The notes under the pieces were generated by a model. It saw nothing but the letters and a program-made list of their open reading frames with translations. It searched no databases and was not told where the DNA came from. Source: Anaerolineae bacterium (GTDB taxonomy: Bacteria; Chloroflexota; Anaerolineae; Aggregatilineales; Ch27). From it: a stretch of 64,000 nt of DNA. A program made the translations under genes and the position numbers. This document shows positions 1 to 64,000 of this stretch, piece by piece (position 1 is the stretch's first letter; every line of letters begins with the position of its first letter). The stretch is from contig DAOTXK010000268.1 of assembly GCA_034435395.1 (NCBI GenBank), forward strand, positions 2,200 through 66,199, read 5' to 3'.

Positions 1-987
1 ATCGGACACAGCGGATTGATCGAGGGCTTCCTGGATCGTTACGAACTGGATCGCCGGATGCGCCGCTTTGTCCTGGAATGGCTGCCCGCGCTGGGCAGGG
101 GACAGTCAGGGCTCGAACAGGCGTGCGCGGCGCTGGAATCGCGAATGACCGGAATGCCGGAGGGCACGCCTTTTATGCCGCTCGATTCCCTGCCCGACAC
201 AGAGGCCGCTGTGCAGGCTATGTTGCAGGCCGCGCCTCAACGTGGGCCGACGGCAGGGCGTACTCGTGAGGAGATCGTCCAGCGGCTCCTCAGCAAACAA
301 CAACAGGCTCAGCAGTTCCAAAGAGCGAGGGCGGCGCTGAGAGACCTGCAAACACTGCTGGCCCACGCCCCAGACCCCGCCCAACTTCTGAGTTACATCC
401 ATGACGCGCCCATGAGAGCCGTGGCGCAGGAGATCATCGAAACCTTTGAGTTGCTGAGCGCTTACGAGATACCAGCCGAGCGCATCACGTTCGACTTGAC
501 CTTCACGCGCAACCTGGACTATTACACCGGTATTGTTTTTGAATACCGCACCCCACAGGCGGCAGGTCATCAGCTGCTGGCTGGCGGCGGGCGTTACGAT
601 GAACTGATTCGTTTGCTGGGCGCCGCCCGTGATGTCCCTGCTGTGGGCTTCACCATCGATGTCGATCATGTGATGCAGGCGCAGGCCGTCGCCGATAACG
701 CCCCATCTTCGCCCCAAACGCATATCCTGATCCGGGCACAGAAAAACGAGCAGGCCACCAGCCTGATCGCTGCTGCTGCCGCCCTGCGAGACGCCGGGTT
801 CACCGTCACCACAGACCTGCATCCTCAGGATACATCAGATCCGCTGCGTGACAGTCAGCGCTACAGCCACATCCTGACCGCTGAATCCGCTGAGAGCTTC
901 GTCGTTCGGGCCACCAACAGCGACAGGCTGCTCCGCGTCTCCCGCCACGACCTCAACGCGCTCCGACGGGCACTGGAGACCACCTGA
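1..987 (+). CDS. hisZ: ATP phosphoribosyltransferase regulatory subunit (HisRS-like), 5' end cut by window edge
   Basis: Frame is open from base 1. HisRS/HisZ-type motifs NLDYYTGIVFEY and AGGGRYDELI..PAVGF. Stop TGA 985-987 overlaps the hisG ATG at 987 (TGATG). Confidence 0.7.
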   Translation: MGHSGLIEGFLDRYELDRRMRRFVLEWLPALGRGQSGLEQACAALESRMTGMPEGTPFMPLDSLPDTEAAVQAMLQAAPQRGPTAGRTREEIVQRLLSKQQQAQQFQRARAALRDLQTLLAHAPDPAQLLSYIHDAPMRAVAQEIIETFELLSAYEIPAERITFDLTFTRNLDYYTGIVFEYRTPQAAGHQLLAGGGRYDELIRLLGAARDVPAVGFTIDVDHVMQAQAVADNAPSSPQTHILIRAQKNEQATSLIAAAAALRDAGFTVTTDLHPQDTSDPLRDSQRYSHILTAESAESFVVRATNSDRLLRVSRHDLNALRRALETT

Positions 988-2024
988 TGACCGAGCGTGT
1001 GTTATTCGCCCTGCCCAGCAAGGGGCTGCTTGCGGACCCGACCCTCAACTTCCTGCGTTCATGTGACCTGAAGGTCCACAAAGTTAACCCTCGCCAGTAC
1101 ACGGCCGGCATCCCGGCCCTGCCTCAGATCGATGTGCTCTTTCAGCGCGTCGGAGACATCGTGTACAAAATCGCCGACGGGGCCGTCCACCTGGGAATCA
1201 CGGGGCTGGACATCGTGGCGGAACATCCCAGCCACGAGATGATCGTCTTGCACGACAACCTGGGCTACGGGCAGTGCGAGCTGGTGATTGCAGTCCCTGA
1301 AACCTGGATCGACGTGGAGTACATGAGCGACTTGGTGGACATTTCCCTCGACTTCCGCGAGAACAAGCGGCGCAACCTGCGTGTCGCCACCAAGTTCACC
1401 AACCTGACCCGCCGCTTTTTGCACGAGAGAGGCGTGCATCACTTCACGCTGGTCGAATCAGAAGGGGCGCTGGAAGTCGCTCCCACCCTGGGTTACGCCG
1501 ACGTGATCAGCGACCTGACGGCCACCGGCACGACCCTGCGCGAAAACCACTTGAAGCCGCTGATCGATGGCGTGGTGCTGCAATCCCAGGCCTGCCTGAT
1601 CGCCAACCGGACCGCCCTGCAAACCAGCCCCCAGGTCCGTGAGACCGCACGTATCCTGCTTGAGCTGATTGATGCCGCCATCCAGGGACAGGAATACTAC
1701 AGCATCCGGGCCAACGTGCGCGGCGAATCTCCGGCAGCGGTCGCCCGCCTGGTGGCCGGGAACCCGGTCACACGGGGACTACAGGGACCGACGGTCTCGC
1801 CCATCTATGCCGTTAACAGCGACACCCCTGATAATGGAGAGTGGCACACCGTCACCATCGTCGTGCACAGCCGCGATCTGCTGACCGCCATCGCTCACCT
1901 GCGGTCGGTCGGCGGCGTGCAGGCCACGGTGACCCCGGTTCGTTACGTCTTTCTCGGCGAGTCGCCCAGCGATGCGCGGCTGGAATCCATGTTGAATCAG
2001 ACCTCCAGCGCCGATGAGGTTTGA
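987..2024 (+). CDS. hisG: ATP phosphoribosyltransferase, long form with C-terminal regulatory domain
   Basis: 345 aa. N-terminus LFALPSKGLL, catalytic region DLTATGTTLRENHL, C-terminal HisG_C-like segment YYSIRANV..GLQGPTVSPI..WHTVTIVVH. Confidence 0.9.
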   Translation: MTERVLFALPSKGLLADPTLNFLRSCDLKVHKVNPRQYTAGIPALPQIDVLFQRVGDIVYKIADGAVHLGITGLDIVAEHPSHEMIVLHDNLGYGQCELVIAVPETWIDVEYMSDLVDISLDFRENKRRNLRVATKFTNLTRRFLHERGVHHFTLVESEGALEVAPTLGYADVISDLTATGTTLRENHLKPLIDGVVLQSQACLIANRTALQTSPQVRETARILLELIDAAIQGQEYYSIRANVRGESPAAVARLVAGNPVTRGLQGPTVSPIYAVNSDTPDNGEWHTVTIVVHSRDLLTAIAHLRSVGGVQATVTPVRYVFLGESPSDARLESMLNQTSSADEV

Positions 2025-3091
2025 TCGCCCTGGAGCCATTCTGGCAGCCTGGTGATGTCGTCCAGCACCGCGACGCAGCCCGCCTCGAGGAGCGCCTTGC
2101 GACGCGCCTGACGGGCCTTCTCCCCCGCCACCCCACTCAACACACCGACGCAGGGCACGCCGGCTTTACGGGCAGCCAGGGCGTCGCTGGCCGAATCGCC
2201 CACCACCAGGGCGGAAACCGCGTCAGGGGGGTGATGATTTTCCATCAGTTGAGCGGGCGCGACCTCCGGGAACATGGCCCGCCTGATCGAATAGGGATGT
2301 GGCTTGCCAAGCGATGTCCGGCCAAGCGTCCGTTGCCCCTGTTCGACCTCAGTATGGGTGACCACTCGCTCCCGGGAGAAAAGGTCCAGGATGCCCAACG
2401 CCTGTAAGGGGCGCAGGGCTTCCTCCCGTGGCCGTCCGGTGGCCACACCGAGGGTGTGTCCAGACTCCCGCAGCCTGGTCAGCGCGACATGGATGGCCTG
2501 GACAGGCAAGACCGGTCGCTCTGGCAGCGGCTCCGCTCCCCACACCCCCATCAGCAGGCCCTCATACCACAACTGGAAGCGGTCATGGATGTACTGCCAC
2601 CATTGCCCCTCCGGGCGAAAGAGTTCGGGCGACGCTCCGGTGGCCTCACTCGCCCAACGACCGGCGAAGGTGAGCAGGTCCACGCCGCGCCTCTGGCCTG
2701 CCGCCCGCAGGAGATCATGCACCGCTTCCGGACATAATACTGGACGACGGATCGCCGCCCGCGATGCCCTCAGCAGTTCGTCCACGGTTCCCTGACCGCG
2801 ATCAATCCGATTCTCCAGACTGACCAGTATGGCGCAGGAGGCCAGGAAGGTCAGGTCCCAATTCGAGTTGACGGCCCGATTCTTGACATCAAAGATGAGC
2901 GCTGGCGGGAGAATGGCGGCGCGCGCCGCCGGATCGTGAACGGCGGGGACGTACTGCGGTGCGGCTCCCAGGCGCAGGTGTAACAGTTCCCACAGCGTCA
3001 GCCGCGCACACTCCCAGTAGATGTGCTCGGTCGTGATCACGCCGTCCAGATCAAAGATGATCAACTCGTAGCGAGTCCCTGTCCCGCTCAC
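1997..3091 (-). CDS. HAD-superfamily hydrolase (phosphatase-like) with very large cap insertion
   Basis: HAD motifs FDLDGV (I), LGVATG (II), GKPHP (III), VVGDSASD (IV), with about 200 aa between motifs I and II. GTG start at 3091 overlaps the upstream stop (GTGA); alternative ATG at 3118. The 489-aa track ORF extension is rejected. Confidence 0.75.
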   Translation of the reverse strand: MSGTGTRYELIIFDLDGVITTEHIYWECARLTLWELLHLRLGAAPQYVPAVHDPAARAAILPPALIFDVKNRAVNSNWDLTFLASCAILVSLENRIDRGQGTVDELLRASRAAIRRPVLCPEAVHDLLRAAGQRRGVDLLTFAGRWASEATGASPELFRPEGQWWQYIHDRFQLWYEGLLMGVWGAEPLPERPVLPVQAIHVALTRLRESGHTLGVATGRPREEALRPLQALGILDLFSRERVVTHTEVEQGQRTLGRTSLGKPHPYSIRRAMFPEVAPAQLMENHHPPDAVSALVVGDSASDALAARKAGVPCVGVLSGVAGEKARQARRKALLEAGCVAVLDDITRLPEWLQGDQTSSALEV

Positions 3092-4332
3092 AGTGCCGCC
3101 TCCACGTCGTCCAGCCATCGCTCGAACCGGCTGGCGCCATCCCTGGACGGCGCGCCGACCTCGATCACGTGGGCCAATCCCAGCAGCGCTATCGACGGCG
3201 GAAACCGCGTCCCTTCTGCCAGATTCAGGGTTAACAGGGGGCAGCAGGCCAGCGCCGCTTGCAGGTATGACCGCCAGTCGGGTCGCAGCCAGCCCCGGGC
3301 CCGGAGCGCCCGCAGCAGCGGGATCAGCACACGATCGGTCTTGCTTCTCCAAAACATCTCCCGCACCGGATGCAGACCCGGCGGATAGGAGACCACCAGG
3401 CGCTCGCCCTGGAGGGTGAGGGTCGCCCCACGCCCCTGTTGGAACTCGTCGGGGAAATACATCCACATGGCGTGAACGTTGTGGTACAGGGGCTTCACCA
3501 GGTCGAGCAGCGGATCGTGGCGTCCGGCAAACGCCGGGTCAAAGTAGACCAGAACCGGCGGCGGCCCCGCCCGGTAGCGCATAAACAGGTTGCCGTTGTG
3601 GGCGTCGCCATGCCCCACCACCGAAGGCCCCTCGCGGGCCGGTTCCAGCAGCGTCCTGGCGCGGACGATCACCTCGTCCAGCGACTCCCGAAACATCACC
3701 CCGTTGATGCGCCATTGGGCGCGGCGGACCTTCTCCAGGGGAACCGCTCCCAGGCCGGGCAGTTGGATAACTGTGCCAGCGCCGTAGAACTCATCCAACC
3801 GACCGCGCGTCAGGCGGTGATGAAACAACTGGTGTATCGGGGCACGGGCGTGGCTTGAAGCATCCTGCCAGCCCAGCGTCGCCTGATAGATGCGCCACAG
3901 GTTCTCATCCGCTACCTGCTGAGCCTCATGCAAAGCCGCCAGGGTTTCGGCCCCCGTCGTGCCGCGCTCGATAGCCCAGGCCACGTCAAACACCGACTGG
4001 TCTTCCACCACCTCATAGAGCAGCATCTGCTGACCCGGCGTGGTCGAGACGTACACTGGCCGGAGGATCGGATAACCAGCCTGTTCCAGTAGAGCGCTGT
4101 TGTAATACTCGGCGATGACGCTGCCCGGCTCGACATGCGACTTAAAAAACAGGCGCGTGCCATCTGCCAGCGTCAGAAAACCGTTGAATGAATTTAGCGA
4201 CACCGCCAGAGGCCGCAGCGATACCTCCGCCACGTCCAACCCGAAAACATCCCGGATGAACAGGCGGAGCAGATCGTGCGCGGCCTCCCGCTCGGTGAAT
4301 TGCAACCGATGGATCGTTTCCAGGATGGTCAT
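3088..4332 (-). CDS. kinase-like phosphotransferase (APH/choline-kinase/ePK-like fold), substrate unknown
   Basis: Catalytic-loop motif VVGHGDAHNGNLF (HxDxxxxN) and downstream YFDPAF (metal-binding Asp). ATG 4332 overlaps the hisD TGA (ATGA). Confidence 0.7.
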   Translation of the reverse strand: MTILETIHRLQFTEREAAHDLLRLFIRDVFGLDVAEVSLRPLAVSLNSFNGFLTLADGTRLFFKSHVEPGSVIAEYYNSALLEQAGYPILRPVYVSTTPGQQMLLYEVVEDQSVFDVAWAIERGTTGAETLAALHEAQQVADENLWRIYQATLGWQDASSHARAPIHQLFHHRLTRGRLDEFYGAGTVIQLPGLGAVPLEKVRRAQWRINGVMFRESLDEVIVRARTLLEPAREGPSVVGHGDAHNGNLFMRYRAGPPPVLVYFDPAFAGRHDPLLDLVKPLYHNVHAMWMYFPDEFQQGRGATLTLQGERLVVSYPPGLHPVREMFWRSKTDRVLIPLLRALRARGWLRPDWRSYLQAALACCPLLTLNLAEGTRFPPSIALLGLAHVIEVGAPSRDGASRFERWLDDVEAAL

Positions 4333-5636
4333 TGCCACCACGCGTCACGCTGGCGGATGGACAGGGCGTGTGCAGGGAACCCCTCATAATCGGCCAGCGT
4401 CGCCGTCGGATCGCTCAAGGCGGCGTACCCTTCCGCCGACAGGTATCCTACGCCGCTGCTCTTCAGGAAATCGCGCACGCTGACCGCTGAAAACGACCGG
4501 GCGAACGTGCCCGTCGGCAGGATCGCGTTCAGACCCAGGCAGTAATTGCTGATGGGGATGGGCGTGTAGGGACCAAGCAGAATCTCCCCCGCGTTGCGAA
4601 TGCGGTTCAACGTGACAAACGGGTCTTGCGTCATAATCTCCAGATGCTCCGGCGCGTATTCGTTGACGAACTGGATGGACTCGTCCAGGCTGCCGGTGAT
4701 CATGATGCCACCGTAGCCGCCCAGCACCGTCTCCACAAACGCCCGACGCCAGTCCGGCAGCTTGGCGATCAGACCCGGCAGGGTGCGGGCGGCCTCGTCT
4801 GCCACCGGGCGGTTGTGCGTGACCAGCAGCGCCGCCGAATCCGGGCCGTGCTCCGCCTCGACCAGCAGATCCAGTGCGCACAGGCGGGGATCGGCGTGCT
4901 CGTCGGCCAGGATGATCGATTCGCTCGGACCGGCGGGCACGCCAACATCCACCACGCCGTACAGCAGCCGCTTGGCCGCGGACACATAACTGCTGCCAGG
5001 TCCGACGATCTTCGCCACACGCGGGATGGTCTCCGTGCCATAGGCCAGGGCGGCGACGGCCTGCATCCCGCCCACCGCGTACACCTCGGCAACGCCGCTG
5101 ACCTCCGCCGCAAACAACGAGGCGGCGTCCACCGTGCCATCGGGGCCGGGCGGCGTCACCACCACCACCCGCTCCACGCCGGCCACAACGGCAGGAACAG
5201 TCAGCATCAGCATCACCGACGGAAATGATCCTTTCCCCCGGGGCACGTACAGGCCAGCGCTGGCGACCGGCGTCACTTTCTCCCCGGCCATCACGCCGGG
5301 CAGGACCTCCATAAACCACATCGGTTCGGGCATCTGCTCGGCGTGAAAGCGTTTGATGTTATCGTGCGCCACCTGAACCGCCTCGCGCACCTCCGCTGGT
5401 AACGCCTCGCGGGCAGCGGCAAAGGCATCTTGAGGGACTCTGATCATGTCCGCGGTGAAACCCGCTGCATCATACTGGCGTGTGTAATGCACGATAGCGG
5501 CATCGCCCTCGCCCCGAACGTGTTCGATCACCGTTTCCGCCGTCGGCAGCAACGAGGCGATGTCCTGCTCAGCGCGGCGCATGATTCGCGTCAGCTCATC
5601 TTTGGGAACCCTGCTGAGTTCTCGAATCTGTATCAT
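4329..5636 (-). CDS. hisD: histidinol dehydrogenase
   Basis: 435 aa, full-length HisD-like sequence (..TRQYD.., ..GPGSSYVSAAKR.., ..EAEHGPDS.., ..YAPEHLE..). Confidence 0.95.
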   Translation of the reverse strand: MIQIRELSRVPKDELTRIMRRAEQDIASLLPTAETVIEHVRGEGDAAIVHYTRQYDAAGFTADMIRVPQDAFAAAREALPAEVREAVQVAHDNIKRFHAEQMPEPMWFMEVLPGVMAGEKVTPVASAGLYVPRGKGSFPSVMLMLTVPAVVAGVERVVVVTPPGPDGTVDAASLFAAEVSGVAEVYAVGGMQAVAALAYGTETIPRVAKIVGPGSSYVSAAKRLLYGVVDVGVPAGPSESIILADEHADPRLCALDLLVEAEHGPDSAALLVTHNRPVADEAARTLPGLIAKLPDWRRAFVETVLGGYGGIMITGSLDESIQFVNEYAPEHLEIMTQDPFVTLNRIRNAGEILLGPYTPIPISNYCLGLNAILPTGTFARSFSAVSVRDFLKSSGVGYLSAEGYAALSDPTATLADYEGFPAHALSIRQRDAWWQ

Positions 5637-5653
5637 GGCTCACCCACTCCTCG

Positions 5654-5695
5654 CCAAAAGAAAGAGCGCGGGAGGAGTTCATCCCGTCCGCGCTC
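5654..5695 (-). terminator. rho-independent-type hairpin between sqdB and hisD
   Basis: On the minus strand: GAGCGCGG-15 nt loop-CCGCGCTC followed by TTTCTTTTGG. The hisD SD (GAGGAG) and ATG follow within about 20 nt. Confidence 0.5.
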
Positions 5696-5717
5696 AACCA
5701 GTCGCCAAACTCCGGCA

Positions 5718-6920
5718 CTATCGCGCCAGGGCCGTCTCCTCCAGGTATTCGGACTTGCGGTGATGGCCATCCCAGCGAATATCAGGGATCAGCTGATCCC
5801 TATAGCGGGCGATACGATCCCGGTGCGCCGTCAGATCAGACAGCATGATCCCCAGCTCGGTCTCCACGTCGTGTGTGGGCCGGTAGCCCAGATCGAACAG
5901 GTGCTCGTGATCAGGATTGTAGTAATGCTCGTCCATCTCTTTGCGTGGATTTTCGAGGTGACGGACTTCCACATCCAGGCCGAGTTCAATCCCCACTTTC
6001 TGTACCTTGAGCGCCAGTTCAGTCACGCCGTACACTTCTTCGAACTGGTTGAACACCCGGTACTCCCCGGCTTTCGGTGGGTTCTCCACCGCCAGCGTGA
6101 AACACTGCATCGAGTCGCGCAGCGGCAGGAAACCGCGTTTCTGTAACCCACGACCAAACAGCGTGATGGGATGCCCGATGACCGCCGAGCAGCAGAAACG
6201 ATTGACGGCCGTCCCGAATGCCTGGTCGAAGTCCAGGCGCGTGCGCAGGCGCGGATCATCGCCCATCTCGTCGATCTGGGTGCCGAACACCACACCCTGC
6301 ATGATATCCGTCGAGCGCAGCCCCCAGATTTTGCAGGCGAACATGATATTATTCGAATCGTGGACCTTGGTCCAGTGGTAAAAGCTCCCGGCCTGGCGGG
6401 GAAACGGGAGGACATCTTTCCGCCCCCGGTATTCGACCTCAAAGAACCCTTCCGGTATGTCCAGGTTTGGCGTGCCGTACTCGCCCATGGTACCCAGCTT
6501 GACCAGATGCGCATCCGGGCAGGTGTCCCGCATGGCAAACAGGATGTTCAGCGTGCCCATAACGTTGTTCGTCTGAGTCCAGACGGCATGATGAACGTCG
6601 ATCATGGAGTATGGCGCAGAGGGCATCTCACCCAGATGGACGATCGCGTCCGGCTGGAACTCAGCCAGGAAACTGTGCACAAAGTCATAATCAAGCAAGT
6701 CACCTACCCGGAACTCAGGGCGGACGCCGAAGCGATCCTCGAACGCCAGCAATCGCTCCGCCATAGGGTAAATGGGGATGGCGCTGATGCTGCCCATCTC
6801 TTCGACCCACGCCCGGCGATAGAAGTGGTCGAGGCCGGCCACCTCATGGCCGCGGGCGGCCAGATACTGGGCCAGCGACCACCCCAGATAGCCGTCCATG
6901 CCGGCAATCAGTACTCTCAT
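5718..6920 (-). CDS. sqdB: UDP-sulfoquinovose synthase-like NAD-dependent epimerase/dehydratase
   Basis: Rossmann N-terminus MRVLIAGMDGYLGW. SQD1/SqdB-like segment SFYHWTKVHDSNNIMFACKIWGLRSTDIMQGVVFG. About 400 aa. Confidence 0.8.
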   Translation of the reverse strand: MRVLIAGMDGYLGWSLAQYLAARGHEVAGLDHFYRRAWVEEMGSISAIPIYPMAERLLAFEDRFGVRPEFRVGDLLDYDFVHSFLAEFQPDAIVHLGEMPSAPYSMIDVHHAVWTQTNNVMGTLNILFAMRDTCPDAHLVKLGTMGEYGTPNLDIPEGFFEVEYRGRKDVLPFPRQAGSFYHWTKVHDSNNIMFACKIWGLRSTDIMQGVVFGTQIDEMGDDPRLRTRLDFDQAFGTAVNRFCCSAVIGHPITLFGRGLQKRGFLPLRDSMQCFTLAVENPPKAGEYRVFNQFEEVYGVTELALKVQKVGIELGLDVEVRHLENPRKEMDEHYYNPDHEHLFDLGYRPTHDVETELGIMLSDLTAHRDRIARYRDQLIPDIRWDGHHRKSEYLEETALAR

Positions 6921-6992
6921 GTCGTCTCTGCCTTTGCCATCGTCCCGTCGGGAAAACACCATTTGGAAGTCTAACGTGCGTCCAGATGCCTG

Positions 6993-8075
6993 TCAAACAT
7001 GCACCGCTTCGGCAAAGGTTACCCCCTCCACGTAGCCCATCGCGATCAGCAATTCGGCGTTGAGGATCGCGCCGCCCGCCGCGCCCCGCACCGTGTTGTG
7101 CGCCATGGCGATAAATTTGTAGCCGAGCACCGGGCAATCGCGCAGACGACCCACCGCCGCGCTCATCCCCTGGCCGGCGTCCCGATCCCGCCGGGGCTGT
7201 GGCCGATCCGGCGCGTCATGCACGATCAGGGGCCGCTCCGGCGCGCTCGGCAAAGCAGCAACCAGCTTATTCCCCCGGAAGGCCATCCACGCCCGGCGGA
7301 TATCGTCCAGCGACGGTCGCTCATCCAGCGCCACTGACACAGCCACCGTGTGCCCGTCCAATACGGGAACGCGGTTACACTGCGCGCTGATAACCGCATC
7401 CAGAGGAAGGACGTGATCCCCGTTCAACGCGCCGAGCATCTTGCGCGATTCGGCCTCGACTTTCTCCTCCTCCCCAGGAATGTAGGGCACCACATTGTCG
7501 AAGATGTCCAGCGAGGCCACGCCGGGATAGCCCGCCCCGCTGATGGCCTGCATGCTGACCACGCTGACCTGCCGGATGCCAAACGGTCGCAGCGGAGCGA
7601 GAGCCATCACCACCGGGGTCGCCGTGCAGTTCGGGCTGGTCACCAGTGCGCCGCCCCCCCAACCCCGGTTACGCCGCTGGGCCGAGATCAGGCCAACGTG
7701 ATCGGCGTTGACCTCCGGGATCAGCAACGGCACATCCCCGGCCATACGGTGTGACTTGACGTTGGAACAGACCACGTGACCGGCCCCCGCCAGCTCAAGC
7801 TCGCGCGCGGTCGCAATCTCCGCTGGCAGGGCTGAGAAGACCAGCGGCGTATCCGGGTCGGCGTCCAGCGGCAGCACCGTCAGGTCCGCCACATCCGCCG
7901 GGGGCATCCCGCTCAGCACCCAGTTGGCGGCTTCCCGATAGGGCTTGCCCGCGCTGCGGTCGGAGGCCACCACTGCCGCCACCCGCATCCAGGGGTGATT
8001 CTCCAGCAACTGGATGAACCTCTGGCCGACAGCGCCTGTCGCCCCGAAAATCGCCACGTCGATTGGTTGATTCAT
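6993..8075 (-). CDS. asd: aspartate-semialdehyde dehydrogenase
   Basis: VAIFGATGAVGQ NAD(P) motif, active-site region SPNCTATP, about 360 aa. ATG 8075 is preceded by GAGGAAG; alternative TTG at 8090 overlaps the pheA stop. Confidence 0.9.
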   Translation of the reverse strand: MNQPIDVAIFGATGAVGQRFIQLLENHPWMRVAAVVASDRSAGKPYREAANWVLSGMPPADVADLTVLPLDADPDTPLVFSALPAEIATARELELAGAGHVVCSNVKSHRMAGDVPLLIPEVNADHVGLISAQRRNRGWGGGALVTSPNCTATPVVMALAPLRPFGIRQVSVVSMQAISGAGYPGVASLDIFDNVVPYIPGEEEKVEAESRKMLGALNGDHVLPLDAVISAQCNRVPVLDGHTVAVSVALDERPSLDDIRRAWMAFRGNKLVAALPSAPERPLIVHDAPDRPQPRRDRDAGQGMSAAVGRLRDCPVLGYKFIAMAHNTVRGAAGGAILNAELLIAMGYVEGVTFAEAVHV

Positions 8076-8086
8076 AGCTGTCTTCC

Positions 8087-8929
8087 TCAACTCTCGTCTT
8101 CAGCGGTCGGCGACTCGGCGGCCGGATACGACCCCAGCATCTTAACAAATGAGGCGCGCCGCAGCAGGGCAATCAGCGCCGACTCACACACCTCGTCCTG
8201 CCAGTGCCCCTCAAAATCGAGGTAAAAAATGTACTCCCAGGGGCGGTTGCGGCGCGGGCGCGACTCGATCTTGGTCAGGTTGATGCCGCGCTCAGCAAAC
8301 TCCCCCAGGCATTCATAAAGCGCTGCCGGACGGTGACGGGTCGCGAAGACGAGCGATGTTTTGTTGTGCGCTGCCCGTGGCGGATCGTCAATCCCCAGGA
8401 TGAAAAAACGGGTGTAGTTGTAGGGCACATCCTCAATATTCGGCTCGATGACATCCAGCTTATACAGTTCCGCCGCCAGCGCGCTGGCAACCGCCCCGAC
8501 ACCGGGGACGGGTGCAGCGGCCAGATCACGGGCCGCGCCCGCTGTGTCGTACCAGGGCTCGGTTTCCAGGCCGTGCCGCCGCAGGAATTGCTCGCACTGG
8601 GCCAGCGCCTGGGGATGAGACCGGACACGCGCCAGGTCGGCCAGTTTCGTGCCCGGCGGAACCAGCAGCGCATGCCGCACGTGCAGAATGACTTCCGCCT
8701 GGACGCGAATATCGTGCTCCATCATCAACTCGTAAGACTGCGCGACAGTGCCCGCCAGCGCGTTCTCAACCGGCAAGATGGCATGCTCGGCCTGCTGTGA
8801 TTCGATAGCCTCGAACAGCTCGCCCAGCGTGCGGCATGGCAGGACTTCCACCGTATCACCATAATGCTGGCGAATGGCCTGTTCTGAATAGGCACCGTGA
8901 ATCCCCTGGAAAGCAACGCGCTCAGCCAC
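8087..8929 (-). CDS. pheA: prephenate dehydratase
   Basis: [15 protein letters not shown]-terminus, TRFFILG and ESRP motifs with a C-terminal ACT-like region. GTG start is preceded by AGGAGGGG. Confidence 0.9.
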
Positions 8930-9057
8930 CTGCCCCCTCCTGCCTGAGATGCCGCCATGCTAACATACTGAGCCGAGGCCCACCAAGTGCATTGAGCATC
9001 AGGCGATTTGTTCACTTTGACTAAGGAGATGAGTCAATTTGCCTGTCAAATTGTCCG

Positions 9058-9087
9058 TTGACAGGGCCCCCTGCCGTGGCGTATCAT
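9058..9087 (+). promoter_or_regulatory. sigma70-type promoter candidate for the arg leader/argGH
   Basis: TTGACA (9058-9063), 18 nt spacer, TATCAT (9082-9087). The -35 sits inside the inverted repeat CCTGTCAA-N8-TTGACAGG. Confidence 0.45.
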
Positions 9088-9093
9088 GCGGCC

Positions 9094-9180
9094 ATGATCG
9101 AGAAAGTCTCTTCCCTCCGTTTGCGCCGTCGCCACCGCCCGATCACGCGTTGGTCTGGCGGGAGCCTCAGCATTGCCTGA
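9094..9180 (+). CDS. putative arginine leader peptide (28 codons)
   Basis: MIEKVSSLRLRRRHRPITRWSGGSLSIA. Six Arg codons, five of them within codons 9-15. The ATG is 6 nt after the -10 box (leaderless candidate). Followed by terminator/antiterminator elements. Confidence 0.5.
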   Translation: MIEKVSSLRLRRRHRPITRWSGGSLSIA

Positions 9181-9214
9181 CGTTCCTGGCACAACCGGAG
9201 CCGAGAAGCGCATA

Positions 9215-9246
9215 CCCCAGACCAGCGCGGTCTGGGGTTTTTGTTT
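9215..9246 (+). terminator. intrinsic terminator (attenuator) upstream of argG
   Basis: CCCCAGACC-AGCGC-GGTCTGGGG followed by TTTTTGTTT. argG SD AAAGGAG and ATG 9274 lie immediately downstream. Confidence 0.7.
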
Positions 9247-9273
9247 GGAAAACAATAAAGGAGCGACTCCAGA

Positions 9274-10536
9274 ATGACCGATCAGAACATCCACAAAATC
9301 GTCCTGGCCTATAGCGGAGGGCTGGACACCTCCATCATCGTGCCCTGGCTGAAGGAAAACTACGGGAGCGAAGTGATCTGCTATACGGCTGATCTGGGCC
9401 AGGAAGAAGAGCTGGACGGCCTGGAAGAGAAGGCCCTCAAGACTGGTGCCAGCAAGCTGATCATCGAAGACCTGCGCGAGGAGTTCCTGACCGATTTTGT
9501 CTTCCCGACCATGCAGGCGGGGGCCGTCTACGAACGGGCGTACTTGCTGGGCACCTCCATGGCCCGTCCTCTGATCGCCAAGCAGCTGGTCAGGGTGGCC
9601 GAAGCGGAGGGCGCGGAGGCGATCGCGCATGGTTGTACTGGCAAGGGCAACGATCAGGTCCGGTTTGAGCTGACAGCCATGGCGCTCAACCCCAAACTAC
9701 GGGTGATCGCCCCGTGGCGAGAATGGGACATCCGCAGCCGGGAAGACGCCATCGCCTACGCCGAGGCGCATGATGTCCCGATTACACAAGCCCTTAAGAG
9801 TATCTACAGCCGTGACCGGAATCTTTTCCACCTCAGCCACGAAGGCGGCCCGCTGGAAGACCCCTGGAACGAGCCGGAAGAAGACATGTTCATCCTCACC
9901 AACAGCCCGATGGAAGCCCCCGACGAGCCTGAATACCTGGAAATCGGGTTTGAGAAGGGCACGCCAGTCAGCATCAACGGTCAGCCACTGCCCCCTGTCC
10001 AGTTGTTTGAGGCGCTAAACAGGATCGGCGGCAAACACGGCGTCGGGCGGGTGGATATGGTGGAGAACCGTCTGGTCGGTATGAAGAGCCGGGGTGTCTA
10101 TGAAACTCCCGGCGGCACGTTGCTGCTGGTGGCCCATCAAGCGCTGGAAAGCATTTGCCTGGATAAGTACACCATGCACTTCAAGGACTTCATCGCCGTT
10201 AAATATGCGGAGTTGGTGTATAACGGGCAGTGGTACACCCAGCTTCGGAAAGCTTTTGATGCTTTCGTGGCCGTCACCCAGCAGACGGTCACTGGCACGG
10301 TGCGCCTCAAGCTGTACAAGGGCAACGTCATCATCGCTGGTAGGAAAGGCCCGTATAGCCTATACCGGGAGGACTACGCGTCCTTCGGCCAGATGGATAT
10401 CTACGATCAGACGGATGCTGAGGGGTTTATCCAGTTGTTCGGATTGCCGCTTAAGGTCCAGGCGATGTTGCGGCTGGAGGGTGGCGGTGAGAGCGAGTAT
10501 GGTCAGCCGGATTATGCGCTGTTTAAGCGGGATTAG
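9274..10536 (+). CDS. argG: argininosuccinate synthase
   Basis: [14 protein letters not shown]-PPase motif; 420 aa, full-length ArgG-like. Confidence 0.97.
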
Positions 10537-10584
10537 TGGTGTTGTGGGTGGCTGGTGCTGACTACACGAAGATGGAGGTTCGGC

Positions 10585-11976
10585 ATGACCCTGTGGGGTG
10601 GCGTCTTCCAGCACCAAACGGACGAGGCAGTCCGGAAGCTGAACGACAGTCTGCCGTTTGATTGGCGTCTCTATGATGTGGATATCACGGGCAGCCAGGC
10701 CTGGGCCGGAGCACTCTTGACAGCCGGCGTGCTTAGCGAACAAGAACACGCCGCCATCATCGCCGGTTTGGACCAGGTGCGGGCCGAATTCAGCGCCGCG
10801 CTCGCCAGGGGGACATTCGAGCCTGCCCCTGGCGATGAGGATATTCACACGGCTGTCGAGCGCCGCCTCACCGCGATCATTGGTCCTGCGGCGGGCAAGC
10901 TCCACACCGGACGCAGCCGCAACGATCAGATCGCGACCGATCTGCGCCTGTGGATGCTCAAGGTTGTTCCCACTCTGGCCGATCAGGTCGCTGCATTGCA
11001 GCGGGCGCTGCTGTCCCAGGCTGTGGATCACGTCGAGAGTGTGATGCCTGGATTCACGCATTTACAACCGGCGCAGCCAATCACGGCGGCCCACTGGTTG
11101 CTGAGCTTCGCCCAGATGTTAGAGCGGGATCGTGGCCGCCTGGAGCAGGTCAAAGTGGCCGCCGGCATCTGCCCCCTCGGCTCAGGTGCGCTGGCCGGAA
11201 CCCCCTACCCCATCGATCGGGAAGCGCTGGCCGCGGCGCTGTCTTTCGCCCAGGCCAGCGCTAACAGCCTGGATGCCGTCTCCGATCGGGATTTCGTGTG
11301 TGGCTTTCTCTACGTGGGCGCGCTGTTGATGGTGCACCTGTCACGCCTGGCCGAAGACCTGATCCTCTACAGCACGCCCCAGTTTGGCTTTGTCACGCTG
11401 GACGAACGCTACAGCACCGGCAGCAGCCTGATGCCCCAGAAACGTAATCCCGACCCGTTAGAGCTCACACGCGGCAAAACGGGCCGCATCATCGGCCATC
11501 TGACCGGATTCCTGACCACCCTGAAAGGTCTGCCCAGCGGTTATAACAAAGACCTGCAAGAGGATAAAGAGCCGGTCTTTGACACGTATGACACCCTGTC
11601 GGCAGTGCTGCCCGTGCTGACCGGCCTGGTGCGGACGATGACCCTGCACCCGGCGAACATGCGCGCTGCCCTGGACGAAGCGATGCTGGCCACCGACCTG
11701 GCCGACTACCTGGTGCGCAAAGGCGTTCCTTTCCGGGAAGCGCACCACATCGCTGGGCAGGTCGTGCGGAAGGCGGTGGAGGCAGGCGTCCCGCTGTCCG
11801 CGCTGCCGCTGGCAGAATACCAGGGCATCTCCCCGCACTTCCAACAGGACGTATCCGAAGTTTTCGATTTTGCCGGGGCTGTCGCCCGCCGGGCTGCCCT
11901 CGGAGGCCCCGCGTCGGAGGCTGTCCGTGCGCAGATCGCCCAACTGGCGGAAAAACTGGGCACGTCCGGCACATAG
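10585..11976 (+). CDS. argH: argininosuccinate lyase
   Basis: MTLWGGVF.. N-terminus, fumarate-lyase signature GSSLMPQKRNPD. ATG 10585 is preceded by GGAGG. Confidence 0.95.
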   Translation: MTLWGGVFQHQTDEAVRKLNDSLPFDWRLYDVDITGSQAWAGALLTAGVLSEQEHAAIIAGLDQVRAEFSAALARGTFEPAPGDEDIHTAVERRLTAIIGPAAGKLHTGRSRNDQIATDLRLWMLKVVPTLADQVAALQRALLSQAVDHVESVMPGFTHLQPAQPITAAHWLLSFAQMLERDRGRLEQVKVAAGICPLGSGALAGTPYPIDREALAAALSFAQASANSLDAVSDRDFVCGFLYVGALLMVHLSRLAEDLILYSTPQFGFVTLDERYSTGSSLMPQKRNPDPLELTRGKTGRIIGHLTGFLTTLKGLPSGYNKDLQEDKEPVFDTYDTLSAVLPVLTGLVRTMTLHPANMRAALDEAMLATDLADYLVRKGVPFREAHHIAGQVVRKAVEAGVPLSALPLAEYQGISPHFQQDVSEVFDFAGAVARRAALGGPASEAVRAQIAQLAEKLGTSGT

Positions 11977-12134
11977 TTGATACAAGGTGCACAACAACAC
12001 TCAGCTATAAAGAATGAAGTTTATTAAATCTTATCGAAAGCCGTTGACATCACCCGGAAAATTATGTACCTTGACGTACAAGAACCGTGTGTCAATGCCA
12101 GTGGCCAAGCGAAGTTCCGGGCAAAAGTCAACCG

Positions 12135-12254
12135 ATGCTGTCACCTGACCTCACCAAGCTGTTCATCCTTATTATCATCGTACTTCTCAGCCTCGTCATT
12201 ACCAACGAGGCTTTGGTGGTTGGGGTGAAGACGGCGCCCGCGCGAGTTAGTTAG
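12135..12254 (+). CDS. putative branched-chain amino acid leader peptide (39 codons)
   Basis: MLSPDLTKLFILIIIVLLSLVITNEALVVGVKTAPARVS. 19 of 39 codons are Leu/Ile/Val, including the block FILIIIVLLSLVI. A terminator lies 27 nt downstream. Confidence 0.6.
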   Translation: MLSPDLTKLFILIIIVLLSLVITNEALVVGVKTAPARVS

Positions 12255-12280
12255 CGGACAGCATACAGGAAGCCAGCGAG

Positions 12281-12308
12281 AAGCCCCCGACCACCGGGGG
12301 CTTTTTGG
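12281..12308 (+). terminator. intrinsic terminator (attenuator 1) upstream of ilvD
   Basis: AAGCCCCCG-ACCAC-CGGGGGCTT followed by TTTGG. An alternative 11-bp helix is possible between 12215-12225 and 12285-12295. Confidence 0.7.
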
Positions 12309-12342
12309 TTGAGTTTGCCACAACATGTCAGGAGAACCCACC

Positions 12343-12564
12343 ATGATCCCAGGACAGCCAGCCCCTTACGCCGCTGCCCTGCCACATGAGATGCCCTGTC
12401 AGGCGACACACACCAGTCCCTGGACAGAGCCATTCCGCACGACTTTCGGCCACCAGCCCCAGCGCCCCGCCACGGAGCCAGCCACGGCATCCTCACACGC
12501 CACTATGGTCCCGTGCGCCAGTGAGATGTCTGTCGACAGCTATGCGTACAGCCCCAACCGTTAG
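12343..12564 (+). CDS. small ORF (73 codons) between the two ilv leader hairpins; coding status uncertain
   Basis: AGGAGA sits 7 nt upstream of ATG 12343. Pro/Ala/Thr-rich product with no recognisable domain. Its stop TAG lies in the loop of the next hairpin. The composition also fits non-coding GC-rich sequence. Confidence 0.25.
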
Positions 12565-12582
12565 GTATGGGGCTGCTTTTTT
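12549..12582 (+). terminator. second terminator-like hairpin abutting the ilvD RBS
   Basis: CAGCCCCA-11 nt loop-TGGGGCTG followed by CTTTTTT. GAGG and the ilvD ATG 12596 follow directly. Confidence 0.5.
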
Positions 12583-12595
12583 GAGGCGAATTATC

Positions 12596-14260
12596 ATGCG
12601 ATCAGATCGGATCAAGAAGGGCTTTGAACGCGCGCCCCATCGGGCCTTGCTCAAGGCCACCGGCATCACCGACGACGATATGGACAAGCCCTTCGTCGCC
12701 ATCTGCAACAGCTACATCGACATCATTCCTGGTCACGTCCACCTGCAAAAATTCGGCGCGGCAGTGAAACAGGCGGTCCGTGAAGCCGGCGGCGCCCCCT
12801 TCGAATTTAACACCATCGGCGTTGACGATGGCATCGCCATGGGCCACCTGGGCATGAACTACTCCCTGCCCAGCCGGGAGCTGATCGCCGACTCCGTCGA
12901 AACCGTCGTCGCTGCCCATGCCTTCGATGGCATGATCTGCATCCCCAACTGTGACAAGATCGTCCCCGGCATGTTGATGGCCGCCGTCCGGCTGGACATC
13001 CCCACCATCTTCGTCAGCGGGGGGCCGATGGCCGCCGGGAGGACTCCTGATGGCCGCACCGTTGACCTGATCACGGTCTTTGAAGGTGTCGGTGCATACC
13101 AGGCAGGGACGATCGACACCGCCGAGCTTAAGATGCTGGAGGATTACGGATGCCCGTCCTGCGGGTCCTGCGCGGGCATGTTCACCGCCAACAGCATGAA
13201 CTGCCTGATGGAAGCGCTGGGCCTGGCCCTGCCCTACAATGGCAGCGCCCTGGCCGAGACTGACGAGCGTTACGCCCTGGCCCGCCAGGCTGCCCGCCAG
13301 ATCATGACCCTGATCGACCAAAATTTGACCCCGCGCCAGATCGTCACCGCCGAGGCCATCGACGACGCGTTTGCCCTCGACATGGCCATGGGCGGCAGCA
13401 CCAACACCGTCCTCCACACCCTGGCCATCGCCTATGAGGCCGGGATCAGCTACGATCTGGAACGCATCAACGCCGTGGCCGCGCGTGTCCCGCACATCTG
13501 CAAGGTCAGCCCGGCCAGCCCCTGGCATATGGAAGACGTGCACCGCGCCGGCGGCGTCCCCGCCATCCTCAAGGAGATCAGCGCGGACGGCAATACGCTG
13601 CATCTGGACCGCCTCACCGTCACCGGCAAGACCCTGGGCGAAAACATCGCCGATGCCAGGATCACGGACGATGAGGTCATCCGCCGCCGGGAGAACGCTC
13701 ACTCCCCTACCGGCGGCCTGACCATCCTGTTCGGCAATCTGGCTCCAGATGGCGCAGTGATCAAAACGGGCGGCGTTGGCGGCAGACGCCAGCATTGCGG
13801 CCCGGCCCGTGTCTACCAGTCCGAAGAAGAAGCCTCACGCGGCATCCTGAACGGCGAGGTGCAGCCGGGCGAGGTCGTCGTCATCCGCTACGAGGGCCCG
13901 CGTGGCGGCCCTGGCATGCAGGAGATGCTCGGCCCGACGGCGCAGATTCAGGGCATGGGGCTGGGCGACAGCGTGGCCCTGATCACCGACGGACGGTTCT
14001 CTGGCGGCAGCCGGGGCATGTCCATCGGCCATGTCAGCCCGGAAGCCGCCGCCCGCGGCCCCATCGCCATCGTGCAGGACGGCGATACCATCGCCATCGA
14101 TCTCGATGCCCGCACGCTGGAACTCCAATTACCGGCTGAGGAAATCCAGGCCCGCCTGGACGCGCTGCCGCCTTTCGTCCCCCACATCGAAAGCCGCTGG
14201 CTGCGCCGTTATGCCAGGCTGGTCAGCAGCGCCAGCACCGGTGCCGTTTTGCTGGATTAA
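12596..14260 (+). CDS. ilvD: dihydroxy-acid dehydratase
   Basis: [24 protein letters not shown]-terminus and CDKIVPGM Fe-S cluster region. The upstream part of the 624-aa track ORF is leader sequence. Confidence 0.95.
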
Positions 14261-14300
14261 AAGTTGCTGTTCAACGTAGCAGAAAAAAGGAGGCGCGTTC

Positions 14301-16007
14301 ATGAAACTCAAAGGGGCCGAAATCATCTGGGAATGTCTGCTACGCGAAGGCGTGGACCTGGTATTCGGGTATCCCGGCGGCGCAATTCTGCCGACCTACG
14401 ACGCCATGACCAAATACCCCCAGATTCACCATGTCCTGACCCGGCACGAACAGGGGGCCACCCATATGGCGGACGGCTATGCCCGCGCCACTGGCAAAGT
14501 CGGCGTTGCCATGGCCACCAGCGGGCCGGGGGCGACTAATATGGTCACCGGGATCGCCACGGCGATGATGGACTCTTCGCCCATTGTGTGCATCACCGGC
14601 CAGGTGGCGACGGCGACCATCGGCTCTGATGCCTTCCAGGAAACCGATGTCACCGGGGTCACCCTGCCCATCACCAAACACAATTACCTGGTCACAGACA
14701 TTGATGAACTGGCTTACACCATCCGCGAGGCGTTCCACATCGCCCGCACCGGCCGCCCTGGCCCGGTGCTGGTTGACATACCTAAAGACGTGCAAAACGC
14801 CACCACCGAGTTCGTCTACCCGGAAGACCCCATCGTCCTGCCCGGCTATCATCCGGGGGAGGCCGCCACTGAGGAAGAGGTCCAGCAGGTGCTGGACATG
14901 ATCCGCCAGTCCAGACGCCCGCTCATCCTGGCCGGTCACGGCGTCATCATGTCCGGCGCTGTGCGCGAGCTTCAGGCCTTCGCCGAGCGTGCCCAGATAC
15001 CCGTCGCGCTGACTCTGCTGGGCAAAGGAGCCATACCGGAAAGTCATCCGCTGTGTCTGGGCATGATGGGCATGCACGGCGAAGCCTATGTCAACATGGC
15101 GATTCAGGAGGCTGATCTGTTGCTGGCCTTCGGCATGCGGTTTGACGATCGGGTGACGGGTAACCTGGCCACCTACGCCAGGAAGTCGCGCAAGATTCAC
15201 GTCGATATTGATCCTTCGGAGATCAACAAGAGCGTCCCCGTTGACCTGGGCATCGTGGGAGACCTGAAGACCGTCCTGACGCAGGTGACGCCTCGCCTGG
15301 AAGCGCAGCAGCACGACGACTGGGTGGAACAGATCAGCGAATGGCAGGATGACACGCGCAAACGAGACATTATCAACCGCGACTCAGGGGGGAAGTTGTT
15401 CGCCGCCCATGTGATCCACGACCTGTGGGTATTCACCGGCGGCGAGGCCATCACCGTGACCGACGTGGGCCAGCACCAGATGTGGGAGGCGCAGTATTAC
15501 CCGCATAACCGGCCCCATACCCTGATCACCAGCGGCGGACTGGGCACGATGGGCTTCGGCCTGCCGGCGGCGATCGGCGCCAAGATGGCCCGGCCCGACC
15601 AAGAAGTCTGGGCCATTGTCGGCGACGGTGGTTTCCAGATGACGATGACCGAACTGGCCACCGCTGTTCAGGAAAAAGTGGCCGTCAAGATCGCCATCAT
15701 CAACAACGGTTACCTGGGCATGGTCCGTCAGTGGCAGGAGTTCTTCTACGAAGAACGTTACAACGCTACGCCGATGTTCAGCCCTGACTTCTGCAAACTG
15801 GCGGGGGCCTACGACATCCCGTCGATCCGCATCACCAGGCGCGAGCAGATCAAGGATGCCGTTGAACAGGCTAGACAGTATACCGACAGGCCGTTCCTGA
15901 TCGACTTCCAGGTCGTGAAACACGATATCGTCTACCCCATGGTTCCTGCCGGGGCGGACCTGGCCAACATGATCCGTCGCCCTACCGCCACTCCGGACAT
16001 GATCTAG
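14301..16007 (+). CDS. ilvB: acetolactate synthase large subunit
   Basis: ThDP enzyme motifs (GYPGGAILP.., ..GDGGFQM.. ThDP-binding). 568 aa. Confidence 0.95.
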   Translation: MKLKGAEIIWECLLREGVDLVFGYPGGAILPTYDAMTKYPQIHHVLTRHEQGATHMADGYARATGKVGVAMATSGPGATNMVTGIATAMMDSSPIVCITGQVATATIGSDAFQETDVTGVTLPITKHNYLVTDIDELAYTIREAFHIARTGRPGPVLVDIPKDVQNATTEFVYPEDPIVLPGYHPGEAATEEEVQQVLDMIRQSRRPLILAGHGVIMSGAVRELQAFAERAQIPVALTLLGKGAIPESHPLCLGMMGMHGEAYVNMAIQEADLLLAFGMRFDDRVTGNLATYARKSRKIHVDIDPSEINKSVPVDLGIVGDLKTVLTQVTPRLEAQQHDDWVEQISEWQDDTRKRDIINRDSGGKLFAAHVIHDLWVFTGGEAITVTDVGQHQMWEAQYYPHNRPHTLITSGGLGTMGFGLPAAIGAKMARPDQEVWAIVGDGGFQMTMTELATAVQEKVAVKIAIINNGYLGMVRQWQEFFYEERYNATPMFSPDFCKLAGAYDIPSIRITRREQIKDAVEQARQYTDRPFLIDFQVVKHDIVYPMVPAGADLANMIRRPTATPDMI

Positions 16008-16046
16008 CGGCGGGCTTGGCCCCCCACCTGCCGAGGGAGCAACGAC

Positions 16047-16592
16047 ATGAAACACACCTTAAGCGCACTTGTTGAGAATAAGCCCGGCGTCTTGAACCGG
16101 GTCGTGAGCCTGTTTCGCCGCCGCGGCTTCAACATCGATAGCCTGACTGTCGGGCGCACCCAGTTTCCCGACATCTCTCGGATGACCATCGTTATGGAAG
16201 GCACGGAACTGGAAGCGCAAAGGGTCGAAAAGAATCTCTATAAACTGGTCAACGTGATCCAGGTTGAACCACTCAGCGACAAACCTGCCGTTGCCCGCGA
16301 TCTGGCACTCATCAAGGTGGCCGTAGACAGCGCGACCCGTGCCGAGGTCATGCAGCTCTGCGAAATCTTCCGGGCGCATATCGTCGACGTTGCCCCCAAT
16401 TCGGTCATCATCGAGGTCACGGGCACTGAAGACAAGATCGAGAGCTTCACCGAAATGCTCCAGCCTATCGGCATCCTGGAAATGGTCCGCACCGGTGTCG
16501 TCGCCGTGGGTCGTGGCGATCACCAGATGACGACCAACGGGTACCGGTCGCATGCCAGTGCCAATGGCAACAGTCACACGAGCGTGATCTAG
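16047..16592 (+). CDS. ilvN: acetolactate synthase small (regulatory) subunit
   Basis: HTLSALVENKPGVLNRVVSLFRRRGFNIDSLTVG ACT domain. 181 aa. Confidence 0.9.
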   Translation: MKHTLSALVENKPGVLNRVVSLFRRRGFNIDSLTVGRTQFPDISRMTIVMEGTELEAQRVEKNLYKLVNVIQVEPLSDKPAVARDLALIKVAVDSATRAEVMQLCEIFRAHIVDVAPNSVIIEVTGTEDKIESFTEMLQPIGILEMVRTGVVAVGRGDHQMTTNGYRSHASANGNSHTSVI

Positions 16593-16646
16593 CACTTTGT
16601 CGTCGGGGAAGCCCTCACCCCGCTTCCCGCCAGCCAAGGAGACAGT

Positions 16647-17651
16647 ATGGCCAAGCTTTACTACGATCAGGACGCCGATCTGAGCCTGCTTAACGGCAAA
16701 ACAGTGGCCGTCATCGGCTACGGCAGCCAGGGCCATGCCCACGCCCTTAACCTGAGAGACAGCGGCGTGTCCGTGGTGGTTGGTCTGCACGAAGGCAGCC
16801 GGAGCAGAGCCAGGGCCGAAGCCGAAGGTCTGACCGTGCTCTCGGTAGCCGAGGCCGCCGAGCGCGGCGATGTCATCATGATGCTCGTGCCGGACACCAT
16901 ACAACCGGAGGTTTACCAGACCAGCATCGCCCCCCACCTCAAACCGGGAGATACCCTGATGTTCGCCCACGGGTTTAACATCCATTTTGGGCAGATCAGG
17001 CCGCCCGACTCCGTGGATGTGAGCATGGTCGCCCCCAAAGCGCCCGGTCACCGCGTGCGCGAGGTTTTTAAGGAAGGAGCAGGCACACCGGCGCTGGTCG
17101 CTGTCCAACAGGATGCCAGCGGGAACGCCCTGGCACAGGCCCTGGCCTACGCCAAAGGGCTGGGTTGCACGCGCGCGGGCGTCATCGCCACAACTTTTGC
17201 TGAGGAAACAGAGACCGATCTGTTCGGCGAGCAGGTGGTGTTATGCGGCGGCGTCACCGCCCTGATACGTGCCGGGTTTGAGGCCCTGGTCAAAGCCGGG
17301 TACCAGCCGGAAATCGCCTACTTCGAATGTCTGCACGAGCTCAAGCTCATCGTGGACCTCATGTACCAGGGCGGCCTGTCATACATGTGGTACAGCGTCT
17401 CGGATACCGCTGAGCACGGCGGTTATACCGCTGGCGACCGCATTGTCACGCCAGCAACCAGGGAGGAAATGGCCGGCATCCTGGCGGAAATACAGGATGG
17501 CACCTACGCCCGCCAGTGGATCGAGGAAAACCGACAGGGCCGGCCCTGGTTTAACCAGCGCCGTCAGCAGGAACGCGAGCACCTCATCGAGCAGGTCGGC
17601 CAGAAACTACGCCAGATGATGCCGTTCCTGGACGCCAAACAGGTAGAGTGA
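16647..17651 (+). CDS. ilvC: ketol-acid reductoisomerase
   Basis: [33 protein letters not shown]. Class I KARI, 334 aa. Confidence 0.97.
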
Positions 17652-17753
17652 GGGCCTCACTAGTGAGGGCCTCGCTAGTGAGGGCCTCGCCAGTGAGGGC
17701 CTCGCTGAGGGCTTCATTGAGCGTTAGCGCCACGCCTAGTCGCTCTAGTCGCT
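17648..17753. repeat. tandem 15-nt repeat (about 4.5 copies) plus an adjacent 9-nt duplication in the ilvC-leuA spacer
   Basis: GTGAGGGCCTCACTA / GTGAGGGCCTCGCTA / GTGAGGGCCTCGCCA / GTGAGGGCCTCGCT / GAGGGCTTCA, starting on the ilvC stop codon. CTAGTCGCT occurs twice at 17736-17753. Confidence 0.85.
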
Positions 17754-17875
17754 ACGGAAAGGGGGTGATCCTTTATGGCAGAAGATGGCCTTAGTGACCT
17801 TACTCGCCAGTGTAAACGCCACGGTCGCGTTCTCAGTCTGGAATGCAACCCGAATCAGAAAGGAACACCCTTATC

Positions 17876-19483
17876 ATGGACACTAACAGCCCTGAACCTG
17901 CGGTAGTACGCATCTTTGATACCACGCTGCGCGACGGCGAGCAGTCGCCCGGAGCCAGCCTGACCAGCGCCGAAAAGCTGGAGATCGCCCGTCAGCTGGC
18001 CAGACTCGGCGTGGATATCATCGAGGCTGGCTTCCCCGCCGCCAGCCGGGATGACCTGGTGGCCGTGCAGCGCATCGCTCAGGAAGTTGGCACCCCGGAT
18101 GGGCCGATCATTGCCGGGCTGGCCCGCGCCACCACGAGCGACATTGACAAAGCCTGGGAAGCGATCCGGCCGGCCGCCAAACCGCGCATTCATACGTTCC
18201 TCGCCACCTCCGATATCCATATGGAACGCAAACTGCGCATGACACGGGAGCAGGTGGTCGCCTGCACCCGCCAGATGGTCAGCTACGCCAAAGCGTACTG
18301 TGACGACGTGGAATTCAGCCCGGAGGATGCCGGTCGCTCCGATCCGGACTTCCTGATTGAAGTACTGGGGGTGGCCATCGAAGCAGGCGCAACCACCCTC
18401 AACATCCCGGACACGGTTGGTTACATAACTCCCGACGAATATTACGATCTGATGCACCAGCTGATCTCGGAAACTCCAGGCGGCGATAAGGTGATCTGGT
18501 CCGTGCACTGCCACGACGACCTGGGCTTTGCCACCGCTAACGCCATGGCCGGAGTCCGGGCCGGGGCGCGTCAGATCGAATGCACCGTTAACGGCATCGG
18601 TGAGCGGGCCGGCAATACCAGCCTGGAAGAAGTTGTGATGGCGCTGCACACCCGCCGCCCGTACTACAACCTGACGACCAACATCGACACCACGCAGATC
18701 GTTCGCACCAGTCGCATGGTCAGCAACTACACGGGCATCGTCGTGCAGCCCAATAAGGCGATTGTTGGCAGCAATGCCTTTGCCCATGAGGCAGGCATCC
18801 ACCAGGATGGCCTGCTCAAAGACCAGCGCACCTACGAAATCATGACCCCGCAGACGGTCGGCCTCACCCAGAGCCGATTGGTCCTGGGCAAGCACAGTGG
18901 CCGTCACGCCTTTCGCGTGCGCCTGGAAGAGCTGGGTTTCGCGCTGGACGATGAACAGTTGCAGCAAGCCTTTCAGCGCTTCAAGGAGCTTGCTGACAAA
19001 AAAAAGACCGTCACCGATGCCGATCTGGAAGCGCTGGTGGCCGATGAGTTCTACGGGCCCCAGGAAATCTACAAGCTGCTCGATCTGCAAGTCGCTTGCG
19101 GGCGGCCCGGCATGCCCACTGCCACCGTCCGGCTCCACGGCCCAGACGACAAAGTGTACATTGAGGCGGCTATTGGCGCTGGCCCGGTCGATGCCTGCTT
19201 CCAGGCTATTGACAAGATCGTCCAGGCTCCCAATACCCTGATCGAGTACAGCGTACACAGCGTCACCGAAGGCATCGATGCCCTGGGAGAAGTCACCGTC
19301 CGTATTGCCTCGGAAAACGGCAACTCGCGCACATTCGGCGGCTATGGCGCGGATACTGACATCATCATGGCCAGCGCCAAAGCTTACCTGGCAGCCCTGA
19401 ATCGCATGCTGACCGTCAGAGGCGGCAGGCACGGCAAACCTGAAGGGGAGGCCGCCACGATTCAAGTGGCCGCCAGCGCTTGA
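17876..19483 (+). CDS. leuA: 2-isopropylmalate synthase
   Basis: [29 protein letters not shown]-terminal LeuA dimerisation/regulatory domain. ATG 17876 is preceded by AAAGGA. Confidence 0.95.
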
Positions 19484-19753
19484 TCGCCCGCAACCGATTG
19501 ACAAAAGGTGCCCTATGATGAACGAACACACCACCCAGACCGACAATCACACTGACGAACACGATATCTTCCCGTCCTTCCCGGCCCCGCGCGTATGGAA
19601 TCTCGGCTGGGAATGCGACGCGTTTTCTGGGAACGTCCATGAGGAAAGCACGGCGGACTTCCTGTCAGCGGCCACATCTGAGATCGCCATTACGATTATC
19701 CGGCCGCACGTGCGCCACTAGCCCAGGCGTCTCGCCAGCACGTTCCAAAGTGT

Positions 19754-19786
19754 GGGGGAGCCAGGGGCTCCCCCGAATTTTGATTT
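19754..19786 (+). terminator. terminator-like hairpin in the leuA-leuC spacer
   Basis: GGGGGAGCC-AGG-GGCTCCCCC followed by GAATTTTGATTT, about 20 nt before the leuC ATG. Confidence 0.4.
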
Positions 19787-19806
19787 CACGCACAAGGGCC
19801 TGTCTT

Positions 19807-21237
19807 ATGATGCCACCATCCGTACCCCACACCTTGCTGGAGAAGATTTGGGACGCGCATGTCGTCTCGCCGCAGCAAGCCGATACCCCGGCCTCGCTGT
19901 ACATCGATCTGCATCTGGTCCATGAAGTAACCTCGCCGCAGGCATTTGCCCAGTTGCGGGAACACGGGTTGCGCGTCCGCCGGCCAGATCGCACCCTGGC
20001 AACGATGGATCACAGCACCCCCACCACGCCCCGCACCGCCGATGGCCTGATCCCCGTCACCGATGCCATGGCCGCCGCTCAGCTTGACCAGCTACGGGCC
20101 AACTGCGCGGAGTTCGGCATCCCGCTCTACGATTTGGGCGCTGACCAACAGGGCATCGTTCACGTCATCGGGCCGGAGCAGGGTCTCACCCAGCCAGGCA
20201 TGACCATCGTCTGCGGAGACAGCCACACCAGCACGCACGGCGCTTTGGGAGCGCTGGCCTTCGGCATCGGCACGAGCGAGGTCGCCCATGTGCTGGCTAC
20301 CCAATGCCTGCTCCAGTACAAACCCAGGACCTTTGAAATCCGCGTCGACGGGCAACTCAGGCCCGGCGTCACCGCCAAAGACATCATCCTGGCGGTCATC
20401 GCCCAGATCGGCGTCGAGGGCGGCACCGGCCACGTTTTTGAGTATACCGGCCAGGTGATCCGGAGTCTGGACATGGACGGGCGCATGACCGTCTGCAACA
20501 TGTCCATCGAAGGCGGCGCACGGGCTGGCATGATCGCGCCGGATGACACAACCTTCGAGTATCTGGCCGGGCGACCCCATGCCCCCCGGGGTCGGGCCTG
20601 GGACCAGGCCGTGGCCGCCTGGCGCGCGCTGCCGACTGACGATGGGGCCACTTACGACCAGAGTCTCACCCTCGATGCCAGCGAGCTGACCCCCATGATC
20701 ACCTATGGCACCAATCCAGGCATGGGCATGCCGATCACGGCCCGTATCCCCGACCCGGCTGCCGTCGGCGACTTGAGTCGGCGACAGGCGCTGGAGAAAG
20801 CGCTGGTATACATGGGATTGCAGCCGGGCCAGCCGCTCCTGGGCCGGAAAGTGGATGTGGTCTTCATCGGCAGCTGCACCAATTCTCGTATTTCCGATCT
20901 GCGCGCCGCCGCGCGGGTCCTGCGAGGGCGGAAGGTCGCGGACGGAGTACGATTGCTGGTCGTGCCCGGTTCGCAGCCGGTCAAACGGCAGGCGGAAGCC
21001 GAAGGGCTGGATCGCGTTTTTAAGGAGGCGGGGGCAGAGTGGCGTGAGGCCGGTTGCTCCATGTGCATCGCCATGAATGGCGATCAGCTTCAGCCGGGTC
21101 AATACGCCGTCAGCACCAGCAACCGTAACTTCGAGGGCCGCCAGGGCAAAGGCGGGCGGACGTTCCTGGCCAGCCCACTCACCGCCGCTGCTGCCGCCGT
21201 GACCGGCCAGATCGCCGACGTGAGGGAGATGTTATGA
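19807..21237 (+). CDS. leuC: 3-isopropylmalate dehydratase large subunit
   Basis: [13 protein letters not shown]-terminus and aconitase-family Cys motifs ([15 protein letters not shown]). The track ORF N-terminal extension is rejected. Confidence 0.95.
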
Positions 21238-21869
21238 TACCGGCGTTTACCACCCTTAACAGCACGATGGTTCCCCTGCCCATCGAAAATATCGATACCG
21301 ATCAGATCATCCCGGCGCGCTTCCTGAAAGTCACCGATAAAGCTGGACTGGGGGAAAGCCTGTTTGCCGACTGGCGCTATGACGCCGATGGCAGCCCGAA
21401 ACCCGATTTCCCGCTCAACAGGCCGGAGTTCCGGGGCGCGCAAATCCTGGTGGCCGGGGATAACTTCGGCTGCGGCAGTTCCCGCGAGCACGCCCCGTGG
21501 GCCTTGCTCGGCTACGGATTCCGCGCCGTGGTCAGCACGCGCTTTGCCGACATTTTCCGGAACAACGCGCTGAAGAACGGCCTCCTGCCAGTTACGGTCG
21601 ATAAACCCACCCTTCAGCAGTTGTTCAGCCTGATCGCCGAGCAGCCGGACAGCGCCGTCTCCATCGATCTCGCGGCTCAGTCCCTGACGCTGCCGGATGG
21701 CCGCGCCGTCCGCTTCCCCATCGACGGCTTTGCCAGGCACTGCCTGCTCCACGGCGTCGACCAGCTCGGCTACCTGATGCAGTTAACACCGCAGATCGCC
21801 GCGTATGAGGCGGCGCACCCGGCCCCGGTCAACACGCTTGCGCCAAACGTGACGCGCTCCTCGATGTAA
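21234..21869 (+). CDS. leuD: 3-isopropylmalate dehydratase small subunit
   Basis: ATGA overlap with leu[18 protein letters not shown] motif. Confidence 0.95.
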
Positions 21870-21890
21870 GCCCGACAAGGAGAGAGTACC

Positions 21891-23449
<1,559 letters not shown>

Positions 23450-23453
<4 letters not shown>

Positions 23454-24526
23454 GCACCATGAAGGCGACCATAGCGGTCCTGCCCGGCGATGGTATCGGG
23501 CCGGAAGTAGTGACGCAGGCCAGACGGGTATTGTCCCGCATCGCCATGAGCGGCGGGCACGATTTCACATTCGTGGAAGCGCTGATGGGTGGATGTGCCA
23601 TCGACGCCACGGGCAGCCCGCTTCCGCTGGACACGTTAGCCCTCTGCGAGGACGCGGATGCCATCCTGCTGGGTGCGGTCGGCGGCCCCTCATGGTCTGA
23701 TCCCACCGCCGCCGTCCGTCCGGAACAGGGCCTGCTCGCCCTGCGCCACCATTTTGGGCTGTTCGCCAACCTGCGCCCCGTCAAGGTGTTCCCGGCGCTG
23801 GCCGCCCACGCCCCCCTGCGCGCCGACTTACTGGCGGATGTGGATATCCTGTTCGTGCGCGAACTCACCGGCGGCATCTACTTCGGCGAACGACAGGAGC
23901 AGGGTAGCGGCGACAGCGCCTACGACACCATGCGTTATTCCGTAGACGAGGTCAGGCGGGTCGCCCACGTGGCTTTCCAGGCAGCCCGGAAGCGCCGCCG
24001 ACGGGTGACCTCGGTGGACAAGGCCAATGTGCTGGCCTCAATGCGTTTATGGCGGCGCACCGTGACCCAGGTAGCGGCGGAGTACCCTGATGTGGAACTG
24101 GAACACCTGCTGGTGGACGCCTGTGCCATGCACCTGCTACGCCGTCCGGCCACCTTTGATGTGGTGCTGGCCGGCAATATGTTCGGGGATATTCTGAGCG
24201 ACGAGTCGGCCACGCTCGCCGGGTCACTGGGCATGCTGCCTTCCGCCTCGCTGGGTGAAGGGACCAGGGGTCTCTACGAACCCATACACGGCTCCGCGCC
24301 GGATATCGCCGGGCGCGGCATCGCCAATCCCATCGGGACCATTCTCAGCGCCGCCCTGATGCTCCGCCACACCTTCGGCCTGGAGGAAGAAGCCGGCGCG
24401 GTTGAGCAGGCCGTGGCCAGGACTCTGGACGATGGACTGCGAACCGCTGACATTGCGGGGGCCGGGGAAAGGCCGGTTACCACCCTGGCCATGACCGATG
24501 CCATCCTGGCCAACCTGCCCTCCTAA
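23450..24526 (+). CDS. leuB: 3-isopropylmalate dehydrogenase
   Basis: ATGA overlap with cimA. IAVLPGDGIGPEV N-terminus and NMFGDILSDE signature. Confidence 0.95.
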
Positions 24527-24592
24527 AGGCCAGCCGCCCGGCCAGAGAACAAGGCCAGGCGGCATCATCACAGGGTTAGCCGCGTCGCGACC

Positions 24593-26515
24593 CTAAAATT
24601 TCAGATTGACATCGGTCGCGTCAATGTCCGGCGCGGACGGCGACGATCGATCCTTCACCGTGGCCGAGGACATGGCCAGCGCCGACACCAGGAACAGCAA
24701 CCGCCGCCCCTTGGGCGCGATCGACTTCCAGCGCAGCCCTCGCATCGCGCACAGGGCCAGAGCCACAAAATATTCACTCCAGTTTTCCGGATCGGCCAGG
24801 CAGTCGGCCACGATTCCCCGCACGGCGGCAATACAGTGGAGCGCTCGCTCGACCGGCAACCGTCCGCGCGGAGCCTCCCCCGACAGGCCAACCTCGGCCA
24901 GCAGGTTGATCACCGGCCAGATGTCCCCCCAAGCCTCGCCATCGATAGCCGGGGCGACCACTTCTGTCAGCAGGCTGGACTCCAGCACCGCCCAATCAAA
25001 AAGGGTGTGACCCTCGCGGGTATTGGCGAAATCGATCAGCCAGGCATTGCCGCCTGGCCCCACCAGAATATTATGCAGGTGCAGGTCGCCATGGATGATA
25101 CATAAGGAGCCAGCCACGCGGCGTTGCAACAGGTTCAGATAACGCTTGAGCGGATTGGGAAGCTGCACCGGAAAGCCTGGCTGCTCCGGCAATCGATCGC
25201 TGTCCAGGTCAAAATCCGGCTCCAGCTCGGCCACCTGCTGATAAAGCAGGTCGTCACGGGTCGCCACCACCTGGCCCACCAGCCGATCCACGATGCCACC
25301 CCGGTAGAACTGGGGAGACGGCAGCCTGATCCCGCGTACTTCAAGTTTGCCAGCCCGGTTGGAGGCCTCAGGCCCAGCTCCCGATGTCAACTGGATGGCG
25401 TTCCGGTCGGGATAAAAATCCTCCACCGTGAACCCCTCCAGCGCCACCACTTCCTGGTGAGCAAACCGCCCACGGCGGCTCCACTGTCCCATCGGCGTGA
25501 GTTTCCGCCGCGGCGCGGCCAGGCCAGGGGCGACTTCCACCACCAGCGCGGGCGGGAGCACCATCTCGTATTCCTGCCACACGCCAAAGCGATAGGGGTG
25601 CCGCTGCGACCACCAGGTTTCCCCAAAGAAACGATACAGACTCTCCCACAGCAACTCGCTCAAGGCCTCCGGCCCATGGTCGCGGGCGTAAACGGCCAGA
25701 TCGACCGGCCCAACCTGGCTGGAACTGCGTACAAACGTGTACTTCAGCCCGCCCAGCGGCGAGTTATCGGGCACGACCGGATTGTCCACGACCCGCGCCG
25801 AGGTTGGCGGCAGCGTGTCCCGCACAAAGGAGTCATACCGCATCTTTTCATATAGAATCGCCTGCCGCTCATCGAGCTTGACCACGACCGAAGCATCGGC
25901 GTGGCCGTCCGCCCGGTACGGGGTGGCGACCAGCACGCGCGCGGGCGTGTGCCCGCCTTCCAGTTCGCGCTCGATTTCCACCCGGGCGTGACCGCGAAAC
26001 AACTGCTGCAACACCTCGATCTCAAGGTGATTCAGCGCGATGCCACCTTTGGGCTTAACCGGCACCGTCGGGACCTGAAACTGCATCTCGGCGGACCAGT
26101 TGGCCGCCTGCGAGATAAGCTGCTCAGCATCCGCGCCGATATCCGCCAGCACGCGACAGGGCAGGCTGTCCCCTTCCTGAAGAATCGCCAGAAATAACTC
26201 GCGCTCAGAGGGATGAGGTCGCCCCTTATCCTGCGCCAGTTCCCGCGCCAGGCGCAGCACGGTATGCAGGCGCGGCGTTTCACGGAACCCCGGCCAAAAG
26301 CGCCGATTATCCCCCTGCCCCAACGCCTGACGAACCATGTACCGGGCGAACCTCGGCGCAATCCCGTGACTCTCCAGAGTGCTGGCCGTCACCCCCCCTT
26401 TGAGTTTGGTGAGGGCAATAAAGAGATGCTCTACACCGACATAAAAGTGTCCTGAACGGGCCGACTCTTTGCGCGCCAGGGCGAAAATATCGTCATACTC
26501 TGGAGCAGACACCAC
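24593..26515 (-). CDS. Clp_N-domain / protein-kinase-like (APH/ePK-like) fusion protein
   Basis: N-terminal Clp_N-like repeats (HFYVGVEHLFIAL.., TPRLHTVLRLARELA..ERELFLAIL). VVVKLD Lys motif. Catalytic core CIIHGDLHLHNILV..AWLIDFANT. 640 aa. Confidence 0.7.
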   Translation of the reverse strand: MVSAPEYDDIFALARKESARSGHFYVGVEHLFIALTKLKGGVTASTLESHGIAPRFARYMVRQALGQGDNRRFWPGFRETPRLHTVLRLARELAQDKGRPHPSERELFLAILQEGDSLPCRVLADIGADAEQLISQAANWSAEMQFQVPTVPVKPKGGIALNHLEIEVLQQLFRGHARVEIERELEGGHTPARVLVATPYRADGHADASVVVKLDERQAILYEKMRYDSFVRDTLPPTSARVVDNPVVPDNSPLGGLKYTFVRSSSQVGPVDLAVYARDHGPEALSELLWESLYRFFGETWWSQRHPYRFGVWQEYEMVLPPALVVEVAPGLAAPRRKLTPMGQWSRRGRFAHQEVVALEGFTVEDFYPDRNAIQLTSGAGPEASNRAGKLEVRGIRLPSPQFYRGGIVDRLVGQVVATRDDLLYQQVAELEPDFDLDSDRLPEQPGFPVQLPNPLKRYLNLLQRRVAGSLCIIHGDLHLHNILVGPGGNAWLIDFANTREGHTLFDWAVLESSLLTEVVAPAIDGEAWGDIWPVINLLAEVGLSGEAPRGRLPVERALHCIAAVRGIVADCLADPENWSEYFVALALCAMRGLRWKSIAPKGRRLLFLVSALAMSSATVKDRSSPSAPDIDATDVNLKF

Positions 26516-26974
26516 TCACCGTTCCGTATTCTCCAACCGTAACCAGGTCCGGCCAATGCGAAAAAGCGCCCCTTCTTCGAGACGCGAGGCCCCCTCAATC
26601 TGTTTCTTACCGATGAACGTCCCATTGCGACTGCCGCTGTCTTCCACGAACCATCCTTCGCCGGGGCGATATTGCAGCCGCGCATGTAACCGGGAGATCT
26701 GGGTGTCAAATGGCAGACACAGGTCGCAATCGTCACGCCGACCAAGCGTCAGCACCCACGCGCCATTGGCCCCCATGCTGCCGTCACCATCGACCCGTTG
26801 GAAGCGCACCCGTCGGCCATCATCAGGCCCACTCATAATCGTGATCGTTAACTGGAGATCCGCCTCATCTATCATAACGCCTGGCCCATGCCCGCTACCC
26901 TGATCCGGTTGCAACCCTAGTATACTCCACTCAGGCGGACGAAGAAACGGTCTGACTGGCGAAAGCGCCGTCAT
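26516..26974 (-). CDS. FHA domain protein
   Basis: FHA core LTLGRRDDCDLCLPFDTQISRLHARL..EDSGSRNGTFI. Its stop is directly followed by the GTG of the Clp_N-kinase gene. Alternative start ATG 26875 (MIDEADLQL). Confidence 0.8.
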   Translation of the reverse strand: MTALSPVRPFLRPPEWSILGLQPDQGSGHGPGVMIDEADLQLTITIMSGPDDGRRVRFQRVDGDGSMGANGAWVLTLGRRDDCDLCLPFDTQISRLHARLQYRPGEGWFVEDSGSRNGTFIGKKQIEGASRLEEGALFRIGRTWLRLENTER

Positions 26975-27011
26975 CCGGACCGACTATATCATACCGCAGG
27001 CCGCTTAACCA

Positions 27012-27041
27012 TTGACGCCACCCGCCGCCGCATGTTATACT
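27012..27041 (+). promoter_or_regulatory. sigma70-type promoter candidate for the valS T-box leader
   Basis: TTGACG (27012-27017), 18 nt spacer, TATACT (27036-27041). Confidence 0.45.
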
Positions 27042-27059
27042 AACGCCAACCAAATGCAT

Positions 27060-27308
27060 AGTTTCATCAACTATGACGGAGAGGAGTAGGCGGCCAGCGC
27101 CCTCTCAGAGAGGTGGGTCACCGGCTGAAAGCCCACCAGGGTAGCCCCGCTGAAGGTCGCTCCTGAGTTGAGACGTTGAACATACCAGTAGGCGTCTCCG
27201 GTTTGGCCCGTTATCGCGTCAGAGTGCCTGCGTCTTGAGAAGGCGCGGGAACCAAGGTGGTACCACGGAAGTTGCGACCTTTCGCCCTTGACGGCGGAAG
27301 GTTTTTTG
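27060..27308 (+). promoter_or_regulatory. T-box leader (tRNA-Val responsive) with terminator
   Basis: Stem I elements (AGAGA at CTCAGAGAGG). Specifier-loop GAAG-GUC-G with Val codon GTC at 27156-27158. Conserved T-box AACCAAGGTGGTACCACGG at 27250-27268. Terminator ACCTTTCGCC-CTTGAC-GGCGGAAGGT plus T6 at 27277-27308. Confidence 0.88.
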
Positions 27309-27464
27309 TTCGAGATTCCCTGGCCACAGAACGGGGGTGAGAAACATGTCAAACGTTGACGACGGCGGTGTTGGCTGGTGGCGCTGCCACCCGATTGTGT
27401 CTCTCCCCTCAGGGTCAATGCGGTTATTGCCTGAGTCTGGCTCACCCGTCACTATACCGGGAAA

Positions 27465-30107
27465 GTGAACAACGACATGACCAAAGAAATGCCCCGCATC
27501 TTCGACTTCAGAGAGGCCGAAGCACGCCTCTATCAGTGGTGGCAGGAAAACGGCTGGTTCAAGCCCGAAACGGCTGGCTCCGACGCCGAACCGTTCGTGA
27601 TCAGCATTCCGCCGCCTAATGTGACTGGCGAACTGCATCAGGGCCATGCGATGTTCGTCAGCCTGGAAGACCTGATGATCCGCTATGAGCGGATGCGTGG
27701 TAAGGCGGCCCTGTGGGTGCCTGGCACCGACCATGCCAGCATCGCCACCGAACTTCAGGTGGAAAAAATGTTGCAGGCGGAAGGCTCCAGCCGTCGCCAG
27801 ATCGGGCGGGAGGAATTCCTGCGCCGGGCCTGGGCGTGGCGAGAGAAGTATGGCGGGCGCATCAATGAACAGCTCCGACGCCTGGGAGCGAGCTGTGACT
27901 GGGATCGCGAGCGTTTCACGCTCGACGACGGGCTTTCCAGAGCCGTGCGCGAAGCATTCGTCACGCTGTGGGAACAGGGTTTGATCTACCGGGGCCCACG
28001 TCTGGTGAACTGGAGTCCCGGCTTGCAGACCGCTGTCAGCGATCTTGAAGTGGAATATGAGGAAATAGACGCCACGTTGTATTACTTCAAGTATTGTCTG
28101 CATGACGATCCGGATACCTACATCCCGGTGGCGACCACCCGCCCTGAAACCATCCTGGGCGATACAGCCGTAGCCGTGCACCCGGAAGATGACCGCTATC
28201 GGCGCTTGATCGGTCAACGCGTGATCGTGCCTATGATGAACCGCGCCATACCGGTGATCGGCGACGCCTACGTGAACCGGGAGTTCGGCACCGGGGCGTT
28301 GAAGGTCACGCCCGGCCATGATCCCAACGACTACGAGATCGCGGGACGTCATGGGCTGGAAATCATCAACATCATGAACAAAGACGCAACGCTCAACGAA
28401 AATGCCGGTGCCTATGCCGGGTTGGATCGTTTTGAGGCCCGCCAGAAGCTCTGGGCGGACATGAAAGCCGCCGGCCTGGTCATCAAGGAAGAGCCGTACC
28501 ATCACAGCGTGCCCGTCAGCCAGCGCGGCGGCGAAATGGTCGAACCGCTCATCAGCGAGCAGTGGTTCGTTAAGATCAAACCGCTGGCCGAAAAAGCGAT
28601 TGAAGCCGTGCGCGATGGGCGCATTCAGATCGTGCCGGAACGCTTTACGAAAGTTTACTTCCACTGGATGGAAAATATCCGCGACTGGTGCATCAGCCGC
28701 CAGTTATGGTGGGGCCATCGCATCCCGGCCTGGTACGGCCCCGGTGGCGAGATCGTGGTGAGTCGGGATGGCCCGCCCGACGACGGTCGCCCCTGGCGGC
28801 AGGACGAAGATGTGCTGGACACCTGGTTCAGCAGCGGCTTGTGGCCGTTCAGCACGTTGGGCTGGCCGGAGCAAACGGCAGACCTGCAACGATATTACCC
28901 GACCAGCATCATGGAAACGGGCTACGATATCCTGTTCTTTTGGGTGGCCCGCATGATCATGATGGGGCTGTGGTTCACCGGCAAGGTCCCATTCCGGACG
29001 GTCTACTTGCACGGCCTTGTCAGAGATGAGCATGGTCGCAAGATGAGCAAGACCACCGGCAACGTGATCGATCCCATCCAGAACATCGAGGAGTATGGGG
29101 CCGACGCGCTCCGTTTCACCCTGCTGACGGGCAGCACGCCGGGCAATGACATGAACCTGTCGGAGGACCGCATCCGTTCCAACCGCAACTTCGGCAACAA
29201 AATCTGGCAGATGGCGCGTTTCGTGACCGGCAATCTCGGCGGGGAAGCGCCCATCGGCCCGCCGGCGCGTGACGGCCTGAGCCTGCCCGACCGCTGGATT
29301 CTGAGCCGGCTGCACGGGCTGATCGCCAATGTGCAGCGGCTGTTCGACTCCTACCAGTATGGCGAAGCCGGGCGGCAGATCTATGACTTCATGTGGGGCG
29401 AATATGCCGACTGGTACATCGAGATCAGCAAGGAAACGCTGTTCGGCGAGGACGAGAAGGCCAAATCCCGCACCCGACACACCCTGGTCTACGTGCTGGA
29501 GACCTGCCTGCGACTGCTGCACCCGTACATGCCGTTCGTCACAGAGGAAGTCTGGCAGTACCTCCCCCACCACGGCCCTGCGCTGATCATCGCCAGATGG
29601 CCCGAAGCCGACCCCGCATTTTATGATGAGGAGGCCGAGGTCAGCATGAAGGCCCTCATCGAGCTGATTCGGGGCATACGGAATGTGCGGGCCGAGTATG
29701 AGGTGGACCCCGGACGCCGGATCAAAGCGCTGATCCACGGCGGCAGCTACCGCTCCCTGATCGCCGCGTATGAAAGTCTGTTTGACCGACTGGCGCGCGT
29801 TGAGACGATCACCTACCTGACCAGCCACGATGGCGCGCCGGAGAAGGCTGCGTCGGTCGTTGTCGGTGATGCGACGATCTACCTTCCGCTGGCCGGCCTG
29901 ATTGATCTGAAAGCTGAACAGGCCCGGTTGAGTCAGGAGATGGAAAACCTGGACGGCCTGCTGACGCGGTCCAGAAACCTGCTGGAGAATCCCAACTTTG
30001 TGAATAAGGCCAACCCGGAAGTCGTGGAACGGGAGCGCGCCAAACTGGCCGATCTGGAGGCCAGGAAAGAAACCATCCAGAAACGTCTGGCTATCCTGAG
30101 CGATTAA
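27465..30107 (+). CDS. valS: valyl-tRNA synthetase
   Basis: Class I motifs PPPNVTGELHQGHA (HIGH) and KMSKT, C-terminal coiled coil. Start is GTG 27465 or ATG 27477. Confidence 0.95.
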   Translation: MNNDMTKEMPRIFDFREAEARLYQWWQENGWFKPETAGSDAEPFVISIPPPNVTGELHQGHAMFVSLEDLMIRYERMRGKAALWVPGTDHASIATELQVEKMLQAEGSSRRQIGREEFLRRAWAWREKYGGRINEQLRRLGASCDWDRERFTLDDGLSRAVREAFVTLWEQGLIYRGPRLVNWSPGLQTAVSDLEVEYEEIDATLYYFKYCLHDDPDTYIPVATTRPETILGDTAVAVHPEDDRYRRLIGQRVIVPMMNRAIPVIGDAYVNREFGTGALKVTPGHDPNDYEIAGRHGLEIINIMNKDATLNENAGAYAGLDRFEARQKLWADMKAAGLVIKEEPYHHSVPVSQRGGEMVEPLISEQWFVKIKPLAEKAIEAVRDGRIQIVPERFTKVYFHWMENIRDWCISRQLWWGHRIPAWYGPGGEIVVSRDGPPDDGRPWRQDEDVLDTWFSSGLWPFSTLGWPEQTADLQRYYPTSIMETGYDILFFWVARMIMMGLWFTGKVPFRTVYLHGLVRDEHGRKMSKTTGNVIDPIQNIEEYGADALRFTLLTGSTPGNDMNLSEDRIRSNRNFGNKIWQMARFVTGNLGGEAPIGPPARDGLSLPDRWILSRLHGLIANVQRLFDSYQYGEAGRQIYDFMWGEYADWYIEISKETLFGEDEKAKSRTRHTLVYVLETCLRLLHPYMPFVTEEVWQYLPHHGPALIIARWPEADPAFYDEEAEVSMKALIELIRGIRNVRAEYEVDPGRRIKALIHGGSYRSLIAAYESLFDRLARVETITYLTSHDGAPEKAASVVVGDATIYLPLAGLIDLKAEQARLSQEMENLDGLLTRSRNLLENPNFVNKANPEVVERERAKLADLEARKETIQKRLAILSD

Positions 30108-30121
30108 AACCGGTCGAGGCC

Positions 30122-30157
30122 AAAAAAGACGGGGCCAGCGCCGGTCCCGTCTTTTTA
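30122..30157. terminator. bidirectional intrinsic terminator between valS and the HEAT genes
   Basis: AAAAAAGACGGGGCC-AGCGCC-GGTCCCGTCTTTTT. A-run and T-run flank an 11-bp stem. Confidence 0.75.
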
Positions 30158-30182
30158 TTCATCATCCACCGGACAGTCCCCA

Positions 30183-30437
30183 TCAACCCTCCGCCGACTC
30201 CAGTTCCCGCTTTTTTTTGTAGAGGGCAAGTCCGGCTTGCTGGGCGACCTTTTTCACTTCCGGATCGGTTTCCGCACGAAAAAGCTCCTCTAGCGCCTCC
30301 AGCGCGCTCACGTCACCGAGCAGGCCCAATTCGCGAGCAGCCTTGATCCGAACCTCTGGATTCTTGTCCTTCAGCCTGGCAATGTGATACTCGACAATAC
30401 TAGGCATTTGAACCAGCTCCTCGTCCAACCAATACAT
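30183..30437 (-). CDS. small HEAT-repeat protein
   Basis: KDKNPEVRIKAARELGLLGDVSALEALEELFRAETDPEVKKVAQQA (PBS-lyase/HEAT-like repeats). The ATG shares one base with the upstream stop (TGATG). Confidence 0.6.
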   Translation of the reverse strand: MYWLDEELVQMPSIVEYHIARLKDKNPEVRIKAARELGLLGDVSALEALEELFRAETDPEVKKVAQQAGLALYKKKRELESAEG

Positions 30438-30739
30438 CAGCGCCGAGGCTTCTGTTTACGGGCCTGCGCCTGGTTTAGAATGGCGGTCACACGCTCGCGC
30501 TCCTTCTGCGACGCACCCTGAGCCTCGGCAGCGCGTCTGACTGCGGCATAGTATATCGCTTTACCCGCCTGTTGGGCCAAGCGACGCAGTTCCGCGTCAG
30601 GATCGGTGGCAAAAACGTCCGCCAGCGGGCCTAACGACGCCGGGTCGCCGATGATCTCCAGCTGGCGGATGGCCTCGCGCCGCACGTCCGGATCAGGGTT
30701 TTTGAGTCGTTGTATCCATATCCTGCCTGGCTCAACCAT
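30437..30739 (-). CDS. small HEAT-repeat protein
   Basis: LKNPDPDVRREAIRQLEIIGDPASLGPLADVFATDPDAELRRLAQQAG. ATG 30739 is preceded by GGGGGAG; the longer track start at 30784 is less likely. Confidence 0.6.
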   Translation of the reverse strand: MVEPGRIWIQRLKNPDPDVRREAIRQLEIIGDPASLGPLADVFATDPDAELRRLAQQAGKAIYYAAVRRAAEAQGASQKERERVTAILNQAQARKQKPRR

Positions 30740-30758
30740 GGCCGGTCTCCCCCGTCCA

Positions 30759-31220
30759 TCACGACCCCTCATGACCGGGGTCATCGTCCAGCACTTCCCT
30801 TGCCAGATCGGATAGCGACAGCGCCTGGCCCCGCTCCGACCGGTCGTGGAGAATCTCCAACATCTCCCGCTTCAGCCGGGCCTGCTCCCGCAGAAAGCGC
30901 GTCTCCTCGCCCGTTTTCCCGGCGACTAACTCGGTGGCCACGCCGTCCAGGAAAATCTCCTCCTGCTCGGCGCTGACGCAGGCTTCATAAAGCGCCTGGA
31001 TCGCCCGCTGGGTGGAATGACCTCTCTGGTGCGCCTGCCAGACCAGCTTACCCGCCCACTGCGCCGTCTGGCGAACCCGCGGATCCCGATCATGCTTGCA
31101 TATCCAGCTCAGGGCCGGCAGCGCCTCGGTCTCTTCAACCATCGCAATGATTTGCAGGGTTTCGATGCGCCTTGCCGAATCCCCGTGCTTGAGATTATGG
31201 ATGAGGGTTTGTAGGTCCAT
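30759..31220 (-). CDS. HEAT-repeat protein with acidic/coiled C-terminal half
   Basis: LKHGDSARRIETLQIIAMVEETEALPALSWICKHDRDPRVRQTAQWAG. ATG 31220 was chosen because the longer ORF would run into the tRNA promoter region. Confidence 0.55.
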   Translation of the reverse strand: MDLQTLIHNLKHGDSARRIETLQIIAMVEETEALPALSWICKHDRDPRVRQTAQWAGKLVWQAHQRGHSTQRAIQALYEACVSAEQEEIFLDGVATELVAGKTGEETRFLREQARLKREMLEILHDRSERGQALSLSDLAREVLDDDPGHEGS

Positions 31221-31342
31221 GTCGCGCCATCCCCCTGGCTCCAGTATAACAAAGCTTGTGCCCACCGCGCCTCCGGCGATTGTGCCTGCGGCGATTGGCC
31301 CTTGTTTCACCGCAGCGGGCCTGCTATAATCCGGGTCGCTAA

Positions 31343-31415
31343 GCCACCCTAGCTCAATCGGCAGAGCAGGCGCTTCGTAAGCGTCAGGTTATCGGTTCAA
31401 CTCCGATGGGTGGCT
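31343..31415 (+). tRNA. tRNA-Thr (anticodon CGT)
   Basis: 73 nt cloverleaf: acceptor GCCACCC/GGGTGGC, D arm GCTC..GAGC, anticodon stem GGCGC/GCGTC with loop TTCGTAA, T arm ATCGG-TTCAACT-CCGAT. TTGTTT-17 nt-TATAAT promoter upstream (31301-31330). CCA is not encoded. Confidence 0.9.
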
Positions 31416-31496
31416 CTGCTCCCGCCTGCTCCGTGGATATACGCGACGGGCTTTTTTTGTATGCCCGCTGCGTCGAACGTGCCTTAGGGAGGGGCG

Positions 31497-32132
31497 ATGA
31501 AGGAGCGAGACTATCCAATCACCATCGGCGTCGCGGGAGGCACCGCCTCCGGCAAGAGCACTGTCTCCTACAACCTGCTTCAACAGGCGGGCAGCCACAA
31601 CATCGCCCATCTGGCCCACGATGCCTACTACCGTGAGTCCGACCACATCCCGCGCACCCAAGACGGCCTCCTCAACTACGACCATCCCGACTCCCTGGAA
31701 ACCAGCCTGCTAATCGAGCACATTCGTCAGTTGCAGCAATGGCATCCTGTTGAAACCCCGATCTATGACTTCACCACGCATAAGCGTCTGCCAGGTACAC
31801 TCACCGTCCAGCCACAGCCCGTGATTCTGGTGGAAGGGATTCTGCTCTTTGTCGAGCCGGAATTGCGCGAGTTGTTTGACATCCGCATCTTCGTGGATAC
31901 GCCGGATGACATTCGTCTGATCCGTCGGATCAGGCGGGATGTCGCCGAACGTGGTCGGACGGTGGACTCCGTAATCGAACAGTACCTCGCCACTGTACGC
32001 CCCATGCACCTGGAATTCGTCGAGCCAAGCAAACGCTACGCTGATGTCATCATCCCGGAAGGCGGCTTTAATAAGGTCGCCATCGACATGTTGGCAGCCC
32101 GCATCCGGGCCATGCTGGAAGGCCGACGCTAG
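31497..32132 (+). CDS. udk: uridine kinase
   Basis: P-loop ITIGVAGGTASGKST and Udk-like DHPDSLE / RRIRRD regions. 211 aa. Confidence 0.9.
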   Translation: MKERDYPITIGVAGGTASGKSTVSYNLLQQAGSHNIAHLAHDAYYRESDHIPRTQDGLLNYDHPDSLETSLLIEHIRQLQQWHPVETPIYDFTTHKRLPGTLTVQPQPVILVEGILLFVEPELRELFDIRIFVDTPDDIRLIRRIRRDVAERGRTVDSVIEQYLATVRPMHLEFVEPSKRYADVIIPEGGFNKVAIDMLAARIRAMLEGRR

Positions 32133-32410
32133 GGCTTGGGTTCTTCGCTGGAAGGCGTCACGGTACGGACCAATTCCACCAGAAAGGCAGAGGCTTCATC
32201 CAGACGTTTTTTGAGGTCCTGCATCTCCGTCAGCGCCATGTCGGGGCGTCGTTCCCAGGCTTTCAGCACGATCTCGGCTTGAAGGCTCAGGTTAGTCACC
32301 CGACCGCCCAGATGATCGTGCAGGAGATCGGCCAGCCATCGGCGTGCCTCTGGAGACAGGTACTCATTGATCTGCCGCCGCAGTTCATCAGGATCGAATG
32401 TCTTGGCCAC
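32129..32410 (-). CDS. stand-alone HisKA_3-like (DHp) helical protein
   Basis: 93 aa. ADLLHDHLGGRVTNLSLQAEIVLKAW..P..A resembles the H-box/DHp of NarX/LiaS-class kinases (xELHDxxGQxLtxxxlqle). No ATPase domain. Confidence 0.5.
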   Translation of the reverse strand: MAKTFDPDELRRQINEYLSPEARRWLADLLHDHLGGRVTNLSLQAEIVLKAWERRPDMALTEMQDLKKRLDEASAFLVELVRTVTPSSEEPKP

Positions 32411-32524
32411 GATTTCCCCCTACCCAACATACCATGCTTACCCAGGGCCTGATCCTATCATACGCCAATCCGCATCCTTGAGCGAGTTACCTTCCGTCGC
32501 ACCTGTACGACGGACCTTGCTGCG

Positions 32525-34282
32525 TTGCCCCGTGTGACCCCTGATGCTATAATGCCCAAGACTGACCCAGACCATACCGGCGGGGCACGCGGCCTGACCA
32601 GCCTGCGTCAGCGCCCTCAGTTTGAGGTTGGGGCGCGTACACCCCTCACCGCGAGAGCAGTGGTACGAGTCATCGGAGATGATGTAGTGGAGCAACCGGG
32701 CAAAACAGTCGAAGCCTTCGCCGACATGCAAGCGCGTTTGCAGCAGCAGCTGGCCGAACAAACGCTCCTGTTGCAGGTTAGCCAACGATTGGCTTCCGGC
32801 TTTGATCTCACCAAAACCATGCCCCATGTTGCCCAAAGCGCCCAACAGGTCGCCAAGGCCAGCGCCGCGCGGGTGGTGGTGAGCGATATGACCGGCAGGG
32901 CTTCTTTCGGGGCCGGGCGACTGGCGAAAGCGCTGGCAGACCTGGATGATCACCTGCTCCAACTGTCACAGCAGATCGGGCAGGTCACCATCACCAATCT
33001 GGCGGACCGAGCCGCCGATCCTGACTACGCGCCGCTGGCCAAGCGCCTGGGCGCGGTGGCGTTGTGGCCACTACAGGTCGAAATCCAGCATCAAGGGGTG
33101 CTGTGGCTGGGTTACGAGCGCCCCCACGAATTCACCGAAAGCGAGCAAACCTTCCTGTCCACTCTGGCCGTCCAGGCATCCATCGCCATTGCCAATGCCC
33201 GTTCCTACCAGGAGGCCAAAAATGGCCGCCAATGGCTGGAAGCGGTCCTGGGCAGCACCGCCGATCCGGTGCTGGTCGTCGATCACGATGGCCGGATATC
33301 GCTGATCAATCATGCCGCTGAGGAGCTCCTCAACGTCGACGCTGCCGCTGTCAAAGGGCAGCCCGTCTCCGCTGTCCTGGAGGCTTATCCCCGGCTGCTG
33401 CGCTTCTTTGAGAATGACGGCGATCTGGCCGAAGATGAGGAGTGGAGCAGCCCAGGCGGCAGGACCTTTTCGCCGCGTCTATCCAGAGTCGAGTCGAATG
33501 CTGGGGAGCCAGCCAGTTATGTGCTGGTCCTACGGGATATCACCCACTTCAAACTCCTGATCAGAAATCAGGCTGAGTTCGTGCGGCTGGTATCTCATGA
33601 TCTGCGCTCGCCGCTGACGTACATGCAGGGTTTTGCCAGCATGCTGAACATGGTCGGCGAATTGAACGAGCGCCAGACGGATTTTGCCGAGAAGATTCTC
33701 AACGGCATCAGCCAGATGACGGCCCTGGTGGATAACATCCAGGATGCCGGCCGCTGGGACCCGGAGACCGGATTTTATGAGATGTCCCGTGAGCCGACCG
33801 ACGTCACCGTGCTTGTCCGGGACATCGTATCCAACCATCAAGCCGTGGCCGACAAACAACATGTCACAATCAAAGCCACGATTGCGCCGGACATCCCTAT
33901 CGTCAACGTCGACAGCCTCATGGTCGAACGCGCGCTGATCAACCTGGTCAGCAACGCGATCAAGTACTCGCCGGATGGCGGGGAGGTCGATGTCTCCGTC
34001 ACCGTGAAAGACGAAGCGCTGGTGATTTGCGTCCGTGACACCGGCCTGGGAATCGCCAAGGAACACATCCCCCTGCTTTTTAAACGGGGGAGCCGCGTGG
34101 TCACACCGGAGATCAAAAAGAATCGAATCAAAGGCAGTGGCCTGGGGCTGTTCATCGTCCGCAGCGTGGCCCGGCGGCATAGCGGCGACGCCTGGGTGGA
34201 GAGCCAACCGGGCAAAGGCAGCAAGTTCTACTTCAGCTTCCCGCTCTCCGGCGCTAACCTGGTAGGCAGTGGCAGCCGGTGA
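32525..34282 (+). CDS. sensor histidine kinase (GAF-like + PAS + HisKA + HATPase_c); start uncertain
   Basis: H-box VSHDLRSPLT, N-box NLVSNAIKYSP, G-boxes DTGLGI / GSGLGL. PAS-like PVLVVDHDGRISLINHAAEELL. TTGCCC-17 nt-TATAAT promoter at 32524-32552 suggests a start downstream of 32552. Confidence 0.85.
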   Translation: MPRVTPDAIMPKTDPDHTGGARGLTSLRQRPQFEVGARTPLTARAVVRVIGDDVVEQPGKTVEAFADMQARLQQQLAEQTLLLQVSQRLASGFDLTKTMPHVAQSAQQVAKASAARVVVSDMTGRASFGAGRLAKALADLDDHLLQLSQQIGQVTITNLADRAADPDYAPLAKRLGAVALWPLQVEIQHQGVLWLGYERPHEFTESEQTFLSTLAVQASIAIANARSYQEAKNGRQWLEAVLGSTADPVLVVDHDGRISLINHAAEELLNVDAAAVKGQPVSAVLEAYPRLLRFFENDGDLAEDEEWSSPGGRTFSPRLSRVESNAGEPASYVLVLRDITHFKLLIRNQAEFVRLVSHDLRSPLTYMQGFASMLNMVGELNERQTDFAEKILNGISQMTALVDNIQDAGRWDPETGFYEMSREPTDVTVLVRDIVSNHQAVADKQHVTIKATIAPDIPIVNVDSLMVERALINLVSNAIKYSPDGGEVDVSVTVKDEALVICVRDTGLGIAKEHIPLLFKRGSRVVTPEIKKNRIKGSGLGLFIVRSVARRHSGDAWVESQPGKGSKFYFSFPLSGANLVGSGSR

Positions 34283-34357
34283 GTCGCTTATCCCCAACCG
34301 GTGGTGGCAGTCTTCGCCCCGGCCCCGGCCGGGGTACGTTTTCAGGTGGATTCGCGC

Positions 34358-36190
34358 ATGACCATCCGCATATTGCCTGAGAGCGTCGCCGCCCAGATCG
34401 CGGCAGGCGAAGTGGTGGAGCGTCCGGCCTCCGTGGTCAAGGAACTGGTGGAAAATGCGCTCGACGCCGCCGCCAGCGACATCCGGGTGGAGACCGAAGC
34501 AGGCGGGCAGCAGCTCATCCGCGTCAGCGACGATGGGCACGGCATCCCCGCCGCCGACGTTGAGCGGGCCTTCGCCCGCCACGCCACCAGCAAGATCAGC
34601 ACCATCGAGGACCTGACTCACCTCAGCACGCTGGGATTCCGGGGAGAAGCGCTGCACAGCATCGCCGCCGTCAGCCGGGTAACACTGACCACACGTCATG
34701 CTGGCGAATCGGCAGGCACCCAGGTCCGGGTGGAAGGCGGCACCGTCCGCGCCCACCGCCCGACCGGCGCTCCGGCGGGGACAGTGGTCACGGTGGAAGA
34801 TCTGTTCTACAACACGCCAGCCCGCCTCAAATTCCTCAAAACCACGACCACCGAGCGCCGTCGCATCACAACCATGGTCATGAATTATGCCATGGCCTAT
34901 CCGGCGGTCCGTTTCGCCCTGTACCACGATGGGCGGGAGGTGTTTCGATCCTACGGCGCGGGCGGGTTGTCCGATGTCCTGGTGAAAGTCGTCGGCCCGG
35001 AGACCTTCCGCCATATGCTGGAAGTCCAGCCCCAGCCGCCCGCCCGGCCAGACCTGCCAGCAGTGGAAGTGTACGGCTACACATCCTCCCCCAGCCAGAA
35101 CCGCGCCAATCGCTCCCACATCACCCTGTTTGTCAACGGGCGGGTCATCCAGGATGCCTCGCTCGCCTATGCGGTCACCCAGGCTTATCACACCCTGCTG
35201 CCGAAGGGCCGCTGCCCGATAGCCGTGCTTATGATCACTCTGCCGCCGGAAGAAGTGGATGTGAACGTGCACCCCACCAAAGCCGAGGTGCGGTTCCGCA
35301 GCCCGGATGCCGTCTTTGCGGCGGTGCAGCGGGCCGTGCGCAGCGCCGTCATCGATCAGGCACCCGTCCCATCCGTCCGCCTGCAGGGCTTCAGTTCAAC
35401 CCATGCGCCCGGCTGGCAAGACCGGCGGGAGAGCCTCCTGCGCGCGGGCCAACGGCGGCCTGCCGCCCGGCAGCAAGACCTGGGGCTGGAGTTAGAAACC
35501 CCGGGCGGTTATGGTCAACAGGGAACGGAGCGACGGCGCGAATCGGTTGCCGATGATGAGGCATTCGTCGCCTCGCTCCCGGAAGGGCCGGAACGTCCCT
35601 CGCAACCCCGAACGCTGCCCATGCTCCGCGTGCTGGGGCAGATCGGCGCCAGTTACATTGTGGCTGAAGGTCCGGTGGGCCTTTACCTGATCGACCAGCA
35701 CGCCGCGCACGAGCGCATCCTCTACGAACAGTTTATGGCCGAGCAGGCTTCCCGCCAGCCAGCGGCCCAGCACACGCTGGACACCGTCACGGTGGAACTG
35801 CCTCTGTCCGCAGCATCGCTGGTTGAAGAGCACCTGGACGTGCTGTCCAGGCTGGGCTTCGTGTTGGAACCGTTTGGCGGGGGGACGTTTCGCGTCCGGG
35901 CGGTCCCCACTTTACTGGCCGACCGCGATCCCGCGGAGGCGGTGCGCGCCATCGTCGACGACCTGGAAAGTGGTGCCGAGCCTGGTCAGGCCACGCTGGA
36001 AGAGAAGATCAGCCGGCGGGTCTGTAAAACCGCGGCGATAAAAGCTGGCCAGGTGCTCAGCGTGACGGAGATGCAGGCGCTCATCCGCCAGTTGGAGCGT
36101 TGCCAGTCCCCTCACACCTGTCCCCATGGCCGCCCGACCCTGATACACATCAGCGCGGAACAACTGGCGAAGGAATTCGGTCGCACCTGA
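34358..36190 (+). CDS. mutL: DNA mismatch repair protein MutL
   Basis: IRILPESVAAQIAAGEVVERPASVVKELVENALDA GHKL ATPase N-terminus and MutL C-terminal dimerisation domain (..CPHGRPT..). Confidence 0.95.
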   Translation: MTIRILPESVAAQIAAGEVVERPASVVKELVENALDAAASDIRVETEAGGQQLIRVSDDGHGIPAADVERAFARHATSKISTIEDLTHLSTLGFRGEALHSIAAVSRVTLTTRHAGESAGTQVRVEGGTVRAHRPTGAPAGTVVTVEDLFYNTPARLKFLKTTTTERRRITTMVMNYAMAYPAVRFALYHDGREVFRSYGAGGLSDVLVKVVGPETFRHMLEVQPQPPARPDLPAVEVYGYTSSPSQNRANRSHITLFVNGRVIQDASLAYAVTQAYHTLLPKGRCPIAVLMITLPPEEVDVNVHPTKAEVRFRSPDAVFAAVQRAVRSAVIDQAPVPSVRLQGFSSTHAPGWQDRRESLLRAGQRRPAARQQDLGLELETPGGYGQQGTERRRESVADDEAFVASLPEGPERPSQPRTLPMLRVLGQIGASYIVAEGPVGLYLIDQHAAHERILYEQFMAEQASRQPAAQHTLDTVTVELPLSAASLVEEHLDVLSRLGFVLEPFGGGTFRVRAVPTLLADRDPAEAVRAIVDDLESGAEPGQATLEEKISRRVCKTAAIKAGQVLSVTEMQALIRQLERCQSPHTCPHGRPTLIHISAEQLAKEFGRT

Positions 36191-36250
36191 GTCCACGCGT
36201 TCGGCGGCGCGAGCGCTGACCATCGGCGCGGCGTCGAAGAAGGGCTATCC

Positions 36251-36616
36251 ATGAAACATTACCGGCGTCTGATCCTTCTGGTCGCAGGGTTGCTGCTGCT
36301 GGCGGGCTGCACGGGCCAGTCGACCCTCATCTTCGAAAACTCCACCGTTTGTGGCACCATTCAGATCGAGCTGACCAACACGCAGAACGATGTCACGGAG
36401 ACCTATCAGGTTCCGACTGGCGAGACTTTAACCATCGGAGTCGCGCCAGATGTCACATACCGTTATGTGATCGACTACAGCGCCGCCCAGGACAGCCCAC
36501 AAGGCTACCGCTGCATCGCCGTCCAGCGGGGAGAAGTATCCGTCCCCAACGGCTCCTCCACCCGGTTCAACCTGACGGCGGCCACGCCGACGCCATCCGC
36601 CGCCCCTGGTGGATAG
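36251..36616 (+). CDS. putative lipoprotein, unknown function
   Basis: Signal peptide plus lipobox LLLLAGC. 121 aa with no recognisable domain. Confidence 0.55.
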   Translation: MKHYRRLILLVAGLLLLAGCTGQSTLIFENSTVCGTIQIELTNTQNDVTETYQVPTGETLTIGVAPDVTYRYVIDYSAAQDSPQGYRCIAVQRGEVSVPNGSSTRFNLTAATPTPSAAPGG

Positions 36617-36641
36617 TAAACGGCCTGGAGTCGTTCCGACC

Positions 36642-37718
36642 TCACGGTGCTCTCCACTGGAAGGGGCGCTCGTCGCCCAGCGCCCCGACGATCACGGCCA
36701 CGTTGTCGTCCCGGACGTGCACCACCACCACCCGCCAGGTGATCTCATGGGGCGAGGCATCCATCGGCTGCAACTCGGCGGGCAGCGCCAGCGTGTTGCC
36801 CTGCGTAAACTGCGTGTAAACCGCGCCGGTCGTGTGGTCAGTGACCGTGACCTGGTAATACTCTCCCGGCTGCAACACGCCTGCCGACACCCACCGCAAA
36901 ACCAGCGGCCCTCCCGCGATGATGTCCCCCGGCGATGGCCATAACAGACGCACCGGGCTGAACGTCGGCGTAGGCGTCGGGGTCTCGTTGCCTGACGGCG
37001 TTGGTGAGAGCGTCGGCGTGGGCGTCGGCGCAGGGACAACGAGCTCCTGTCCAATACTGAGCGATGGATTGCAGTCCGGCCCGCCGCTGGGATGGGCAAA
37101 ATCACACCCAAACCAATCCAGTTGGGGGTTCAACTGGCTTAGAATCATCATGGTGGTGTTGTACTGAAGCGCGATTCCGATGATGGTCTGCCCCTCTTCC
37201 ACCACGTGTGTCATCCGCATCATTTCCGGCGTCGGTGACATCGGATGCTGGGCGAAAAAAGTCGCCGTCAGCTCGCCTCCCAATGGGGTCGGCGTCGGCG
37301 TCGGGCGCGGGATCAGGATCACCGACCCCGGCGGCGGCAGCCGATCCGCGTTGGGCACATTGGGATTCATGGTGACCACCTCGTCCAGCACAGCCAGACT
37401 GCGATGCCCGTAGGTCTGGACAATGGCGATTAACTGGTCCCCCTCCTGCAAGACATGTTCAAACGGCCCCGGCGTGTCCGTGATGGTCGGCGTGGCGGAG
37501 GGTGTGACTGGCGTAGGCGTATCGGCGGGGGTGATGGCCGCTACATCAGGTGGCGTAGGCGTGGGTGTCGGCGATAGCGGCGAAAGCGTATCGGTGGCCA
37601 TCGGCGGGGGAGTGGAAAGCGGCGTAGGGGCCACAATGGGGCTGAAATTGCAGCCACCCAGAATCAGACCCAGACTGAGCAACAACCACCCGGCGAAGGG
37701 AAACCAAAGACGGGCCAT
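36642..37718 (-). CDS. LysM-domain lipoprotein (paralog A)
   Basis: Lipobox LILGGC. Two LysM-like segments (VLQEGDQLIAIVQTYG.., HVVEEGQTIIGIALQYN..), PT-rich linkers, and a C-terminal domain shared with the next gene. Confidence 0.75.
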   Translation of the reverse strand: MARLWFPFAGWLLLSLGLILGGCNFSPIVAPTPLSTPPPMATDTLSPLSPTPTPTPPDVAAITPADTPTPVTPSATPTITDTPGPFEHVLQEGDQLIAIVQTYGHRSLAVLDEVVTMNPNVPNADRLPPPGSVILIPRPTPTPTPLGGELTATFFAQHPMSPTPEMMRMTHVVEEGQTIIGIALQYNTTMMILSQLNPQLDWFGCDFAHPSGGPDCNPSLSIGQELVVPAPTPTPTLSPTPSGNETPTPTPTFSPVRLLWPSPGDIIAGGPLVLRWVSAGVLQPGEYYQVTVTDHTTGAVYTQFTQGNTLALPAELQPMDASPHEITWRVVVVHVRDDNVAVIVGALGDERPFQWRAP

Positions 37719-37725
37719 AGGTTCC

Positions 37726-39087
37726 TCAGCGACTGTCCCAGTAGAACATCCTGGGCTCTGTATGATACGTGACGGACGCCAGCCCGCCCTGGCCATTCGC
37801 CGGCCCCACCGCCACATCCCAGGTGAAGGAATGTCGCTGCCCATCGGTCGGCTGCCACTCTGCCGGGAGGATGAAGAAGGTTTCTCTTGTGACCGCGCTG
37901 TAAACCACCCCGCCGATGGTGTCGCTCACTGTCACCAGATAGGCTTCCCCTTCGGCCAGCACGCCGGTAGACACCCAGCGCAGCGTCACCATCTCCCCCA
38001 CGCCAAACAGCGCCCGATCACCAGGGCTCAGGAGCGCTGGCGCGTTGAAGGTTGCCGTGGGGGTCGGCGTCGGCGTCTCGCTACCGGACGGCGTCGGCGA
38101 CAACGTCGGCGTGGGCGTTGGGGCGGGCACCCGCAGGCGCTGCCCGATGTACAGGTTGACGATGCAGTTTGGCCCCCCGCTGTCCATGCCAAAATCGCAC
38201 TGTGAGAACGTCACTTCCGGGTTCAACTGCGACAGAATCTCCACATTGGCTTTAAACTGGAGGGCCACTGAAAGAATCGTATCGCCCGGCTGAACCGTGT
38301 ACCAGGTCACGCCGGGCTGCAAGGTGGCCGTCGGGATCACGGCGCTCACCGGAGTCGGCAACGACCCCTCCCCGCCCAACGCCAACATCGGCAGGCTGCT
38401 CTCTTGATCGCCAGTGCTTTCCTCTGCTTCACCATCCGGCACGCCCCCCGGCGTGGGCGTCGGCCAGGGGATCAGAATGCGCTGCCCGATCTGGAGGCTC
38501 TCCGCCGACCGCAGGCCGTTCAGGTCGATGATCGCGTCGATCACATCGAGACTTCGATGCCCACACCGCATCGCCAGCATGATCAGGGTGTCCCCCTCCC
38601 CCACGACCTGCTCACATGGGCCGGGCGTGGCCGTCGGCAGGGGAGTGTTCGTCGGCGGTGGCGGCGGCGTGAGCGTGGGCAGAAACAGGGTCGGCAGCAG
38701 CGTGCCGGAGGGTGCTGACACAGGAGGCCCACCCATGGCCAGCGTCGGCACAGCGGTGCGGCCGCCGGGTGGTGCAGGTCCTGCCCCCCCCGCGCCCATC
38801 CGCTGGAGCAGCGACGCCCCCGCCGAGAGGAGCAAGATAAGGCCCAAAATCCCGACCACCAGCAGCGCCACAACCATTCCCTGCCAGGGGCTGGCCAGAT
38901 GTGGCGCAAAAAGGTCATCTTCGCCCAGCGCCATATCATAGACCGGACCCTGGCGCTGGTCAGAGGCCCGGCTGGTGGTCATCGTCGGTGCCTGCGGTTC
39001 CGGAATACGAGCGCCGCACATCGGACATTCCCTGCTGGAAGCCGGTAGCTTGGCCTGGCAGATCGGGCACTCGACTGGTCCGGGCAT
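37726..39087 (-). CDS. zinc-ribbon / transmembrane / LysM-domain protein (paralog B)
   Basis: N-terminal CPICQ..CPMCG zinc ribbon and a TM helix (MVVALLVVGILGLILLL). Two LysM-like segments and the same C-terminal domain as paralog A (..LRWVS.GVL..GE.Y.VTV.D..). Confidence 0.75.
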   Translation of the reverse strand: MPGPVECPICQAKLPASSRECPMCGARIPEPQAPTMTTSRASDQRQGPVYDMALGEDDLFAPHLASPWQGMVVALLVVGILGLILLLSAGASLLQRMGAGGAGPAPPGGRTAVPTLAMGGPPVSAPSGTLLPTLFLPTLTPPPPPTNTPLPTATPGPCEQVVGEGDTLIMLAMRCGHRSLDVIDAIIDLNGLRSAESLQIGQRILIPWPTPTPGGVPDGEAEESTGDQESSLPMLALGGEGSLPTPVSAVIPTATLQPGVTWYTVQPGDTILSVALQFKANVEILSQLNPEVTFSQCDFGMDSGGPNCIVNLYIGQRLRVPAPTPTPTLSPTPSGSETPTPTPTATFNAPALLSPGDRALFGVGEMVTLRWVSTGVLAEGEAYLVTVSDTIGGVVYSAVTRETFFILPAEWQPTDGQRHSFTWDVAVGPANGQGGLASVTYHTEPRMFYWDSR

Positions 39088-39179
39088 GGTTCTTCGCACT
39101 CCAAGTCAAACAGCGCGATTATAGCAGGCCAGGGGGAACCCGCCAGAATCGGTGAATAGCGGCACTGATGCCTGACTCA

Positions 39180-39833
39180 TCATGGTCCCAACCCCCCGCC
39201 CGGCAGAGGGCGGACCAGCACATCCCAGCCCGCCACGATCAGGGCTGCCAGCTCGCGCAACTCGTACCAGTGGGCGCTGCGATATACGCGGCGATCAGCC
39301 GCCAGGCCCAGAACATCCAGCCCCAGCAGCTCGCAGGTGAGCATCGCTCTGGGCAGGTGAAAGCGCTGTGTGACCAGCACCACCCGTTCCAGCCCATAAA
39401 TCACCCGTCCCCGGTAACAGGTGTCATAGGTGCGCAGGCCCAATCGATCCCGGGTGATGGCCTGCTCCGGCACGCCTTGAGCGACCGCGTAGCGGGCCAT
39501 CACCGTCGGCTCGTCGTAGTCGTCGGCGCGCCCATCGCCGGACATCAGCAAATGCGTGACCCGGCCCTCCCGGTATAGCTGGATAGCTGCATCCAGGCGA
39601 TCGCGCAGGACAGCGGAGGGGACGCCACCACGCACCGCCGCGCCAAAGATGATGGCAGTACGGCCTCCCGGTATGTCAGCGGGGTCCTCCGCCATACGCG
39701 GCTCATAACGCGCCGTCACCATGACTCGTAAGATCAGCGGCAGACCTATCGTCATTGCCATGCCGCTCCCCACCAGCAACAGCCAGAATCGTCGGCTTAC
39801 ACGGAATCTTCGGCGGCTAATCATCAGGCCCAT
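39180..39833 (-). CDS. SanA/YdcF-like DUF218 membrane protein
   Basis: N-terminal TM segment. AIIFGAAV..PSAVLRDRLDAAIQLYREGRVTHLLMSGDG..YDEP..M matches the SanA-type pattern. Confidence 0.75.
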   Translation of the reverse strand: MGLMISRRRFRVSRRFWLLLVGSGMAMTIGLPLILRVMVTARYEPRMAEDPADIPGGRTAIIFGAAVRGGVPSAVLRDRLDAAIQLYREGRVTHLLMSGDGRADDYDEPTVMARYAVAQGVPEQAITRDRLGLRTYDTCYRGRVIYGLERVVLVTQRFHLPRAMLTCELLGLDVLGLAADRRVYRSAHWYELRELAALIVAGWDVLVRPLPGGGLGP

Positions 39834-39930
39834 TCCAGTTCGAATGTATGCCAGCCAGACACTATCGGTTATTCCAGCCAGTACACGGCCAGCCCAAGCC
39901 CGGCAGCCAGGGATTATAATCGATCAGTTC

Positions 39931-39959
39931 TTGATCGCCATGAATGCGCCGTCTATAAT
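39931..39959 (+). promoter_or_regulatory. strong sigma70-type promoter candidate
   Basis: TTGATC (39931-39936), 17 nt spacer, TATAAT (39954-39959). An in-frame ATG at 39967 sits 7 nt after the -10 box. Confidence 0.5.
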
Positions 39960-39966
39960 CGCCCTG

Positions 39967-41004
39967 ATGCACCCGGCAGTGCTTCGTGAGGAAAATAACT
40001 TGAACATTGAAGTCTGTACCACGCCAGATGTCTTTGATGCGTTAGGGGATGAGTGGAACGCGCTGCTCAACCGCAGCCCGGCCAACCTGATCTTCCTGAC
40101 CCGCGAATGGCAACAGACGTGGTGGGAGGCTTACCACCCTGGCGACCTTTGGATCGTCGTCGGACGCGACGATGATGGAGCGCTGCTCGGTATCGCCCCC
40201 TGGTTTGTGGAGCGTCGACCGGACGAGCGGGTGATCCGCACCATCGGCTGCGTGGATGTGACGGACTACCTGGAGATCATCGCCGCGGAAACCCTGGAAA
40301 AACCTTTTTTTGTCGCCCTGGCCCGGCACCTTGCGGCCACTGAGGGCGTTTTCGACCGGTTGAGCCTCTGTAATATCCCGGAGGACTCGGTAACCCTCAA
40401 ACACCTGCCAGCGGTCCTTGAAGAACATGGGTTCAGGGTGGAGATCATCCAACAAGAAGTGTGTCCCATTCTCCACCTGCCGGCGGACTGGGACAGCTAC
40501 CTGGCCTACCTCGACAGAAAACAACGCCATGAACTCCGCCGCAAACTCCGCCGGGCAGGTACTCAGGCTTCCTGGTACATTGTCGGGCCGGAGCATGACC
40601 TGAAAACAGAGACCGAGCGGTTCCTGGGCCTGATGGCGGCCAGCGGCGAGGAGAAGGCCGCTTTCCTCCAGGACGAATGCAACGTCGCCTTTTTCCGCGC
40701 CATGATCCCCCGCCTGATGGCCCGGGGCTGGCTTCAACTCAGTTTCCTCACCATCAACGGCAAACCTGCCGCCACCTATCTTAACTTCGATTATAATGAC
40801 CGGATTCTGGTTTATAATTCAGGGCAGGATAACGAACGGTTTGGGGCGCTTAGCCCAGGGATTGTGCTGCTGGCCTACAACATTCGCCATGCCATCGAGC
40901 AGGGACGAACCGTGTTCGATTTTTTGCGCGGCAACGAGCCGTACAAGTATCAGATGGGCGGGCAGGACACCCGGGTGTTCAGACTCACGGCGGCGCGGGC
41001 GTAA
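39967..41004 (+). CDS. GNAT-fold acetyltransferase, CelD/BioF2-like (Acetyltransf_6-type)
   Basis: FDALGDEWNALL..REWQQTWWEAY..; C-terminal FDFLRGNEPYKYQMGG is typical of this family. Start is ATG 39967 (leaderless) or TTG 40000 (SD GAGGA). The track start at 39721 lies upstream of the promoter. Confidence 0.7.
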   Translation: MHPAVLREENNLNIEVCTTPDVFDALGDEWNALLNRSPANLIFLTREWQQTWWEAYHPGDLWIVVGRDDDGALLGIAPWFVERRPDERVIRTIGCVDVTDYLEIIAAETLEKPFFVALARHLAATEGVFDRLSLCNIPEDSVTLKHLPAVLEEHGFRVEIIQQEVCPILHLPADWDSYLAYLDRKQRHELRRKLRRAGTQASWYIVGPEHDLKTETERFLGLMAASGEEKAAFLQDECNVAFFRAMIPRLMARGWLQLSFLTINGKPAATYLNFDYNDRILVYNSGQDNERFGALSPGIVLLAYNIRHAIEQGRTVFDFLRGNEPYKYQMGGQDTRVFRLTAARA

Positions 41005-41010
41005 CCAACA

Positions 41011-42309
41011 ATGGCCTCCAGGCAAATTCAACGCCTCGCCATGCTCAGCGTACATACCTGTCCGCTGGCCACGCTGGGCGGCAAAAAAACCGGTGGGATG
41101 AACGTCTATGTTCGCGATCTCAGCCGGGAATTCAGCCGGCGCGGGATCGCGGTAGATGTTTACACCCGCAGCCAGGACCCGTGCATCCCCCACGTCAACA
41201 CTACTCTGGCGGAAAAGGCCCGCGTCATTCATATCCCATCCGGACCGGAAGCGCCGCTGGACACCATCGCCGTGTACCCTCACCTGCCCCAGTTCACGGA
41301 AAATGTGCTGGCATTCGCGGCCCAGAACCGGCTGACCTACGATATCATCTACAGCCATTACTGGCTGAGTGGCTGGGCGGCGCACGAACTGCGGGCCGCC
41401 TGGCAGGTGCCGGTAGTCCAGATGTTCCACACCCTGGGCCACATGAAAAATCGTATCGCCCGGCAAAGCCCCAGCCGATCCAGCGACATCCGGGATGTCC
41501 GCGTGTTCACGGAAACCGACATCATGTCTTGGGCCGACTGCCTGATCGCGGCCACCCCCGCTGAACGGGCGCAGATGCTCTGGCTATACCAGGCTGACCG
41601 TCGCAAAATTTATATCGTGCCGCCAGGCGTTGATCTGGCGCACTTCCGCCCGCTCGATCGCGCTTCCGCCAAGGAAACCATCGGCGTCCCAGCCGACCAC
41701 AAGATGCTGCTCTTTGTCGGACGAATCGAGCCGCTAAAGGGAGTTGATTCCATCCTGGAGGCCATGGCGCTGATCCGGCAGCGGCGTCCAGAGCTGTGCC
41801 GGAATCTGTGCATCTCGATCATTGGCGGCGACCCAGACGAGCCTGCCCACGAGAATGCCGAGATGGACCGTCTGAAAAAGCTCCGCGAGACTCTGGGGCT
41901 GCACGACCTGGTGACCTTCCTGGGGGCCACCGATCAGGACCGGCTGCGTTACTACTACAACGCCGCCGAAGCCTTGATCATGCCTTCCGACTATGAGTCC
42001 TTTGGCATGGTCGCACTGGAAGCCATGGCCTGCGGCACACCGGTGATCGCCTCTGAAATTGGCGGCCTGGCCTATCTGATCCGGGATGGACAGACCGGCT
42101 TTCACGTCCCTGTTCGCGAACCGGATGCGCTGGCCGAGCGCATCATGAGCATTCTACAGAACCCTGACAGGCGAGAGGCCATGAGTCAGGCAGCGCTGGC
42201 GGCAGCCCAGGAATACTCATGGACCACCATTGCCGACCGCCTGCTCGCCATCTTCGAAACGTTGCCAACCCCCACTTCAGACATCGCCTCCGCCCTAACC
42301 GCCGTATGA
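41011..42309 (+). CDS. GT4-family glycosyltransferase (MshA / sucrose-phosphate-synthase-like)
   Basis: LSVHTCPLATLGGKKTGGMNVYVRDLS N-terminus and C-terminal E(x7)E region SDYESFGMVALEAMACGTPVIAS. Confidence 0.85.
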   Translation: MASRQIQRLAMLSVHTCPLATLGGKKTGGMNVYVRDLSREFSRRGIAVDVYTRSQDPCIPHVNTTLAEKARVIHIPSGPEAPLDTIAVYPHLPQFTENVLAFAAQNRLTYDIIYSHYWLSGWAAHELRAAWQVPVVQMFHTLGHMKNRIARQSPSRSSDIRDVRVFTETDIMSWADCLIAATPAERAQMLWLYQADRRKIYIVPPGVDLAHFRPLDRASAKETIGVPADHKMLLFVGRIEPLKGVDSILEAMALIRQRRPELCRNLCISIIGGDPDEPAHENAEMDRLKKLRETLGLHDLVTFLGATDQDRLRYYYNAAEALIMPSDYESFGMVALEAMACGTPVIASEIGGLAYLIRDGQTGFHVPVREPDALAERIMSILQNPDRREAMSQAALAAAQEYSWTTIADRLLAIFETLPTPTSDIASALTAV

Positions 42310-42600
42310 GTTGGGGATATTGATCTGAACACCGTCAATGTATGGCTCGGTTTCCTGGATTCCCAGCACTTCGGCCTCGTCCAGAGCGCGCTGCCCCTGA
42401 TGATACAAAACATCGTCAAAGGAGTCGTAACGGTAGCGCCGGCTGACCCAGCCATAAAGGGGATGCCGAAAAATAACGTTAAAGACCGCAGCATCCTCTT
42501 CTTCCATAATCTTCTCGGTCTCCAACCAGACTGGCGCGTACTGTTCGAGGTGAGGTATCGCCTTGGCATCACGCCGCTTGCGAATGGCATCAGCACCCAT
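42295..42600 (-). CDS. hypothetical protein (101 aa)
   Basis: ORF with coding-like composition and no recognisable motif. Its 3' end overlaps the GT4 gene by 15 nt. Confidence 0.45.
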   Translation of the reverse strand: MGADAIRKRRDAKAIPHLEQYAPVWLETEKIMEEEDAAVFNVIFRHPLYGWVSRRYRYDSFDDVLYHQGQRALDEAEVLGIQETEPYIDGVQINIPNSYGG

Positions 42601-42709
42601 CTAGCTCTCCCTAAAATGCCGCTGTTGCGGGTACAATACGGTCTATTGTAATACCCGCCTCGTAGACGGCAATAGCGACCTGACGCTTCCGCTGAATGGG
42701 AGACGACCA

Positions 42710-44251
42710 ATGCCACGAGCGATATTAAGCGTATCCGACAAAACTGGACTGCCAGACCTGGCCCAGGCGCTGGTTGACCTCGGCTGGGACCTGATCGCCA
42801 GCGGCGGGACGGCGGCTATCCTGCGGGAATCGAATCTGCCGGTGACACCCGTCGACATCGTCACTGGCGCTCCCGAAATGCTCGGAGGCCGTGTCAAAAC
42901 TCTCCATCCCGCCATTCACGCTGGCATCCTGGCCAGGGATCGAGCGGATGACCTGCGCGAACTACGCGAACACGGGTATGCCCCCATCAGCATGGTCGTT
43001 TGCAACCTGTATCCCTTCCGCGAAACCATCCAACAGTCAGGAGTCACACTTGAGGAAGCCGTCGATCAGATCGACATCGGCGGCGTAACCCTCCTCCGGG
43101 CAGCCGCCAAAAACTACTCGCGGGTAACGGTGCTCTGTGACCCTGGCGACTACGGGCGGATCATTGCCCTGCTGCGCGCCGCAGCCGAAATCGACCCGGC
43201 CACACGGTACGAGCTGGCGGTTAAAGCCTTCGCGCACACCCGCGACTACGACACGACCATCCACGCCTTCCTGCAAGAAAACGGCCCCCTGGCTGCAACC
43301 GAGACCGACACGTTACCAGAAACCTGGTCGTTCAGCCTGGTCAAAGCCCAGGCGCTGCGCTACGGGGAAAACCCTCACCAACAGGCCGCCTTCTACGCGC
43401 CGCGCGCCAGCGATTTGCCCCTCGGCGGCCAGCTTTTGGCTGGAAAAGCCCTCTCCTACAACAACCTGCTCGATCTGGATGCCGCCTGGAGTGCCGTCTC
43501 GGCATTTGAAGAACCGACCGTGGTCATCGTCAAACATCAGTCCCCGACTGGCATCGCCTCCCACAGCACCATAACTCTGGCGTTCCCCCCGGCCCTGGCC
43601 TCGGACCGCGTATCAGCCTTCGGCGGGGTCATTGCCGTCAATCGGGCCATCGATGAAACGTTCGTGGCCGAATTGAGCGACCTGTTCGTGGAAGCCATCG
43701 CCGCGCCAGACTTCACGCCTGCTGCCCAGCAGGCCCTGGGCGAATCACGTCCTCACTGCCGTCTGGTCAGGATGCTACCGCCAGGGCAGGCCCGCGCCTG
43801 GCAAATGCGAACCATACGCGGGGGCTTCCTCGCCCAGACGGTTGACCAGGGAGACCCGCCGGAGATGACCTGGCGAACGGTCACCAGATGGAAACCCTCC
43901 CCAGAAGAGATGCAAACGCTGCGCTTTGCCTGGAAATGCGTCCGCTTTGTGCCTTCAAATGCCATTGTGCTGGCCGGCCCCGGCGCGACCGTCGGCATCG
44001 GCGGCGGGCTGCCCAGCCGGGTTGACGCCGTTCAGCTGGCCATCGCGAAAGCCGGTGCCAAAGCCCGTGGCGCTGTCCTGGCCTCCGACGCCTTTTTCCC
44101 CTTCCCTGATGCCATTGAACTCGCCGCCGCCGCCGGAATTACCGCCGTCGTGCAGCCGGGTGGCTCGATCCGTGACGCCACCGTCATTGCCGCCGCCGAC
44201 CAGGCGGGCATGGCCATGGTCTTCACCGGCGTGCGACACTTCCTCCATTGA
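42710..44251 (+). CDS. purH: bifunctional AICAR transformylase / IMP cyclohydrolase
   Basis: [19 protein letters not shown]-like N-terminus and GGRVKTLHP. 513 aa. Confidence 0.97.
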
Positions 44252-44280
44252 CTGGGGCCGCGCCAGGGATGACAAAAGTC

Positions 44281-44309
44281 TTGGACAGAACGCCAAATCT
44301 GACTATACT
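44281..44309 (+). promoter_or_regulatory. sigma70-type promoter candidate for the ABC ATPase gene
   Basis: TTGGAC, 17 nt spacer, TATACT. SD AAGGAGG and GTG 44358 lie downstream. Confidence 0.45.
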
Positions 44310-44357
44310 AGAAGCAATCAGCAATCTTTATATGCTTAGCCGATAAGGAGGATATCA

Positions 44358-45479
44358 GTGGCAAGTGTTACCTTCAGAAATGTCACCAAGAAGTTCGGTG
44401 ACCTAGAGGCTGTGTCGCATCTCGACCTTGAGATCGCCGACAAAGAATTCCTGGTCCTGGTAGGGCCTTCTGGTTGTGGGAAGTCTACCAGCCTGCGCAT
44501 GCTGGCTGGCCTGGAAGAGATCACCGAAGGCGAGATCATGATCGGCGACCGCGTGGTCAACAACGTCGCTCCCAAAGACCGGGACATCGCCATGGTGTTC
44601 CAGAGCTACGCGCTGTACCCTCACATGACCGTGTACGACAATATGGCCTTCGGCCTCCGGCTGCGTAAGACCCCCAAGCAGATCATTGATGAGCGCGTTC
44701 GTAAAGCCGCCGCCGAGCTGGGCATCGAAAACCTGCTGGATCGCCGCCCCCGCCAGTTGTCGGGTGGTCAGCGTCAGCGCGTGGCCGTGGGGCGCGCCAT
44801 CGTGCGCGAGCCTGCCGTGTTCCTGATGGATGAGCCCCTCTCCAACCTGGACGCCAAGCTGCGGGTTGAGGCCCGCGCGTTCATCCAGAAGCTGCATCAG
44901 CAGTTGGGGACCACCTTCATCTACGTGACCCACGACCAGGTCGAGGCGATGACCATGGGCACGCGCATCGCCGTGCTCAACGCGGGCGTGCTGCAACAGC
45001 TCGACACGCCGTCTAACCTCTACCGTTACCCGAAGAACCGCTTCGTGGCTGGCTTCATCGGCAGCCCGGCGATGAACTTCTTCGACGCCACCCTCAAGAC
45101 CGAAGATGGCAAGCTGGTCGTTGATGCAGGCCTCTTCAAATTCGATTTGCCGCCTGAGTACAAAGATCGGTATGCGGCTTACGCGGACAAGTCGGTCGTG
45201 TTCGGCATCCGCCCCGAAGATGTCCACGACCCCGACTACCAGCCACCCGGAACGAAGGCGGCTATCGTCGAAGCCAATGTCGACGTGGTGGAGCAGATGG
45301 GCAACGAGATGATCGTCTACTTCGAACTCGAAGGCAAGACGTTCCTGGGCCGCCTCGATCCCCGGACAAAAGCCCGGGTCGGCATGAAGATGGGCACCGC
45401 CTTCAACATCAGCAACATGCACCTCTTCGATACAGAGACCGACGAGGCCTGCTGGTTACCCGAAGGTCTGGGAGAATAA
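44358..45479 (+). CDS. sugar-type ABC transporter ATP-binding protein (MalK/UgpC/MsiK-like)
   Basis: Walker A GPSGCGKST, signature LSGGQRQR, Walker B FLMDEPLS, C-terminal TOBE-like regulatory domain. Confidence 0.9.
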   Translation: MASVTFRNVTKKFGDLEAVSHLDLEIADKEFLVLVGPSGCGKSTSLRMLAGLEEITEGEIMIGDRVVNNVAPKDRDIAMVFQSYALYPHMTVYDNMAFGLRLRKTPKQIIDERVRKAAAELGIENLLDRRPRQLSGGQRQRVAVGRAIVREPAVFLMDEPLSNLDAKLRVEARAFIQKLHQQLGTTFIYVTHDQVEAMTMGTRIAVLNAGVLQQLDTPSNLYRYPKNRFVAGFIGSPAMNFFDATLKTEDGKLVVDAGLFKFDLPPEYKDRYAAYADKSVVFGIRPEDVHDPDYQPPGTKAAIVEANVDVVEQMGNEMIVYFELEGKTFLGRLDPRTKARVGMKMGTAFNISNMHLFDTETDEACWLPEGLGE

Positions 45480-45527
45480 GCGGCCAGCGCCCGCCGATTT
45501 CAGCCAGTTTCAACCAGATGGAAAAGA

Positions 45528-45567
45528 ATCGCCTGAGGGCCGGTTGCTCTCAGGCGATAGTTTTCCC
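45528..45567 (+). terminator. intrinsic terminator after the ABC ATPase gene
   Basis: ATCGCCTGAG-11 nt loop-CTCAGGCGAT followed by AGTTTTCC. Confidence 0.55.
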
Positions 45568-45628
45568 CACCCTCAGCGGCAGCCCCCGCGCCCAAAAGCC
45601 GCCAGCACGGCGCGCCCCCAGCAGGAAG

Positions 45629-46540
45629 CTAGTCCACGCCGCGCAACTTGGGGTCGAGCGTATCGCGCAGGCCGTCACCCAGCAGGTTAAAACCCAGCAC
45701 AACCAGCGTGATGGCCGCCCCTGGAAACACCATGCCCCACCATGCGCCGGTGATGAGGTACTGCTGGCTCTCCGCCAGCATTTTGCCCAGTTCCGGATGC
45801 GGCGCGCGTTGCCCCAGGCCGAGAAAGCCCAGCGCTGCCGTCTCCACAACTGCCGTTCCCAGGCCCAGCGTCGCCTGCACGATCAGCGGCGCTAGGCTGT
45901 TGGGAAGCACATGCTGCCACAAGATGTGCCCTTGTTTGGCCCCCACACTTTCGGCGGCCATCACAAAGTCCTCATTACGAATGCTGATCGCCATCGAACG
46001 GGCCAGCCGGGCGTAAACCGGGATGTTGACGATGGCAATCGCCAGCATGGCATTGCGCAACCCTGGCTCGAAGATCGCCACCAGCGCAATCGCCAGCAGC
46101 AGGGACGGGAAGGCCAACATCACATCCATCAGCCGCATGATCACGCTGTCGATCCACCCGCCGCTGAAGCCAGCCACTTCTCCCAGCACCGTCCCGATCA
46201 ACACCGAAACAGACACCGAGAGCAGACTCACAATCAGGGACACCCCGGCACCATGCCCGACCCGCCGCATCACATCGCGACCAATGTTATCCGTGCCGAA
46301 CGGGTGCTCCACACTGGGGGCGGTAAATCGCGCCGGTAGATTCTGGTCACGCAGCGCGTTGTAGTTATCCAGCAGCGGCACCAACAAGGCGATGGCCACA
46401 TAGATGACGACGATCACGACTCCAATACGGGCGCTGTGATTCCGCCGGAAGCGCCACCAGAGGTGCTTCCACGCCGGTACATAGGCCGATTCATCGGCTA
46501 TGACGACCGGGGCCGCGCCGGGAGTGGTTTGAGCGACCAT
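45629..46540 (-). CDS. peptide/nickel-type ABC transporter permease (DppC/OppC-like)
   Basis: Multi-TM protein with an EAA-loop region (..AAESVGAKQGHILWQHVLPNS..). 303 aa. Confidence 0.9.
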   Translation of the reverse strand: MVAQTTPGAAPVVIADESAYVPAWKHLWWRFRRNHSARIGVVIVVIYVAIALLVPLLDNYNALRDQNLPARFTAPSVEHPFGTDNIGRDVMRRVGHGAGVSLIVSLLSVSVSVLIGTVLGEVAGFSGGWIDSVIMRLMDVMLAFPSLLLAIALVAIFEPGLRNAMLAIAIVNIPVYARLARSMAISIRNEDFVMAAESVGAKQGHILWQHVLPNSLAPLIVQATLGLGTAVVETAALGFLGLGQRAPHPELGKMLAESQQYLITGAWWGMVFPGAAITLVVLGFNLLGDGLRDTLDPKLRGVD

Positions 46541-46541
46541 G

Positions 46542-47546
46542 CTACCCGTACCTTATGCGAGGATTGAGCCAGGCATACGACAGATCAACCAGCATGTTGA
46601 CTGTCACGAAGATCACGGTGATAACCAGAGTCACTGACTGCACGATCGCGTAGTCGCGCCCCTGAATGCTGTTAAACAGCCACCGTCCGATGCCCGGCCA
46701 GGAGAATATGGTCTCCGTCAGCACCGCCCCGGCCAGCAATGATCCCAACTGCAAGCCGATGACGGTCACCACGGGCAGCAAGGCATTCCGCAGCGCATGG
46801 CGGCCAATCACCGTGCGCTCCCGCAAACCCTTGGCCCGCGCCGTGCGAACGTAATCCATGTGCAGCACTTCCAACATGGCCGAGCGCGTGATACGGGCGA
46901 TGATCGCCAGGGGAATCGTGCTCAGAGTAATGGACGGCAGAATAAGATGGGTCAGCGCATCTCCCAGGGCATGCCAGTTGCCACTCAAAATAGCATCGAT
47001 CGTGTGCAGCCCGGTACGGGTCTCAATCTGCACGTTCGGGCTGAGCCGTCCGATAAACGGCAGCAGGTTAAGCTGCACCCCAAAAAACCACAGCAGCAGC
47101 AATCCCAGCCAGAATATTGGCATCGAGACGCCGATCAGCGATCCCATCATGGTGCCAGTATCGATCCACGATCCGCGCCGCACCGCCGACAGCACCCCGA
47201 TCGGCACGCCGAGTACCACGGCGATAGTCAGCGCAAAAAACGATAGCTCCATCGTCGCCGGGAATCGCTGTTGTAGCTCGTTGGCAATGGGGATGTTTCC
47301 GGCGACCGAGTGACCAAGGTCGCCACTCAGAATGTTGTGCACCCAGATGACGTATTGCTCAGGAAGGGGCTTGTCGAGACCCAGGCGTTGCCGCAGTTCA
47401 GCCACGTTTTGTTGGCTGCCCCGCTCGCCCAACAGCACCACCTCCGGGCCACCCGGAATCAAATGAACGAGCAGGAAAACGGCCACCGACGCCCCAAACA
47501 ATACCGGAATGGCCTCCAGAATGCGGCGAATAACATAACGGGCCAT
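46542..47546 (-). CDS. peptide/nickel-type ABC transporter permease (DppB/OppB-like)
   Basis: MARYVIRRILEAIPVLFGASVAVF N-terminus and EAA-loop YVRTARAKGL. Confidence 0.9.
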   Translation of the reverse strand: MARYVIRRILEAIPVLFGASVAVFLLVHLIPGGPEVVLLGERGSQQNVAELRQRLGLDKPLPEQYVIWVHNILSGDLGHSVAGNIPIANELQQRFPATMELSFFALTIAVVLGVPIGVLSAVRRGSWIDTGTMMGSLIGVSMPIFWLGLLLLWFFGVQLNLLPFIGRLSPNVQIETRTGLHTIDAILSGNWHALGDALTHLILPSITLSTIPLAIIARITRSAMLEVLHMDYVRTARAKGLRERTVIGRHALRNALLPVVTVIGLQLGSLLAGAVLTETIFSWPGIGRWLFNSIQGRDYAIVQSVTLVITVIFVTVNMLVDLSYAWLNPRIRYG

Positions 47547-47641
47547 GCACAATCGCTTTCAGCCGGTGAATGTATACTTCGAGGAAAGACAGGCAGGCCC
47601 CGGAGCGCCCGAGGCCTGCACACTGCACAGACTCCTGACGG

Positions 47642-49294
47642 CTACTCAACCGTCACAAAACGGAACAGTTCCGTACCGAGCGGGTTGGGCACGTAGCCGG
47701 AGACGTTGCTGCGGAAGACCAGCGGCACGCCAGTATGCGCGATCGTCAGGCGGCCAAAGGTCTCGGCGAGCAGGGCGTCCGCCTCCTTATACAGCGCCTC
47801 ACGTTCCGCCTGCACGGTAAGATTGCCGGCCTCGGTCAGGACCTCACAAATCTCCGGGAAGTCAAAGTAACCTTCGCGGGCCTGATTGCATACCTTAAAG
47901 AAGTAACCGCTGAAGTTGTCCGGGTCGCCGTTATCGCCCGTCCAGCCCAGCTGGTAGAGGCCGATCAGTTCGCCATTGCGGCGGCGATCCAGGTAGGTGG
48001 CCCAGTCGCCCGCGTTGTCCAGCTGGACCTGGATGCCGATGGCGGCCAGGTCGGCGGCCATGGCCTGCCCCATACCCTCCGGATCGGGGTTGTAAGGCCG
48101 GGTCGCTGGCTGCCAGAACAACGTCAGGGGGATGGTTTCGACAACTTCGTCCTCCACCACGTTGCCGTTATCATCCAGCGCCAGCACGTGGACCTCGCTG
48201 AAGCCATCCGGATAACCCGCCTCGGCCAGCAACTCGACGGCCCGCTCAGGGTTGTATTCCGGCATCGGCACATCCGGGTTATAACCCCACAGCAACGGCG
48301 GCAGGAAGGTATTGGCCACTTCCGCGCCGGGCGGGTAGAAGGTGTCCACGTAACCCTGCCGGTTGAGGGCCAGTGAGATGGCCTCACGCACCAGCGGATC
48401 GCGGAATTCCTGGATGCGGAAGTTAAAGGCCAGGTACATCACGTTCAGCGCCGGACGCAACATGACGTACATGTCATCGGCGGCCTCAACGATTGCCAGT
48501 TCCTCAGGCGTCGCGTTCTCTTTGGCGTGAATCTCGCCAGCCTGCAACGCGGCGAAGCGAGAGGCATTATCCGGGATAACGCGGAAAATGATCCGCTCGA
48601 TATTCCCCTCAACCTCGCCCCAGTAGTTCTCGTACCGGTCGAGCGTCACATGGTCGTCGGTCGTCCATTCGACAAACCGGTAAGGGCCGGTGCAGACGAA
48701 ACCAACGTCAGGCGTGCCGTAGTCCTCGCCAAACTCCTCCAGCGCTGCCGGGCTGTTGATCTGGAACATCGGCATCGCCAGCGTGTTGGGCATCTGGACA
48801 TACGGACGGCTGAGGTTGAACTGAATGGTGTAATCATCGATCTTGTCGATGCTCTGGATGAGCGAGTCATCGTCAAAGCCGTCGAACATATAGCCGTAAT
48901 ATTCGTACACCTGGGACTCAAAATGGATGGGGTTATCGGTAAAGCGCCAGGCGTCAAAGTTGAAAATCACGGCGTCGGCATTAAACGGCGTGCCGTCGTG
49001 GAAGGTGACGCCTTCCCGCAGCTTGGCCGTCCACACCGTCAGGTCCTCGTTGCTGGTCAGTTCGGTCGCCAGGCTGGGGATGACATTGGTGGTCGAGCCA
49101 TCAAAGGCCAACAACGATTCGCAGCCCTGCTCAACAGCCCGGAAGGACACGCCGTCGGTGACCACTGCTGCGTAGAGCTGAACCGGATTGGTGTACTCAC
49201 CGAAGATGAACGTCACTGGTTCCTGGGCCGAGACAGGCCCCATCATGGTCAGGGCAAAGGCCACGATAAGTAGCAAGCCGAGCTTTCTGGACAT
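47642..49294 (-). CDS. ABC transporter substrate-binding protein, family 5 (DppA/OppA-like)
   Basis: Signal peptide MSRKLGLLLIVAFALTMMGPVSAQ. 550 aa, SBP_bac_5-like. Confidence 0.85.
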   Translation of the reverse strand: MSRKLGLLLIVAFALTMMGPVSAQEPVTFIFGEYTNPVQLYAAVVTDGVSFRAVEQGCESLLAFDGSTTNVIPSLATELTSNEDLTVWTAKLREGVTFHDGTPFNADAVIFNFDAWRFTDNPIHFESQVYEYYGYMFDGFDDDSLIQSIDKIDDYTIQFNLSRPYVQMPNTLAMPMFQINSPAALEEFGEDYGTPDVGFVCTGPYRFVEWTTDDHVTLDRYENYWGEVEGNIERIIFRVIPDNASRFAALQAGEIHAKENATPEELAIVEAADDMYVMLRPALNVMYLAFNFRIQEFRDPLVREAISLALNRQGYVDTFYPPGAEVANTFLPPLLWGYNPDVPMPEYNPERAVELLAEAGYPDGFSEVHVLALDDNGNVVEDEVVETIPLTLFWQPATRPYNPDPEGMGQAMAADLAAIGIQVQLDNAGDWATYLDRRRNGELIGLYQLGWTGDNGDPDNFSGYFFKVCNQAREGYFDFPEICEVLTEAGNLTVQAEREALYKEADALLAETFGRLTIAHTGVPLVFRSNVSGYVPNPLGTELFRFVTVE

Positions 49295-49542
49295 TAATCT
49301 CCTCCTATTTGGGTGTAGGCAATAGGCTTGGGGGAAAGAATACGGTCTTTGTCAGGCCGTTCCGGGACACCTCCTTCTGTTTGTTTGGGGATGCTTTCGT
49401 CGGGCACAACAGTTTGATCTTCCTTCAAGTATGATTGGAAGTTGGCGCTTTGTCAAACCATTCCAGGCTAAATATCAGCATTACTGCTTTGTGATTTTGT
49501 GCATCTTGCGTCACCGACTTCACCCAAACATCACAAGACCGC

Positions 49543-49571
49543 TTGACTCCTACCCCGTGGTATGCTACCAT
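49543..49571 (+). promoter_or_regulatory. sigma70-type promoter candidate for the SAM riboswitch transcript
   Basis: TTGACT, 17 nt spacer, TACCAT. Confidence 0.4.
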
Positions 49572-49604
49572 CTTCGTCAGATTACCAACCACATATTCCT
49601 GGAA

Positions 49605-49792
49605 CACTCTTATCCAGAGCGGCGGAGGGACCGGCCCTGCGAAGCCGCGGCAACCCTCATTGAGACGGCTGTCATCCAGCCCGATCTCAGAGAAGGTGCC
49701 AATTCCTGCAGACTGAAATGTCTGGAAGATGAGAGCGCGTCTGTGACCCTGATTACAGCAACTCCCTCTCATCACGAGAGGGAGTTTTTGTT
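49605..49792 (+). promoter_or_regulatory. SAM-I (S-box) riboswitch with terminator
   Basis: CTCTTATCCAGAGCGGCGGAGGGACCGGCCCTGCGAAGCCGCGGCAACC ... GGTGCCAATTCCTGCAG ... GAAGATGAGAG matches the S-box core. Terminator ACTCCCTCTC-ATCAC-GAGAGGGAGT plus TTTTTG at 49761-49792, whose 5' arm can alternatively pair with the P1 3' strand. Confidence 0.92.
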
Positions 49793-49856
49793 GCGGACTG
49801 TGGCCTCAGGAGTGTTCCCCCAAACTGCGCGTCAGCCTGCCTGAGGAGGCCAAGCC

Positions 49857-51095
49857 ATGTTAACCCAGCCCGACCTGATTGAGGACACCCGACCCGCGAC
49901 TATTGTGGCGGCACCTGCCGCCCCTCGTGCATCCACCCGCGCTGTGCATGGCGGCACCATCCGCCGCAAAGACCAGCACAGCCTCACCACACCCATCTTT
50001 CAGACCGCCACCTTCACCTTCGCCAATACCGCTGAGTTGCTGGAATTCGTCACCGGTCAGGATACCAACCGCGAAGAATACGGGCGCTATGGAAACCCCA
50101 CCATCAATGCGGTGGAACGCAAGCTGGCGGTGCTCGATGGCGGAGAAGATGCGGTCCTGTTCGCTTCTGGCATGACGGCGGTGACATCGGTGTTGCTGGC
50201 GAGCCTGCCCACCGGGGCGCACATCATCATGACCCATGACTGCTACCGACGGACGCGCCAGTTCTGCCAGGAGTATCTCCCCCGCCTGGGAATCGAGACC
50301 ACCATCGTGGCGATGGGCAACTATGACGCCCTGGAAGCGGCCATCCGGCCCGGCCAGACCCGATTTATCCTCTCCGAAAGCCCCACCAACCCCTATCTGC
50401 GGGTCGCTGACCTGGAACGGATCGCGGCCCTTGGTCGGCAGTACCACGTGCGCACGCTGATCGATAGCACCTTCGCCACCCCCATCAACCAGCGCGCCCT
50501 GGAATGGGGAATTGACGTGGTGATCCACAGCGCCACCAAGTATCTCTCCGGCCACAATGACCTGCTGGCTGGCGTCGTGGTCGGCAAAGGCCCCTTTATC
50601 CAGGCGATCCGCGAGGCGCGGGGCGTGCTGGGCAACCTGGTTGACCCGCAGAACGCCTTCCTGCTGGAGCGTGGCTTGAAGACCCTGGCGCTGCGGGTCC
50701 GGCAGCAAAACGCGACCGCTCAGGCGGTGGCCGAGTATCTGGAGAATCATCCCAAGATCGAGCGCGTATGGTATCCTGGCCTGGCCAGCCACCCCGATCA
50801 CGCCGTGGCCGCTGCCCAGATGAGCGGCTTTGGTGGCGTGGTGAGCTTTGAGACCAGGGCCACCCTGGCGGAGACCAGCCGCTTTGTCGACGCCATGCGG
50901 ATTCCGTACATTGCGCCCAGCTTCGGCGGCGTTGAAAGTCTGATCGAGCAGCCGGCGATCATCTCCTATCACGATGTGCCGCCGGAGGAGCGCGCCGCCA
51001 TCGGCATCAAAGACAACCTGGTCCGCTTCGCCGTCGGCATCGAAGACACCGAAGACATCCTGGACGATCTGGAACAGGCGCTACGCGTGCTCTAG
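49857..51095 (+). CDS. Cys/Met-metabolism PLP enzyme (cystathionine gamma-synthase / O-acylhomoserine thiolyase family)
   Basis: PLP-lysine motif HSATKYLSGHNDLLAG. 412 aa, under SAM riboswitch control. Confidence 0.85.
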   Translation: MLTQPDLIEDTRPATIVAAPAAPRASTRAVHGGTIRRKDQHSLTTPIFQTATFTFANTAELLEFVTGQDTNREEYGRYGNPTINAVERKLAVLDGGEDAVLFASGMTAVTSVLLASLPTGAHIIMTHDCYRRTRQFCQEYLPRLGIETTIVAMGNYDALEAAIRPGQTRFILSESPTNPYLRVADLERIAALGRQYHVRTLIDSTFATPINQRALEWGIDVVIHSATKYLSGHNDLLAGVVVGKGPFIQAIREARGVLGNLVDPQNAFLLERGLKTLALRVRQQNATAQAVAEYLENHPKIERVWYPGLASHPDHAVAAAQMSGFGGVVSFETRATLAETSRFVDAMRIPYIAPSFGGVESLIEQPAIISYHDVPPEERAAIGIKDNLVRFAVGIEDTEDILDDLEQALRVL

Positions 51096-52388
51096 CTCTT
51101 CATTGCCCACGGCTGCCAGCAATTCGCGGACGGCATTGAGCGATGGCTCGATGCGGTGCAGGTGATTGGCATAGCGCGCGGCGATGCCGTCAAGCTGCTC
51201 TGCATGATAATCGACAATAATCGACGGGTCTTTGAGCACATGGCCGGTCAGAATGCCCACGACTTTTTCGTCAGGTCGAATGACCCCGCCCTCGGCCAGC
51301 TTGCGCGTGCCTGCCAGGGCACACGCCGATGCCGGTTCGCAGCCGATGCCGCTGGCGTCGATCTGGGCCTTGGCGTCCAGGATTTCCTGATCGGTCACCT
51401 CTTCAACCACCCCGTCCGTCCAACGCAACGCGCGCACCGCTTTGTCATAGTTAACTGGATCGCCGATCTTGATCGCCGTCGCCAGCGTATGGGCCTCGAC
51501 GCGCTCATGGGTGGAGAAACCAGCCCGATAGCCCCGGTACAGCGGGTTGGCCCCTGCCGCCTGAATCACGGCCAGCCGGGGCAAACGATCGATCAGCCCC
51601 AGCTCATGCAGTTCGTGAAGCGCCTTGCCAAACGCGGAACTGTTGCCGAGGTTGCCGCCCGGCACCACAATCCAGTCGGGAATCTGCCACCGCAATTGCT
51701 GCAATAACTCGAAGACGATGGTCTTCTGCCCTTCCAGCCGGAAGGGATTCACCGAATTGAGCAGGTAAATGCCCAGTGCGTCGGCCACTTGCCGCACAAG
51801 ACGCATGGCTATATCAAAATCGCCGGGAATCTGCACGCACGTCGCGCCATAGGCCACGGCCTGCGCCAGCTTGCCCAGCGCCACCTGGCCTTCCTGAAAA
51901 AACACAATCGCGCTCAGCCCTCCCAGCGCCGCATATGAAGCCAGCGAGGCAGATGTGTTGCCAGTGGAGGCGCAGGCCACCCGGCGCATCCCCAGGATTC
52001 GGGCCTGGGTCACGCCGCCGGTCATGCCTCGATCCTTGAACGAGCCTGTCGGATTCTCCCCTTCATGCTTGAGCCACAAGTGCTTGAGACCCGCCCAGCG
52101 GGCCAACCAGGGAGTCTCATACAGATTGGTGTTGCCCTCAGGGCGACTGACGATCCGATCGTTGGCCGCTCCAGGGTAGACCAGTTCTTTGAACCGCCAG
52201 ACCCCGCTGCGATAGGGCGCTGCCAGCGCGCCCAGCCGCTCATCGAACAGCTGTCGGGACACCCGCCCGTGCAGCGACTCGAGATCATGCTGCACATCCA
52301 GCAGCCCCCCGCACGATGGGCAGTCATAAACCAGCTGATCGATGGGATATTCGGCCCCACAGGAAATACACTTGAGCAGGCTTTGCAT
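51081..52388 (-). CDS. thrC: threonine synthase (with N-terminal zinc-ribbon)
   Basis: CISCGAEY..CPSCGG zinc ribbon and PLP-lysine region NPTGSFKDRG. Confidence 0.9.
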   Translation of the reverse strand: MQSLLKCISCGAEYPIDQLVYDCPSCGGLLDVQHDLESLHGRVSRQLFDERLGALAAPYRSGVWRFKELVYPGAANDRIVSRPEGNTNLYETPWLARWAGLKHLWLKHEGENPTGSFKDRGMTGGVTQARILGMRRVACASTGNTSASLASYAALGGLSAIVFFQEGQVALGKLAQAVAYGATCVQIPGDFDIAMRLVRQVADALGIYLLNSVNPFRLEGQKTIVFELLQQLRWQIPDWIVVPGGNLGNSSAFGKALHELHELGLIDRLPRLAVIQAAGANPLYRGYRAGFSTHERVEAHTLATAIKIGDPVNYDKAVRALRWTDGVVEEVTDQEILDAKAQIDASGIGCEPASACALAGTRKLAEGGVIRPDEKVVGILTGHVLKDPSIIVDYHAEQLDGIAARYANHLHRIEPSLNAVRELLAAVGNEELEHA

Positions 52389-52485
52389 GATCCCCCATCA
52401 TTTTCTATAGTTGCTGTGCTCACCGGTCGACCGCGCGATGGCTTGAGCCCGCATATCATAACCGCGCCAACAGGATGATACCAAT

Positions 52486-53427
52486 ATGTCCCTATCAACC
52501 GCGACCGCTTACGCGCCCGCCACCGTTGCCAACTTAGGCCCTGGTTTCGATGTGCTGGGTCTGGCCCTGCCCGCGCCCGGCGACACAGTGACGGTGGAGT
52601 TAACCGACACCCCTGGCGTCACGCTGCTGCAAATCACCGGCGATAATGGCATGCTGCCCACCGACCCCCAAAAGAACACCGCTTGCGTGGCAGCTCATCA
52701 CGTGTTACAGACCGCCGTTCCCCGGGAAGGGGTTGCGCTCCGTCTGCACAAAGCGCTTCCCCTGGCCAGCGGGCTGGGCAGCAGTGCGGCCAGCGCGGTG
52801 GCGGCGGCGGTGGCCGTCAACGCGCTCCTGGGGGAGCCACTGAGCCGACCGGAGTTGCTGCCGGCCTGCGTGGCAGCCGAGGCCGTCGTCAGCGGCCGCC
52901 ACGCGGATAACGTGGCACCCGCCTTACTGGGCGGGATCGTGCTGGTCACCGGGTTCACCCCTGCCGATGTGTTCCGGCTGCCCACGCCGCCCGACCTGCA
53001 CCTGGCAGTCGTCTCGCCACATGTCGCAGTCCCCACTGCCGAAGCGCGCGCTGTACTGCCCAAAAGCGTTCCTCTGCCTTCCATGGTACACCAAACTGCA
53101 CAGGTCGGGCTGCTGGTTCATGCCCTCCACCAGGGCGATACGACCCTGCTGGCACGCGCGGTGGGTAGCGATCTGGTCGTTGAACCGGCCCGCGCTCACC
53201 TGATGCCACTCTTTCGCGAGGCCCAGGCGGCAGCTCGTGAGGCTGGCGCGCTGGCAACCATCATCAGTGGGGCCGGGCCGACCGTGTGCGCGCTGTGCAC
53301 TTCCGCCCAGGACGCCCAGGCCGTCGCCGAAACGCTCACCCACCTTTACACCACCCGGGGAATCGAAGCGACTGCCCAGGCCACCACCGTCGCCCAGGAA
53401 GGCGCCCGCGTGCTCCACCTGGGTTAG
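52486..53427 (+). CDS. thrB: homoserine kinase
   Basis: APATVANLGPGFDVLG and GHMP motif PLASGLGSSAASAVA. Confidence 0.9.
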   Translation: MSLSTATAYAPATVANLGPGFDVLGLALPAPGDTVTVELTDTPGVTLLQITGDNGMLPTDPQKNTACVAAHHVLQTAVPREGVALRLHKALPLASGLGSSAASAVAAAVAVNALLGEPLSRPELLPACVAAEAVVSGRHADNVAPALLGGIVLVTGFTPADVFRLPTPPDLHLAVVSPHVAVPTAEARAVLPKSVPLPSMVHQTAQVGLLVHALHQGDTTLLARAVGSDLVVEPARAHLMPLFREAQAAAREAGALATIISGAGPTVCALCTSAQDAQAVAETLTHLYTTRGIEATAQATTVAQEGARVLHLG

Positions 53428-53531
53428 GTCTACGAACCACAAGCGTTCCCAGGCGTGTTGCACCGCCTTTTCTTTCATGCTAGACTGGGCATCACATACG
53501 CACCCTTGGGCATCCTATTGTACTCATAACC

Positions 53532-54677
53532 ATGGCCGAGAGAATTCTGATCGTAGACGACGATGTTGATAGCTTGAAGCTGATCGGCTTGATGCTGCAA
53601 CGGCAAGGCTACGAGATCTCCGCCGCCAATTCAGGTAGCCAGGCCCTTAACAAGGTAGTCGTCGAACCACCTGACCTGATCATCCTGGACGTGATGATGC
53701 CGGACATGGACGGCTATGAAGTCTGCCGTCGTCTGCGAGCGGATCCCAAAACTCAGAATATACCCATCATCATGTTCACCGCCAAAACGTTGGTCGACGA
53801 CAAAGTGGCCGGGTTCGAAGCTGGCGCTGACGACTACCTGACCAAGCCCACTCATCCTGCCGAACTGGCTTCTCGCGTCAAAGCCGTCCTGGCCCGCAGC
53901 ACGGCCAAGAAGGGCGCTGCCAGCGATCGGGCCAGTTTGATCGGCGTACTCGGCACACGCGGTGGCGTAGGGACGACCACCGTCGCTGCCAACGTCGCTT
54001 CGGCTCTTGCTAAGAAGGAAACCACTATCCTGGCCGACTTCCGCCCTGGCCAGGGCAGTTTGAGCGCCTCGCTGGGGTTCACGCGGGTCTCCGGCCTGGC
54101 CAACCTGGTCACTCGCTCCCCCAACGAGTTGACCGCGCGGGTGGTGGGGGGGGAACTGGTCCATCACAGCTCAGGGATCAGACTTCTACTATCGTCCACG
54201 AAGCCCAAAGAGGCGCAGATTGCCATCTCCCCGGATGTGGCGGCAGCTATTGTCTGGCAACTGCGCGGCCTGGCCCAGGTCGTCGTCCTTGATCTGGGCG
54301 TGGGCCTGACCACCGTCAATCAGCGGCTCTTACGAGATGTCAACCACCTGATACTGGTCACCGACCCCCAGCGCGTCACGCTCACCATGGCTCGGGAGTT
54401 GCTGAATGAACTGGGTGACACCGGCCTTGGACAGGGCGTGGTCAGTATCGTGCTCGTCAATCGAACCCATTCCAGCCTGCAGGTATCCTGGCAGGAAGCT
54501 GAACAGATCCTGGGCCGCGATATGCTGGCGATCATCTCCCCTGCCCCTGAGCTGGCCTTCCAGGCAAATGAAGCCGGTGTGCCGATCGTCCACCTGCAGC
54601 CAGGGGCCATTGTCGCCAGTCAGTTTCTCAAGCTAGCCGACGAGGTTGGCGTGCGCGTACATAGCAATAGCCAGTAG
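53532..54677 (+). CDS. response-regulator receiver fused to CpaE/TadZ-like (MinD/ParA-family) ATPase-like domain
   Basis: Canonical REC residues (VDDD.., IILDVMMPDMDG, MFTAK). LIGVLGTRGGVGTTTVAANVA is a P-loop-like segment lacking the GK[ST] lysine. Confidence 0.8.
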   Translation: MAERILIVDDDVDSLKLIGLMLQRQGYEISAANSGSQALNKVVVEPPDLIILDVMMPDMDGYEVCRRLRADPKTQNIPIIMFTAKTLVDDKVAGFEAGADDYLTKPTHPAELASRVKAVLARSTAKKGAASDRASLIGVLGTRGGVGTTTVAANVASALAKKETTILADFRPGQGSLSASLGFTRVSGLANLVTRSPNELTARVVGGELVHHSSGIRLLLSSTKPKEAQIAISPDVAAAIVWQLRGLAQVVVLDLGVGLTTVNQRLLRDVNHLILVTDPQRVTLTMARELLNELGDTGLGQGVVSIVLVNRTHSSLQVSWQEAEQILGRDMLAIISPAPELAFQANEAGVPIVHLQPGAIVASQFLKLADEVGVRVHSNSQ

Positions 54678-54770
54678 CATGGGGGCCGGCCAGGGGCGCG
54701 GTCGTCCCGGGCCAGGCGCGTTCGACGGGAGATGGTGGCACAGGCGGTAATTTTCACATATAGTTAGTTT

Positions 54771-55532
54771 ATGATCGAAGAAGCCGTCCAACGTGCTGCC
54801 TGCTTGATACGCGAGGCTGAATATGCAATTGCGCTTACGGGGGCCGGCATCAGCACACCGTCAGGAATCCCTGACTTCCGCAGCCCGAATTCCGGCCTCT
54901 GGGAGACGGAAAACCCGATTGAAGTTGCCAGTCTCTTAGGCTTTAAGCGTCGCCCACAGGCTTTCTACGATTGGATTCGGCCACTGGCCAAGACGTTCCT
55001 GGCAGCGGAGCCTAATCCGGCCCATCTGGCTCTGGCAGAGTTGGAGAAAGCCGGTTATGTCAAAGTTATCATCACGCAGAACATTGACATGTTGCATACC
55101 AAGGCAGGATCAACAGCGGTCGCTGAGATCCATGGCCATTTGCGTCAATTGACCTGTATCGAGTGTTTTGCCGAGTATGATGCCGGGCCGATCATCAGCC
55201 AGTTTATGGATGACGGGGCAGTGCCTCGCTGTCCCCAATGCCAGGGGGTTCTGAAGCCGAACATCATACTATTTGGGGAGCAACTGCCCGTGCGGCAGCT
55301 GTTTGCGGCTCAGCAGGCGGTGCGCCGATGTGATCTGATGCTCGTCGCTGGCTCTTCGTTGCAGGTGGCACCGGCGGGGGATTTGCCAATGCTGGCCAGA
55401 CAGCGCAACGCCAGGCTCATCATCATTAACCGCGAGGAGACTTATGCCGATCAGATGGCTGATCTCGTGTTCCGGGATGATATCGCCGCTACGCTCCCTC
55501 GAATTGCCGCGGCGGTGATGGAGGGGAAGTAG
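54771..55532 (+). CDS. cobB: NAD-dependent protein deacylase (Sir2/CobB family)
   Basis: GAGISTPSGIPDFRS, catalytic EIHGHL, Zn ribbon CIEC..CPQC. 253 aa. Confidence 0.9.
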   Translation: MIEEAVQRAACLIREAEYAIALTGAGISTPSGIPDFRSPNSGLWETENPIEVASLLGFKRRPQAFYDWIRPLAKTFLAAEPNPAHLALAELEKAGYVKVIITQNIDMLHTKAGSTAVAEIHGHLRQLTCIECFAEYDAGPIISQFMDDGAVPRCPQCQGVLKPNIILFGEQLPVRQLFAAQQAVRRCDLMLVAGSSLQVAPAGDLPMLARQRNARLIIINREETYADQMADLVFRDDIAATLPRIAAAVMEGK

Positions 55533-55536
55533 GCTT

Positions 55537-56805
55537 ATGGCTACACCAGATACGGCGCGCGGCCACGATGAGGCCGTCCAAAACTACCTGCAGTTGATGG
55601 CGCGCTACGAACGCCTGATGGAGATCAGCCGCCAGCTCACCTCCACCCTCGACCTCACGGCACTCCTGGACCAGATCATCCAGGCAGCCATCGAACTCAC
55701 GGACAGTGAGAAGGCGTCGATCCTGCTGCTCGATCCGCAGACCGACGAACTGCGATTTGAAGCTGCCTCCGATATCAGCAGCGGCGCACGTGACGCCATC
55801 GTCGTGCCCAAAGAAGGCAGCATTGCCGGCTGGGTGGTCACTCACGGCGAGTTTATCCTGGTGCCTGACGTCCGCAATGAGCCGCGCTGGTTCCAGGACA
55901 TCGAGAAATCGGTCGAGACGAAAACCCGCAATATGCTGGCGGTGCCCATGCGCGCGCATACCAAGATCATCGGGGCGCTGGAGGCGGTGAACAAGCGCAA
56001 CGACGCGCCGTACACCGAAGATGACATCAATACGTTAAACACGCTGGCTGCTCACGCCGCCGTGGCCATCGAAACAGCGCGGCTGTTCCAGCAAAATGAC
56101 TTCATCGCCGAACTGGTTCACGAGCTACGCACGCCGCTGGCCGCCCTCACTGCCAGCATCGCCCTCCTGCTGCGCCCCAACCTCTCCGAGGACCGCCGTC
56201 ACGACATCATTCTAACCATGCAGCGGGAGACCGACCGCCTCAGCAAGATGACGACCGAGTTCCTCGACCTGGCCCGGCTGGAGTCCGGTCGCGCCCGGCT
56301 GGAACTCGCCCTGTTTGACCTCCGCGAGCTGATCGACGAAAGCGTGACCGTGGTCCAGCAACAGGCCAAAGAACGCAGCGTGACCATTCACATTGATTGT
56401 CGGGATAACACCGAGATCGAAGGGGATCGCGGGAAGATCAAACAGGTATTGCTGAACCTGCTCACCAATGCCATCAAATATAACCGGCAAAACGGCCACA
56501 TTTATGTGACAACCTCGCCTGCGCACGATGGCAAACAGGAGGTTATCCAGATTGCCGTCCGCGATACCGGCAAGGGAATCTCCAAAGAAAATCAGGCCCA
56601 CATGTTTGAGCGTTTTTACCGGGTCGCCGATACCGAGGGCTACACCCAGGGGACCGGCCTCGGACTGGTGATCGCCAAACGTATCATCGAAGCCCACGGC
56701 GGCAACATGTGGCTGGACAGCGAGCTGGGGGTTGGCACGACGTTTTATTTCACCGTGCCGCGCACCTCCTTCAAAACGCGCCCGACTGTCTCATCAACCC
56801 TCTGA
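55537..56805 (+). CDS. GAF-domain sensor histidine kinase
   Basis: GAF-like N-terminus (..IAGWVVTHGEFILVPD..), H-box VHELRTPLA, N-box NLLTNAIKYN, G-boxes DTGKGI / GTGLGL. Starts 4 nt after the Sir2 stop. Confidence 0.85.
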   Translation: MATPDTARGHDEAVQNYLQLMARYERLMEISRQLTSTLDLTALLDQIIQAAIELTDSEKASILLLDPQTDELRFEAASDISSGARDAIVVPKEGSIAGWVVTHGEFILVPDVRNEPRWFQDIEKSVETKTRNMLAVPMRAHTKIIGALEAVNKRNDAPYTEDDINTLNTLAAHAAVAIETARLFQQNDFIAELVHELRTPLAALTASIALLLRPNLSEDRRHDIILTMQRETDRLSKMTTEFLDLARLESGRARLELALFDLRELIDESVTVVQQQAKERSVTIHIDCRDNTEIEGDRGKIKQVLLNLLTNAIKYNRQNGHIYVTTSPAHDGKQEVIQIAVRDTGKGISKENQAHMFERFYRVADTEGYTQGTGLGLVIAKRIIEAHGGNMWLDSELGVGTTFYFTVPRTSFKTRPTVSSTL

Positions 56806-56810
56806 TTGTG

Positions 56811-57773
56811 TCACTGGCCTTTGGCGAAGAACAGCAGGACCTTCAGCACGCCCGGCCTGGCGGCCATCTCAAACGCCTTCACGCCATCCAACAATGAAAA
56901 TCGGTGTTCGATCAGGGCTTCCACGTCAACTGCTCCAGCGGCCAACAGCCGCAGGGCAGCGTCAAAGGGGCCGCACCGACTGCCCACAACGGTGACTTCC
57001 TGTACGGCGATGTGGGTGAGATCCGCCTGAGGCAGGCCATGGTATGTGCTTTTGAGGATCAGCGTCCCACGGGGTCGTAACAACTGTAGGGCATGGGCGA
57101 AACCTTCCTCTCGACCGGTGCAGTCCACCACCACATCCGCCTGAGCGGGAGGCATTTCTTGGAAGTGCGCCGACCGGATCCCCCACCGGGCCAGCAACTG
57201 ACTTTGCTTCTCGTGGCGCACAACTGTGGTCAGGTCTGCCCCGATCAGGCGGAGCACCTGGGCCACCAGCATCCCCAACTTGCCCGCCCCCAACACCACC
57301 ACCCGCGCCGAAGGACGGATATGCGCCACTTCCTCCACCTGGAGGGCCGCGGCCAGCGGTTCGGTGAACACGGCCTGCGTGTCGGATACCTGGTCGGGTA
57401 CCGCATGAAGGTTGCGCACGGGCAATGTCAGGTATTCGGCAAACGCGCCCGCACGCCCCTGGATGCCCAGGACGGTCCGATGACGGCAGTGTGACGGGAC
57501 GCCTGCCAGGCAAAAGTCGCACGTCCCACAGGCCACGTTGATCTCGCCCACGACGCGCCTGCCCAACCATGCCTCAGGCCCGGCGACGATCTCGCCCACG
57601 AACTCATGTCCCAGTATCCCCTGGTAGTTGTAATAACCCCGGACTAACTCCAGGTCCGTGTTGCATATCCCCGCCAGCCGGGTCCGGATCAGCGCTTCGC
57701 CCTCGCCGCAGTCCGGCTCAGGGGCTTCCGGCAGCAACTGCAACCGACCGTCGTACACCGCTACCGCGCGCAT
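56811..57773 (-). CDS. zinc-type alcohol dehydrogenase / MDR-family oxidoreductase
   Basis: GICNTDLELVRG..GHEFVGE zinc motif and GAGKLG NAD motif. Confidence 0.85.
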   Translation of the reverse strand: MRAVAVYDGRLQLLPEAPEPDCGEGEALIRTRLAGICNTDLELVRGYYNYQGILGHEFVGEIVAGPEAWLGRRVVGEINVACGTCDFCLAGVPSHCRHRTVLGIQGRAGAFAEYLTLPVRNLHAVPDQVSDTQAVFTEPLAAALQVEEVAHIRPSARVVVLGAGKLGMLVAQVLRLIGADLTTVVRHEKQSQLLARWGIRSAHFQEMPPAQADVVVDCTGREEGFAHALQLLRPRGTLILKSTYHGLPQADLTHIAVQEVTVVGSRCGPFDAALRLLAAGAVDVEALIEHRFSLLDGVKAFEMAARPGVLKVLLFFAKGQ

Positions 57774-57902
57774 CTTCCACCTCACTTGCCGCCTGACCCG
57801 CCACATGCGCGCCAGACTCTACTGTACAGGGCAGGAAATACACAGTCGGCAGCGAGACGGGCAGGCTGCCGACTGGAAAACGACTGTCTCATCACCAGCC
57901 CC

Positions 57903-58862
57903 TCAGGCGTGCTGCCGGCGCGCTCCCCGGAGCAACGGGATTTCGCCGTTTTCCCAGGCCACCAGCAGCGGCACAGCGTTAAAAATGGACGAGTACGTGC
58001 CACTGGCCAGACCGATGAACAGGATCGCCACAAACTGTTTGATCGTCTCCCCACCGAAAAGCAGAATCGCCGCCATGACGAAAAAGGCGTTCAACTGAGT
58101 CGCCAGGGAGCGGTGAATGGTTTCCAGCACGCTGCGATTGACCAGGATTTCATACGGCTCCCCCCGCCGGCGGTGGCTGTTCTCGCGGATGCGGTCGAAA
58201 ACCACGATGCTGTCCTGAACGGAATAGCCGAGCACGGTCAGCATGGCCGTCAGAAAAAGCGCGTCCACCTGCCAGCCGAAGGCCAGCCCCAGGATCGACA
58301 TGACGCCCATCACCACCAGAATGTCATGGATCATCGCCACAATCGCGCACACCCCATACCGGAACGCATTCGGCACCTGCCGAAACGCCCAGACGATAAA
58401 CACCAGGATCACGCCGGTTGCCACGATCACGGCCACAATTGCCGCCTGTGTCACCTCGGCACCGATGGTCGGCGTGACCTGCGCCACGCTGGTGGCGGCC
58501 TCGTCCAGCGGCGCAATTTGCTCGCTTAACGCCCGTTTGATATCCTCGGTCGCTTCAGGCTCAATGAACGCGGTCCGCGCCTGCCAGCGAGAGACCTCCG
58601 CCCCGGTTACCGCACCAATGGGCACCAACTGCTGGAGGACAATATCCGTCAGGTCAAACTGGGCAAAGACATCGCGGATCTGCTCTTCCGTAGCTGGTCC
58701 GTTGAACTGAAGCTCAAACAGACTGCCGCCCACGAAATCAATCCCCAGCTGGACGGGCGTGCCGAACGTGATTGCCGAGTAGATCATGGCCACGATCCCC
58801 GGCACAATGACCAGCCCCGAAAACAGGAAGTAGTACTTACGGTGTTTGACAATGTTAAACAT
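57903..58862 (-). CDS. secF: protein translocase subunit SecF
   Basis: MFNIVKHRKYYFLFSGLVIV.. and GIDFVGG. Six-TM SecF pattern. Confidence 0.95.
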   Translation of the reverse strand: MFNIVKHRKYYFLFSGLVIVPGIVAMIYSAITFGTPVQLGIDFVGGSLFELQFNGPATEEQIRDVFAQFDLTDIVLQQLVPIGAVTGAEVSRWQARTAFIEPEATEDIKRALSEQIAPLDEAATSVAQVTPTIGAEVTQAAIVAVIVATGVILVFIVWAFRQVPNAFRYGVCAIVAMIHDILVVMGVMSILGLAFGWQVDALFLTAMLTVLGYSVQDSIVVFDRIRENSHRRRGEPYEILVNRSVLETIHRSLATQLNAFFVMAAILLFGGETIKQFVAILFIGLASGTYSSIFNAVPLLVAWENGEIPLLRGARRQHA

Positions 58863-58882
58863 GTTGGTTGCTCTCCCCTGCC

Positions 58883-60352
58883 CTAAGCGCCCAACAGCCA
58901 GGAGCGGCGTTCAATCATATTGCCGGTAAAGCGCAAAAGCAGCACCAGGAACGTCCGCGTCACGATGATGGCCGTGAACAGGTTCAGCAGCAGGCCCAGC
59001 GCCAGGGTGATGGCAAACCCGCGCACCGATCCGGCCCCGAACGTCGAGCCGAACAGGTATAGGATGACACAGATGATGATCGTGGACAGATTCGAGTCGC
59101 GGATGGAGGTCCAGGCGCGATCAAAGCCGGCACGCACCGCCATATCCAGCTCACGGCCTTTGCGCAGCTCCTCTTTCATCCGCTCGAAGATCAGGATGTT
59201 GCCGTCTACGGCGGTCCCGATGGAGATCAGAAAACCGGTGATGGCCGGCAGTGTCAGGGTGACCGGGATGAACTTAAACAGCGCGAAGTTCATCAGGGTA
59301 AAAATCACCAGCGCCAGATCGGCGGCGACGCCAGGGACACGGTAATACAGCAACATGAACGTCAGCACCGTGATCACGCCGATCACCCCGGCGCGGATGC
59401 TCCGATTAATCGAAATCTCCCCCAGGGTGGGGCCGACGCTTTCGGTGCTCTCCACCCGGAGCGGCACCGGCAGCGCGCCGTAACGGAGCTGCACGGCCAG
59501 CGACTGCGCCTCGTCCTGGGTGAAATCGCCCGTGATCGAACCGCTGTCCGTCAGTGCCGCCCGGATGGTCGGCGCCGACAGCACCACGCCGTCGAGCACG
59601 ATGGCCAGCGGACGGCCAATATGGGTGGACGTGAACGGGCCGAACTTTTCCGCCCCCGCGCTGTTTAACGTGAAGTTGACTACCCAACCGGTGCCAGCCG
59701 GGTTAAGCTGAGCGACCGCTGTCTCCAGACCCGCTCCCGTCATCACCGTCTCAAACGGCTGGCCGGTGCGCGGGTTCACCAGCGGGGCATTCTCTTCGGG
59801 AAGCGCCGGCCCGCCCTGGTCAGTCGGAGTCGGCTCCGCTGTCGCCGCTGGCGTGCCCTGGGGCGCTGCCGCCGCCGCGCGGGCCGCCTGCTGCTCAAGC
59901 TGAGCAGTGGTCAGTATGCGCTGCCCTTCCCAGGACAGGACATCGCTGATGCTGGAGAAGTCCACAAATTCCAGCAGGCCCGTTTCGCGGATGGTGGCGA
60001 TAGCCACGTCAGGATCGGAGATCCCCGGCAGCTCCACGACAATGCGGTTCGCCCCTTCCTGCAACTGGACCACCGGCTCCACCACCCCCAGGGCGTTGAC
60101 CCGGTTCTCCACAATCCGTCTGGCGGTGTCCATGTCCCCCGGTCCCACCTGATCGGCGGGTAGGTCCGCCGCCAACAGCACGCGCAGCCCGCCCCGCAAA
60201 TCCAACCCGGGCCTAATCTCAATGGTCCGGCTGATGTCTTCCTTGCCATCACGGTTGATGTCCAGGTGGATGCCGGGGTTAGGCAGGCTCATCCAGACCG
60301 AAACCAGGGTGATCGCGGCAATCACGATCAGCCAGCGCAAGTGACTGCTCAT
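58883..60352 (-). CDS. secD: protein translocase subunit SecD
   Basis: LGLDLRGG motif and C-terminal SecD/F TM bundle (..LTLPAITGFLISIGTAVDGNILIFER..). Confidence 0.95.
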   Translation of the reverse strand: MSSHLRWLIVIAAITLVSVWMSLPNPGIHLDINRDGKEDISRTIEIRPGLDLRGGLRVLLAADLPADQVGPGDMDTARRIVENRVNALGVVEPVVQLQEGANRIVVELPGISDPDVAIATIRETGLLEFVDFSSISDVLSWEGQRILTTAQLEQQAARAAAAAPQGTPAATAEPTPTDQGGPALPEENAPLVNPRTGQPFETVMTGAGLETAVAQLNPAGTGWVVNFTLNSAGAEKFGPFTSTHIGRPLAIVLDGVVLSAPTIRAALTDSGSITGDFTQDEAQSLAVQLRYGALPVPLRVESTESVGPTLGEISINRSIRAGVIGVITVLTFMLLYYRVPGVAADLALVIFTLMNFALFKFIPVTLTLPAITGFLISIGTAVDGNILIFERMKEELRKGRELDMAVRAGFDRAWTSIRDSNLSTIIICVILYLFGSTFGAGSVRGFAITLALGLLLNLFTAIIVTRTFLVLLLRFTGNMIERRSWLLGA

Positions 60353-60484
60353 CACGTATCCCTTCAATACGCGCGCAACCAGGTTGCCCGCCAGAACATT
60401 CCCGCGAATTGCCGCATGAAAAACGGCCCCCTCCGGAGCCGGCGACCCGGCAAATCATAACGCGGCGGCATGGCCGTGTCAACG

Positions 60485-60856
60485 TCAGCCTTCGGCGCTT
60501 TCCGCCTGGCCGCCGGTGAGACCGGTCTGTGCGCTCTTCGCCAGTTCTTCCGGGTTAAATGGTTGCATGATCGCCGCCGTGATGATGAGCACTTCCAGAT
60601 TGTCTGCCAGCCGGACCTTCGCCAGGCCGGAATCGGGGTTCAACTCGCTGATCGTGCCGACCAATCCGCCGTAAGTCACGATCCGATCCCCCACCTGCAA
60701 CTGGCGAATATACCGTTGGTGAGACTGGAAGGAGCGCTGCTTGGGAAACACCACCAGCGCCCAGTACGCGGCCAGAATCAACAGCAGGATTGTGATACCA
60801 CCCAGATACTCCATCGCCAACCGCCATTCTCGCTTACCGAATCGAAACAGGGCCAT
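60485..60856 (-). CDS. yajC: preprotein translocase subunit YajC
   Basis: Single TM then ..LQVGDRIVTYGGLVGTI.. YajC core. ATG 60856 is preceded by GAAGGA. Confidence 0.8.
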   Translation of the reverse strand: MALFRFGKREWRLAMEYLGGITILLLILAAYWALVVFPKQRSFQSHQRYIRQLQVGDRIVTYGGLVGTISELNPDSGLAKVRLADNLEVLIITAAIMQPFNPEELAKSAQTGLTGGQAESAEG

Positions 60857-60962
60857 TATATCCTTCAGAGGCGACCTTCCAAAATCGCCGTTGCAGGAGC
60901 ACACGGCTTCGTGTTACGATCCGACCCGCCTGTCTTCACGAAAATAAGAGGAAAGCCACGCG

Positions 60963-61700
60963 ATGCGTGTTGTGATCAACCAGCGACTGGTCCAGCGCAA
61001 CCGGAAAATCGCGCAGTACGCGTTTTTCGCCACCCTGGCGCTGCTCATTCTGGGCCTTTTTGTCACCAATGCCGCCCCTGCCAATCCCGCCCTGCTGCTG
61101 GCCCCCTTGCTGGTGCTGCCAATTGCCATCATCGCTACCATGTACTCGGTCCGCATGGCCAACAACTGGCTCCGTCAGCCCCGTCCGGAAGAGGCGATGG
61201 AGCAGGGCCTGAAGGGCCTAGGCAGCCGCAGCGTTATCTACCACTATTGGATGCCCGCCAAGCATGTGCTGATCGCCCCCCAGGGGGTATTTACCTTCAC
61301 GACGCGCCCCCAGGAAGGGCGGTTCCGCGTCGAGGGCGATCGGTTCAAGAGAGCCGGCGGTTTTTTCGGCAAGCTCCTGATCTACTTCCGGCAGGATGTC
61401 TTAGGTGACCCCCACCACGAAGCCCTGAAAGAAGCCGCCAAAATGCAGGCCCTGATCGACCAGGTTGCGCCGGATTCGGGGGTCACGGTGCAGCCAGCCA
61501 TCGTCTTCACCAGCCCGGCGGCGGCGGTCGAGGTGGTGGATACATCGATCCCGGTGGTCCACGCCGAGAACAAAAAACGGCCCAGCCTCAAGTCATTCCT
61601 GCGGGAGGCCAAAAAACAGGGAGAGACGGTCACCCTGAGTGAAGAGCAAATCAAAGCCCTGGAACGCGCCGCTAAAATCCCGCCCCAGGATGCCGAATGA
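60963..61700 (+). CDS. NERD-domain membrane protein
   Basis: Two N-terminal TM helices. KHVLIAPQGVFTFTTR resembles the NERD core (DhvligpgGvfviEtK). Confidence 0.55.
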   Translation: MRVVINQRLVQRNRKIAQYAFFATLALLILGLFVTNAAPANPALLLAPLLVLPIAIIATMYSVRMANNWLRQPRPEEAMEQGLKGLGSRSVIYHYWMPAKHVLIAPQGVFTFTTRPQEGRFRVEGDRFKRAGGFFGKLLIYFRQDVLGDPHHEALKEAAKMQALIDQVAPDSGVTVQPAIVFTSPAAAVEVVDTSIPVVHAENKKRPSLKSFLREAKKQGETVTLSEEQIKALERAAKIPPQDAE

Positions 61701-63586
61701 CGACCCGGCGGTCAGATCGCGCTCTGTCCTTGCTGGTTCTTCTGATCTTGCTGGCGTTGGCCCTGCGGTTATACCGGCTGGCGGACAGTCCGGTGCGCGG
61801 CGACGAAGCCTTCACCATCCAGTACTGGCCCGCTTCATGGTCGGACGCGCTGGACCTGGTGGGCATCGATCCTCATCCCTGGCTGGCCTATGCGCTGTTT
61901 GCTCACTGGCAAACCATCTTCGGCGATGGCGAGTGGGTCATGCGCCTGCTGCCCACCCTCCTCAGCCTGCCGGGCGTCGCCGCCACCTATGCCCTTGCCC
62001 GACGGCTACGGGTTGAACAACGCGCCGCCCTGCTGGCCACCCTGCTGGTCGCGGTTCACCCCTTTCTGATCTGGCATGCCCAGGACGTGCGCGACTATGC
62101 CATCTGGGCTTCCTTCAGCGCCATCGCCAGTTGGGCGTTTCTGCTGGCTATCACGGCTGGCGGGTGGCGCAACTGGCTGCTTTACGCGATCACAACCCTC
62201 CTCAGCGCTTACATTTTTTTTCTACACCCATTCGTGATCGCCGCTCAGGGGCTGTATGTGATCGTGGCCAAGCGCCGTCGGCTGCGCGCCTGGCTCCTGT
62301 CAATAGTCGGCGTCGCCGTGGCGATGATCCCCTGGAGCATCATGCTGGCGACGGCGGCGGGCAGCAGATACGGGGGCACCGCCGATCGCTTTGACCTCTC
62401 ACTGCTGATCACCTGGTTCCTGCCGACGCTGACCATCGGCAGCACCCTCCCCCAGACAGCGCTGGATGTGATCGGCATCGGACTGTTGGTGGGGGGGATC
62501 ATCGCGCTGGTAGCACTGTGGCGCTGGCGGCGGGATGCAACGTTGTTTCTCGGCATCCAGGTGGCCGTGCCAACTCTGTGCCTTAGCGTGGTTGCCCTGC
62601 GGATGAATGTGTTTCGTCCCCGGTATCTGGTGGCTGTTGTGCCCTATGTGGTCTTGTTTGTGGCAGCTGTTGTCGTTTACCTGACTACACGAAAATACCG
62701 TTGGGTCAGGTTTGGCGCGTTGGGTTTGCTGGCGGTTGTGCTGGCCGCCGATGGCTGGGCGCTGATCAATCACTACCTGGACCCGGCTTACCGCAAAGCG
62801 CCGAACTGGCGTGATCTGGGCGCATACCTGACCGCCCATACGCAGCCCGGCGACCTGGTCGTCCAGCAGGCGCTGGACCCCGGCTTCACCTACTACTTCC
62901 GCGGCCCCGCCGATGAGACCACTCTCCCACTCAGCCCCAATGCGCCCGCCGAGGAGACTATCGCCATCCTGGAGCAGGCCATAACCGACCGGCGTGCTGT
63001 ATGGCTGATCCCTGGCGCGCCCGCCGGCTACGATGATGCGCGCGTACCGCTCACCTGGCTGACCAGCGAAGCTCAGCTGACGCTGGCCATCGATGTCGCC
63101 GGATTTCGTGTGCTGGAATTTCGCCGGTGGGAGGTGCGACCGGCTGAATACACGCCCCGCACGAGGGAGGCGTTCGATGATGCCGCCGCCCTGCTGGACT
63201 GGCACCTGGACCGCCCGACGGCGGCCACCCTCCGCCTGATCGCCTACTGGCGACCACTCACTCCGACGGAAGAACCGCTCAGCGGCTTTCTCCACCTGGT
63301 CGGACCGCCCCGCCCCGACAATGGGCTGCCTCTGTGGGCGCAGGACGATCACCGCGTGCCGGGCGGCCTGGTTGATACGACTACCTGGGATCCCGATACC
63401 GTCTACCGCGATGTGTACCTGCTGACCCTGCCCCATAACGTGCCGGGCGGGACCTGGTCGTTACATATTGGGCTGTACCATCCGACCACCATGGAGCGGC
63501 TCATCATCGGCGACGCTGACCATCTGGAGATTGCCCTGGAGGATTTTCCGGGCCAGCCATCAAATTCGCCGAAAACAGGCCAATAG
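61697..63586 (+). CDS. GT39/GT83-like (ArnT/PMT-type) polyprenyl-phosphate-sugar dependent glycosyltransferase
   Basis: LRLYRLADSPVRGDEAFT N-terminal loop motif, about 11 TM helices, large C-terminal soluble domain. ATGA overlap with the NERD gene. Confidence 0.75.
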   Translation: MTTRRSDRALSLLVLLILLALALRLYRLADSPVRGDEAFTIQYWPASWSDALDLVGIDPHPWLAYALFAHWQTIFGDGEWVMRLLPTLLSLPGVAATYALARRLRVEQRAALLATLLVAVHPFLIWHAQDVRDYAIWASFSAIASWAFLLAITAGGWRNWLLYAITTLLSAYIFFLHPFVIAAQGLYVIVAKRRRLRAWLLSIVGVAVAMIPWSIMLATAAGSRYGGTADRFDLSLLITWFLPTLTIGSTLPQTALDVIGIGLLVGGIIALVALWRWRRDATLFLGIQVAVPTLCLSVVALRMNVFRPRYLVAVVPYVVLFVAAVVVYLTTRKYRWVRFGALGLLAVVLAADGWALINHYLDPAYRKAPNWRDLGAYLTAHTQPGDLVVQQALDPGFTYYFRGPADETTLPLSPNAPAEETIAILEQAITDRRAVWLIPGAPAGYDDARVPLTWLTSEAQLTLAIDVAGFRVLEFRRWEVRPAEYTPRTREAFDDAAALLDWHLDRPTAATLRLIAYWRPLTPTEEPLSGFLHLVGPPRPDNGLPLWAQDDHRVPGGLVDTTTWDPDTVYRDVYLLTLPHNVPGGTWSLHIGLYHPTTMERLIIGDADHLEIALEDFPGQPSNSPKTGQ

Positions 63587-63639
63587 AAAAGGAGCCTGGC
63601 ACCGACAAGGCTCCCCTTCTGCACCTGAATTCGCGGTGG

Positions 63640-64000
63640 CTATCCGCCGGTCAGTTTCTTCAGCCGCTCTTCCCACTTGGCCACCATACGGTTATAGACC
63701 GCCTCCGTGATCTCGCCTCTGGCAAAGCGCAGGTCCAGGTTATCCAGCATGGCCTGGATTTCTTCCGGCGTGCTGGGCAAGGCCGGGGCTGACTCCGCGG
63801 CTGGCTGCTGTTGCGCCTCCTGATTCTGCTGCATCATCTGCATCATCATCTGCTGCATCATCATCTGCTGCTGTTGCATCTGCTGCTGCAAGGCGGCCTG
63901 TTCCGGATTCAGGGTCGCGCCAATGCTCTGCCCCACCCCAAAGCCCACACCAGCGCTCGCCAGGCTGCCGCCCGCCCCCGGATTCTGCGCCGCCGACTGC
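63640..64000 (-). CDS. SHOCT-domain protein with Gln/Met-rich low-complexity region, 5' end outside window
   Basis: C-terminal LDNLDLRFARGEITEAVYNRMVAKWEERL (SHOCT-like). QQQMQQQQMMMQQMMMQMMQQNQEAQQQ tract. The frame stays open to base 64000. Confidence 0.55.
   Translation of the reverse strand, partial: QSAAQNPGAGGSLASAGVGFGVGQSIGATLNPEQAALQQQMQQQQMMMQQMMMQMMQQNQEAQQQPAAESAPALPSTPEEIQAMLDNLDLRFARGEITEAVYNRMVAKWEERLKKLTGG

Follow-up and report, generated by a model that had tools for sequence, protein, structure and literature searches.

Leader-peptide attenuation in its textbook form controls the synthesis of Trp, His, Phe, Leu, Thr and Ile/Val, arginine, under repressor control, being the exception. 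End-product control of the arginine pathway is exerted by the DNA-binding repressor ArgR, and ArgR/AhrC operators consist of palindromic AT-rich ARG boxes that overlap the promoter. The classical enterobacterial attenuators (trpL, hisL, leuL, thrL, ilvL and pheL; Rfam Trp_leader, His_leader and others) carry their regulatory codons in region 1 of a set of overlapping 1:2, 2:3 and 3:4 helices and place an intrinsic terminator right before the first biosynthetic gene. In fungi, the arginine attenuator peptide encoded by the arg-2/CPA1 uORF, which contains no Arg run, stalls ribosomes at high arginine via its nascent chain.

Small ORFs in which ribosome pausing at Arg codons reports arginine have been described in Salmonella, where orf34 lies upstream of speF (PMC6386406), and in S. 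aureus, where rbfL is a small upstream ORF (PMC13009471). These contain just two Arg codons and control polyamine synthesis and a biofilm regulator, through Rho termination, RNase G sensitivity or ribosome-binding-site occlusion. Mycobacterial polycysteine short ORFs are reported to act on translation by sequestering a downstream Shine-Dalgarno sequence (bioRxiv 10.1101/834739); they are leaderless, contain consecutive cognate codons upstream of biosynthetic genes, sense charged tRNA via ribosome speed and lack an intrinsic terminator.

Here we analysed a 64,000-nt stretch of DNA from an Anaerolineae bacterium (the window), in which the sequence upstream of argG probably encodes a ribosome-mediated leader-peptide transcription attenuator for arginine that controls the argG-argH operon, a reading that rests on sequence comparison and folding models. 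The elements of this putative attenuator are as follows.

9058..9063, + strand: −35 hexamer TTGACA of the leader promoter (promoter scan 11/12)
9082..9087, + strand: −10 hexamer TATCAT, 18-nt spacer after TTGACA and 6 nt to the ATG
9094..9180, + strand: leader ORF of 28 codons plus TGA (stop codon at 9178), MIEKVSSLRLRRRHRPITRWSGGSLSIA, read from the sequence
9118..9138, + strand: putative regulatory Arg run CGT TTG CGC CGT CGC CAC CGC (R L R R R H R), placed by alignment
9135..9145, + strand: region 1, 5′ strand of the 1:2 hairpin; overlaps the last codons of the Arg run and pairs with 9151-9161 in the minimum-free-energy structure
9146..9161, + strand: region 2, predicted antiterminator 5′ strand inside the ORF (codons T18-G22, including a conserved SGG), from RNAduplex and covariation
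9214..9228, + strand: region 3, terminator 5′ arm (9214-9223) and loop (9224-9228), common to antiterminator and terminator
9229..9246, + strand: region 4, terminator 3′ arm (9229-9238) and U-tract TTTTGTTT (9239-9246), from terminator scan and covariation
9260..9263, + strand: argG Shine-Dalgarno sequence GGAG, downstream of the terminator, read from the sequence
9274..10536, + strand: argG, argininosuccinate synthase, first regulated gene (Pfam PF00764, 1e-66; PF20979, 3e-86)
10585..11976, + strand: argH, argininosuccinate lyase, second regulated gene (Pfam Lyase_1, ASL_C2)

An earlier note on this DNA, made from the sequence alone, had proposed the promoter, a 28-codon ORF with six Arg codons (five of them in codons 9-15), a GC hairpin followed by the Shine-Dalgarno sequence and ATG of argG, and the identity of argG-argH, all of which were recovered here, the gene identities by Pfam. 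The argH frame is open from a GTG at 10555, and its likely start is the ATG at 10585 (MTLWGG...). The hairpin, CCCCAGACC/GGTCTGGGG at 9215-9237 followed by TTTTTGTTT, had been given as 9 bp and reaches 10 bp when A9214-U9238 is added; it is GC-rich with an energy of −19.5 kcal/mol. Likewise, the 13-bp helix that the note had drawn between 9146-9158 and 9217-9229 was longer in RNAduplex, with 14 bp and a bulged C (9147-9161/9215-9228, −27.0 kcal/mol), and had a z score of −5.6 against shuffles of the upstream strand. Given that GGAG lies downstream of the terminator, argG has its own ribosome-binding site. A scan of 46 window ORFs against Pfam yielded neither ArgR nor further arg genes.

Taken alone, the Arg-rich ORF is within chance expectation, as 13 of the 680 ATG ORFs of 12-45 codons in this GC-rich window contain at least five Arg codons in seven, and the fold of 9088-9250 as a whole is only mildly unusual (z = −1.8). 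On these two counts the leader could pass for GC-rich intergenic DNA that happens to hold an Arg-rich ORF and a terminator. The comparative data refute this reading, to which we assign almost no probability: the module is kept, with two compensating helices and fixed spacings, in 35 loci whose ArgG proteins share 70-88% identity. These loci were found among 80 Anaerolineae argG loci, with nhmmer E-values as low as 1e-28, and more than half of the related argG loci lack the module, which consists of a promoter, a 21-32-codon ORF with RR[I/E]RRRR and a terminator. argH follows argG in 33 of the 35 leader-positive loci. The pattern CGYCGYNNNCGYCGYCGYCGY occurred 13 times in ~560 kb of related loci, each time in the leader. 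By sequence comparison, the combination of features and its conservation is far beyond chance.

The layout of the module is tightly constrained in ORF length and in the positions of run, stop and terminator. Among the 32 leaders that were aligned and from which all alignment statistics derive, the leader frame is open for 21-32 codons in every one, and in the other two frames the open length varies from 0 to 105 codons. The Arg run begins at codon 6-12, the stop codon follows 7-18 codons past the run, and the terminator sits 19-45 nt past the stop. We also scanned metagenomes with TCCGYCGYCGYCGYAC-N7-14-GTYCGG for leaders before other genes, which returned at least 120 matches. Among the matches listed, almost all were chance occurrences inside GC-rich coding DNA, and the only real leader was on one contig (L110), again before argG-argH.

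The promoter is held at an equally fixed distance from the ORF. The TTGACA hexamer is near-invariant and, in 29 of the 32 leaders, starts 34-38 nt (mode 36) upstream of the ATG; in the relatives, a −10 element (TATNNT) ends 6-8 nt upstream of the ATG. With both elements so close to the ATG, no room is left for a Shine-Dalgarno sequence in the leader, which lends strong but indirect support to the earlier suggestion of a leaderless transcript. We infer that the leader transcript would be leaderless, with a predicted start at A9094 or within 1 nt of it; some Chloroflexi genomes are predicted to contain leaderless genes (PMC3160421). The predicted leaderless start, together with the cognate amino acid and the occurrence in Chloroflexota, distinguishes the argG leader from the classical attenuators. 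Overlapping the −35 element is an inverted repeat, CCTGTCAA-N8-TTGACAGG, that is kept only in the five closest relatives; we take it to be unlike an ARG box. A divergent pheA promoter was considered as the source of this repeat and rejected, as the minus strand had no convincing −10 element.

Compensatory changes in both helices, which the earlier note had named as a check, were found in the alignment. Across the family, 93.8% of cells are paired in the terminator; double-sided changes occur at 7 of its 10 pairs, and none of 500 shuffles did as well. In the antiterminator, pairing is 88.2% and falls to at most 57% when the register is slid, and 5 of 9 pairs have double-sided changes. Alignment columns 223 and 224, in the terminator 5′ arm, covary with both partners. 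In nearly every locus, the best partner of the terminator 5′ arm is a strand that starts 6-14 nt downstream of the run's last Arg codon (median z = −2.8 across loci), a geometric fit between run and region 2. In the window, the 1:2 hairpin comprises 10 bp (9135-9145/9151-9161) and is present in the minimum-free-energy structure. Its 6-bp family core is 82.8% paired, compared with 31-54% when slid, but does no better than shuffles, and the alignment revealed no covariation of the 1:2 helix, the pairing that would enforce termination.

The covariation also bears on whether the peptide itself is the product, that is, whether the ORF encodes a functional Arg-rich micropeptide with the hairpin as its mere terminator, argG being expressed by read-through or from another promoter. 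ORF length, Arg run and an SGG motif are indeed conserved. However, the peptide is poorly conserved outside the Arg run, and the SGG lies within the region 2 strand that pairs with the terminator arm and covaries with that arm, indicating that the constraint acts on the RNA. In addition, the 27 nt that separate the terminator and argG in the window hold no other promoter-like site. We therefore regard a micropeptide function as very improbable.

A constraint on RNA could also reflect a site for a protein, a ligand or a tRNA (riboswitch, T-box-like or TRAP/PyrR-like) formed by the CGY stretch and the helices, with an incidental ORF. Such control has precedent, as Firmicutes T-boxes regulate arginine genes at the RNA level (PMC1262725). 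As is proposed for the argG leader, the Firmicutes Arg T-box leaders sense tRNA-Arg charging and give a terminator or antiterminator output, but they bind uncharged tRNA directly and without translation, whereas the argG leader is proposed to depend on translation. The window itself holds a T-box (27064-27292, before valS) and a SAM riboswitch, both identified by Rfam, and CGY triplet repeats could serve as a protein-binding repeat. By contrast, an Rfam search of 8900-9350 gave no match at gathering thresholds or at E ≤ 10 beyond chance-level hits, leaving the argG leader without sequence similarity to any Rfam leader, and the T-box model (RF00230), which detects the valS T-box, found none in that interval even at E = 10. 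Moreover, the stretches from the ATG to the run and from region 2 to the terminator show little conservation of sequence or structure, and RNAalifold recovers only the terminator and a 3-bp stem. The fixed promoter-ATG distance, the single open frame and the conserved stop point to translation, and we consider a binding site in place of a translated leader improbable, though somewhat less so than a micropeptide.

To model the switch, we masked ribosome footprints on nascent transcripts ending before region 4. In the window, the antiterminator is predicted to form with the ribosome on any Arg codon from R9 to R15 and to be lost two to three codons past the run. Across loci, the modelled P(2:3) had a median of 0.79 when the A site was on an Arg codon of the run, falling to 0.11 at three to eight codons further on; the drop was seen in all 32 loci (p = 5e-10), and the window behaved alike. 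The nascent model replaced equilibrium folding of masked full-length leaders, which was rejected: there the terminator was still favoured in the window and in ~20 of 32 loci, and the expected dip at the Arg run appeared in only ~12 of 32. At equilibrium, the full-length window RNA is 10.5 kcal/mol more stable in the terminator conformer, so the switch would have to be kinetic, as in trp. All three computational checks set out in the earlier note favour its reading of an Arg-codon attenuator, which is supported by the conservation of the small ORF and its Arg run, by the compensatory changes in two helices and by the nascent folding model.

Termination is described less well by these calculations. 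The median P(2:3) is 0.64 with a ribosome at the stop codon and 0.47 without a ribosome, and in the argG leader, unlike the classical attenuators, the ORF contains region 2 and has its stop 7-18 codons past the run, so that a ribosome at the stop leaves region 2 unmasked. The thermodynamic model leaves the “off” state unexplained, and this state would have to rest on kinetics.

This gap leaves room for a real translation-driven switch that reports something other than arginine supply, either general translation capacity or a polybasic nascent chain (RRIRRRR) that slows the ribosome in the exit tunnel and gives a fixed read-through. The switch geometry needs merely a ribosome pause on the run, and consecutive basic residues can slow elongation. 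However, the run precedes the last two genes of arginine synthesis in 33 of the 35 loci, and its composition is unexpected for charge alone, being almost purely Arg, without Lys, and drawn from the single codon class CGY. Arg makes up 23.6% of leader codons (32 leaders) compared with 5.6% in ArgG. In the alignment, the run codons show a period of three, with C and G invariant at positions 1 and 2 and T or C at position 3. CGY accounts for 90% of Arg codons in the leaders versus 68% in argG, and CGG for 3% versus 25%. In addition, the ilv-leu genes of the window and of relatives are preceded by a second leader ORF, rich in Ile/Val/Leu, which has a terminator of its own and obeys the cognate-amino-acid rule. 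Taking these points together, we judge a signal other than arginine unlikely, although it is the least unlikely of the alternatives considered, and we retain the arginine attenuator as our working model.

In this arginine attenuator, transcription would begin at or beside the A of the AUG (9094), and a 70S ribosome would load at the leaderless 5′ end and translate the CGY Arg run (9118-9138), whose codons themselves make region 1. Under a shortage of charged tRNA-Arg, the ribosome would stall on the run and occlude region 1, leaving region 2 (9146-9161) free to pair with region 3 (9214-9228) once region 3 is transcribed; the terminator (9214-9238) would thereby be blocked, and RNA polymerase would continue into argG-argH. 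When arginine is plentiful, the ribosome would pass region 2 toward the stop (9178), so that region 2 would at first be covered and later be paired with region 1, region 3 would pair with region 4, and transcription would stop at ~9243-9246.

As proposed, this device shares with the classical attenuators the overlapping helices, the regulatory codons in region 1 and the terminator right before the first biosynthetic gene. It resembles the mycobacterial polycysteine ORFs in its predicted leaderless start, its consecutive cognate codons and the proposed sensing of charged tRNA, but differs from them in having a conserved terminator/antiterminator and a free argG Shine-Dalgarno sequence. The intrinsic-terminator switch likewise sets it apart from orf34 and rbfL, and the CGY codons from the rare AGA/AGG codons of rbfL. 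With the fungal peptide it would share an upstream ORF and end-product control, but the fungal logic is opposite and acts on eukaryotic translation.

Our literature search, whose scope excluded the 2010 survey by Lopatovskaya et al., returned no report of an arginine leader or attenuator. We lean slightly towards the broader view that the module is the first described arginine-specific leader-peptide attenuator, forming a family spread across Anaerolineae that is leaderless, controls argG-argH, senses the charging of CGY tRNA-Arg and replaces ArgR-type repression. If true, leader-peptide attenuation would extend to arginine and into a phylum that is little studied and mostly uncultured. A leaderless start and a canonical intrinsic-terminator switch are seldom found together, and their combination would provide a clean system for studying the coupling between a 5′-end-loading ribosome and RNA polymerase. 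The module would also offer a compact sensor of arginine that needs no protein and might be reused as a genetic part. Leader ORFs of this kind are missed by gene callers, and the alignment offers an annotation seed for hundreds of metagenome-assembled genomes.

With its Ile/Val/Leu-rich leader before ilv-leu, this lineage appears to use leader-peptide attenuation more widely. A leader ORF of this kind also accounts for a candidate that we rejected: an apparent second leader type, MTIRTRTRRRN, in Thermoflexus-like loci (L006-L009 and L065) is the reverse complement of an Ile/Val/Leu-rich leader ORF (MFRRLVLVLIVIVLVILGG...), whose terminator lies on the strand opposite to MTIRTRTRRRN. In a sister Ile/Val/Leu leader immediately downstream, almost the same CGT-repeat nucleotides are used in a different reading frame, which hints that a frame shift may turn an attenuator for one amino acid into one for another.

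Comparative and structural evidence supported an earlier reading of the argG-argH leader as an arginine-sensing attenuator, and we consider an arginine-specific, leaderless leader-peptide attenuator in Anaerolineae a quite probable mechanism. The promoter, the Arg-rich ORF, the GC hairpin with its trailing TTTTGTTT, and the Shine-Dalgarno sequence and ATG of argG claimed in the earlier note were all located, with Pfam support for both genes, while the claimed alternative helix was confirmed and extends slightly further than the note gave.

Elements of the leader and its operon in the window
9058-9063, + strand: -35 element TTGACA (sequence reading)
9082-9087, + strand: -10 element TATCAT, 18-nt spacer from the -35 element, promoter scan score 11/12
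9094-9180, + strand: leader ORF of 28 codons, ATG 9094, peptide MIEKVSSLRLRRRHRPITRWSGGSLSIA
9147-9161 with 9215-9228: alternative (antiterminator) helix, 14 bp with one bulged C
9214-9238, + strand: terminator hairpin, 10 bp, -19.5 kcal/mol, then TTTTGTTT
9260-9263, + strand: GGAG before argG (sequence reading)
9274-10536, + strand: argG, ATG 9274 (Pfam)
Likely start 10585, open to 11976, + strand: argH (Pfam)

Arg occupies codons 9, 11, 12, 13, 15 and 19 of the leader ORF, as read from the sequence, and codons 9 to 15 (R9-R15) form the Arg run. On window evidence alone, the leader exceeded chance only partly: of the 680 short ATG ORFs across the whole window, 13 had 5 or more Arg within 7 codons, the remaining 12 all lying inside the spans of long ORFs, and the fold of 9088-9250 had a z of -1.8. 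The antiterminator helix reached -27.0 kcal/mol (z = -5.6 against shuffles).

We then used the ArgG protein to retrieve 80 loci at 70-88% identity from species-representative genomes, nearly all of them metagenome-assembled genomes of Anaerolineae-class Chloroflexota, re-derived the argG start in each, and searched the preceding 350 nt for small ORFs with 4 or more Arg within 7 codons. Such an ORF was present in 40 of 81 regions, and 32 clean cases were aligned from the -35 element through the terminator end. A profile built from this alignment recovered all 32 at E <= 1e-6, plus L051, L032, L018 and L047 and one metagenome contig (L110). By the small-ORF scan and profile search together, the module was present in 35 of 80 related argG loci, with argH after argG in 33 of the 35, and its layout was tightly conserved, bearing out the conservation of the small ORF and its Arg run. 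Typical peptides of relatives are MITPASLLHSRLRRRSRSIEYRSGGNFGIG, MFAQIFSLRLRRRRLTTPRSGGNCGLH, MSARCDFLTRRIRRRRTCSESGGLGVPGQR and MIAKWFTFTRRERRRRTCITDSVV.

Across the 32 aligned leaders, the Arg frame was open for 21-32 codons while the other two frames scattered from 0 to 105, the run began at codon 6-12, the stop lay 7-18 codons past the last Arg of the run, and the terminator began 19-45 nt past the stop. The distance from the -35 TTGA to the ATG was 34-38 nt (mode 36) in 29 of 32; this places the end of the -10 element 6-8 nt ahead of the ATG, leaving no room for a Shine-Dalgarno sequence. This spacing fits the leaderless start suggested earlier, which is a predicted start; L021 and L053, labelled Deltaproteobacteria, have a 5′ untranslated region instead. 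Within the run, codon positions 1 and 2 were invariant C and G and position 3 was only T or C. CGT or CGC made up 90% of the 209 leader Arg codons, and CGG made up 3% compared with 25% for argG in those genomes. The exact pattern CGYCGYNNNCGYCGYCGYCGY occurred 13 times in ~560 kb of related loci, and each occurrence was in a leader. A possible contributing factor is polybasic stalling that does not depend on arginine, though this would not account for why only Arg, in CGT or CGC codons, is used before arginine genes.

To the attenuator reading belong four RNA segments, region 1 (9135-9145), region 2 (9146-9161), region 3 (9214-9228) and region 4 (9229-9246), whose pairings were counted on the MAFFT alignment of the 32 leaders, made without regard to structure.

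Helix support in the alignment of 32 leaders
Terminator 3:4: 93.8% of cells paired; 7/10 pairs changed on both sides; slid, at most 59%; shuffles as good, 0/500
Antiterminator core 2:3: 88.2% paired; 5/9 pairs changed on both sides; slid, at most 57%; 0/500 shuffles for the covariation score
Six-bp core of 1:2 (anti-antiterminator): 82.8% paired; no double-sided changes beyond shuffles; slid, 31-54%; not better than shuffles

Compensatory changes were thus found in both mutually exclusive helices, and 5′-arm alignment columns 223 and 224 covaried with both partners; examples of co-varying arms include GGTCTGG:CCAGACC, GAGTCCGG:CCGGACT, GGGTTCGG:CCGAACCC and GAGGTTC:GAACCTC. The candidate 1:2 helix joins the last Arg codons (UCGCCG) to CGGYGG of region 2, and its lack of covariation is expected if other roles constrain both strands. 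A riboswitch or T-box is unlikely, as Rfam gave no match at the leader although it detected a T-box and a SAM riboswitch elsewhere in the window, and RNAalifold revealed nothing conserved other than the terminator and a 3-bp stem. A functional micropeptide is likewise unlikely, because the conserved parts of the peptide are only the Arg run and an RNA-constrained SGG motif, which is no more than region 2 read as codons.

In nearly every locus, the segment pairing best with the terminator 5′ arm started 6-14 nt past the final Arg codon of the run. We modelled a ribosome whose masked footprint reached from 15 nt before the first A-site nucleotide to 12 nt after it, and computed the antiterminator probability, P(2:3), as pairing of the terminator 5′ arm back into the ORF in transcripts ending before region 4.

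Median P(2:3) by ribosome position
Arg codon of the run in the A site: 0.79
Codon 3-8 positions past the run in the A site: 0.11
Stop codon in the A site: 0.64
Leader free of ribosomes: 0.47

P(2:3) was higher on the run than 3-8 codons past it in 32 of 32 loci (Wilcoxon p = 5e-10). In the window, the same model gave the full 14-bp helix with the A site on R9-R13, 12 bp at R15, a shrinking helix at P16 and none at T18. The proposed comparison of the two conformers favoured the attenuator reading, with a qualification: 2:3 forms in this nascent-transcript model with the ribosome on the run, whereas the terminator is favoured at equilibrium once region 4 is included (-62.4 against -51.9 kcal/mol for the enforced antiterminator in the window), and a stalled ribosome did not reverse that preference in the window or in ~20 of 32 loci. 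That 2:3 is also fairly probable when the ribosome has reached the stop codon or is absent is a weak point of the model. Given these two features, the decision must be kinetic, as in trp. In an unstalled leader, the passing ribosome would release regions 1 and 2 before region 3 has been transcribed, and these two should pair first; upon stalling, 2:3 would form before region 4 exists.

The proposed mechanism agrees with that of the classical enterobacterial attenuators in every feature except three: the amino acid is arginine, the predicted start is leaderless, and region 2 lies within the ORF. Leaderless sensory ORFs in mycobacteria act on translation (bioRxiv 10.1101/834739), the Arg-codon leader ORFs of Salmonella speF (PMC6386406) and S. 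aureus rbf (PMC13009471) each have two codons and another target and output, and arginine genes sensing tRNA-Arg via T-boxes are known (PMC1262725). A full-text literature search turned up no leader-peptide attenuator that responds to arginine and controls its biosynthesis; an earlier description is possible, likeliest in the survey of Lopatovskaya et al. 2010.

A perfect 8-nt inverted repeat, CCTGTCAA-N8-TTGACAGG (9042-9065), includes the -35 hexamer in one arm and may serve as an operator through which a DNA-binding protein adds control to attenuation. Most of the five closest relatives retain GTCAA-N9-TTGAC, most clearly L001, L003 and L005, with degenerate forms in L002 and L004; the wider leader family does not.

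Three loci have variant or decaying leaders: in L032 (2852-3003) the Arg-run ORF (…TRRSRRI…) continues towards argG without a stop before the terminator, L047 (2856-2958) retains promoter, region 2 and terminator with a short ORF MFIWPTLIRQFIHRFR that has lost the Arg run, and L044 (2668-2956) has a duplicated terminator. An Arg-rich ORF, MTIRTRTRRRN, ~270 nt upstream of argG in Thermoflexus-like loci (L006-L009, L013, L065) was rejected as an artefact, being the reverse complement of an Ile/Leu/Val (ILV)-type leader ORF (MFRRLVLVLIVIVLVILGG...) with its terminator on the opposite strand; in these loci a conserved AT-rich motif, GTTTAGTGATTATGTACAAAAG, lies before argG and is followed by a hairpin and T-run. 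Six Aggregatilineales relatives (L068, L070, L071, L074, L075, L078) have a good promoter, TTGACG-17-TATYCT, 50-100 nt upstream of argG and a terminator-like hairpin and T-run ~25 nt past it, with no leader ORF between promoter and hairpin.

Window positions 1-24526 form an amino-acid biosynthesis supercluster, in which hisZ, hisG, hisD, asd and pheA lie on one side, followed by argG-argH and then ilvD, ilvB, ilvN, ilvC, leuA, leuC and leuD, ending with a second leuA/cimA-like gene and leuB; valS and its T-box lie past it. L001-L005 retain the asd-pheA | argG-argH arrangement. Directly after argH lies a candidate second leader-peptide attenuator (12135-12307).

Elements of the candidate second attenuator
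12135-12254: Ile/Leu/Val-rich leader ORF, peptide MLSPDLTKLFILIIIVLLSLVITNEALVVGVKTAPARVS
12277-12307: terminator, 13 bp, ahead of ilvD-ilvBNC-leuA-leuCD-leuB

Homologous ILV-rich leaders and terminators follow argH in L004, L038, L051, L055, L061 and others, one relative having MKQFATSINLIVVVLVLVLIIGGL, then a terminator, then ilvB, so leader-peptide attenuation appears, judging from these sequences, to be more widely used in the lineage. The Arg leader (window 9113-9140; ATC CGT CGT CGC CGT AC) and ILV leader (L061 5848-5880 and similar; ATC GTC GTC ATC GTA CTC GTC) have nearly identical CGT-repeat nucleotides in different frames, because of which the Arg-leader profile cross-matches ILV leaders; this may be coincidence, or one attenuator may derive from the other. 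The ilvD ORF is open from 12386 and the conserved protein seems to start at ATG 12596, which leaves ~290 nt (12308-12596) between the ILV-leader terminator and ilvD. Elsewhere in the window, the T-box leader (27064-27292, 118 bits) precedes a class-I tRNA synthetase with a Val-tRNA-synthetase C-terminal arm (27465-30107; valS), and the SAM riboswitch (49607-49735, 95 bits) precedes a Cys/Met-metabolism PLP enzyme (49857-51095); with the two putative leaders, the window would therefore hold four different RNA-level amino-acid sensors.
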